Shown here: positions 1 to 64,000 of the stretch, piece after piece
How positions within the stretch are numbered: the stretch's first letter is position 1
Layout: the number at the start of each line of letters is the position of its first letter
Assembly: GCF_009914755.1 (NCBI RefSeq)
Contig: NC_060934.1
Origin: the human T2T-CHM13v2.0 reference genome, Homo sapiens
Strand: one strand, 5' to 3'
DNA: 64,000 bases
Program-made: the position numbers and the translations under genes
The notes under the pieces: model-generated
The model's database searches: none
Seen by the model: only the letters and a program-made list of their open reading frames with translations
What the model was told of the DNA's origin: nothing

Positions 1-2
1 CT

Positions 3-304
3 TCAGAGCTCCCTGGACATTCCCTGGCCAAGTGTCATCCCTGTGTCAAATGGATGGGATGCCAGGTAATCCTTGTACTCCCCGTCAATCAGTTTGGCGG
101 CATTGTTCCTGGCAAACCAGCAGTCTATCTGCTCTTCCCCGTTGTAAATCTTCCTTTGCTTCCAGACCACTGGGACTTGGTGGCCTTTCACTGTTAGGAC
201 GGCCTCAGGCCCCTCTCCCACCTGAAGGAGCAGAGGGTGAGTGAGGTTCTGGCTGGGCCCTGCAGGGTCTTCTGTGAGTCTGGCATCCTGATTCAGGAAC
301 TGAC
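3..304 (-). CDS. ITIH5: ITIH5 last coding exon (exon 14): (G)QFLNQDARL…GMTLGQGMSREL*
   Basis: Acceptor ttccttgtcctcccag|GT at 305/304; phase 1 matches exon 13; TGA at 5-3; ORF 3..326. Confidence 0.97.
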
Positions 305-1185
305 CTGGGAGGACAAGGAAAAGCATCGGGTCTCAGTCAAATGCAGAAACCTCGTGCTGAACTCCAACTTCAGAGCTATCAGTGGCAGAAAGGCTTACAA
401 CTGGCCACAGCCCAAGACTGGACTCTCCCAGTGACATGGAAGAACATGTGCTCTGGGGGGCAGGGTGGAGAGAGCTGAGGATTTATCCACATTGTGGGAT
501 TTACCCATGACTGCTGGAAGCTTCCCAGCTGCTAACACTAGAAAGTTGTGTAACCTACACATAGTGATAACCACGGTCTCCTACTGAGTCCAGAGGACAG
601 GACGGGGCATATGAAGAGGGAAGTAGTGTTCCATCTTCTCTCTGTCCTCTTCCCAGTCACAGGCCCACCTCCTTTCTATCCGTCTCAGGTCTGTGCCGGG
701 TGGGGGTGGAAAGCAGTCAGCTCAGATCCTCTCTGACCCTCGTCCTCAGGACTCTCCTGGTCAGATGGCAGCACTGCTCAGGCCACAGGAATAAAGAGCT
801 GTGTCTGCAAGGGGAGCTCATGCTGGGCCGCCAGGCCCCACGAAACGCGGCCAGCTCAAGAGCCAGGAAATCCTGCCTACTAAACTGAGCCCTGACAATG
901 GCTTGCTCTTTATTTTTGGGCAAGGGGCCCACATGAAATTACACGTTGAAGAAAGCTGGGTAGAATGGCCCGCCTGCTGGGCACGGCCACGTGGGTGCCC
1001 CCCCGGTGGGGGTGTCGCTCAGGCTGGGCGCTGGGCAGGGCTGCCTCGTGTCTGTGTATTCTTGCTGAGAGCAAAGGAACTGGACCCTCAGGTGACTACA
1101 TTTTAATTCCTCATTCATTTTCCCAGAAGGCTAAAGAGAACTACTGGTTTATAAAGCCCATTCCTAGCTCACAAAGCCCAGGAAG

Positions 1186-1290
1186 GAATCTAATTTTCAT
1201 ATTACATATGTAGTAATCTAATGTTCATATTACATATATAGTAATCGAATTTTCATATTACATATGTAATTTTCATGTTACATATATAGT
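1186..1290. repeat. About 3.5 copies of a ~28-bp AT-rich tandem repeat (taatctaattttcatattacatatgtag)
   Basis: Directly visible repeated unit. Confidence 0.8.
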
Positions 1291-1636
1291 CATGCACCAC
1301 ATCATGACATTTTAATCAATGATGGACTGAAAATATGATGGTGGTCCCATAAGATTATAATAGCATATTTTTAGTGTACCTTTTCTATGTCTAGATATGT
1401 TTAGATGAACAAATACTTATCATCGTGTTGCAATTGCCTGCAGTAGTCCATGCAGTCACATGCTGTACAGGTTTGCAGCCCGGGAGCAATAGGAGACACC
1501 ACATAGCCTAGCTGAGTGGGTAGTATGCGACACTATCTAGAGAGGTTTGTGTAAGGATATTCTAGATGGTCACGTAATGACCAAATCACCTAACGACCAT
1601 TAGAATGTATCCCTGTCATTAAGCAAGGCATGACTG
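1287..1636 (+). mobile_element. Tigger3a/MER7-like Tc1-mariner MITE
   Basis: Terminal inverted repeats (t)agtcatgc…gcatgactg; internal ggtggtcccataagattataat; about 350 bp; TA at the left flank. Confidence 0.85.
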
Positions 1637-1988
1637 TGTGTGTCGGTGGGTGTGAATATATATAATATGTACATACATACACAGACTGTGTATGTGTACA
1701 CACACACATATATACAGACTGTGTGTATATATACACACACACACCATAGACTGTATACATACATACATATATACATACATACACAGACTGTATATGTATA
1801 CACACACACATACATACATATACAGACTGTGTGTGTATATATATATATACACACACCATACATACACAGACTGTATACATACATATACATATACACACAC
1901 GTTCATACATATAGACTGTATACCTACATATATACATATATACATACATAGACTGTATATATATATACATATATACACACATAGACTG

Positions 1989-2024
<36 letters not shown>

Positions 2025-2835
2025 TACATATACAGACTGTGTATATATACACACACCATACATACATACAGACTGTATATATAAACACACATACATACAC
2101 AGGCTATATATATATATATACACACATACACACACATCATACATACATATATACACAGAGTGTATACATACATATACACATATACACAGACTGTACATAT
2201 ATACACACACCATACATACAGACTGTATATATATATATACACACACACATCACACATAAAAGGATGGTATACATATATATATACATACACAGACTATGTA
2301 TGTATATATACACACATATCATGCACACATACATAGACAGTATACATACATATATACACATAGACTGTGTATATATACACACAGACATACATATGTACAT
2401 ATACAGACTGATTATATATTATGTATATGTGTGCATATATAGACTGTATATATACATACTTATCAGTCTGTGTATACATATATACATACAGACGGTATAT
2501 ATAATACATATATACATGTATATTTATAATATATAATACATTATGTATATGTATATATGTATAGACTGTATATATATACACACACATACATATACAGACC
2601 ATATACACATACATATACAGACTGCATATATAATATATATTATGTATTTATATAGAGAGACTATATACACATATGCAGTCTGCATGTACACATATGCATA
2701 CATACAGACTATATATAATACATATATACATATATATGTATAGTATATAATACATTATGTATATGTATATATGTATAGACTATATATATGTACACACACA
2801 CATACATACATACATATGCGGACTGTATATATAAT
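1637..2835. repeat. About 1.2-kb compound (TA)n/(CA)n microsatellite with a recurring agactgt spacer
   Basis: Directly visible; explains the Y/I/C/V/H/T-rich ORFs at 1590-2743. Confidence 0.97.
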
Positions 2836-2953
2836 GAAAACCACATTCCTATTGAATTTCTCAATCAAACGAAAGGTGTTGGCAATATCAGCTTTGCTTG
2901 GGAAATGTAACTCTGCCCTCTATGCCCAGCGTGAGGAGAGCGCAGCTTCCTAC

Positions 2954-3331
2954 CCAGCAGTCCGTGGCAGTTGCTGGAAAGGCCCTCGCTGTTGGCAATG
3001 TAGAAACCCAGGTGGTGTCGCTGGAAGGGCGCCGGCTTTTTGTAGAGGTGGATGAGGATGACAAAGGCTATGGAGCCCTGGATGGTGACGGTGACATTGG
3101 CGTTGGCAGACACGGACACCTCCAGCCCCCAGCTCCCCACCACCACACTCTGGTTGCAGGGGAGCACCAGTCTGTCCCCACCATCCAAGATGACTCTGCT
3201 CGGTGTGATCTCGAGATAAGATCTCTCTGGCTTGTTGATGAGGATGGTGATAGTGCGCAAGTAAGTGCGCTGTTTCTTGTGGCCATTTGGAGGGGCGGGT
3301 GCCCCAATTAACTCTCCGTTCACTGTGACAC
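2954..3331 (-). CDS. ITIH5: ITIH5 exon 13 (378 nt): (G)VTVNGELIGAPAPPNGHKKQRTY…SSNCHGLL(G), C-terminal domain
   Basis: Acceptor ttggcctttgag|GT; donor CTGG|gtagga; ORF 2865..3323; phase 1-1. Confidence 0.95.
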
Positions 3332-3370
3332 CTCAAAGGCCAAGGGGAAAAGAAGAAGGTTAGAAAATCT

Positions 3371-3657
3371 GACCAGGAGTGGTGGCTCACACCTGTAATC
3401 CCAGCACTTAGAAGGCCAGGGCAGGTGGATTGCCTGAGTCCAGGAGTTCAAGACCAGCCTGGGCAACACAGAGACCCCATCTCTACTAAAAATAAACAAT
3501 TAGCTGAGCATAGTGGTGCAAGCCTGTAGTCCCAGCTAGTTCACTTGAGCCCAGGAGTTCCCTTGAGGCCAGGAGTTCAAGGCTGCAGTGATCTGTGATT
3601 GCACCACTGCAGTCTACCCTGGGCTACAGAGTGAGATCCTATCTCATTAAAAAAAAA

Positions 3658-3666
<9 letters not shown>
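3371..3666 (+). mobile_element. Alu (old, AluJ-like)
   Basis: Alu arms and poly(A); TSD agaaaatct at 3362-3370 and 3831-3839. Confidence 0.9.
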
Positions 3667-3688
<22 letters not shown>

Positions 3689-3836
3689 GAAGAAAGAAGA
3701 AAGAAGAAAGAAGAAAGAAGAAGAGGAAGAGGAAGAGGAAGAGGAAGAGGAAGAAGAAGAAGAAGAAGAAGAAGAAGAAGAAGAAGAAGAAGAAGAAGAA
3801 GAAGAAGAAGAAGAAGAAGAAGAAAAGAAAAGAAAA
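3667..3836. repeat. Polypurine tract: (GAA)n, (GAGGAA)n, then about 25 pure GAA (3750-3824)
   Basis: Directly visible. Confidence 0.97.
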
Positions 3837-4219
3837 TCTATCCCTGCCCAACGCATCAAGTTAGAACTTCCCTCCTCCTTTGGGCTTATCTTTGTATCTC
3901 TAGTACCAAAAACATGTCTGACTTACACACAGAGGTCACTCAGTGGTCACCAAGTGAGTGAACAAATGAGGGAATGCGTAAAGTTATGTGCGGATTTTTT
4001 ACTGTTGTCTGACCAGTATGTTGGGATAGGGGAGAGAGGATGTAGTTTTGGGTCAAGATATCGTAGATGGAGGCATGAAGCTAAGTATTTGTGCATCTAC
4101 ACACAGCTTACCATGTTCGTCTGGTTTCCTTCCAGTGTGGCTGTAGTGATAAGAACTCTTATATGACCCTGATACATATTTTGTACCTACCAGAGGCTGC
4201 TGATCCTAATTCGGACATC

Positions 4220-4221
<2 letters not shown>

Positions 4222-4271
<50 letters not shown>

Positions 4272-4534
4272 CTTTAGGTTTTAGAGTACATGTGCCCAAC
4301 GTGCAGGTTTGTTACATATGTATACATGTGCCCTGTTGGTGTGCTGCACCCATTAACTCGTCATTTACATTAGGTATATCTCCTCATGCTATCCCGCCCC
4401 CCTACCCCGACCCCACGACAGGCCCTGGTATGTGATGTTCCCCACCCTGTGTCCAAGTGTTCTCATTGTTCAATTCCCACCTATGAGTGAGAACATGCGG
4501 TGTTTGGTTTTCTGTCCTTGCAATAGTTTGCTCA
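4222..4534 (-). mobile_element. 5'-truncated L1PA 3' end with (AAT)n tail
   Basis: ttatactttaggttttagagtacatgtgcccaacgtgcaggtttgttacat… is an antisense L1PA 3'UTR; TSD gacatctt at 4214-4221 and 4535-4542. Confidence 0.93.
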
Positions 4535-4660
4535 GACATCTTATGATGCCACTGAGCAGTGTGGGAGAATGTAAACTTAGTTGTTGTTTTTTGTTTTGTT
4601 TTTGTCCAAAAACTCAAGTTCTTCCACTTAGGTGTTTGTCCTTAGACAAGTCAAAAAAAA

Positions 4661-4800
4661 ACCTGTAATCCCAGTTTCTGGGGAAGCTGAGGCAGGAGAA
4701 TCACTTAAACCCAGGAGGTGGAGATTGCAGTGAGCTGAGATGGTGCCACTTCACTGCAGCCTAGGCAACAGAGTGAAACTACATCTCAAAAAAACAAAAA
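4661..4800 (+). mobile_element. Partial Alu (right arm)
   Basis: cctgtaatcccag…gaggcaggagaatcactt…A tail. Confidence 0.85.
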
Positions 4801-5900
4801 CCCTGCCTCAATTTCCTTATCTGTAAAATGGATGGACAGATGGAAAACCTAACAGAATTTTTGTGAGGATCCCAGAAGGTAGCATGTGTGTAAGTTGTAA
4901 ACTGCTATGAAATAGAACTCCTTTTTTTTCTTCATCATTATGAACATCACTGGGGCTTTTCTGGACTTGAGCAAGGCCTGTGAACCAGGCCCCAGGGTTC
5001 CGTGCTGTCTGGCTGAATAACAAACAGATGGCGATTGCACTTGAGATGTTTGGGGCTGAATTAGGTGATGCATGTTAAATGTGTTTTGCTCTCAGGCAAA
5101 GCAGCAATTTGCAATAAGAAAAGATTGCTATATAATTAACTCTTGTTTTCTCTGCTTTGAGAACAATCTTCCCAGTAATCTTCCCAATAAAACTTCTTAG
5201 ACATTCAAGGAAAAAAGGGCCTTCTCTGGGGCAAGGGGTCAGGGGAGAGGAGAAATCCCAGCATGAGAAGAGCCTATGCTCTTCCAGCCTCAAAGTTCTA
5301 AGCATTTTCAGGCTGAGTTCCCACCACGGACATCTCGCTGAAGACAGAAACCATGGGAACTGCTCCCAGAATAGGAGGTATTTCCAAGGACATATACAGT
5401 TAGGCCCCTATCTTGCTCCTGAGCCCTTTGAAATAAGAAACAGTAGAGATTTGGCTATGAGGCTATAAAGTCCCACAAGAAAACATGTGTTGAAGGAACC
5501 CCAGGATCAAACTCTACATAATTGCATCACACATATCACCTGCTGGGGGACCCTGTGCAACCCAACATTCCAAGACACGTTCTCAGCAGTGAGGAAGTGC
5601 CGGGGTGCCCACTCCAAAGCTTGTCCTCACAGAGCTGGACATGGTTTGTTACCTGCATCGAACTTGAAAAGCTTTCTCTGTGCTAATCTCTTTCACCCAA
5701 GCCCTCTACAGACCAACAGGGGCCACAGAGCCCCTTTGTCCATACATGTTCACGGCACACAGACAGAACTGTGGATTAACATGTGACATCCCATGTAAGT
5801 CATCAAGAAACTGACATGAGTTTAGAACCTTGGCCTCCCCGGCATCACAGCTTTTGAATGGATAGACACTATGACAATAATACACAATAATATATTGTGG

Positions 5901-6234
<334 letters not shown>

Positions 6235-6579
6235 TAGCGGATTTCTAAAGCACTTCAGCATTTAAAAAACAACTTCATAACCAGTTTCATTTGATCCATT
6301 TTATATTAGCTCTGTGAGGCCAAGAGAGTGTTCCTATCTCCATTTTACAAGGGAAACAACTCCCAAGGCATGTGCCCAAGGTCACACGGCACTTGTCATA
6401 AAGCAGGGAGTCGGATGCATAAGTCCAGGAGCGCAGTGCGCTTCCCTTAACCACTGACGATACTCACTGAGCGTCTGTAAGGTGGCCCTTGGATCACTGG
6501 ACATCCATCTGAAGAACAGAGGGGGATGCAGTACCTACCTGGTCCTTGCCCAGATGCTGCAGCGGAAGGTAGAACTTAC

Positions 6580-6696
6580 CAGAGTCCCTGTGATCAGAGA
6601 CCAGCCTGAGGATGTCCCCGGGCTGCCCATCAATGTTGAAGCACACGGTGAGTCTGCTCAGGGGGAAATCCACAACAAAGTGGGGATCACCATCCA
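6580..6696 (-). CDS. ITIH5: ITIH5 exon 12 (117 nt): VDGDPHFVVDFPLSRLTVCFNIDGQPGDILRLVSDHRDS(G), with the Asp-Pro cleavage motif
   Basis: Acceptor ttcttctgctctggcag|TG; donor TCTG|gtaagt; DPHFVV matches the ITIH DPHFII consensus. Confidence 0.97.
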
Positions 6697-7423
6697 CTGC
6701 CAGAGCAGAAGAAAACGGAGAGAAAAAGAAAGACACTTATTCAGTACCTTCCTTGTGTAGGTGCTACTCTCTATTTTCTCATGAATTATTTTATTGAATC
6801 CTGAAAACTATTCTGGAAGGAGGTGTCCTCAATTTCCAGATGAGGAAGATGAGTGGGAGGGAAACAACTCCCCAGAATTACCCAGTGAGTTTGCAGTAAA
6901 CATTTGACTTCAGGTCTTCTAAATTCCAATATAATGCTCCTTTCAACACACCTCAGCTCAGTCTAGACAACTAAGCTTTGAGAGGTGAGAGGAGAAGGAA
7001 AGAGAGATCCCCACACACCTTCAACTGGTACTCAGCCCCCATGCTTCCATTTCCCAGGGGGACATCCCTTGCTATTTGCTTTCTCCTTTAATGGCACAGA
7101 TGCAGAGGACTTTCCTCCCTATGATGGGAGATCTATGGTGCTTCTTCTCCCAGGAAGCCATGGGCTACCCCAGGCTCATTCGCAGCGTCAGCTGTACGCC
7201 ACCCCTGCACGCAGGCACTGAGAGCCATGCCCAGCTTAGATGCAGAGGCAAGGGAAGCAAAATGCGAGTAGGCGGCCAGGCGCACAGTCAGGGTGCTGGC
7301 GGAAACCCCTCCTTTGGGTCACTCCGACTTCACTGCTCTGAAATTTCTGTCCACAGATGAGACCGCAAAGTTCAGCTGACAGTTCTTATCTGTTCTCCTC
7401 ATTTTCACCTCTGTTAAAGGTGA

Positions 7424-7936
<513 letters not shown>

Positions 7937-8176
7937 TAAGCTGCAGCAAACTAACATCCCTGCATTGACTGCTGAGAAACCCTTTCTGCCCCAGCATCCC
8001 TGACACGGGCCCTTGAGAGGATCTGGCTGCTCTCCCTGGGAAGTGCCTCAACTTCCCTGAAAATTGCAACATATGAAGAAATTCAAGGTGCTGGTCTTTT
8101 GCTGATGGGGAAAAACTGACCCCCAGAGGAGATCAAAGTTCTCATCCACATTGCTGGCATTTTTCAGGCATGCACG

Positions 8177-8844
<668 letters not shown>

Positions 8845-9233
8845 TCTAGCTCATCTGACAGTTTTCTGAGAGTTTCTATGTGCACATACCACACCATTTC
8901 TACTCAAATTGTCCAAATTTCTTTACAAGGAAAGATAGTGCTTGCTCCAAAAAAGAGGGGAGGGTCAAAAAGTCATTACTCCAGGCAGCATCCAAGAGGA
9001 AGCTTTTCTGGCATTCCATAAAGCCTGTGTGTGTGTGTTGGAAGGAATTACATTCTGTCTCCCGCAGGCTGTGCGGACTCTATATCCACAGCTCATCTCC
9101 GGGATGTCCCTGGCTTTAGGAACTTGCACGTACAGCACAGCAGCAGAAAGGCAACAATCAAGACTTCCAGAGGATGATCTGGACACAGCAGAACAAAACC
9201 CAGTCATAGGTTGTTCTTTCCTCTGAATTTTTA

Positions 9234-9310
9234 TTATAGTTCCAGGATGCTGGCAAAAGGAAATTTCATGACATTTGAAAAAATCTGTTCTTCCCTTCTG
9301 AAGCCACGAA
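9234..9310 (-). CDS. ITIH5: ITIH5 alternative terminal exon, coding part: VRGFRREEQIFSNVMKFPFASILEL*
   Basis: Strong acceptor tttgtttttgttttcatttttttcag|TT at 9311/9310; phase 1 fits exon 11; 25 codons then TAA (9236-9234) overlapping AATAAA. The implied 702-aa length agrees with my unverified recollection of a short ITIH5 isoform. Confidence 0.75.
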
Positions 9311-9683
9311 CTGAAAAAAATGAAAACAAAAACAAAGCCTGCCTGTCACACCAGACATTTTTATTTTGGTAGCACCATTTTATGTTTATGATAGCAGAGG
9401 CTGGAAGGATGCATGCTCCGGATCTCTAAAACAAATGTCTTCTAAACTCAATGAGGGTCAGAATGTGCCTCTGCCACCCATCTATTGGGTGGTGCAATAT
9501 AGCTCACTGCAGCCTCATCGGGTTTCCTGCCAGGCTTCCTGGGGACTGTGCTATCTCCATGGTGTTTATGGGATGGTTTCATAACAGCTGCACTTCTCAG
9601 GCTCTGCCTCACACTGTGGGCTTGATACATTGCTGAATGAGCTGGTATTTTTAACTGGCTTCAAGGAATTCTTGGTTTTACAC

Positions 9684-10112
<429 letters not shown>

Positions 10113-10240
10113 CTAAAAGGGAGAAGGAAGAGAACATCATGGTCATTCATTAAAGAAGATGAAGAGAGAGGTGCAAAGGGAGAGAGGAGACATGAGCAAA
10201 ACACAGCTTTTAGGTACGTTTGTAACAGCTTAAATAATCA

Positions 10241-10620
<380 letters not shown>

Positions 10621-10759
10621 ATAGAATAGAAACTACACAAGTGGAATGTAAAGTGTGTAGGATTAATTATTTAATTATTGTATGATTTAGATACTATTCT
10701 TTTCTGTGATTTTTGTGTATATTATAGGGGAAAATATTTTATCACACTTGAGATGTATT

Positions 10760-10960
10760 TATAGGGGAAGGGAGAAATGAGCTGTTGTTCAGTGGGCCTG
10801 TAGCATTTCAGACGTGCAAGATGGAAAAGTTCTAGAGATCTGTTTCACAACAGTGTGAATATACCTAACATCGCTTACCAGCATTGAACTGTACGCTTAA
10901 AAATGGGTAAGGTGGTAAATTTTATGTTCACAACAAAAACAAAAACAAACAATAATGCAA
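10760..10960 (+). mobile_element. L1M 3'-end fragment
   Basis: gatggaaaagttctagagatctg…tgaactgtacgcttaaaaatgggtaaggtggtaaattttatg. Confidence 0.75.
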
Positions 10961-11386
10961 TAAAAGAGGTACAGTTATAATCCAGTGTCTGTAGCTATGT
11001 GTGCGGCGGAATTTACAAAGCAGAAGATTTTGAAACACTTTGTATTTCAAAGTACTGGTGCTTTGAATAAATATTCAATGAAAGAATAACCTAAAAGTAA
11101 TTAATATCTATAAATAAAATCAATATCTTACGTCAAATTGTTAGTACTAGGTAAAATTGTGCTCCTCTTCTCTGGTTTTTATTGCTCACAGAAATTAAAG
11201 AGTGAGATATCTAAAGGTTCTTGAAGTACTCCCTTCTCAATACTGGTCTTGACCAGCGTGATCTGGGCAGAATGTAGATTAGCCAGGAAAGAGGATGGAT
11301 GACTGGATGACTGATTTGAGGAGTGGCAGCTGCCACCAACTCTCAAAAAAATTAAAATTTAAATTTAAAAACCATCAGAGCTTTAA

Positions 11387-11853
<467 letters not shown>

Positions 11854-12944
11854 CTAGCATCAAGATCTTATTCAGAAAGCCACTTTTCCTGGATGTGGCA
11901 TGGATCTCATAGGTAGAAAGTGATAGCATCCTGCCACATGCTTTTAATCACAACAAAAATTGTGTACGTTTTGCCAAGACAAGCTCCACGCTTTCTGAAA
12001 TAGCCATGTCAATTGCAACCTCGCTATCAGGGTCCGAACTTTTCAATACATTTCTGGTATTCCGTGCCTCCACGGAAGGCGTGTCTGACATTTGTGCAAA
12101 ACTCACTGTGTGCCCACGGCATTCCATATTTAGTTCTTACAACAGCCCTGCAGGGAAATTATGATTATCTCCGTGTTCAGGGCTGGGGAGTGGGAATGGA
12201 AGCTCAGAGAGGTTGAGAAACCTGCCTCAGGCCTCACAGCTGGTCAGGAGGGTTGGTGAATCCTAACTGCATGCTTTCTCCACACCCAGGTCCTTCTAAG
12301 ACTTTAGAGTGTGAGGAATAAATGGGACAGCATTGGTGGGGTGCAGAGTAGGGTCCGACCAAACTCAGTTTCCTCTCCTAGGAGAGAGAACTTGACAGGA
12401 GCCCAGTAAAAATGTGATGCATGTGAAACGCGATTTTCCACACGCAGATCTGCCAGGAATACAATGCCCTGCTTTGGTTTCACTGTGTTTCCTTTCTCTT
12501 GTTCTCGTCTCTACTCATCCCCGCAGCAGAATGGCACCGGGACTGACTGTGCCTGCTTCTGTTCAGATTCTCAGAGACTGACATGGAAAGACCGGATTCT
12601 TGCAAGAATCCGTACCTTGGTCCTTCCCACATGCTCTCGGGGAAATAAAATCAAGCACACAATTAAATTATACTACATAACTCTGAAGTGCTTGAAAATA
12701 TAGAAAGGCACTGAAAAATGGGCACTGGTATGTTCATTTCAGTGCTTCCGCCCATGCCTGAAACCTGGCAAGCACTCAGTTTATTGATGCTTTATTGATG
12801 GACTGACTTCACTAGGTGACATTTCTGAACCAAATGCCACCTTTTTCTCATTTCTCTAGACAGCCACAGTGTATAGCAATGCACATACAACAGTCTACAA
12901 TACTCCCTGAAGATTATGAGCTGTATATAGTGTTATTGCTTTTT

Positions 12945-13243
12945 GGTTGGTTGTTTTTTTAGAGACGGGGTCTTGCTCTGTCACCCAGGTTGGAGAGCAA
13001 TGGTACGATCATGGCTCACTGCAGCCTCAAACTCCTGGGCTCCAGTGATCCTCCTTCCTCAGCCTCCTGAGTAGCTGAGACTACAGGCATTCCACCATAC
13101 ATAGATAATTAATTTTTTTTTCTTTTGTAGAGACAGGGTCTCTCTGTGTTGCCCAAGCTGGTATTGAACTCATGGCCTCAAGGGATCCCACCTCAGCCTC
13201 CCAAAGTGCTGGGATTACAGGTGTGAGCTACTATACCCGGTCT
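12945..13243 (-). mobile_element. Alu (AluJ-like)
   Basis: Antisense Alu. Confidence 0.9.
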
Positions 13244-13371
13244 GGGTTATTGTTTATAAGTATTATAGCAAGATGGAATAACACAGCTTCCTGCTGGGGC
13301 TTCCTGTGGAGGAGGTGAGTGGTATCTCAGGCCCGCGTCCCCCACACCTGGCTGGCACAGGTGCCTCGTAC

Positions 13372-13931
13372 CTGGCTGCGTGCCAGCTCCTCGCACGCTC
13401 TGCACCACCGGTTCGGGTCCCATGGCAGCCGACATGCCGTGGGCCTCCTCCAGGCCATCCATGCGTGGGACCGGCCCCCTCAGCTTCATGGAGGTGAAGG
13501 GAGTGAGGAAGCGGTAGCTCACAGCCAGGGCCTGGGCCCGCTGCCGCAGCCGCTCCTTCTCCGGTTCATCGTCACTTTGCAGCCAGGAGCTCAGCAGCTC
13601 CTTTGTGGTGAGGTAGCTCCAGAGACGCTCGATGTGGTTGGTGTCCCCCTCTCCATCGCCTCCAGGCCTGGGGCTTCCTGTGACATCTTTCCCTGCCTTC
13701 TGAGGCCGCACAGGCACATCTGTCTTCAGGATGATGAATTTCTTACTGTTGCTGGCGGTGACCTCCACGTGCAGGTGATCCAGCTTCCTGTCCACCAGCT
13801 TCCCCGCAATGATGATCTCCGAGCCGTTGAAGTAGTTGGGGAACAGGGTCTTGGTGGCCTGCACCACTGAGCTGGGGGGATAATCGATGCGGATGTCAGA
13901 GAGGAGCGGGGTCCTGATTTCATCGTAGAAC
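13372..13931 (-). CDS. ITIH5: ITIH5 exon 10 (560 nt): FYDEIRTPLLSDIRIDYP…VRGAGTQP(G)
   Basis: Acceptor ttccactgcag|GT; donor CCAG|gtacga; ORF 13247..14029; typical ITIH motifs FNGSEIIIAGK, IERLWSYLT, YRFLTPFTSM. Confidence 0.97.
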
Positions 13932-14639
13932 CTGCAGTGGAAGCACAGGGAGGGAGGGAGATCAGGGCCCTGCTCTGACAGCAGGCAGGACAGTCCTAAA
14001 GGAAACTGCAGACTCTCAGGGGGATGCATCTGATTTTAGAAGCAATTGAGTCCAACATGGCACCCCACACAATATTTCTGCCAGGAGATCACTAGGCAGC
14101 AGGTTGAACACCATTGGTGAGAGGGAATGCATTCTCTCACGCGGCTTCTGAGCTGTTTTTCAACCACTCTCATGATGAGAAAAAACCTGCTTATAGTAGA
14201 TTAAAATCTTCCTCCCTGAAATTTCCACCCACTGGTTTCAGTTTTGCCTCTGGAACAATATCGAATTAGTGTAATCCATTTCAACAGACATTTGGATGCT
14301 TAAAAAACAATGCTGTGCATTCCTTTAAGCCCAGTCAATCCCCAGTTTCATGAACTATTCTTCCTGTGATACAATTTCAAGATTCCCTCACCAGTCTTGG
14401 TAAATTTCCTTTGTGTACACTTACGTTTCTTAAAGGGACTCTTAAAAACCTTTTTCTTAGAACCAAATACAAATTCCAGATGTGCTTTAAGCAGCGCATT
14501 CTACTTCAGAAACCTGACTTTCGTGAGTTTGTGCGTATAACATTTGCTTGCATTTGCTTTCCTTGTAGTTAAGTTGCATGGTCGCTTCTTGCTAAGTAAG
14601 GAGACAATTAAAATTCCCTTTCAAAAGGCCTAGAAACCA

Positions 14640-14760
14640 TAGGCTGTGGAGTTAGACTTCCATCTCTGTTGCTTCCTTGCTGTGTGTCTTGGGACATGTG
14701 ACTTAACCTCTCTGAACTTGAGTTTCCTTATCTAGAAAATCAGGATGTAAACAGTACTTC
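14640..14760 (+). mobile_element. MIR fragment
   Basis: gacttaacctctctgaacttgagtttccttatct MIR core. Confidence 0.65.
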
Positions 14761-14774
14761 TTTGGTCACCTACT

Positions 14775-15150
14775 AGCTGTCCCTGAAAGTCCATTTTCCC
14801 CTTCTTTCATGAGAATTGAGCTCCGGCCATCCAGCTACAAACTACATTTCCCAGCCTCCATCGAGGCCACAAATGGCTATGTGACTATGTCCTCCCAATG
14901 GAATATGGGTAGCAGTGAGATGTGCAACTTCTCAATATTTGCTTACAATCCATGCTGGCTTTCTTTTCTCTCTCCCTTTTTGCGGCTAGAAAACAAGAGT
15001 GATAGTGACTGAATTTCAATCCTGTAGCATTAAGGACAACACCTGAGGGAAGCAGAGCAATAAAACAGAAGGAGCTTGGGTCCCTGAATGACTTCTGGGA
15101 GCAGGATCTAGCCTGTTACCATTACAGGAGAGGGAAGGAAATGGCTATCT
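14775..15150 (+). mobile_element. Old MaLR LTR (MLT1H-K-like)
   Basis: Diverged motifs ctacatttcccagcctcc…cagaaggagcttgggtccctgaatgac…gcagcttagcc…ctaataca. Confidence 0.55.
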
Positions 15151-16161
15151 TATTTCAGCCTTTGCCTTTCATCATCTCTGTATTGCAGCTTAGCCTTTAC
15201 CCTAATACACCTACCTCCTAGGATTTCTGTGAGGATCATCTGGGATGATGCACATCGAAGTTCCTGGTGTATCATAAGTTCTCATAAATGCCAGGTATCG
15301 ATCATAGTTTCAGTGGGATGGCAGTGCAGCTGACTTGTTACAGCATAACTGCTTTTGCTTCTGAATGCCTTATTGAATTTCAATTCTGTTATCCAGTGTA
15401 TCAGATTCTCCCCTTTGACTCTAGTTTTGAATAATTTTTAAAATGTGGAAAGCAAATCTGTGTTTTCATTTAAATCTTTCATTAAAATGCGTGGGAGGAA
15501 ACGGTGGCGAATCCCAAACCGAGGACCTGTCTTTACTGCACACCTTAGGGGTCTCCATTTCCATTTATCATTAATAAATGTGCTTTGACTATGGCTATTA
15601 AACACCTATAAATCTACCCAAACCTCCCCTTTGCTTTTAAGTAGATACCACATATGCCACGATGCAGATTAAAGCACCTCACGCTGAACTGGGAGCTGGC
15701 ACTTCACTCAATGAACAGCAAAGGAGCAGACTGATGCGTGGCAACATAATATCGGAGGGAAGCTATTTCTGTTTTAAAAGATCTGAGTTTTCTCCATCTC
15801 TCATTTAAAAGATCTCATTTATTCTCCACCTCAAAATAATCTGATTATTTAACAGTTTTATCTGATGGTTTTGCTTCCAAATAAAAGTATCTTTTAACTA
15901 GTACTCAAAATGAACATAACAGTACTCTGCTACTTGCTCACAGGGTAGAATAAAAGTAAACTTACTAGAAAGTGCTTTGAAATATCAGGATGTCAATGAA
16001 CTACGAGAGCTCATTAAATACTTAATATGGGATGGCCACTGTGCCAGTGCTATACATAGTGTTTTTATATAGCGATTTTCTCATTAAATTCTGCAACCAA
16101 CCATAATCCTCATTTTACAGATGAGAAAACGGAGGTACAGACTGTCTTAAAATCTTGCTTA

Positions 16162-16550
<389 letters not shown>

Positions 16551-16673
16551 CTATGATCGTTGTCAGCAGATGCAAGGCTGGGGTGCAGCAACACACTCCT
16601 CTCTGAATTCCCACCGCAGCCACCCCTCAGCCCCTCAAACAGCCTCTCATGCCTACGAAGACAGACCACAGAC

Positions 16674-17393
<720 letters not shown>

Positions 17394-17868
17394 TGAGATG
17401 TTAAGGGGCCATCCAGAAACTTGCTAAAAGCAAGTGCATTTACTAAATGCATATAAGTGAATGGGGATTATCCCACTGTAAAAAACCTTCTCCAGAAGGC
17501 ATGTGGCGACGCCTTAGCTTACCTGAGCTTCAATGGCTTCTGTGCCCTCTTCTGAGAATGGCTTTGAAAAGAGCAGGAAGGTGTTGAGCATAGAAGACAG
17601 CAGGAATGTGGAGGGAGAAAGAGCCGCAGAGGGGAGGAGGGGCATGGAACGAAGAGGAGGAGGGTAGCTGCTGACATCTCAGATGCCTTCCAGTGTTGTC
17701 TAGGGCTAGGTGGAGCTGATGAAAGAATGAATTTGTTGCCTTCATCGTCTCTCCTTTCTTTGCTTCCTGTCCCTTCAGATCACCTCTGCTTGCCAGAACC
17801 CCACAGAGAAAGGAGCCATGAAATATTTCTCCTCCTGGCCACCCTTTTTCCTTCAGAGGTCCTTGTCA

Positions 17869-18516
<648 letters not shown>

Positions 18517-18605
18517 TCAGTTTATGAAAACATATCAAGTTGTACACTTACTACATGTACATTTTTCTGCATGTATGTTACACTACAGGTTACTGCTTCC
18601 TTTAA

Positions 18606-19097
<492 letters not shown>

Positions 19098-19539
19098 CCA
19101 TGTATTCTTAAATTTACTACTTTATGATTAAAATAAATCAGACAATTTAAGTTTGGGAGCAAAATAAATAAATAAAGTTGGGGCCTGTGTCTTTGATAGG
19201 AGCTGAACAAGTATTTGTTTGGTGGATGGGGAGACAGGTGGTTGGGTGGTTGAGGTTGAAACCCCAGCTACAGTGAGGTTTCTGGGTTAGCTAAGAATTC
19301 CACTGGACTAAGCTACCAACATCCCACCATTACCAAGTAAAGCAGAGACCTTACTGTAGTGTGAACACCTATTTCCTTTGTTTTTTTTTAAAATGGCTTA
19401 AGATAAAATCTACATACCAAAAGATCACCCATTCTAAGTGTCCAATTCATGATTTGTAGTAAATTTAGAGTTTGATGACCATCACCACCATCCATCATCC
19501 TGACTGGAGTGACTTTTCTCTACCTGCAAATTTTACCAC

Positions 19540-20073
19540 ATTTGTGGTACATATATACCATGGGGCACTATTCAGCCACAAAAAAGAATGAGATCTTGTC
19601 ATCTGCAACAAGATGGATGGAACTGGAGCTCATTATATTCAGTGAATTAAGCCAGGCACAGAAAGACCATCTTCCCATGTTCTCGCTTATTTGTGGCAGC
19701 TAAAAATTAAAACGATTGAACTTATGGAGATAAAGAGTAGAAGGATGGTTTCCAGAGGCTGGGCAGGGTAGTGGGGGGTGGGGCAGAAGTAGGGATAGTT
19801 AATGGGTACAAAAAGAAGTTAGAAAGAATGAAGACGATCTAGTACTTGGTAGTGCAACAGGGTGATTATATTCAATAATAATTTCATGATACACTTAAAA
19901 ATAACTGAGTATAATTGGATTGTTTGTAACAAAGGACAAATGCTTGAGGTGATGGATATCTCATTTATCTGATGTAATTATCACACAATGTATGCCTGTA
20001 TCAAAATACCTCATATACCCCATAAACACATATACCTACTCTGGACCCACAAAAATTAAAAATTAAAATTAAA
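19540..20073 (+). mobile_element. L1MA 3' end
   Basis: tgtggtacatatataccatgg…aaaaagaatgagatcttgtcatctgcaacaagatggatggaactggag…cccacaaaaattaaaaatt. Confidence 0.9.
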
Positions 20074-20153
20074 ATGTACCGCATCTGAGAGAACCAGATC
20101 ATCTCCCCCACGGCTTAACATCCTCCAGATTTTCTAGCTAAAAAAGTAGATAA

Positions 20154-20556
<403 letters not shown>

Positions 20557-20879
20557 TAATTTGCCTTTCTTAAGGTCCAGTCTAATTTCTTAGTGCCCCT
20601 GGATGTGTGAACAAGGATGAACTGGCATTTTTTTCTCTTGTCTCTATTCAGCAATGGTGCCAAATCTCTCACTCCACTTTAAAGCCAAGGAGAGCACAGG
20701 CAGAGGGACGGATTAGCTTTCCCGATGGCACACAGCCACCAGAGGCCCTGCAGGGATTGGTATCAAGCCCACAGCAACTGGGGCATCTCCTTCCCACTGA
20801 AAACAGACAGGAGCTGTCATCAAAGGACTCACAAGCACCAGCGAGAGGGGTTACCTGAGTGGGTGAAAATAATGGCCAC

Positions 20880-21080
20880 ATCTGATGCTTAAAGAGGACT
20901 TCCTATGTGCCAGGACCATTCTAACCACTTGAAATGCTTTAACTCACTCCATCCTGGTAACGATTCCATTGTTATCTTCATTCTACAGATGAGGAAACTG
21001 AGGCACAGAGAAGATGGAGCTGGATTCAAACCCAGGCAGTCTGGCTTCCAAATCCATGCTCACAATCCTGATGCTACACG
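20880..21080 (-). mobile_element. MIR
   Basis: cattctacagatgaggaaactgaggcacagaga…ggattcaaacccaggcagtctgg. Confidence 0.8.
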
Positions 21081-21150
21081 TCTTAGAGAGAAGCAGGCTG
21101 ATCTGCTGTTCACCTGCAGAGGCTAGGGCAATGCAGTTCAAGAAAAATAA

Positions 21151-21526
<376 letters not shown>

Positions 21527-22822
21527 CAGCCATTTTCTAAAGCTGTTTATTACTCCATGGCCCCCACTCCACCAGCACACACACATCATTCTGCTAGTAA
21601 GCAGGGCCATTAAAATAAATCCAATCTACAAATATCCATTGAGCATGCCCTCTGTGTTAGGAACTGTGCATGGAGGTAGGAGCTATGTAAACATGAAGAG
21701 AAATCTGTTCCTTCAAGAATTTTATGGTGTTGTGGACTTCCTGCCGTAGAGCATCACTATCATATTAAATCTAATCTTCTATTTCTCCCATCAAACACCA
21801 AAACAGTTCCTAGATTATACTGTTTGGGAGGCTAGTAGGAAATCCCAGTGTAAATGGAAAGTACCAGCCCAGCAAGATCAAGTTCCACATTAAGTTCATT
21901 TGGGAAATGAGGGCTTTGTCTTGGACTGGGAAACCATGAATATAAGAAAGATGGAAAATCCCAGATGGGAGAAGACTGAACAGAGTGTTTTGTATGTTTC
22001 CAGATAACTGAAGTGGAATTAACCAGGAGGTGGTGTCTCTGTACAGAGCCTGAAAGGAAGGGGGAGGGAGTAGGTCAAGTTCTGCTAAATGCTCCAATAC
22101 TGAGCACCTCTTCTGTGTCCACTGTACTGTTGATACAGGGAATGGCAAGAGTAAGGCGCAGGTCCTGAGTTGGGAGAACTTAACATCTAGGACAGCTGGT
22201 AACACACTGCTCTGATTCTCCACTCTTCTCAGAATTTTTATGATCTTTTCTCTCCTCTCTTAACATTCTGCACCCTTACCTGGGCAACACCCAAGACAAG
22301 CGTGCAGTGGCTGAGAGCCCACATCCTCCCCATCACATTTTACCTCCGCAACCCTCCCGGGCCACCAGGATACCTGTTTCACTCTGCTGCAGCTCTACCA
22401 AGAGGGCTCCTTGTTTTGCAAAGCAGTTCCACCTGCCCCTGCCCAAGGTGCGCACGAAACACTGGCTGGTCCACGTGGCTGTAATTCTCCACCCCAAAAC
22501 CGTTTACAAAAACTGTATTGTTTTTGTATCAGCAAGACTTTTTCTAACAGGATCCATGAGATGAACCAGGCAAGCCTCCAAACACCTATCAGGTTATTTT
22601 CCCCCAGAACTTCACCAGCTTCACTTGTAGACTGGGAAAGGAGAGTACGGATTTGGTATTCCGAGCAACCTAAGCTGCTGAGAAAGCTCTCGCCTGCAGT
22701 CTCCCTTCCTGCCATCAACCCCAGCTTTCAAATCCTTATCTCTTGGCAAAAAAAAAAAAAAACCAAAAAAAAAAACATTATTTCAAAGCCAAGCCAATGT
22801 GAAAAGAAGGTGTCATCTTTAC

Positions 22823-22991
22823 CTCCAGTGGGTGACATATGGTGAATGTACACTTTCCCATCCCTGATGCTGTCTGGAGTGACTGATATCAAGTGGTCCT
22901 TCCATACTTTGATCCGGTTGGAAAATCCAATGATACTGAAACGGTCCTGGGGTCGGAGGTCATGGAGAATTGTGAAGAGGGCATCCTTGGT
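22823..22991 (-). CDS. ITIH5: ITIH5 exon 8 (169 nt): TKDALFTILHDLRPQDRFSIIGFSNRIKVWKDHLISVTPDSIRDGKVYIHHMSPTG(G), vWA domain
   Basis: Not in the ORF track; translated by hand. Acceptor ttttgtgtttgcctag|AC; donor GGAG|gtaaag; phase 0-1. Confidence 0.96.
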
Positions 22992-23735
22992 CTAGGCAAA
23001 CACAAAAGCAAAACCAGTCACAGCTGCTCACATAAGTCCACTTGTCCCCTGTTCTAGAAACCGCCCCCGCCCCCCAGGAAAAATGTCAGGGTTCAAATTC
23101 AGTGTCAGCTATGTAAAGGGCACTTGGCTGAATGTCAAGGAATTGGTTACCCAGCTGGAAAAAATGGTATAAAGATGTTACGGTTGTAGACACGAGTGAA
23201 TCAGTGCTGAATGCCGCATCCCGCCACGGTACTTCGGGCCTCCGCATCTCCACAATTGCTGTTCTCTTGACCCCAGATGTTCTTCCCCACCACCCTACCT
23301 CCATCTTTCACTTGACAAGCCCCTCATCATTCTTAAGAGCCAGGCAAGTGTGCAAATTCTCTGTTGGAAATTTTTCTGACTTCTCTGAAGAGAGCTGATC
23401 ATTCCCTCCCTTAGGCTGGCAAAGCCCTCAATGCATTCCTATTATAAAGCACACATCACACGATGATGATTGTTTTATCTCCTTCCCTTACTCGGTTGTG
23501 AGTTCTTTGCAGGAGGGTCTCCTTCATCTTCCTAACAGCTAGTGACAAGAAGGAGGTGCTAGACAAAGGTGAGGCAGGTGAATCAATGAATGAATGAACG
23601 TTTAATGAATTATAAAATTAAATGCCCAAATAATAAATACCATAGGAATTGAAAAGATTATTACTATGGGCTGGAGTGACATGAGGCCTTACAGAGAAAG
23701 AGGAATTTGAGGATGAGATTTAAAGAATACATTGA

Positions 23736-24051
<316 letters not shown>

Positions 24052-24379
24052 TGGAAGGGCATTCTGAAGAGAAGGAAGGCAGTTTGAGCAAAGCCAGGAA
24101 GTAATACAGGTGAGATCAGGGATGCTAAGTGATAACAGGTATACACTAAAATCAGCTGTGACGAATGGAAAGAAGAAAGAAGCCATATGACCTGAAACCA
24201 GAAATACTCTAGGGGCCTAGAAAAGGTTTCTATAGTAATCCATAGACACTGTGAGCAAACTCTGTCTTCCCAAGCAGCACTGTTGTTAGACACTTACAGG
24301 CTCAGCATAGGAGGTCAGGGACTTTCATTATATAATGACCATGAAAGGACATCCGGCACCTTTACGAAGTTGAAGAGCA

Positions 24380-24640
24380 CAGGCTTCAGAGCCAGCTGTC
24401 ACCCTTGAGGCTGGGTTCATCCCCGACTCTCCGTGGGGCCCTGGGGCCCTGAGCAGTAAGCTCCCTCACTTACTCGCTCTCTGATATCACTGCGCCCAAG
24501 TTACCCCATCCATAAAATCAGGACAGTAATAGTACCTGCCTCATCAGGTTGTCATGAGGATTAAATCAGAATCGAGATGAAAAGGGCTCTGAGCAGGGCC
24601 AGCCACACAATCAGAGTTCTAGATGGGTTTGCTGTTACTT
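24380..24640 (+). mobile_element. MIR
   Basis: ccccatccataaaatcaggacagtaatagtacctgcctcatcaggttgtcatgaggattaaat. Confidence 0.7.
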
Positions 24641-25023
24641 GCTGGCTGGTGGAAAGCCCCGGCAGAGCTTAAGAGAAACGGTGAAGTCGGGAGTGGTGGT
24701 TTCCAGAAGGACATGTGCTAAGTGGCTCTGGGACACCCTTGAAACACGCTGTAGGTCTCTTCCCCGGTTCATGACTCTTTGCCTTTCCTCCTTCCCCAGG
24801 TTCAGACAGATGGCCCCGTCGGCCCCTCTGGCTAGGTGAAATAACCACTGCTTTCGTATCCTTTCCCTCTGGAATTTTCTCTCTTCCTCACTCCTCAGCC
24901 GCCTTTCAATCCTGAATCCAACTGCTCATCCCACATTCCACTGTCCAACTTGAATTTGTAGGAACCTCAAATTCTACTTCAGAAAACTATTCTCAATGCA
25001 TCTATTTTTAAATCTGCACATTA

Positions 25024-25465
<442 letters not shown>

Positions 25466-25659
25466 TTATATTCTTTTCTGTAGGGCTAGTAAACTAAGAG
25501 TTTCTTGGCTGAGCAAACGTTCGCCTAACTTTCTCCCCGTGAGTTTTTGCTAAAGTAATGTTCCTCCACTTTCCCAGCACTTCTTCATTCCCAGGCTGAG
25601 AAAGCAATGGAGTTGATGGTATCATTAGAAGGATGATGATGACGACGCTGACGATATTA

Positions 25660-25880
25660 ACAGCTTGCATTTCCCGGGAGCTTCCTACTCCCTAGGCATA
25701 TGCCGAGTGTACAGGCTCTTCCTCTGTTGAGGTGATTAATTCTAAATCTTACGAGCCACCTGAGGGAAAGTAACTATTAGTATTCCCATTTTACAGATGG
25801 GGCAACTGAGGCATGGAGTGGCTAAGCATCATGCTCCATGGGAGACTGGATTAAAATGCAGGGAGTCTGACTTCAGGGAC
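25660..25880 (-). mobile_element. MIR
   Basis: attcccattttacagatggggcaactgaggc core. Confidence 0.7.
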
Positions 25881-26098
25881 AGCACGTGCACCAACGGCAG
25901 CAGAATCTGCAGCCCCAGGACGGCTGGAGCCGAGATGGCTCAGAGCTGTCACCCTTTTAACGTGCAGCAAATCTGGGGATCTCTTCCAAGTCCCTGTATG
26001 TTGATGGGCTCTGTTTACTTCTTTGTTTCTTTTGCTTCATTTCTGGCATCAACTAATGTATCCATCTCCTGTAACATCCTTGCAGAAGGCACTCAGGT

Positions 26099-26389
<291 letters not shown>

Positions 26390-27714
26390 TGAAGGCACTG
26401 CAGGATTTTTGCACCTGCCCAGGGACAAGAACAATGAACATATTTCATTAAACCCACCTTCTCATCCTACTGAAGAATGCAACAAGTTCTTCGGGGAGAA
26501 AAGAACAGCAATGGAGTGCTCCTTTCCATTCCCAGGGCTCGGAGACCTCCACTATTCTCTGTTCTCTCCTCTGCTATTCCCTCCTCCTATCCCCCGACAC
26601 TCTGCTTGTTCAGAGGGGCTGACTGCAGCGGTTTCCCGTCCTCTCCCATGCCTGGCTCCCACCCCCAGGAAATACGTCAAAGTATCCCATGCAAATAAAC
26701 AGAATCCACACCCAAGGTGTGCCAGCACTCTGCAGAAGACATTGTCAAGTCTATGCTGTTCCCTCCTTGAAACTCCTCCTGCTCTAGCTTCCCCGGCTCC
26801 TCCCTGGAGGGGATTGGTGCTCCCCTGGGCTTTGCTGTTGTCCCCCACCCCCCGCCCGCTGGCCCTTCAGGGTGAGTCACAGGGTCCTTTTCTCAGCTGA
26901 GGTTCTCACCTCCAGGTGACATCATCCATCCCCATGGTGCCAACTACCATCGTCATCTGTGAACTTCCAGACTTATCTCTGGAGCTGGCCTCTCGTTCCA
27001 TCCAGACCGACCTGCCAACCTTTTCTCCCTGCGTGTCCCACAGGTAGCTCAGACTCGACTCGGTGGAGAATGGAACCTTCATCTTTTTAAATCTCCCTCT
27101 CCTCGCTGCTCTCTGTCCCGGGACAGAGGACACTGCAACCTTCACCCGTGGTCCAAGGCGGAAGCCTGGATGTCAGGCCCTCACATCCTTCAACACCACC
27201 CTGGAATTCCAACTCCTCTCCCTAAATATCCCTGTGACCATAAACTGATATTCCTTTACTTCCTTTGTATTTTTTCTTAATACAAAAATATTACTCATTT
27301 TTTGAAAGATCAGAAGAAAAACATATACAACTCACATCATCACGCCTACCTAGAGACAACCACTACTAAAATGCTGGTGTGCCACACACCACTTCAGAAA
27401 CATCCCCGGCTGTGTGCGTGTGCACGTGTGATTTTAAAGGAAGTGGGATCATATAATACATACATCGTGCTGTAAAGTTTCTCTTTACTGTAACGTATCA
27501 TATACGGTTTTCATGTCAATGGAGAAATGTTTGCCACGTCATTTCAATAGCAACCCAGCATCCTCCTGCACGCATCCACCATGTCTTAATATTTTGGAAT
27601 ATCTGAGCAGCGCTGCTGGGAAGCTCATTATCCCCACGTCTTTGTGCCCAAGACTCTTCCCTTAGGATAAATTCCCATACGTGGAAGCGGAGCGACAAAG
27701 GGCTTGCACTTTAG

Positions 27715-28116
<402 letters not shown>

Positions 28117-28478
28117 TAATGTCTCTTTTTGGATACAAAATCCTCATTAAAATAAATGGTCCTGGTTCAAATCCCTGTCTTTTATTTCCTGCTAGTCTAC
28201 CCCAGCTATCAACAACAAGGTCTGATTTGCCCACACCCAGCTTCCCTAAACCCACCCTGCTTTCTCGTGACTTCCTGTGGTGGCACCAGGGGCTGCCCTC
28301 CTTCCCCGCCTTCCTGACACGTTGAGCTGTAGCCACCCTTCAAAACTCACTTGATATGTCCCCTCCTTGGTGAGGCCATTCCTAACTCAACAGTGAAGAC
28401 AGATGACAGCTCCATCCCCGATGCTGCACTGGCTGACACGTACCCCAGCTACACAATGTCCACGCTGTGCCGCCATGA

Positions 28479-29088
<610 letters not shown>

Positions 29089-29334
29089 ACACTTTTTCTG
29101 GTTTATTATTGTATATTTATTATTCTATATTTAATACCCAGCAGTGCCTGGCACATAGGAGATGCTTGACAAATGTGTTCTGAATAAGTGAGCAGTGAAT
29201 AAATGATCCACCTGTCACACTGGACAGGGAGTTCCTCAAAACAGCCATCCCCTTGCCCTGCCCCACCCTCCCAACATCACGGCATTTTGTACATTGTAGG
29301 CTTTTAGTAAATATCTGCTGTATTATTAAACAAA

Positions 29335-29475
29335 TAAGACAGCGACAGAGAAGAACAGAGATAGAGGAGACAGAGACAGACAGACAGAATACTCAGAGAG
29401 GGACAGAGAGAAAGAGAGAAACAGAAAGAGTAGGGGAAAGAGGAAAATAGAGGGGAGGAGAAAGAGACAGAGAGG
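29335..29475. repeat. GA-rich low-complexity tract
   Basis: Directly visible (gaca/gaga)n. Confidence 0.8.
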
Positions 29476-30249
29476 TTCTGTTGGTGAATTCAAGGGACAT
29501 GAGACACAGCCCAGCCCTTGAGAACCTAAGACAGACACTACTGAGAAAGAGGATGTGCAGGAAGCTCCAAGCTGCCTGATAGACAAGCTGCAGTGATGAT
29601 CAATAACTCGGAGAACTGCACTCCACAGGCAGGGGCGGCCTCAGCCAGGGTGCTGGGCCCTTCTCACCCTGGTTCATCCTGGGCTCAGCACAGCCTGTGT
29701 GAGCATCAGACAGACCCTGCGCACTCACAGTCCAGGTGTCCCCACCCAGGAAGGACTGAAGGTGCCGGCTGGGATGGGAGGGACAGCAGCATGCAGTGGC
29801 GGTGGTGGGGCAGTGCTGGGGTGCTGGGCCCAGTTCTCAGGCCCTCCTGAGAGTCTCCATGCTGCACACTGCTGGGCCCAGAGTGGTCAGGCTGCATGGG
29901 GGCCTGCCAGGAAGGCCACCCATGGCAGAGCTGCTGCTTTAGCTGCTGGCATCCTTGGGGATCCTTCACAGTGTGCCAAGAACCTCCAGAGGGACCCGCC
30001 TAGCTCTTAAGCTGGCATTTTTTTTTCCCCACAGGACGGATATTCTGCTTTAGGAAGAGCTATTCAATCTCTCTACCCTCCTTCCCTCAGCTCAGCAGCT
30101 ACAGGCTCCTTATGACCTTGTAAGGCCTCAGCTGCAACTTGTCCTTGCGTGCACCAGGGAAGGCAGCCCAGGCACCTCCCGGTGGCTCCATTCCCACTCA
30201 GAGGAGAACCATGTGGATGGACTCCTGCCCTCATTCCAGAGGGGGCAGG

Positions 30250-30905
30250 CACTGACTCCTACAGACTGCAGCCACCCAGCCCCACTCACCCCTGCAGACT
30301 GCAGCCACCCAGCCCCACTCACCCCTGCAGCCTGCAGCCACCCAGCCCCACTCACCCCTGCAGCCTGCAGCCACCCAGCCCCACTCACCCCTGCAGCCTG
30401 CAGCCACCCAGCCCCACTCACCCCTGCAGCCTGCAGCCACCCAGCCCCACTCACCCCTGCAGCCTGCAGCCACCCAGCCCCACTCACCCCTGCAGCCTGC
30501 AGCCACCCAGCCCCACTCACCCCTGCAGCCTGCAGCCACCCAGCCCCACTCACCCCTGCAGCCTGCAGCCACCCAGCCCCACTCACCCCTGCAGCCTGCA
30601 GCCACCCAGCCCCACTCACCCCTGCAGCCTGCAGCCACCCAGCCCCACTCACCCCTGCAGCCTGCAGCCACCCAGCCCCACTCACCCCTGCAGCCTGCAG
30701 CCACCCAGCCCCACTCACCCCTGCAGCCTGCAGCCACCCAGCCCCACTCACCCCTGCAGCCTGCAGCCACCCAGCCCCACTCATCCCTACAGACTGCAGC
30801 CACCTCCTCCACTAACTCCTGCAGACTGCAGCCACCCAACCTCATTCACCCCTGCAGACTGCAGCCACCTGGCCCCACCAATCCTTGCAGACTGCAGCCA
30901 CTGGC
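30250..30905. repeat. 33-bp GC-rich minisatellite (cagccacccagccccactcacccctgcagcctg), about 16 near-perfect plus about 3 degenerate copies
   Basis: Directly visible; 11-aa periodicity in four ORFs. Confidence 0.98.
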
Positions 30906-32099
30906 TCTGTTAACCCTTGACTTGCCTTCCCACCTCCAATGGGCTGAGCAGCCAAGAGCTCTGCCTCCTGTGGGGGGCTTAAGAGGAAAGAGGAGGAGCG
31001 TCCACACAGAAGGGTTCATGTGAGGGGCTGGAGCTGATCTTTCTGCACATCGTGTTCAGATGCTGAAGACGAACTGAAATGCAGTCAGACTCTGCCAGGA
31101 GCACAGTCCAGAGAACAGGGTAAGCACATTCCAGACAGATCAGAGGATGCCCAGAGAGGCAGAAGATGTGTCCTCTGAGCCTGTCCAGAGGAAAAGGGAA
31201 CATCACTTCAGGGACTGGACAAGATCCCCGTTCAGAGTCCCTCCCAATCCTGAGGCTGCATGATCATGGCTAGGAAGAGCTGTAGACTCTTCCAGTGCAG
31301 GTGATGGACACAGCTGGTCACCACTTACCCTCAATGCTCTTTCCAACTAACTAGGCCTGAAGGAAGAGACACTGGGCACCCCAGGAAGCCACGCTCGTGT
31401 CCTCTAAGCTCCCTCTAGGGGCCTTCCATGCTAGAAAGAGGCCAGCCTGCTTGAGACAGGTACCCCCAAAACATACATGTTGGAGTCATGAAGTTAATTC
31501 CTTAAAAGATGACCACAGGGGGCTGTGGAAATGTCTTCCCTGGAGATCTTCTAAAACAGGCATATAAAATGTATGATCATATGTATCGCAGTTTTCATGG
31601 AGATGAATACAATCAGGGTACAGGCCTGATTCGCGAGGGGATTAAGTGTCTGATTTTAGAAGGCCACTCTTGCTCTTTGGGGCCATAAGAAGAGTTTTCA
31701 ACTCATTGTCTTTATACTCTTGGACAAGGACAAGGGCTTATTTGGGGTGGAAACCAAGGGGATGGGGTTAGGGTCACTGCCTGACAACTCCTGGCTGGGA
31801 AGCCAGTGGGGAGGAATTAGCAAGTCTTGGGGAGAGTGGCGGATCAGGAAGAGGCAGGAACACCAAGCCCCTGTGCCTAGGGGATAAACATAAGGGGCAC
31901 CTGTGGGCCTCACTGAGGAGGAAAACAGGGTTCTTACAGAGGTCAACCCACAAGAGGCCCTTCGGGTTTCCCCTGGGGGGTCCGTGCCAGTTCCTAAAAG
32001 CACAATCCATAGTGAATGGGCGTCATCTCTGCTAACACAAGAGGACAAGCTGCAGACATGGGTCCACATGTCATCAGAAGAGATCTTTTAAAAATTCCA

Positions 32100-32290
32100 G
32101 GCTAGGAGCAATGGCTGTGGTCCCAGCTATTCAGGAGGCTGAGGCAGGAGGATCACTGGAGCCCAGGAGTTTGAGGCTGCAGTGAGCTAGGATCATGCCA
32201 CTACACTTCAGCCTGGGCAACGGAGCGAGACCCTAGCTCTAAAATGTAAATAAAAAAATAATAAAATTAAAATTGAAAAAATAAAAAATA
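32100..32290 (+). mobile_element. Alu right monomer (FRAM/AluJ-like)
   Basis: gtcccagctattcaggaggctgaggcaggaggatcac…A-rich tail. Confidence 0.85.
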
Positions 32291-32448
32291 CCAGATTATG
32301 TTTGGACTGAAGGGAGATTTTGAAAATCGCGCCCAGATAGATACACTTAGTAAACGGAAAGAATATACTTCTCTTACTATTCGGGTAGTGAAGACATACC
32401 TTGGCCTGGATGCAGGCATTACACAAGATTCCTTCTAACCCTAGTTAT

Positions 32449-32582
32449 CTAGAGTCACAAAGGATAGAGATTACTCTGTTTAATACTATTTTATGGTGAT
32501 GAATTCCTCTTCTTACTAGAGTCACAAAGGATAGAGATTACTCTGTTTAATACCATTTTATGGTGATGAATTCCTCTTCTTA
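32449..32582. repeat. 67-bp tandem duplication (2 copies, 1 mismatch)
   Basis: ctagagtcacaaaggatagagattactctg…cctcttctta at 32449 and 32516. Confidence 0.95.
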
Positions 32583-32748
32583 TACGTACTTCACTTGGGT
32601 TAAAAGAACAAAAGCCTATTTGCTTTAAAAACACTATCTTAGAAGTCCATTCCAGCTCCATCTTAGGTTTACTATTAAGTAAGTCCTTTAATTTCTTTCT
32701 ATTTAAATTCTTCCAGGCACAAGGCAGGACATAAATATAAGTAAACTC

Positions 32749-33060
<312 letters not shown>

Positions 33061-33782
33061 TGTAAACTCTATTTCAGATTCTCCATCCCTTCAGTACAGC
33101 TGGCAATGGTCTTGCTTGTTCTAGCGGATCTTTGGGGAGGAATATTACAGAGTCTCTTTAATGGTGTCTGTCCTGCACACCACAGGCCCTGCATGAAGCT
33201 GCACTGGAAACAAGAGATAGGGTCTTCCTTTCTCTTCCGCTCCCTCTTTCCTATAAAGCTGAGCCCAAGGAGCTTCAGGCTTTTGGCACAGCCCTCAAAG
33301 GGGAAGCATTCCATTGCGTTAACTACCATGCCATGAATGACCAGTAAACATTTCCCAAGTAGAATCGCGTCTAATAAGACCCTCAGAGGGGAAGTCAAGG
33401 GAGCCCACGGAAGAGCCAGCTGCGGCCCACGGCTTCCTCCCACTTCCATCGGGTACCCACAATGCAGCTTTTCTCAAACCATATTTGATGGGAACTAACC
33501 CTGACACAAAAGGCTCTTGTGCCACAAACCCTAGGTTTTTGAGCATAAGACAAGGAGAACCCATGACATCACAGATGAATCCAAGTTCAAGGGAACTCAG
33601 CATTAGCCATTCCACGCCTCCTGCACAATGATCACGCTGTTCTCCTGAGTGGCACCATCACTTGCCTCAGTCTAAAATGTTCACCAGGGAGTTGACATTT
33701 TCCTTCCCATTGATCCACACAGTTCTTTTGAATGAGCCTAAGGGAAAGACCTAAGATGAACAATTTAAAATAATCCAGTAAA

Positions 33783-34130
<348 letters not shown>

Positions 34131-34543
34131 CTAAAAGCCTGATTTGAGCCATGGAAGAGAATCATGATCAGCAAATGAAAACAGCCCTAAGTTTCTGAAA
34201 GGTAATTTTGGAAAATGAAATATGCCCAAGACAAGCTGTAGTGACAAGTCAGCCTTTGTCCTTTCTAAGGTGGGCAGAGGCCATGGACACCAGTGGGGAG
34301 GGGGCAGGTGTCTGTACTGTCCTTGGGCCTTCCTGACCCAGCAGGCAGGAGGTCCTCAGTGCCCCTTGGTGGGTGGTAGTATGGCCCCGTCATCACGCCA
34401 TCTGAAGGAACCAACCAAAATTAAAAACTATCTGTGACTTCAAAGTTCACAACAACAGATTCTTACTGCAACCTGAAACTTCTTGCCTAAGCCCACAGTG
34501 AGGAGAATGGAAATGTCTGCCTTCCCAGCCTCAGATCTGTTGT

Positions 34544-34661
34544 CCCCTCTGTACCCCATAGACACCCATACACAGCATGGTCCCAAGTCACCTTGGAGTC
34601 ACCCCCTCTGTACCCCAGAGACACCCGTACACAGCATGGTCCCAAGTCACCTTGGAGTCAC
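34544..34661. repeat. 59-bp tandem duplication (2 copies, 2 mismatches)
   Basis: cccctctgtacccca…ccaagtcaccttggagtcac at 34544 and 34603. Confidence 0.95.
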
Positions 34662-37649
34662 GGTCATGGCTGAGACCAGAGTAGCCATGACTTGCCAAGG
34701 GATGTCCCCAGGCTGTGGGTGTCCACTAAGCCTCAGTGGGGGTATTCCAAGTCCATAGTATTACAAGATTACAAAAACTTATTCTATAAAAGGTAATATA
34801 AACTTATGTTACATTCTGCAGGTCATTCAGTAATTTGAAGGAAGCTTTTCTGAAATCTTACTGTGACTGACCCACCAAATAATCAGATTTTTTTTTTTTA
34901 ATCCCCAGTCTTAGGAGTAAGGCAATAAATTGAGTAAGAAGAACCAGTTCGCCATAATGTATTTGGGTCCATATCATTGTTGTACTTCTAAAAAATCTAG
35001 CAACAGATTGGCTCCCAAGAAGAAATCAAAACATTACAAAAGAATGCTACTCCATTGACTATAGTGTAAGAGTGTAAGTAACACTTCAGGGGGTTATGAA
35101 AATGCCTAAAGGAAATCAATGATCGTGCAATGCCAAGTTCCTTTTGTTGCCCCTCTGCTACAAATACCTCCTGAAATGAACCACATTATATAATTCATAT
35201 TAAAAATAAAAATGTTTAATTGTAACATACAGAAGATAACCAAAAAAGGTGTCTCTGTCAACAAGGGAAATCTTGTTGCAAGAAACTAGAACGATTTTTC
35301 TACTGGCCAAAATATTTTTTGGAGAAATGGCAGAAACTAATTAGCTTTCTTCATAAAATGGAAAATTTGGGATAGAAGTCATATGTCTTCAAATATTTTA
35401 AAACAGTTTAATGAAATTTCACTTAGAAGTAAATGTAGAAAACATTTTTCTTTGTTCTCAACATTTTTTCATTCACATTGCCAAGAAAAGCGTATTTCTT
35501 CAATGAAGCAAAATCACAGGGCTCCTATATTTTAAAATATATTATTTTAATCTACTACACTTTCATTTACTGCTTAAAGTCTCCTTTCAAATGCTCTTTG
35601 AATGCAGTATTGTGCTATATAATATCGCAACTCTGATTCAAAATACTTATTTGCATATATGTTTACCCCATCTATGTAAAAACATAAACAAATTATTTCT
35701 TCATAGCAAGACAAAAAACACTTTTATTGTAAAGTTTCTAAATACCAATACCACTTCAAGACTGGTCCTAAAATAGAAAGATTGCTAAAGATTAAATTCT
35801 GGCTAAAGTCAGCCTTAACTTTTTTTAAAAAGGCTGAATAGGTTTAGATATTAAAACATTTTTTGCAATATAAACAAAACTAATTCCATTAATCTTTGTG
35901 TTTGCATAACATTACTCTAACTTGAGAAGCGAACTGTCTCATCTTAACCCTCTGCTTATGTTAAGATTAGTTATCTAATGTTTTGACTTTGCTTTGACAA
36001 GTGTATCAAACATTTACCTAATCATGTCATTGTACGTTTTTCTGAAAAGCTCTTTGCCAATAATATTTCTGCTATTCTTTACGACATAGTAGGCAAATCC
36101 ATTTTTTATAGTTGATGTGTAAATAACTCAGGGCTAGAAATAGATTTTTTTTCCCACTTCTCTTCATGTGGAAGGTCAGTACTTCAGAGGATTTACATTC
36201 ATTGTCAATTCCATACTTCTCATTCTAGCCAAGAACACAGCCTTAGTACATAGGCTTGACAGCCTTAACAAGAACCCAACCTACCTCTAACTCTTGGCTC
36301 CAGGTGAACCCCAGGCATGGCTGCTTGCTCTAATAGGAAGTAAGAGGATGATGCTGACCAAGAGAGGTTCAGCTCTGTGTGTAACTGGTGTCTCCCATCC
36401 GCTGTTCTGACACGCTAACTGATAAAATGATTGAGTTCTTGGTTTCTCACTCCTGGTCTAAATCTGAAGTTTATATTGTCCTACTGCAGGTCTGGATTCT
36501 AGATCCCCGCATGTTTCATTGTACAGGTGTTTTGGTGTCGGACTCTCCATCTGCCTTTGACCTGATCGCCTTTCCCTCTCCCTTATGTTCTCACGATTCC
36601 TCTCTCCCTGGCTTTGGTCCATCCTACACCTCTCATTATAAATTCCCAGAGATGTGTCTTCACAAACATCGAGAACATGAAACACAAAGATATGGACAGG
36701 CTGGGAAAAAGCCATGCTCCACGTAAAATCATGGAACAATTATTTAAGAAGTAAACACAGCATATCCACAAATGTAGATTATATATACAAGAAAATATGT
36801 AGAGGAAGTGGAGGCCCCTCCACCAGGCAGGGAGAGTGACACTGTTCCTGGGTCTCTTTCCATCTTCCCAGACTCTTAGTTAAGGTCGCCAATGAGACTG
36901 GAGACGGAGATTTCTGTTGCAAGAGGGAAGAAATTATAAAAACGGGTGAACTTAACTGTTGGGGATTGAGAGGTGCTCTGGTTACTTTTTCTTGTCTTCC
37001 TTATTTGTGCTAGATTGGATGTGGATAGCTACAGAGTCCAGAGCAGAGAAGGCAGTAGAGGCTTCTTAGATCTATGGGGAAGGAGGGTTAAGTAGAAACC
37101 TCACATCTCTTCCTACTCTGTCTGCCTCAATTACCTGGGGAAGAAAAGCAAAATGGCCTCAGAACTAAGTTCTAGCCAGTCATAAAGGGGGTAGGTTGGC
37201 TGAAGTTTCAGATGTGCTCCATATCTCAGAAATCTGAGCCAGTGGACAGGATGCTAGGGGGAGAATAATTCCAATGCTATACCTTAATCTGACCTCTGAA
37301 ACCCCATTTTCCCACCTGGTCCCCTGAAACATGCTTCTGTCTTCTTCTAGGTATTTTCCTTCAGTCTAGCACATTCTCAAAGTGACCACAACTGTCTCCT
37401 GAACATCTCTGAGCACTAGGTCCCTTCAGCCCACTGCTGCCATCAACCCAGCCCTGCCCAGCCCACCAGAAATGAGCCCGGTCTCTCCTCCTGGATATTT
37501 GTCTTGTTACCTTGGCCTTTGCCTTCCCTTTCCAGTTACACGTGCACCTAGAAGAGATGATTGGGAAATCACTAATTATCTGACTTTACATTTGGTTAAT
37601 CAGAACATCCTTCTTCAAGCTAAGAATTTGGCAAAGCCTAGGGGTACAC

Positions 37650-38013
37650 AAGGGACAGTTTGGGTCCCCCTAAATTCAAAGGTTGAAATCCTAACACCCA
37701 AGGTGATGGTCCCAGGAGATGGGGACTTTAGGAGGTAATTAGGTCATGAAATTAGAGCCCTCATGGTTGGGATCAGTGCCCTTATGAAAGACCCCAGTGA
37801 GCTAGCTAGCTACTCCCTTCCACCATGGGAGGACATACGGAGAACTTGCATCTATGACCCAGAAGGTGGGCCCTCCCCAGACACAGAGTCTGTTGGCATC
37901 TTGATGTTGGACTTTCCAACCTCTAGAACTGTGAGAAATAGATTTCGTTGTTTATAAGCTACTCAGTCTATGGCACATATATGAGTCCATAGTGGCCTGA
38001 ATGGACTAAGACA
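37650..38013 (+). mobile_element. MaLR LTR, MLT1A-like
   Basis: gtccccctaaattcaaaggttgaaatcctaacacccaaggtgatgg…tctagaactgtgagaaata…atggactaagaca. Confidence 0.8.
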
Positions 38014-38835
38014 CAGACTATGGCACCACTAAATATAACATTTTTTGCTACCAGTGGGGAAAGAGCTCTTAATTGTTATTAATTTTAATTTGGCTCCCCT
38101 CTCCCCACAAATTTTACTTATCCATCTTTCTTGAAACATCAGCAACTGATGTCATTTGGCAAACTGTAGAAATGTGCATCATGACCACATCTAAGCAAAA
38201 GTGGGAGATTTCAGAGAATCAAAGGAACAGTGTCTAAAACAGTGACTGTGAGAACTTCCTCTTCTTTACCCCAATTCAGAGAGAGGGCCGGCCCAGGGGG
38301 GTTCTTGGAGGTCAAGAATGCCAAATGCCAAGTGTTCATATCTGGGGAGGGTGACTGCTTTGTCCTCACAGAAGCAAATCTTCCAGAGCCAAATTCAAGG
38401 AGAGTTTGCCAGGCCATTGCTAAATCATAAACACTACTGCACTGAGGATTAGCTGAGGCTTTGCTTTGCCAGGCTGTCTCTCTCTCAATGACACAAGTCT
38501 GCTCCGTAGGAACTCTGAACACTCTCAGCAGCATCGACCTCCCTCCTGGTATCCAGTAGCCAGCATCAAGCAGCTCATATCGCCAACCTCTGCATGACCT
38601 GCTTCTGGGGGTCCTTCCAGGTGGCCCCAGGAATGCATGTGAACACCCTGTGATGGGGAACGCCACCACACAGGGCCGACGGCCATCCCTGAGCAGCAGC
38701 TTTTCTCAGAACAAGGGCTACCCTTAGAGTACTAAATCCCCTCACCAGAATTTCTCTTCATTGATTGTAGAATTGTTGATCACATGCATATCACCCACTT
38801 TTCCTCCTACCAAATCTGATACACTCTAAGGCTCA

Positions 38836-39184
<349 letters not shown>

Positions 39185-39326
39185 TGAAGGAGTTTTATCC
39201 ATTCTTCAACTACCACATCTGTTTTGGGGTCTCCCAAGTCCATACCTCCAGGCTCTCCATCTGAATAACTTCACCACCTCACTGCCATTTCAGTCTTAAT
39301 CTGCTGAAAACTCAATACATAATATT

Positions 39327-39702
39327 TGGTATGGTTTGCCTGTGTCCCCACCCGAATCTCACCTTGAATTTTAATCCCCATAATCCCTACGTGTCAAGGG
39401 CAGGAGCAGGTGGAGGTAACTAAATCATGGAGGCGGTTTCCCCCAGGCTGTTCTCATGATAATGAGTGAGTCTCACAAGATCTGACGGTTTTTTAAGCAT
39501 CTGGCATTTCCCCTGCTTGCACTCACTCTGTCCTGCTGCCCTGTGAAGAAGGTTCCTGCTTCTCCTTTGCCTTCTGCCATGATTGTAAGTTTCCTGAGGC
39601 CTCCCCAGACATGCGGAACTGAGAGTCCATTAAATCTCTTTCCTTCATAAATTACTCAATCTCGGGTATTTCTTCATAGCAGTGTGAGAACAAACTCATA
39701 TA
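39327..39702 (+). mobile_element. MaLR solo LTR (THE1-like), antisense to ITIH5
   Basis: tggtatggtttgcctgtgtccccacc…gattgtaagtttcctgaggcctcccc…gcagtgtgagaacaaactcata; perfect TSD atatt (39322-39326 and 39703-39707). Confidence 0.92.
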
Positions 39703-40159
39703 ATATTTCTCTCTCAAATCAGCTTCTCCTCTAGGGTTTCCTACTTCCACTCATGGTTCCAAAGTCTCAAGAATCTTTTTTTTTACTCTATCCAGCTAAT
39801 TACTAAGCCACACTACTTCTTCTTTAATAACAGCTCCATCGTTCTTCCTTCTTCCACATTCATAGTCACCACTCTGGCTCAAGTTCCTTCTTGTGGGGCA
39901 CATGCTCTCATTCCATGCAGGCTCCCCGTGTCTCATAGCTTCCGTGTCCTATTTGTCTTACCAACAGCTGTGGCCCACAAATTACATTCCTACAGCACTT
40001 CCAGCTGCATGGCTCCTTCCATCAGCCACTGAAGAAATCCTACACCTGAGCATCACGTAAACAACTAAATCCCACCTCTGAGTGTAGCTGCAGCTGAGGC
40101 ACACAGATCTGTGCAAGCTCAAACTCACCTCACGCTCTCAGAATCTCTGCTAAAAAACG

Positions 40160-40864
<705 letters not shown>

Positions 40865-41796
40865 TGATATGGGTATTTTTGAAGTGTGTGGCATGACTGT
40901 CCCTTGGTCTGCGTGGACTGCCTCCTTGTGTGTTTTGTGCTGTTGTGTTGTGAGCGTCTTCTCAGAGGGGCTTTATCCGGGGGAATCCCCTGCAGCATAA
41001 GTTGGTGCCACGGCCCTGCAGGAGCTTCCCAGGCACCTCCAGGTTCTCCCTGGTCCAGAAGCCCTTGATGGGTAGATTATCAGAGTTCCTTGATTCCATG
41101 GTAGTGTACATTCAATCACCTGCTCACATGCTTCCAGGCTATTTGATTTGGGTCCCATGGTTATAAGGGAAGTCTTCCCTTGCCCCCCAACCTCCAAAGC
41201 CAAACAGAGTTGGGCAACCTTCTATGTTGTCTTCCTGCATCAGTGGGTGGAGGTTTCCTCTGCCTACTCTCCCCTAAGGGTGCAGTCCTTTGATGGAGCC
41301 AGCTTCATCAGGGGTCTCAGGTTCAACCCCCCACCTCAGAGCACCCAAGCTCTCATCTGCTGTTCCCACAGGGTCATGAAAGCCTCAGGCCCGAGGACCC
41401 AGCGAGTGGTAACTCTCCTGGGGGATATCACTTAACTCACACGCTCCGCGTTTTCCTTCTCCGTCCTCTTTTCATTCTGAGACTCTTAGATTGTGTCTTC
41501 CTTACCAGCAAGATGTGTTTCGATTCATCTCCTTTTCTAAATGTTTGTATCAGGAAGGTTTTCAAGTTATCTAGTCCAAAACATGACCCAAACCTTCACA
41601 CTATAGCATATTCAGCCTTCTTTCATGCCTCGTGGTTTTCCCCAACCAAGAATTCACTCATTCTTTTCCTGCCAAGAAAATTGTATCCCATCTTCAAGAA
41701 CCAGTTCCTTTTCCATCTCCATCATTAATCTTTCCCTATCTCAAGTTATTTCTCTCCCCTACAATCCTTTCCACTATCTATGTTAGTTTTGAATAA

Positions 41797-42156
<360 letters not shown>

Positions 42157-43096
42157 TAGGGCTGATGCCTTTAGAGACACGCTTTCTCCTGCCTCCACGC
42201 TTTGCACATGTCACGCATCTCTCTCATTCTGCTTGGATCCAATCCCCCTCTTCTCATGCCACCCACTCGATTAACTTCTAAGAGGCCTTTGAGACTCACC
42301 CAACTACGACCTCCTCTGAGAATCATTCATCATCCCCTACTCTCCCACTACTAAAAAGAACTGATTACCACCCCATCACGCAACTACTGGCCCTTACATA
42401 TGCCCTATTACACAGAGCACTCCCTATATAATTTTTGCCTGACTTTCTCTTCTTCTCTGAGCTTCTTGTGAGGAAAGGCTGTGTCTCATTTATCTCTGTG
42501 TCCCCCATACCTAGCACCCCCCCCCAACAGCCTATAACCCATAATTGTTTCATGTTTGGAGAATCTGAAGTCTAGAGTTAAAGTCAAAGTGGGAAGCTGA
42601 GTGACAGTCAGGTGTCCCGAACCCAAGAAGTGGGGGGCTGTGCTATCAGGCAATGCCAGCGCTTAGGAATTTTACCCAGTTGCAATTTCAATCAGCCAGC
42701 CAAGACTACACAATCCCTGAGTAACAAAGCATTCTGACACTGATAAGCACTTCCACGTTTGTTATCTCATTTAATTCTCTTTGACTTGTAGTGTTTATCT
42801 TGCTGTTACTTGTAGCAAAGTTTCGTTTCAGCCCCTATCTAGCCCTTTACAGAAAAAGTCTGCCAATTCCAATTTGGGACTTAAGTGAAAAACTGGGAAA
42901 CCAGAAAGGAGGAAACTAGGCTTTTCTGTGATTTCCTGGCGCCACACTTTCCGATGCTCACAGCAAGGCTGCAATCTGAGCAGGTGATGCCGGAGCACCC
43001 CAAGCTCTATACTGACAAGTGTCTCTTTGTATGACAGCCACAGAGTGCCCACATTCAGAGATACTACACATTTCAATAACATGACCTCATTTTATA

Positions 43097-43756
43097 ACAG
43101 ATGCGGGCAACGTTGCAGAGAAAAGGGAATGCTTATACACTGCCGGTAGGAATGTAAACTACTTCAGTCACTGTGGACAGCAGTCTGGCGATTTCTCAAA
43201 GAACTGGAAACGGAGCTCCTATTCAATCCAGCCAGCCCATTATTGGGTATATACCCAAAGGAATAGAAATCATTCTACCATAAAGACACACATACGCATA
43301 TGTTTATGGCAGCACTGTTCTCAAGACCAAAGACATGGAATCAACCTAAATGACCATCAGTGGTGGACTCGATAAAGAAAACGTGGTACAAATATACCAT
43401 GGAATACTATGCAGCTATAAAAAAGTATAAGATCATGTCCTTTGGAGCAACATGGATGGATCTGGGAGCCATTATCCTAAGCAAATTAACCCAGGAACTG
43501 AAAAACAAATACTGTATACCCTCACTTATAAGTGGGAGCTAAACATTGAGTACACATGGACACGAAGAAGTGAACAGACACTGGGGCCTCTTGAGGGTGA
43601 GGGTCAAAAAACTACTTCTCAGGTACTGTGCTTATTAGCTGGGTGATGAAATAATCTGTACACCAAACCCCCTCAACACACAATTTATCCATATAACAAA
43701 CCTGTATATGTGCCTCTTAAACCTAAAATAAAAGTTTAAAGGAAAAATAAATAAAA
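43097..43756 (+). mobile_element. 5'-truncated L1 (old L1PA/L1PB): ORF2 end plus 3'UTR
   Basis: aacagatgcgggc…gagaaaagggaatgcttatacactg…acctaaaataaaagtt; TSD gacctcatttta on both sides. Confidence 0.92.
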
Positions 43757-44177
43757 CAGGACCTCATTTTACCTCTAAGATAAACTTCATCCGGGTAAAT
43801 CTTAACTACCTCAACAAGAGCAATACATTTTTCAATGGGTGCCTCTAATTTATTTTAAATTATCTGTATTATCATTGTTGGAGAGCAATTTTTTTTCTTG
43901 AAACTAAAAATTCAAGCTTTCACTCATGGCCTAGGGAAAAAATATTTTGCCCTCTGTCCATCATTTATTACCTCATATTCTGAGTCAGAGACAAAAACCA
44001 GTTTTCCCCACTGTCTTCTGCTTCCTGCCTCAAGTCTCAAATCTCTGTTTTGCAATGTTTTCCTGAAACATGCATCTGCTGGTAGCAACGTCTTGACAAG
44101 GGCAGCCCAGTAGACGAGAATAAACACAATCAACTGGCATGTAACTCAAGGTCATTTTGATGAGTCCTTGCTCTAGA

Positions 44178-44890
44178 CAGGTGTCAGCAAACTGTGGCTC
44201 AGGGGCCCTGCTGCTGCCTGCTTTTAGTAAATAAGCTTTTACTGGAACACAATCACACCCATTTCTTTGCATATTGCCTGTGGCTGTGCTCTTGTCACAA
44301 GGAGGACAGATCTTGCATCCAACAGCAGAGTTGAGTGGTTACAACAGAAACCATCTGGGGGCCGGGCGTGGTGGCTCATTCCTGTAATCCCAACACTTTG
44401 GAAGCCAAGGTGGGAGGATCGCTTGAGTCCAGGAGTTCAAAACTAGCATAGGTAACATAGTGAGACCCTGTCTCTACAGAAAGAAAGAGGAGGGGAGAGG
44501 GGAGAAACTTGGAAAAATGAATCTTCAGCCTGGCGCTGTGGTTCATGCCTGTAATCCCAGCACTCTGGGAGGCTGAGGCAGGTGGATCACCTGAGGTCAG
44601 GAGTTCGAGATCAGCCTGGCCAACATAGTGAAACCCCATCTCTACTAAAAGTACAAAATTAGCCAGGTGTGGCGGCGCATGCCTGTAATCCCAGCCTACT
44701 CGGAAGGCTGAGGCAGGAGAATTGCTTGAACCCAGGAGGCGGAGGTTGCAGTGAGCTGAGATAGCGCCATTGCACTCCGGCCTGTGCAACAAGAGCGAAG
44801 CTCAGTCTCGAAAGAAGAAAAAAAATATCTTGTCTGCAAAACTTAAGATGTTTATCATCTGCCCCTTTACAAACAAGTTTGATGACACTG
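44178..44890 (+). mobile_element. MER58-like hAT MITE interrupted by an Alu monomer (44360-44500) and a full Alu (44527-44826)
   Basis: Termini caggtgtcagcaaact…aagtttgatgacactg; 8-bp TSD gctctaga/gctccaga. Confidence 0.85.
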
Positions 44891-45169
44891 GCTCCAGAAA
44901 GCCAAAAAGGGAAGCTAGACTCTTCTTATATTTCCTTCTGATATTTCCTGGGGCCTTGCTTTCAGGTGCTTAAACAAGGCCTAGACCTGAACAGGCAAAG
45001 CAGGTGGACCCGACGCTCTCTGTTGTCGATTTTTATTTGCATGATAGCCACATAGCGCTTGCCTTCTGAGACCCCTTCCCCCAGTCTTTCAGGCATGCAC
45101 TCACTGGGCAAGCTTGCATCCTCCTGCTTTCTGAGCGCCTTCATTTGTTCAGGGATTTCTCTCCCCTAA

Positions 45170-45616
<447 letters not shown>

Positions 45617-46029
45617 TGAAGAAGGCAGCTACAATATCACACTGTTGGACATCACTGGACTTGACAGTCACCCAGCTTGCCCGAGCCACTTTGCCTCAGT
45701 CTACATTTCTGCCATCTGCACGCACACTCGGATGTCACTTGCCCGATCCACATCATGAAAGGGAAAGAAGTTTGCCTCCCCATACACGCCCAAGGAGTGC
45801 TTAGTGTTAAATAATAAAACGTTGCTCAATAATTCTACGAATCAAAGCAGAACAGCTTCATGAGTTTTTCACAATACTAGCCTGCTGGCTGGCACCTCTT
45901 TGAGTAGGTGACATCTGTGTGCACTCACCTGAGTGCACTGTCCTTCACGTTACTTGGTGACAAAAACAGAGCCTCAAAGCTTGAAAAGTGGTCTACAGAC
46001 CACCACTGTGTTACGGTCCATATGTGACG

Positions 46030-46260
46030 TTACAGAGAAGTGGTTTAGGTAAGGCTGACCTGGGCTTGAATCCTAACTTTCCTACTTATAACTTTGTGTA
46101 TTTCAGCATAATTACATCATTTTCCTGGTCTCCACCTTCCCATGCATAAAATAGGGAGAGCAATGTTTACTTCACTGGATGGCTGAAAGATTAAATGAAG
46201 AAATGTACGTAAAACCCTCACAGCACTTGATACGCACTGATCACTCAATGGTAACTACTG
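46030..46260 (+). mobile_element. MIR
   Basis: gacctgggcttgaatcct…aagattaaatgaagaaatgtacgtaaaac. Confidence 0.7.
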
Positions 46261-46555
46261 TGCCTCAGAAAAATGCAGGATACATTTATTGTTTGTGGGC
46301 TGGTAGTTTGGCAGCAAATGTCATTACCCACTGTCTGTGAAGAGTTGGGAATGCATATTGTAATGATCAAACACAAGATGTTCCCCAAGTCCATGGAGCT
46401 TACAAATTACTCACCTGTAAGGTTACACATGAAATATCCAAATAGCCCTTGGGAACCCAATTTTGGACAGCGAGGGAGAAACCAATGTCCTAGAGCATAA
46501 AGTAAGCCTGTGAGTGAACCAAAATCGACATGCAGATCCCAGTCCTCCTACTCGT

Positions 46556-46617
46556 TAATTCACGTTTGCCCTCATTTTAACTTGACTAATTCACGTTTGC
46601 CCTCATTTTAACTTGAC
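46556..46617. repeat. 31-bp perfect tandem duplication
   Basis: taattcacgtttgccctcattttaacttgac twice. Confidence 0.95.
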
Positions 46618-49244
46618 AATTACAGATAAGAAACATGCTTGTTCTTTACCCTCTAAATTTGTCAACTAAATAAAATGGAGAAAGGAAGACAAGCTTCAAA
46701 GGCTACGTGGGAACCCAGAATTGGCACAGAGGGACACAGAGTGTGGGAACAGGTTTGAAGACCATTAAAGCATGGAAAACATCTGGTAAGTGATCCATTC
46801 GTCACTGCTTGGTTGCCAAAGAGGGTCCCTTAGCCAAGTTCTTTAATATGAATGTGAAAGTAGTAGATCTAATTCTATAGATCAGGGAAAGGAAAGACAA
46901 GAAAGTGGACACCATGGTCAAGGAAAAGCATATTCTTAATGCTCCCAAGGACTACATGTCTGTCTGCAAATGTCAATGCTTTAAGCATGCAACTAACAAC
47001 AAAAAAAAGAAGCCTTCCCTGATTACATTTTTCTCCCCCCTCCCTTTCTTTTTTTTCTTTTTTCTTTTTTTTTTTTTTTTTGGCTCTTCTCAGCTCCCAT
47101 TCTCACCAAGAAGTTTTAGCTCAAACTGGGAGGTAGAAACCCTGCCTGACCCAACACCACAGCCATCTCTCAACAAACTCATCTGCAAAAGCACACGGGA
47201 GGGAAAACAGCAAAGCCACGTGCCAGCAAACCTCAGGCAGCTCTGTTGCTGTTCCCAAGCCAGGCAGGTCCTGGCTTCCAGGATCATGTTCCCACTGGGA
47301 TTAGGACAAGAACCAGAAAATGCCAGAGGCACACAGCTTTGGGGGCTCCCCAGGTGCCAATATACCCCTTACCGAGAATATTTTTTTAAGGTTGAATGGT
47401 CTTTACAGCTTTTTCTAAATCAATAGTTCAAGTAATTATTAAATGCCAACTATGTGTCCTACATTGCAATAAATGCAGCAAGGTCTTTCAGGCCCGTCAA
47501 AGACGAGGGGAGCCAAGAACATTGGGAATAACAGTGAATGATTCTTAATAGAATCCATGTGGATGCATGACAAATGTCCCACATTGCCAAGCCTGTTGAC
47601 ACAATATGAAAAGCCCTTTGCTTGGGATAATTGTCCTCTTCACCAATAGACATAACATCATATACAAGACTCTTCAAAGAGCCAGCTAAGCTTTTCACTT
47701 AGTACTGTGGCCTTGGAGATGCTGAGAACTGCAAAAATAGTCCGCAGATTTCAAAACCACTCAAGGCAGCGAGGGGCTTTCAAAATTGCTCAGACATGTG
47801 TTTGGCTGGTCTAGGGTGGCTCTCCTGGAAAGAGGCCATGCTGAAGCTTCGAAGCCAGCAGAGTGCATGCCAGACTTTCAGTGGCTAGCAAGGAATGGAA
47901 TTTTAATATCCAGGAATGAAGGAAGAGGGGAGAATAACAAATGATCTGACATCTGTTATTACATTGCTCTTGCATCATGCGAGGAAATCCCTGCCTTCTG
48001 CAATGCAGCCTTCTCAGTTGGGTCTTCAAATGTAAGACTGCCTTGACCTTGTATCCATTTGCACTTCTGCCAGCTGCATACATGTGTGCCTTCTTGCCGC
48101 AACCACACTCTTACTTGCACGGTACATGGCTTAGTTCTCAGACTTCAGACCTGGGAGTAAAGGCTGCCACCACCATTTATTAGCCAACTTATCTACCTTT
48201 GCAAAGCCTCAGTTTCTCCATCAGTAAAATGGGGATGACAACTAAATTATTTTAAAGATTAAAGATTCTTGCATTAAATCATTCACATAATACTCTTAGC
48301 TATTTTGGAAATGGCCCATGCCATATTTTTAAGAAGTGCCCGAATTATTTTATGATTAAAGGTACATTTAGGAGACCCTAATTTAGTTCATTAGTTTTTC
48401 TCTGGATAATTTGGGGCAGGGTTTATTTTTCTGAGGGTTATTTGGCAAGAAGATTCTTGATCATTCTCCCACAGGAAGTGGAAGACAACCCTGGGGCACT
48501 GGATTGGACTAGGTTTGAGGTTAAACCCTGAAGTGCTCTGGCACCTGAGATGCATTTCTTTAATTACTAATATGCTTGATGGTTTTTTCATAATTTTATC
48601 AAATCATCTTATTTCTTTCTAGTAGCTTGTTTTATATCCTTTGCTCATTTTCTTATATAGGATTAATTTTCATTAATCTGGAACAGTTCTTTACATATTA
48701 ATGATACACTTACTTCTTTTTCCTGCATGCAATTTTCTAGTGTTTTGTTTACTTTTTTTTGTTTACAACAAAAATTTAAAATTTTTATGTAGCTAAAGTT
48801 ACCGATTTTCCCCTTTGTAATTACTTTTAGGCTTAAAAGTGATTATACTGCTTTTAGGCTTAGAAAGTTTCTTCCCACTTGAAAATCAGTTAAATATCCA
48901 CCTGCAATTTTTTTTTTTTTTTTTTACATATTTTGGGGTGTGGTTCTTTGATTACCTTAAGCCTCTTAACCCATTTGGAAATCTTAGCCTAGTAACAGTT
49001 TTAAATGTTATAAATTGGCACAGACTTTTTAGAAAATGTTTTTGGAATGTGTACCAAACCCACAAATGAATTGGTATTCTTTGCCCCAGTAATTCCAATT
49101 CTAAGAATCTAATTTAAGAAAATGACAGGGCATGCGTCAGGCATTTCTACATGAAGACAGTCATCCCGATGGGGTTTATTATCACAAAAAATGGAAATGG
49201 CTGAAAAGTCTCTAATGGGTGGTAGGGTGAATAAATGTTCTGCA

Positions 49245-49445
49245 GCTACACGCTCCCATATGGTTACTATTAGCCATATATTAACTATGCAAATTTAAAT
49301 TTATTAAAATTAAAAATTCAGTTCCTCACTTCCATTAGCCATACTTCACTTGCTCAACACCCATATGTGACTAGTGGCTATTGTATTGGACAGCACAGGT
49401 GTAGAACATTCCCATTCTCATAGAAGCTTCTAGTGAACAGTGTTG
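49245..49445. mobile_element. MER3-like hAT MITE
   Basis: aaaattcagttcctcac…gtgactagtggctattgtattggacagcacag…agaacattcccat. Confidence 0.75.
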
Positions 49446-49956
49446 CTCTATGGCCATTAGAATCAGGTTTTTAAAGAATATTTAATGCCATAAGATATAT
49501 TCATAATATGGGGGTGAATAAAAACATCAGAATACAAACTATTCGGTAGTCACAGGAATTCAGACTGGTTGCAGTTAATTTAATCATAAATATCTTCAGC
49601 AAGTTATGTTTGTTCAGAGGAAATACAAACCCTGCCCCCACAAAAAAGCTGTGTTTTTTTTTTTTTTTTAGAAAGGAAAAGAAAGAACATCTGAAGATTC
49701 ATAGGTACCTAGGAATTAAATGAGATGCCTGAGGAAACCCAGCCCATGGTACCCTCTCAGTAACTGTTAAGTGATTCAAAATCCAAATGGCAATTATCAT
49801 ACTGATCGTATGTAAGCCTAATTAACACGGTATTCTGTGGTCCACAGTGGTCTTAAAAGAAGCCATGGTTATTCTTCTGTCAGCATCGATCATGCAGCCA
49901 TCAATGTCACAAAACAACTTGGTCAACGAATGGCATTTAAGAACTTGTAGTACACA

Positions 49957-50251
49957 GGGCCGGGCGCGGTGGCTCATGCCTGTAATCCCAGCACTTTGGA
50001 AAGCTGAGGTGGGCAGATTACCTGAGGTTAGGAGTTCGAGACCAGCCTGGCCAACATGGTGAAATCCCACCTCTACTAAAAATACAAAAATTAGCTGGGC
50101 ATGGTGGCGAGCACCTGTAATCTCAGCTACTTGGGGGAACTGAGGCAGGAGAGTTGCTTGAACCCCGGAGGCAGAGGCTGCAGTGAGCCGAGATCATGCC
50201 ATTGCACTCCAGCCCAGGTGACAGAGTGAGACTTCGTCTCAAAAAAAAAAA
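49957..50251 (+). mobile_element. Alu (AluS-like)
   Basis: Full Alu; TSD aagaacttgtag. Confidence 0.92.
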
Positions 50252-51339
50252 GAACTTGTAGCCCATAATGCGAAGAACTTCACAAGGTATTTGGTAAATA
50301 AGGAAAGGCTATGTGGCCTCTAAAACATCAATAAATATCAGCCACTATAAGAGAAAGCTTCACTTTGGTGTAACAAAAACTTTGGGAAAAACTTTGGGAC
50401 ACCTACAAGTAACTTGAGCCCTAAGTTTGGATTTCGCAGACACAGACAAGTACATGTTTACTGTGCTTGAGAAAATATAAAAGATTAAAAACTGTAAAAA
50501 ACGGAAAATCCTAAAACATCACAGAGGAGATTTGAAAAAGAACTTAAATATTTTCTTTAGCTTCCCAGTAAGAACTAAAAAAGCTAAACAAATGGGGTTT
50601 TAAAAAAATCTTTAAAGTAGCAGAAAGCAAACAAAACAGTGAGAAAAAAAATCTGAGAGAAGATGCAAATTTTAAGAGGTGAGCTCAGCATTTGGGACCA
50701 CTTGTGTCTCAAGGATGTTTGTCAAGACCGAAGAGACACCTGAGAGGCCGCACATCCCCTCTGTAGCTTAGGGGTGCTCTGGCAAATCTACACTGTGTGC
50801 AAAGCAGAAATATGCCAGCTCCTAAGAGTTCTGCAGTCCAGCTTCGCGCCATTTGGGCTGCCCAAACACCTCCATCCCTGAAAATGGACTAAAGTAATCC
50901 CAGATTTTTATTCCCCCAGAGATCTGACAGAAACAAGCCCAAACCTTCTCTAGAGGAACAGACCATTATCTTAGGCCTCAAACTATTTCTACAAACAGAT
51001 TTTCAAATATTATGTTCATCATTCGATGACTGCCAGTGTAGAATACCATACCTAGTAAAAACTATCCTTAAAGGATAAAAGTAAAATAAATCATTTTCAG
51101 ACAAAGACAGAGAATTATTTTTAAAAATACGCTCATGGATGATGTTCCTCATGCAAAAGAAAAGGAACCCAGATGGAAAGTCAAGAAAGCAGAAGGAAGA
51201 AAAAGTCAAAAATGGAGCAGTTGGCAGGTTGCGCTCTGGACGAGCACGTGATGTTAAAGAACCACTAAAAGCTGATTCACAGAGCAAGGTTATTTTCCCC
51301 CTACATTAGTTCGACATTATATTTGGCTATCCTCTAAAA

Positions 51340-51564
51340 CAAGCTTGTCCAACCCCTGGCCCACAGGCCACATGCAGCTCAGGTCAGCTTTGAATGCAGC
51401 CCAACACAATTTCATAAACTTTCTTAAAACATCGTGAGATTTTTTTGCGTGATTTTTTTTTTAGCTCATTAGTATTGTTAGTGTGAGTGTATTTTATGCA
51501 TGGCTCAAGACAATTCTTCTTCTACCAGTGTGGCCCAGGGAAGCCAAAAGACTGGATACCCCGG
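51340..51564 (+). mobile_element. MER30-like hAT MITE
   Basis: caagcttgtccaaccc…gtggcccagggaagccaaaagactggataccc; TSD ctctaaaa/ctctgaaa. Confidence 0.85.
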
Positions 51565-51935
51565 CTCTGAAAGACAATAGTTAAACCCTAGTCTCACTTC
51601 ATATTTTGAAATATGTTTTTGCTCTATTGGAGTGTAGGAAAACCAGATGCCATGAAAAACCAGAAAGCCATGGAAAACCATGAAAGCCATGAAGATACAG
51701 ATTTCACTGCCAGATTTTTAAAATATAAATGGCCAAAGAAGCCATTTATAAAGTAGTAGATTGAGATTGAGAAAAAATAGTTGCAACAGTTTATCAGCTA
51801 GGAGTAGGTTCAACTGCGTGTGAGGCAGGACCTGGAGGTGGACGCAGGTTGGACAGAGAGTTTCTATGAGATTTGAGATAGTATCTCACTCATTAAATCA
51901 CAAATGCATTGTGAATTGTATAAAAAAATGAAAAA

Positions 51936-52245
51936 GGCCGGGCATGGTGGCTGATGTCTGTAATCCCAGCACTTTGGGAGGCCGAGACAGGTGGATACCT
52001 AAGGTCAGGAGTTCCAGACCAGCCTGGCCAACATGATGAAACCCTGTCTCTACTAAAAATACAAAAATTAGCCAGGTGTGGTGGAGTATGCCTGTAATCC
52101 CAGCTACTCAGGAGGCTGAGGCAGGAGAATCTCTTGAACCCAGAAGGCAGAGGTTGCATGCAGTGAGCTGAGATCACGCCATTGCACTCCAGCCTGGGCA
52201 ACAAGAGCAAAACTCCATCTCAAAAAAATAAATAAAATAAAATAG
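51936..52245 (+). mobile_element. Alu (AluS-like)
   Basis: Full Alu. Confidence 0.92.
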
Positions 52246-52951
52246 ATAATGAATTTTAGAAGACAAACTAACAGATTCATGTTTTTGAAGAATGTAAAGA
52301 TATTAGCTGGTCTGGCAGCCAGTAGCTCTGTTTTCTATTATGTGAGTTTGAAATGTATCGTATATGAAAGATTCTGACATTTATGATAGCAGAATAAGAT
52401 AAGAAAGTCTTTTCCAGTGGTTTGTAAGAAAAGCATAAATAGTCATATTTTCAGGAATCTAATTTTTCGACATAAACTACGTGACCCCTGAATGTCTCCC
52501 CACCACCCTGGAATTTTAAGATTCATCCTAAATTTTGTGACATCAGTCCTGACTTACTGTGACCTGAGTTCTTTATTCTAAGGAGGCTTCCAATGATTCT
52601 ATTCCACTGTTCTCAAAGGAATCATCGCTGAACAGAATTACTCCATCAATGATAGTGCTGAGGACTGGCCCTGTCGATGGATTCCTGTCTCACTTACATT
52701 ATCCACTCTGCCAGTGCTGTTTATTTCAAGGGGTTTCTACAGCACGTCCCTCTGCTCTCTTAAAACCACCACGCTGAAATACAGTTTATGTCAAATGACT
52801 TAACTGAATCCGCTCAAGAAGGCTTTCCATAGGCAGGAATCGCTGGATGGTAAAGCTGACGTTTGGCATCTACCGAACTTTATTCGCAAAGCAAGTCATT
52901 GTCCCAGGCAAAAGCGAGAGAGGAATAAATGGGCGGTTGGCACTCACTCAC

Positions 52952-53068
52952 CTGCCGGAGTTTGGTTCCCACCATAGAAGCACTGCTGTCAAGCACGAAT
53001 ACCACATTCTTGGGTAAAGGAGGAAGGTCTTTAGGAGCAAAGTAGTGCACAAAATAGCCATTTAGAAC
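52952..53068 (-). CDS. ITIH5: ITIH5 exon 7 (117 nt): [39 protein letters not shown], start of vWA with MIDAS DxSxS
   Basis: Acceptor ttttccctccaccag|GT; donor GCAG|gtgagt; ORF 52880..53119; phase 0-0. Confidence 0.97.
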
Positions 53069-53515
53069 CTGGTGGAGGGAAAAGAAAGTAAAAACGGTAG
53101 TACCTAGAGCGGGGAGCAAAAATACCTGAAGTGGGTAGTCTATGGAATTTCTAAAAGTTAAAGCATGACAAAGAGTTTAGGGTGAGATTCCACACCCGGA
53201 GTAAAATTATCTAAGGCCCTGATCCCTCCAAGAGAACTAATTGCTCATTTAATCTGTATAAGGGTAGACTCTTCCCTTTAAAATTGATCAGTGATGACTA
53301 CCAGTTCAAGTTTAATTATCCATCCCTTGGACTTTTGCTACTTGAGAATTCTGCTTCCTTCATTATGTTTTTTTTACCAAGCATCTTACAAGTTGAGACA
53401 TCAAGATTCTCTACATTCTGGATGCAATTAATAGGTTTTAATATCCCCACCCTGTCTCTGGAACAATAAGACCTAAAGGGAAATGAGCAGCCTCTTTTAA
53501 TTAAAATGGAACATG

Positions 53516-53810
53516 GACCAAGCGCGGTGGCTCAGGCCGGTAATCCCAGTGCTTTGGGAGGCTGAGGGGGTCAGATCACCTGAGGTCAGGAGTTCGAGAC
53601 CAGGCTGACCACCATGGCAAAACCCCATCTCTACTAAAAATACAAAAATTAGTGGGGCGTGGTGGTGGGTGCCTGTAATCTCAGCTACTCGGGAGGCTGA
53701 GGCAGGAGAATTGCTTGAACCTGGGAGACGAAGGTTGCAGTGAGCCGAGATCGGCCACTGCACTCCAGCCTGGGTGACAGAGTGAGATTTGGTCTCAAAA
53801 ATAAAATAAA
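53516..53810 (+). mobile_element. Alu (AluS-like) in intron 6
   Basis: Full Alu; TSD taaaatgga(a/g)cat. Confidence 0.92.
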
Positions 53811-54082
53811 ATGGAGCATGAACTAAAATTCTAATTTCATCTAAAACACCACAGGGAGCTTTATATTACAGATTTCACTTGCGCTGCAGATTACTGAAGC
53901 TGGAAATAGGTTCCCTCAGCAAAAAAATACCGCTAGTCTCTTTGAAGAAATACTTTGGATTAAAACAAATTTACTAAGAAGCAGAAAGTTCTCTCTCCCT
54001 TAGGTAAATATTGGGATCCACAGTATGAGTCTGTCCAAAGTACCAACCAACCAACATGAAATAGCAACGACGATCCTATTAC

Positions 54083-54252
54083 CTGGATGTCCCCAATGCT
54101 CTGTTCTCTATTGACGTCATATCTAATGATAAAGTCTCCCAAAATTCCATTCTGGGCAATCCTGGCTTGTTGTACTACAGTAGGTTTAAAAATTATGTTG
54201 GCAAATGTTTCATTTTGGTTAATGACAGTAGATGGGGGAGGCCCAGAATCAT
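54083..54252 (-). CDS. ITIH5: ITIH5 exon 6 (170 nt): (D)DSGPPPSTVINQNETFANIIFKPT…EQSIGDIQ
   Basis: Acceptor ctatcttgtttgcag|AT; donor CCAG|gtaata; ORF 53960..54262; phase 1-0. Confidence 0.96.
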
Positions 54253-54449
54253 CTGCAAACAAGATAGAAACATAATTAATAACTTAATATATATTTTTCC
54301 AAAAAGAAATAAAAACTGTTTGGCAGACACAGAGTTTTAGATTTCATTTTATTACAGGCTTGTATTTCACAGGAACTTCTAAGACTGTACTCATATATCA
54401 CAATGCGAGAGTTATGTCATCATATAGTTTCCTCTTATGCCTCTTTTTG

Positions 54450-54930
54450 AACCTTTTCTTATGAACATTTTTAAAACACACAAAAGTAGAGAGAATAGTA
54501 AAATGAACCCCTGTACCCATCACCCAACTTTAACAAACATCAGCATGTTACCAACCTTTTGTATGTTTTTATCTATTCCCCATTTTTTCCTAGAGCATTT
54601 TAAAACAAATTCCAGACACCATATTTCATCCATAAATACTCCAGTATGTCTTTACCTGTAAGAACTCTTTTACTAACATAACCACAAAACCATTATCACA
54701 AGTAACAAAATTAATGCTCAATGCCCTATTATTATCTAATTCTCAGTTTGTATTTAAATTTATCTGATTCCCTAAAGAAAGGGTCTTGGTATGGTTGATT
54801 TGCTTGAATGAAGATTAGAAGAGTCCCCAATCACATTCCATTTTTATTTCTTGCTTCTTTTAATCTCCAGTGTCTGCCTCCACCTCTTTTGTGATGCTGC
54901 ATATATGTGATAAATCGCTGGTCATTTGTC
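54450..54930 (-). mobile_element. Old L1M(C/E) 3' fragment
   Basis: caaaagtagagagaatagtaaaatgaacccctgtacccatcacccaac…cattttaaaacaaattccagacacc. Confidence 0.65.
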
Positions 54931-54956
54931 CTATGGGATTTCTCTTTTTCTGTATT

Positions 54957-55238
54957 CCTTTTTTTTTTTGAGACAGCGTCTCAATCTGTCACCCAGAGCG
55001 CAATGGTGCAATCACAGCTCACTTTTGGACTCAAGTGATTCTCTCACCTCAGCCTGCCAAGTAGCTGGGACTACAGGCACACACCAGCATACCTGGATCA
55101 TTTTTTGTTGTTGTTTTTTGTAGAGACAGGGTCTTGCTATGTTGCTCAGACTGGTCTTGAACTCCTAGGCTCAAGCCATCCTCCTGCCTCGGACTCCCAA
55201 AGTTCTAGGAGTACAGGCGTGAGCCACCATGCCCGGCT
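54957..55238 (-). mobile_element. Alu (AluJ-like, with internal deletions)
   Basis: Antisense Alu. Confidence 0.88.
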
Positions 55239-56239
55239 TACGGCTCATTAAAAAAAAAAAAATTCTCAAAGCTTTTTCACATGAAATTTAGGATATAAAT
55301 TAGAATTACAGAAAGATAAACAGATAAATGGATATTATGTAATTTATGAAAACCTAGTGTGATGACAGATTAAGCAAAGAGCATCCCATCTTTTAGTCCT
55401 GACCTTCATTTCCTGTTAGAACACAGAGAATTATTTAGCAAACTACTCACGTTTATAAACCCAAACAACACCATATCTATGTACTTAGCAATAAAACCCC
55501 AAAAGATGAGGTCTGCATGCACCCTGGAGAACATGAAAACATAAACAAGAATTCTTAATCATAAGGGCATGTGGAGGCTTTTTATCCAGATATTGAATCA
55601 AAGCCAGACTTAAAACTGCTGCAAAGCCTCTGATTATCTTTTTAAATGTACTCAAGTTGATAGCATGAAATAGGCTGACCAGCCATTTCCCATCTCCAAT
55701 TAGCAGAATGAAAAAGGAAATGAGGCGTTAAGTGGCCACAGTAATTTGTATTTAAAAATAAACTTCCTTCTGCTGAGGGTTTATTAGACACACAAGTCAA
55801 AGGAAGTTTAAACATTTCCTTTAACAAAATAGGCAATTATTTTTCAGAGACAATTTAGGTGTAACCTTAACAGGAACCACAAGGTAGAACAGATTCTTCT
55901 ATTATTTGCACTTATCAAGGACAGGGATTTTGGAAGTGATCAGAGAGCCAGCAAAGAGAAAAGGTTATTTTTGTAGGGAGACAGTTACATAAGAGAGAAC
56001 ACGAGTCCACAGATCTGCTCATCTGAAGGAGTTGGGAAAATCCAGACAGTGCATGGACAGGTGGCACAGCCCAGGTCACTACCAGCATGGTTGAAGATGC
56101 CTTAGACCCATTAGACAGGACAAAGAAACGGGTGCTGAAAAAGGAAAAGTCCTTGAAATTAAAGGAAACTGCATGCTGTCCAGGGTCAATCTCTCATTGG
56201 TGGTCATTGTTAAAGCACCCAGAGTGACAGGCATCATAA

Positions 56240-56468
56240 TATATCAGCTAAGAACGCACGATCATGGTCAGAAACCTGCATTCAAATATTGGTTTCACTT
56301 CTTAACAGCTGTGAGACTTTGAGCAAGTTACTCGGCCTTGGTTATCTCATCTGTAAAATGGATTAATGATAGTACCAATCTCACAGTATTGAAAAGATCA
56401 AGTGATGTCACGTACTTAGCACCATTTTCCAGTTCACAGTCAGCAGTCATGCTAGCTTATATCATTAC
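56240..56468 (+). mobile_element. MIR abutting the LTR
   Basis: gctgtgagactttgagcaagttact…ctcatctgtaaaatggattaatgatagtacc. Confidence 0.75.
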
Positions 56469-56830
56469 TGTATCAGTCCATTTTCACACTGTTATCAAGA
56501 AGTACCTGAGACTGGGTAGTTTATACAGAAAAGAGGTTTAATTGACTCACAGTTCCGCATGGCTGGGGAAGCCTCGGGAAACTTACAATCACGCAGAAGG
56601 CAAACGCAAAGCGAACACGTCTACAAGGCGGCAGGAGCGAGAGACAGAACTGGGAAGCGCCGGACTTTTAAACCATGAGATCTCGTGAGAACTCACTCAC
56701 TATCACGAGAACAGCAAGGGGGAAATTCACCTCCATGGTCCAATCACCTCCCACCAGGCCACTCCTCCGACACATGGGGATTACAATTCGAAATGCTATT
56801 TCCGTGGGGACACAGAGCCAAACCATATCA
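56469..56830 (-). mobile_element. MaLR solo LTR (THE1D/MSTA-like), sense to ITIH5; candidate internal promoter
   Basis: Minus strand runs TGATATGGTTTGGCTCTGTGTCCCCAC…GATTGTAAGTTTCC…TGTGAGTCAATTAAACCTC…GGACTGATACA; 5-bp TSD attac/atttc. Confidence 0.92.
56551..56560 (-). CDS. ITIH5: Coding part of an LTR-derived alternative first exon of ITIH5: ATG CGG AAC T| giving MRNY then DSGPPP of exon 6
   Basis: gccATGCGGAACT|gtgagt inside the sense LTR; phase 1 matches the exon 6 acceptor. The implied 728-aa product agrees with my unverified recollection of an annotated isoform. Confidence 0.7.
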
Positions 56831-56864
56831 ATTTCCAACCTTAACTATATAAAATAGAAGGAGG

Positions 56865-57172
56865 GGCCAGGCCCGGTGGCTCACGCCTGTAATCCCAGCA
56901 CTTTGGGAGGCTGAGGCGGGTGGATCACCTGAGGTCAGGAGTTTGAGATCAGCCTGGCCAACATGGAGAAACCTCGTCTCTACTAAAAATACAAAAAATT
57001 AGGTGGGTGTGGTGGCTGTAATCCCAGCTACTCAGGAGGCTGAGGCAGGAGAATATCGCTTGAACCAGGGAGGCGGAGGTTGCAGTGAGCTGAGATAGTG
57101 CCATTGGACTCCAGCCTGGGCAACAAGAGCAAAATTCCATCCCACCACCCCCTACCCCCGCAAAAAAAAAAA
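56865..57172 (+). mobile_element. Alu (AluS-like) with a C-rich tail
   Basis: Full Alu; TSD aaaatagaaggag. Confidence 0.92.
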
Positions 57173-57897
57173 TAGAAGGAGCAATTACATATACAACTAT
57201 AAACACAAGTCAAACTTGGGATACCACAAGGCAATAAAAACAAAAGAACTAATATTGCTATTTAGAACATGGTTGAACCTCACAGTCTTCTTGAGTGAAA
57301 ATATCAGATACAAAAGCGCATGTTCTCTCTGCTTCCATCTGCATAAAGTTCAAGAGGAGCATGAAATACCCATGGCAACTGGAGTAGAACACTGCTGACC
57401 TTTGAAGGCCTGCTCAGGACCAGGAAAGAGCACGTGGTAATTTTGAGGAAGGGTGAAAATATTCCATGTCTTGAGGTGGAAGGCAGTTGAATGAGGGTAT
57501 ACCTATGTAAAATTTTATCAAGCTGTACACATGACATTTGTACCGTTTATGGTGTATGTACACCCCAGTTATTAACATTTAAATTTATTGTTAGCAAAGT
57601 AGATTAAACAGGCATTCCCCGGCATGGAACATAACAATGTTATTTGCCAAACAGACCCCTCTCTGTCCTTCTCCTTAGGATGAATGTGCATGGGCATTTA
57701 TTAAATGAGGATTAGGTGTGTCCAGAGCAATTCCAGCCGGCAGAATTAGGACCAGGGAGAGAGTTTCCGGGAGGCACTTTTCAGCGCAGTGTCGGTGAAC
57801 CCTAAGAAAGCTGTCCTGTTGGGATCGGCCGCCTTCACAACCCATCCCATTAGAAGGGCTCAAGTGAACCCTGGAATAATCCCCCCCACGAGGGTGT

Positions 57898-58060
57898 AGA
57901 GCAGTTCTCACAGTGTGATCTTGAACCAGCAGCATCAGCAGCTCCTGGGAACTTGCTAGAAATGCCAATTCTCAGGCCCACCCCAGAAACTCGGAGTCAG
58001 AAACTCTGGGGATGGGACTCCGCCATTTGTGTTTTAACGAGCCCTCTGGGTGATTCCGGT
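57898..58060. mobile_element. MER5A-like hAT MITE
   Basis: cagcagcatcagcagctcctgggaacttgctagaaatgccaattctcaggccc…gttttaacgagccctctgggtgattc. Confidence 0.85.
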
Positions 58061-59249
58061 TTTTGCCCATAGAAAATAGGCATGTAGCTTACACATGGTC
58101 TGTGTGCCTTACACATAGAAAAGTGTCAATAAAATGTGTTGTATGCAATTAGGCAGCACTTAGATTATCTCTAAGATTCTACAATAATTAGATTAGACTC
58201 TCTTTATGCTGCCAGCATGTACCTACTTAGTCTTGCTTCCAATCTCGTGAAAATGCTTTTTACAAGCTCCCTGAATTAATACCATTCATGGCTGAGTAAA
58301 AGCACTGGGGATTAGAAAGTATAATTTCTCTGTCCATCATTCACTCGACTAGGCTCTTTGATATGGACCATGAGGAAGGATACTGTATGATTATTTTGGC
58401 TTCCTAGTGACCTCTGGTTTTACTAGCTCATGATGAAAATTCATGAGATTCAACTAAATGGGATTATTTTACACACCCAAAGAATGGGTTGATTCTCAGT
58501 TTGGTTACTCACCAAGGAGCCTGGTTCCTGAGGCCAACCACCACCCAGGAAGAAGCAGACAGTAAATGTGACCCAATAAATTTTTCACTACTTTTTTTTT
58601 AAGTTTACTGGGAGCAATTCCAGAGGAGCATCTCTAGAAAATAGAATCATCTTTTTATTAAGGGGGAAAAAAATCTGTTAAGTAGGTTCATATGGGCTGT
58701 TCCACCGTTACTGACCAAAATCCCAGAGCAGAAGAACATGACTCCGTTTTTCCTTGCTGTGAATGGGGGCTCACCCTGCTTACCGCCACAGATATTTCCT
58801 AAGCACAAAAATGAGTGTCACCCGCAGGGTCATCAGAGTCACAGGTTAATGAAGACCGCAAGGAAAGACATTGGTGCAGAACAAAAAAGAGGAAGAATCT
58901 GACCCACTTGTCTAATGAGAACCCATGTCTCTTTCCTCCTTCGTGTTCTCTCCTTCTTGCCCACTTCTATGGTGAGCTGGAGCAGCTGCTCCGATTTGAG
59001 GGAGGCCAAGTCTTCTAATCCCATCTTCCTGTCTTCATGCAGGCATTGGTGATCCCATGCAAGACAACCCCAGGGACACACAACTGCCTCTCCTGCCCTC
59101 AGGAAAATTCATTCATGCTCTTCCTCCACTCACTGACTCTTCCCTGCCTCTCAGGCCACCAGGACTCCCAGGGGGCTCTCTTCTTTTCTAAAGCCCAGTA
59201 TTTTAGAGCAAGAAGTTTTGTGTTATCTTTGCAAACTACAGAATACCAA

Positions 59250-59440
59250 AGAGAGTGGGTTCTAGAGTGTGACTGAATCAAAACGACTGACTTAATATTC
59301 CTGAGCTTCAGTCCCACATCTGTTACATGGAAACAATTCCACAGTCACAGAATCATTGTTGAGATGTAGTGAGATCTCATATGTAAGGTACCCCGTGTGG
59401 TGCCTGGCAGACAGTAGGTGCTCAATACATACTAGCTCCA
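59250..59440 (+). mobile_element. MIR
   Basis: tcctgagcttcagtcccacatctgttacatgg…gtgcctggcagacagtaggtgctcaata. Confidence 0.7.
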
Positions 59441-60491
59441 TCCTCTTCCCCTTCAGAAGTAGTTTTTTGTACTTTGTCCATTATGAAAGGCAACTTATAA
59501 AGAAAAAAATGCTCTTGGATAACATACAGTTCACATTTTGTCATAACAGTTTTCTCTATACCACTGAAAGCTTGAAAAAAACAATATTTTAAAAGGACAG
59601 ACACATAATAAACATTCATAACAGGAAATTCAATATATATACACATTATACATATGTCAATATGCTTATATAAAGAATAATCTTTAAAAAAAGAATAATC
59701 TTTACAAAATATAATGAAGTCAGTAGCTGTCTGAAAGTCCCTTAAAATTATACACAGAATTTTGCACGTAAGCGTAAATGTACATTTTTTTCTGAAGAAA
59801 GGATGCATTGATTTTGCCACATTCTCCAAGGACTCTAAAGAAAGTTAAGAACCATGTTTATAAGTGCCATTAAATATTCCTATGTCTGATCCTATTAGGT
59901 AATGACAAAGTACTTTATAGCTTGTGCATCAGAGTTGAAGAGAACAAAACATATGTCCTTAGTGATGTCCTGATACATGGAGGTTGGTCGCAAACATACA
60001 ATCTTTTCCTAGACAATTATCACATGGGGAAAGATGGCAGCCAACTGCTATGTAAAATGCCAAAGGTGAAAAGATTGAGAAGAGCCCCATGCTCACAGCC
60101 ACGGGCTGGAAGCGCCACCCTCTGGGTTGATAGGGAGAGGGATTTCCTGGCCTCTGTTTCCTGAGGGTCTGGGTTTTGGCTGCTGTCGGAGAAAAGCAGC
60201 CAACACCTGGTGCATTGACAAAAGGATTTCCCAACACACGCTGCCTGCTCATTTCCTCTTTAGAAAGAAGCTTAAATTGTCTATGTTTGTTTATGAACCC
60301 TGCTTACCTGGGATCCAACGAGGCAATTTCTTAAATATATGGAGGTCAAAAATACTGTGAATAATTGGAGCACTACCCTCTGAGGGTGGCAATAAAGATA
60401 AAACTCAAGCAAATCAGCAGAGGATTGAAAGAAAAACTGGTAACACAGAGGCAATGACGATGAGAAGGAATTTGGTTAAATACCTTCATAA

Positions 60492-60810
<319 letters not shown>

Positions 60811-61195
60811 TTACTATCCACAGTTTTCCTTTGGGAAAGGATTTTTCTTCCCCCTACGTGAATGTTTGGTATTTTAAATCCTTTTGGAAAACAGCATCAT
60901 ATAGATATGATAGCAACACATAGCACAGAATACTAATTCAAATTTATAGCTGAAGGGATTCAAACTCAACTGTAGTATTTTATAGTTAAGTAGATGTTTG
61001 CCCAGGTTTCTTAGCAAATCAGCTTTCTTCACTGCTTATTCAATGCTCTTCCTTCCTAAAATAATAGATTCCCAACTCTCAGTTTTCCATATTTGAAAAA
61101 ATTTCCCAAGAGAGACTATGTGTGAAAACAAGTACAACTACCTCACCCAGCAAGCACACTTTCTAAAAGTTAACCCTTAAAAATATGCATTCCCA

Positions 61196-61895
<700 letters not shown>

Positions 61896-62109
61896 TTATC
61901 CCTTTCTGCCATCACGTGTCCATTGGAGACCTCAAATACTAGCTGCCCCAAGCATTTGAATTCAACCAAATGGAAGCCCACCAGAAACAATGGTAGAGCA
62001 GCCAAGGAATATGAGATTGAGAGACTTCTGTCAAATGCCTTTGCAGGGTTCTCTGGCACGCAGGCAGAGCAGGGGCTAATAACCGAGAAAAGCAGAGTGG
62101 CACTTGGTG

Positions 62110-62830
<721 letters not shown>

Positions 62831-63265
62831 GGTTTTTAATTGCCAGCTCTAAGTTCTGCAAAGGCAGTGACAACATCTTAGACGTCTGTAGATTCCAGGA
62901 ACCTTGCACAGCGCCAGAAACATGTGAGAGTTCACGTCCAGCTTGCGGAACACTGAGGATGAAAATGATGAAATGCATTAGTGCATAGCTGGGCAGATGG
63001 ACAGAGCAGCCCTTCAAGGGAACTGATGTTTCTCTTCCCGAAAGTGTTCAGGGGGTGTGGCAGATGCTCTTGGTGATCTGCATCACATCCCCCGGCCCAC
63101 CTCTGGTTCAGCCACAGCTGCGATGGCCCAGGTCATACATGCTGACAACATCCACCTCCCACAGCAAGCCAAGGCAGCAGGAAAAAGGAAGAAAAAGAGT
63201 GAAGCCTCACAGTAAAGAGGAGGTGTCTCACCGGTATTGGGCTACAGAGAAAAGCCAAAGCCTCT

Positions 63266-63316
63266 GTGCCACACTCTTGGGTTGACCGTGCCACGCTCTT
63301 GGGTTGACCGAGCCAC
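63266..63316. repeat. 22-bp tandem repeat, about 2.3 copies (gtgccacrctcttgggttgacc)
   Basis: Directly visible. Confidence 0.85.
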
Positions 63317-63598
63317 AGCCAACGTCAAAACAAACAAGATAACATGGATTTTCATATTGGATTAAAAATCAAAACACAACCAACTATGGGGCCAAATGAT
63401 TCATACCTGAATAATTTCTGTGTGAACAATGCTGGAAACCTTCACATAACAACCAGATTGTTTCCTGGCAAAGGTACAGAGATTTCGCAGAGGCCAAACA
63501 GGGTCCTGCCCTTCCAGCCGCAGAGCAGAGACCGGACCCAGACCGGGACCCTGGAGCTGGGGGTTTCACAGCCAGTCACAGTGCAGCCCTTTAATAGG

Positions 63599-63769
63599 CA
63601 GAGTTGCCCGATTTAGCAAATTACAATACAGAATGCCTGGTTACGTTTGAATTTCGGATAAACAATGAATAATTTCCTAGTGCAAGCATGTCCTAAATAT
63701 TGCACAGGACATATCGTTTCTCTGAATTCAAATGAAACTGGGCATCTTATATCTCATCTGGCAACCCTA
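63599..63769. mobile_element. MER53-like palindromic MITE
   Basis: Inverted termini cagagttgcccgattta…atctggcaacccta; internal tttgaatttcggata…tctgaattcaaat. Confidence 0.8.
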
Positions 63770-64000
63770 GCTAAGGGGGATTTATCCAGATTTTCTGTAA
63801 CCAGAATTTTCTGGAACCAAAGTTAGTTATTACTTTTGTCTCTTAATCCCTGCTTCATAACAACATAAGTGCTAGACCCAAGATCTGGCAAAATTTACCA
63901 ACGTAAGCCAAGAAAGTGCTGAAAACCTGATAGCACTGTCATAACCAACAATTATTTCCCCTCAGTTCGTTCAACAAACACCTGCTGAGCACCCATTCTA

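What the first reader, a model, noticed from the sequence alone, without database searches (positions are those of the whole stretch)
56469..56830. Retroviral LTR exapted as internal promoter, start codon and first exon of a leaderless ITIH5
Seen: a complete sense THE1/MST-type LTR with a TATA-like TTTAAAAG (about 56672-56665), then gccATGCGGAACT|GTGAGT (56560-56545). The 10 coding nt are in phase with exon 6, 2.3 kb downstream, giving MRNYDSGPPPST…. Established: MaLR LTRs act as alternative promoters (for example THE1B-CSF1R) using this family donor, and ITIH5's signal peptide and VIT domain are encoded upstream of exon 6. Inference: a primate-specific, non-secreted vWA-containing ITIH5 that is independent of the main promoter, which is known to be methylation-silenced in some cancers. 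I recall an annotated isoform with this N-terminus; its LTR origin and function are the points worth pursuing.
Basis: partly seen in the sequence, partly recalled or inferred. Interest (0 to 1): 0.8.

Follow-up and report, generated by a model that had tools for sequence, protein, structure and literature searches.

The report
Retroviral LTR drives short ITIH5 isoform
An ancient retrovirus-like repeat inside the human ITIH5 gene supplies the promoter signals, start codon and splice site of an already annotated shorter ITIH5 transcript; this is an ordinary kind of event, but this copy has kept and gained unusually many CpG sites.

Summary
Window 56830-56469 (minus strand) is a full-length 362-bp solitary LTR of a high-copy family. 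It carries TTTAAAAG, then 29 nt later the 5' end of the RefSeq alternative exon (56643-56551). That exon holds the transcript's first ATG (56560) and the donor ACT|GTGAGT. Joined to exon 54252, it opens a 728-codon frame through all nine ITIH5 exons in the window.

The TATA-like box, ATG and donor are inherited family features: ATG plus GT at the same spacing occurs in 21 of 29 nearest copies. The isoform lacks the VIT-coding part, which lies upstream at window 78.7 kb, and has no hydrophobic N-terminus. It keeps vWA and ITI_HC_C.

One new point: this copy has 15 CpGs against 0-11 (median 3) in 93 related copies. It has 8 private CpG gains clustered around the start site, while GC outside the CpG positions is ordinary. 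That pattern fits long-term germline hypomethylation.

Promoter activity, translation, localisation and primate restriction could not be tested here. Five full-text searches and four sets of supplements gave no printed link between human ITIH5 and an LTR. Verdict: a new member of a known kind, of moderate interest.

The parts
56469..56830 (-). Full-length solitary LTR, 362 bp, TG...CA ends, same orientation as ITIH5
   Evidence: for the sequence; 39 other scored copies are 81-83% identical over the full length; 7 of 50 related copies adjoin a shared internal sequence; this copy does not.
56831..56835 (-). Upstream half of the putative 5-bp target-site duplication (GAAAT)
   Evidence: flanks; 4 of 5 bases match GTAAT at 56464-56468.
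56464..56468 (-). Downstream half of the putative target-site duplication (GTAAT)
56740..56744 (-). ATTGG (inverted CCAAT), about 100 nt upstream of the annotated start
   Evidence: for the position; inherited, present in 17 of 29 nearest copies and 20 of 64 position-ordered copies. Factor binding is not tested.
56665..56672 (-). TATA-like TTTAAAAG (LTR positions 159-166)
   Evidence: Identical in 15 of 29 nearest copies; TTTATAAG is the other common state.
56551..56643 (-). Alternative first exon, 93 nt: 83-nt leader plus 10 coding nt. Its 5' end lies 29 nt after the first T of the TATA-like box.
   Evidence: Hub RefSeq row.
56575..56662 (.). CpG-enriched patch around the start site. It holds 7 of this copy's 8 private CpG gains (LTR positions 169, 172, 192, 218, 225, 238, 255).
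56558..56560 (-). Start codon, context GCCATGC, the first ATG of the transcript
   Evidence: ATG is kept in 21 of 29 nearest copies and 47 of 64 position-ordered copies.
56545..56550 (-). Splice donor GTGAGT, after ...GGAACT
   Evidence: GTGAGT is identical in 26 of 29 nearest copies.
56537..56542 (-). ATTAAA, the LTR's likely polyadenylation signal, 3 nt into the intron and therefore removed by splicing
   Evidence: for the position; its role is inferred.
54253..56550 (-). Intron of about 2.3 kb between the LTR exon and exon 6
   Evidence: The acceptor is ttctatcttgtttgcag|AT.
54083..54252 (-). ITIH5 exon 6, the first shared coding exon (phase 1)
   Evidence: No Pfam hit. Aligns to ITIH4 residues 206-253.
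52952..53068 (-). Exon carrying the vWA metal-site motif LDSSAS (DxSxS)
   Evidence: No Pfam hit on its own, at 39 aa.
16674..16983 (-). Exon encoding the C-terminal half of the vWA domain
   Evidence: PF00092, E 2.2e-8, profile positions 81-164.
3..3331 (-). The last two coding exons (2954-3331 and 3-304), encoding ITI_HC_C, and the stop codon
   Evidence: PF06668, E 8.1e-45 and 1.7e-10..

Best explanation
A solitary LTR of the MaLR-type retroelement family (THE1/MST group by recalled appearance; subfamily not resolved) sits in sense orientation in the ITIH5 intron upstream of exon 6. It works as a self-contained cassette of promoter, leader, AUG and donor.

Transcription starts about 29 nt after the LTR's TATA-like box. 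The 93-nt LTR exon contributes the first AUG and 10 coding nt. The LTR's own GTGAGT donor, which lies just before the LTR's ATTAAA signal, splices to exon 6 in phase.

The mRNA encodes a 728-aa ITIH5 that begins MRN-Y and lacks the signal peptide and the VIT region. It keeps the vWA domain with its DxSxS site, the DPHF site and ITI_HC_C.

- Shown: the sequence anatomy, the open frame, the match to the RefSeq exon, the inheritance of all three signals from the repeat family, and an exceptional CpG content in this copy.
- Inferred: that the LTR is the active promoter, that it has long been unmethylated in the germ line, and that the protein stays in the cytosol.
- Whether that protein is stable or useful is open. 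I put it at roughly one in four.
For: - Anatomy and open frame.
- Annotation: the hub's RefSeq row gives exon 56551-56643, and its 5' end lies 29 nt after TTTAAAAG, the usual TATA-to-start spacing (established knowledge).
- Leader: no upstream ATG, and an in-frame TAG within it.
- Repeat family: 39 other scored copies at 81-83% identity over the full length, from 6457 candidates. The donor 27-mer occurs 1647 times against 0 for the control. 7 of 50 copies adjoin a shared internal sequence, and this copy is solitary.
- Signals inherited: TTTAAAAG in 15 of 29, ATG in 21 of 29, GTGAGT in 26 of 29, and ATG plus GT at the same spacing in 21 of 29. ATG is kept in 47 of 64 copies of a position-ordered sample.
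- This copy evolved differently from its relatives. It has 15 CpGs against 1-8 in the 29 nearest copies and 0-11 in 64 position-ordered copies. In LTR positions 150-280 it has 10, against 0-6. It has 8 private CpG gains and 6 retained CpGs, and 0 of 93 relatives reach either number. GC outside the CpG positions is ordinary, with 25 of 93 relatives at or above this copy.
- Domains: VIT is encoded at window 78709-78864, upstream of the LTR. vWA and ITI_HC_C lie in downstream exons. LDSSAS is present. There is no hydrophobic stretch in the first 75 aa.
- Literature passages: THE1 LTRs have focused start sites and intrinsic promoter activity (PMC12963367). MaLR LTR promoters with a donor in the LTR are known (PMC6102241; PMC5134097).
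Against: - No start-site, junction-read, ribosome or peptide data could be consulted.
- ITIH5 is absent from the 3 readable files, of 9 listed, of a RAMPAGE atlas of repeat-derived start sites (PMC12963367).
- Human ITIH5 is absent from the 4 supplement files of the oocyte LTR-transcript study; the only hit is mouse Itih5 (PMC6102241).
- It is absent from 7 supplement files of the DUX4 study and from 1 file of the Hodgkin LTR study.
- By homology to HC1, the N-terminal 45-265 segment forms most of a 16-stranded β-sandwich together with residues 601-652 (PMC7170535 passages). The truncation therefore probably leaves that domain broken.
- Pfam gave no hit for 5 of 8 exon translations, so the N-terminal half of vWA is supported only by the motif.
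- The CpG comparison aligns every copy to this one, so CpGs inside insertions of relatives are missed. The raw counts do not have this bias.
- Loose CpG-island criteria are met in many other places in the window, so that criterion alone says little.
Confidence: 0.75

Rival explanations
1. By-product without function. The LTR promoter fires weakly or only where DNA methylation is relaxed, for example in placenta, germ line or tumours. The transcript was captured as a cDNA and annotated. Its protein is not made, or is unstable because one structural domain is cut. This accepts the anatomy and disputes only the exaptation.
For: - All signals are simply inherited family features, and the chance of a phase match is 1 in 3.
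- ITIH5 does not appear in the readable supplements of four LTR-transcript studies.
- The truncation removes most of the HC-Hybrid2 sandwich, by homology.
- No paper mentions the isoform.
Against: - The CpG excess of this copy is confined to CpG positions and centred on the start site. A copy that is methylated like its relatives would not be expected to show this.
- The open frame, the first AUG in a purine -3 context and the absence of upstream ATGs favour translation if the mRNA exists.
Confidence: 0.45
2. The LTR matters mainly as a regulatory island, that is an unmethylated enhancer or boundary for ITIH5 or a neighbouring gene. The spliced coding transcript is incidental to that role.
For: - The CpG gain and retention signature shows unusual evolution of the DNA, not of the coding potential.
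- An inherited inverted CCAAT box is present.
- Passages of PMC12963367 report NFY and USF enrichment at MaLR-derived start sites.
Against: - The CpG gains cluster from 20 nt upstream to 68 nt downstream of the annotated start, as at a promoter rather than an enhancer.
- An annotated transcript starts there (hub row).
Confidence: 0.15
3. Annotation artefact. The 5' end at 56643 is a truncated cDNA end of a longer RNA that starts upstream, so the LTR is only exonised and is not a promoter.
For: RefSeq 5' ends are often the longest cDNA rather than mapped start sites (general knowledge). No start-site data were available here.
Against: - The 5' end lies 29 nt after the TATA-like box.
- THE1 LTRs are reported to have focused native start sites (PMC12963367 passage).
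- The hub lists no further upstream exon for this transcript.
Confidence: 0.07

Closest known systems
THE1D LTR promoter of IL2RB in human placenta (passages of review PMC13313205)
   Same: A simian MaLR LTR serves as a tissue-specific alternative promoter of a host gene. Activity is governed by local hypomethylation of the LTR.
   Different: No tissue or methylation data exist here for ITIH5. In ITIH5 the LTR is intronic and also supplies the start codon, so the protein is N-terminally truncated.
THE1B LTR promoter of CSF1R in Hodgkin lymphoma (PMC5134097 passages; PMC3836709 passage)
   Same: A solitary MaLR LTR initiates transcription and uses a donor inside the LTR to splice into host exons.
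   Different: The CSF1R LTR lies 6 kb upstream of the gene and yields the full-length protein. It is a cancer derepression event, whereas the ITIH5 exon is in the reference annotation.
Intragenic MTC (MaLR) promoter giving the truncated DICER1 isoform of mouse oocytes (PMC6102241 passage)
   Same: An intronic MaLR LTR drives an N-terminally truncated isoform of the host protein.
   Different: That case is rodent-specific and oocyte-specific, with a demonstrated function. Human ITIH5 is not in that paper's held supplement files.
MaLR LTR promoters in ERBB4 introns 12 and 20, and THE1B-HEY1 (PMC5134097; PMC3836709)
   Same: Intronic or upstream MaLR LTRs give transcripts that encode N-truncated proteins.
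   Different: In those cases translation starts at a downstream host ATG, or the start is undefined. Here the ATG and the first three codons come from the LTR itself.

Membership tests
LTR of an LTR retroelement (MaLR-type) | TG...CA termini and a short target-site duplication | tested here: met
   TG and CA ends are present. The flanks GAAAT and GTAAT agree at 4 of 5 bases. That the duplication should be 5 bp is recalled, not tested.
LTR of an LTR retroelement (MaLR-type) | A dispersed high-copy family of full-length units of similar size | tested here: met
   6457 candidates; the 39 other scored copies are 81-83% identical over 1-362. The donor 27-mer occurs 1647 times. The 64 full-length copies are 337-415 bp long.
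LTR of an LTR retroelement (MaLR-type) | Some copies flank a shared internal region, while most are solitary | tested here: met
   2 of 50 copies share a downstream sequence starting at the LTR edge, and 5 of 50 share a purine-rich upstream sequence ending at the LTR edge. The ITIH5 copy has neither.
LTR of an LTR retroelement (MaLR-type) | U3-R-U5 order of signals: TATA-like box, then start, then polyadenylation signal | tested here: met
   TTTAAAAG at LTR position 159, annotated start at 188, ATTAAA at 289.
THE1/MST subfamilies of ERVL-MaLR | A match to a named Dfam or Repbase consensus | not testable with these tools
   No repeat library is held. The name rests on recalled appearance.
THE1/MST subfamilies of ERVL-MaLR | Restriction to primates, with an orthologous insertion present in simians only | not testable with these tools
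   No primate genomes are held. Passages of PMC10735291 state that MST and THE1 are primate-only, and that MSTB, MSTA and THE1A-D are simian-only.
Exapted LTR alternative promoter | Transcript 5' end inside the LTR at the native start position | tested here: met
   The RefSeq exon starts at 56643, 29 nt after the TATA-like box (hub row). This rests on annotation, not on start-site mapping.
Exapted LTR alternative promoter | Direct evidence of initiation (CAGE, RAMPAGE or 5' RACE) and tissue pattern | not testable with these tools
   Only 3 of the 9 listed supplement files of the RAMPAGE atlas could be read, and none names ITIH5.
Exapted LTR alternative promoter | Non-neutral evolution of the copy | tested here: inconclusive
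   The CpG count, private CpG gains and retained CpGs exceed all 93 relatives. GC elsewhere is ordinary. This suggests germline hypomethylation, but no orthologues or methylation data were available.
ITIH heavy chain (the protein product) | Signal peptide and VIT domain | tested here: not met
   VIT positions 1-52 are encoded at window 78709-78864, upstream of the LTR. Maximum hydropathy in the first 75 aa is 0.65. The short isoform is therefore an incomplete ITIH.
ITIH heavy chain (the protein product) | vWA domain with DxSxS, DPHF site and ITI_HC_C | tested here: met
   PF00092 at E 2.2e-8; PF06668 at E 8.1e-45 and 1.7e-10. LDSSAS is present. DGDPHFVV is seen in the exon translation.

The most novel reading that the evidence does not exclude
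This LTR copy has been kept unmethylated in the primate germ line and has been under selection as a second ITIH5 promoter, as its unique CpG gain and retention signature would suggest. It would give simian primates an intracellular, signal-less vWA-containing ITIH5 with a function of its own, for instance in placenta or germ cells. Its expression would be uncoupled from the canonical promoter, which is silenced by methylation in tumours.
Probability: 0.15. Interest if true: 0.6.

Novelty: new member of a known kind. Interest (0 to 1): 0.35.

Why it matters
ITIH5 is studied as a secreted matrix protein and as a tumour suppressor silenced by methylation of its main promoter (PMC9496810 passages). 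A second, repeat-derived promoter would produce a leaderless form without VIT. RNA or methylation assays aimed at the 3' exons or at the main CpG island could then misread ITIH5 status. It would also add a clean case in which an LTR supplies promoter, AUG and donor together. Because 21 of 29 nearest copies carry ATG plus GT at the same spacing, the family is a ready-made cassette for any phase-1 exon downstream. The CpG comparison with sister copies is a cheap, sequence-only way to flag LTR copies that have probably been unmethylated in the germ line for a long time.

Tried and rejected
- Paper searches that found no link between ITIH5 and an LTR: ITIH5 with LTR, 8 papers; ITIH5 with ERV, 31 papers of which 15 were listed; ITIH5 with 'transposable', 16 papers; ITIH5 with 'transposable element' and 'alternative promoter', 1 paper. 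Judged by titles and, for two papers, by passages, none links ITIH5 to an LTR.
- A search for accession numbers recalled from memory found 0 papers.
- Two searches did not force ITIH5 as a term and were uninformative on this point.
- Two catalogues of repeat-derived transcripts requested by DOI are not held.
- Oocyte-promoter idea: the oocyte LTR-transcript study lists only mouse Itih5, antisense from an MT2_Mm element. There is therefore no support for activity in the human oocyte.
- DUX4 idea: ITIH5 is not in the 7 supplement files. The DUX4 motif itself was not printed in the passages I saw, so I did not scan for it.
- General GC-biased gene conversion as the cause of the CpG excess: GC outside the CpG positions is ordinary, so I rate it unlikely.
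- CpG-island criteria: they are met at the LTR but also at many other places in the window, so I dropped them as evidence.
- The subfamily could not be named without a repeat library, and I built no consensus.
- Folding the spliced protein was not attempted, because the joined sequence may not be typed into the tools.

Full report
**What is in the sequence.**
On the minus strand, window 56830-56469 is a 362-bp element with TG...CA ends. Its flanks are GAAAT and GTAAT, which agree at 4 of 5 bases.

- TTTAAAAG lies at 56672-56665.
- The hub's RefSeq table lists an exon of another ITIH5 transcript at 56551-56643. Its 5' end is therefore 29 nt after the first T of the TATA-like box, and its 3' end is exactly the ACT|GTGAGT junction.
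- The 83-nt leader has no ATG and contains an in-frame TAG. The first ATG is at 56560 in the context GCCATGC.
- Joining the 10 coding nt to exon 54252-54083 and the eight following annotated exons gives 2187 nt. That is 728 codons ending at the normal stop, starting MRNYDSGPPPSTVINQNETFANIIFKPTVVQQAR.
- The acceptor has a long pyrimidine tract.

**It is an LTR.**
The window's genome is held.

- The 362 bp gave 6457 first-look candidates. 40 were scored, and the 39 other copies are 81-83% identical over essentially the whole length.
- The 27-mer across the donor occurs 1647 times (806 forward, 841 reverse), against 0 for the reversed control.
- Of 50 other full-length copies with 1.5-kb flanks, 2 share a downstream sequence beginning at the LTR edge. 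Another 5 share a purine-rich upstream sequence ending at the LTR edge.
- So 7 of 50 copies are still joined to a common internal region and the rest are solitary. The ITIH5 copy is solitary.
- The order TATA-like (position 159), annotated start (188), donor (281), ATTAAA (289) is that of U3-R-U5.

The label THE1/MST comes from recalled appearance. Passages of PMC10735291 state that all MST and THE1 members are primate-only, and that MSTB, MSTA and THE1A-D are simian-only. The primate restriction of the isoform follows only under that label.

**The signals are inherited.**

| Signal | 29 most similar copies | 64 full-length copies of the position-ordered sample |
|---|---|---|
| TTTAAAAG identical | 15 | TTTAAAAG and TTTATAAG are the two common states |
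| ATG | 21 | 47 |
| GTGAGT | 26 | fixed by the way the sample was chosen |
| ATG plus GT at the same 10-nt spacing | 21 | not counted |

The position-ordered sample consists of 90 chromosome-1 copies chosen only by the CpG-free 27-mer; 64 of them are full length, and 26 partial copies were dropped. The inverted CCAAT (ATTGG, position 87) is also inherited, in 17 of 29 and 20 of 64 copies.

The family is thus a portable cassette of promoter, AUG and phase-1 donor. Its fit to exon 6 needed only a 1-in-3 phase match.

**What the isoform lacks and keeps.**

- Pfam VIT (positions 1-52, E 1.3e-9) matches G000:C10:7642709-7642864 on the minus strand. That is window 78709-78864, about 22 kb upstream of the LTR in the direction of transcription.
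- Of 8 exon translations scanned, 3 gave hits: vWA (E 2.2e-8, profile 81-164) in 16676-16981, and ITI_HC_C in 2955-3329 (E 8.1e-45) and 6-302 (E 1.7e-10).
- The other 5 exon translations, including exon 6 and the two short exons before the vWA hit, gave none.
- The exon 52952-53068 carries LDSSAS, a DxSxS metal-site motif.
- DGDPHFVV is in 6581-6694.
- The highest 15-residue Kyte-Doolittle mean in the first 75 aa is 0.65, so nothing resembles a signal peptide. This is a crude test, and no signal-peptide predictor is on hand.

The nearest solved relatives are ITIH1 (6FPY, 6FPZ) and ITIH4 (9C4F). Exon 6 aligns to ITIH4 residues 206-253. In HC1 the large β-sandwich 'HC-Hybrid2' is built from residues 45-265 together with 601-652 (PMC7170535 passages). 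By homology, the short isoform loses most of the N-terminal strands of that domain while keeping vWA and Hybrid1. This is a reason to doubt stable folding.

**An unexpected property of this copy.**
It has far more CpGs than its relatives.

| Measure | This copy | Relatives |
|---|---|---|
| CpGs, whole LTR | 15 | 1-8, median 3 (29 nearest copies) |
| CpGs, whole LTR | 15 | 0-11, median 3 (64 position-ordered copies) |
| CpGs, LTR positions 150-280 | 10 | 0-6, median 1 (64 copies) |
| Private CpG gains | 8 | 0-6 (0 of 93 reach 8) |
| Retained ancestral-type CpGs | 6 | 0-5 (0 of 93 reach 6) |
| GC, whole LTR | 0.489 | median 0.451 (1 of 93 at or above) |
| GC outside the 30 CpG positions | 0.443 | median 0.435 (25 of 93 at or above) |

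- Site by site, 6 of this copy's CpGs lie where the relatives show a CG/TG/CA mixture, which marks retained ancestral CpGs.
- Another 8 lie where the relatives carry one non-CpG state, which marks private gains. These are at positions 27, 169, 172, 192, 218, 225, 238 and 255.
- Seven of the eight gains lie from 20 nt upstream to 68 nt downstream of the annotated start.
- Within positions 150-280, GC outside the CpG positions is below the relatives' median. General GC-biased conversion is therefore an unlikely cause.
- The neighbouring 200-bp bins have CpG observed/expected ratios of 0.41-0.44, against 0.82 over the LTR core.

The simplest reading is that this copy has long escaped germline methylation, as active promoters do. 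This is an inference.

Caveats: all copies were aligned to this one, so one search misses CpGs inside insertions of relatives. The raw counts do not have that bias. Loose CpG-island criteria are met at many other places in the window, so I do not use them as evidence.

**What could not be shown.**
Nothing here measures initiation, splicing, translation or localisation.

- ITIH5 is not named in the 3 readable files, of 9 listed, of a RAMPAGE atlas of repeat-derived start sites. The large tables could not be opened.
- It is not named in 7 supplement files of the DUX4 study.
- It is not named in 1 supplement file of the Hodgkin LTR study.
- In the 4 supplement files of the oocyte study, the only hit is mouse Itih5 with an antisense MT2_Mm transcript.

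Supplements that I could not read may bear on the claim that the case is undescribed.

**Comparison with known cases, and novelty.**
Intronic or upstream MaLR LTRs acting as alternative promoters are well known:

- THE1B-CSF1R and the ERBB4 intronic MaLR LTRs (PMC5134097 passages);
- THE1B-HEY1 (PMC3836709 passages);
- THE1D-IL2RB in placenta (PMC13313205 passages);
- the MTC-driven truncated DICER1 of mouse oocytes (PMC6102241 passage).

The ITIH5 transcript itself is in RefSeq. What I did not find in print is its LTR origin. The searches were ITIH5 with LTR, ERV, 'transposable', and 'transposable element' plus 'alternative promoter'. Two further searches did not force ITIH5 as a term, and a search for recalled accession numbers found nothing.

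The distinctive points are that the LTR supplies the AUG as well as the promoter and donor, that the product loses its secretion signal, and that this copy carries the CpG signature described above.

**Verdict.**
This is a new member of a known kind, of moderate interest.

Noticed in passing
window 46415-46489 (minus strand): The 75-nt exon listed for other ITIH5 transcripts is flanked by AG and GT. It is open in the frame left by exon 52952-53068, so it would insert 25 residues (DIGFSLAVQNWVPKGYLDISCVTLQ) right after the exon that carries the vWA metal-site motif. It is not known which promoter's transcripts include it.
   Followed up: partly
window 8317-9310 (minus strand): An alternative 994-nt terminal exon follows a pyrimidine-rich acceptor and ends at an AATAAA. 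It would give a C-terminally shortened ITIH5 without the DPHF site and ITI_HC_C.
   Followed up: no
L032 (G000:C1:11124396 region) and L035 (G000:C1:14100626 region): Two other copies of the same LTR family have 11 and 10 CpGs, against a median of 3. They may also be long-term unmethylated and could be promoters.
   Followed up: no
window 56831-57000 and 56300-56400 (minus strand): By eye (recalled consensus, not tested), the LTR is bordered upstream by an antisense Alu-like sequence and downstream by a MIR-like sequence.
   Followed up: no
mouse Itih5 (supplement of PMC6102241): In mouse oocytes, an MT2_Mm (ERVL) LTR-initiated transcript runs antisense to Itih5. This is an unrelated LTR event at the orthologous gene.
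   Followed up: no
LTR family copies L016, L024, L028, L040, L060 and L020, L030: Five copies share a purine-rich sequence ending ...CAGAA or ...GGAA directly upstream of the LTR, like a polypurine tract. Two copies share ...AATTGGTAC... directly downstream, like a primer-binding region. These are presumably 3' and 5' LTRs of retained internal elements.
   Followed up: partly
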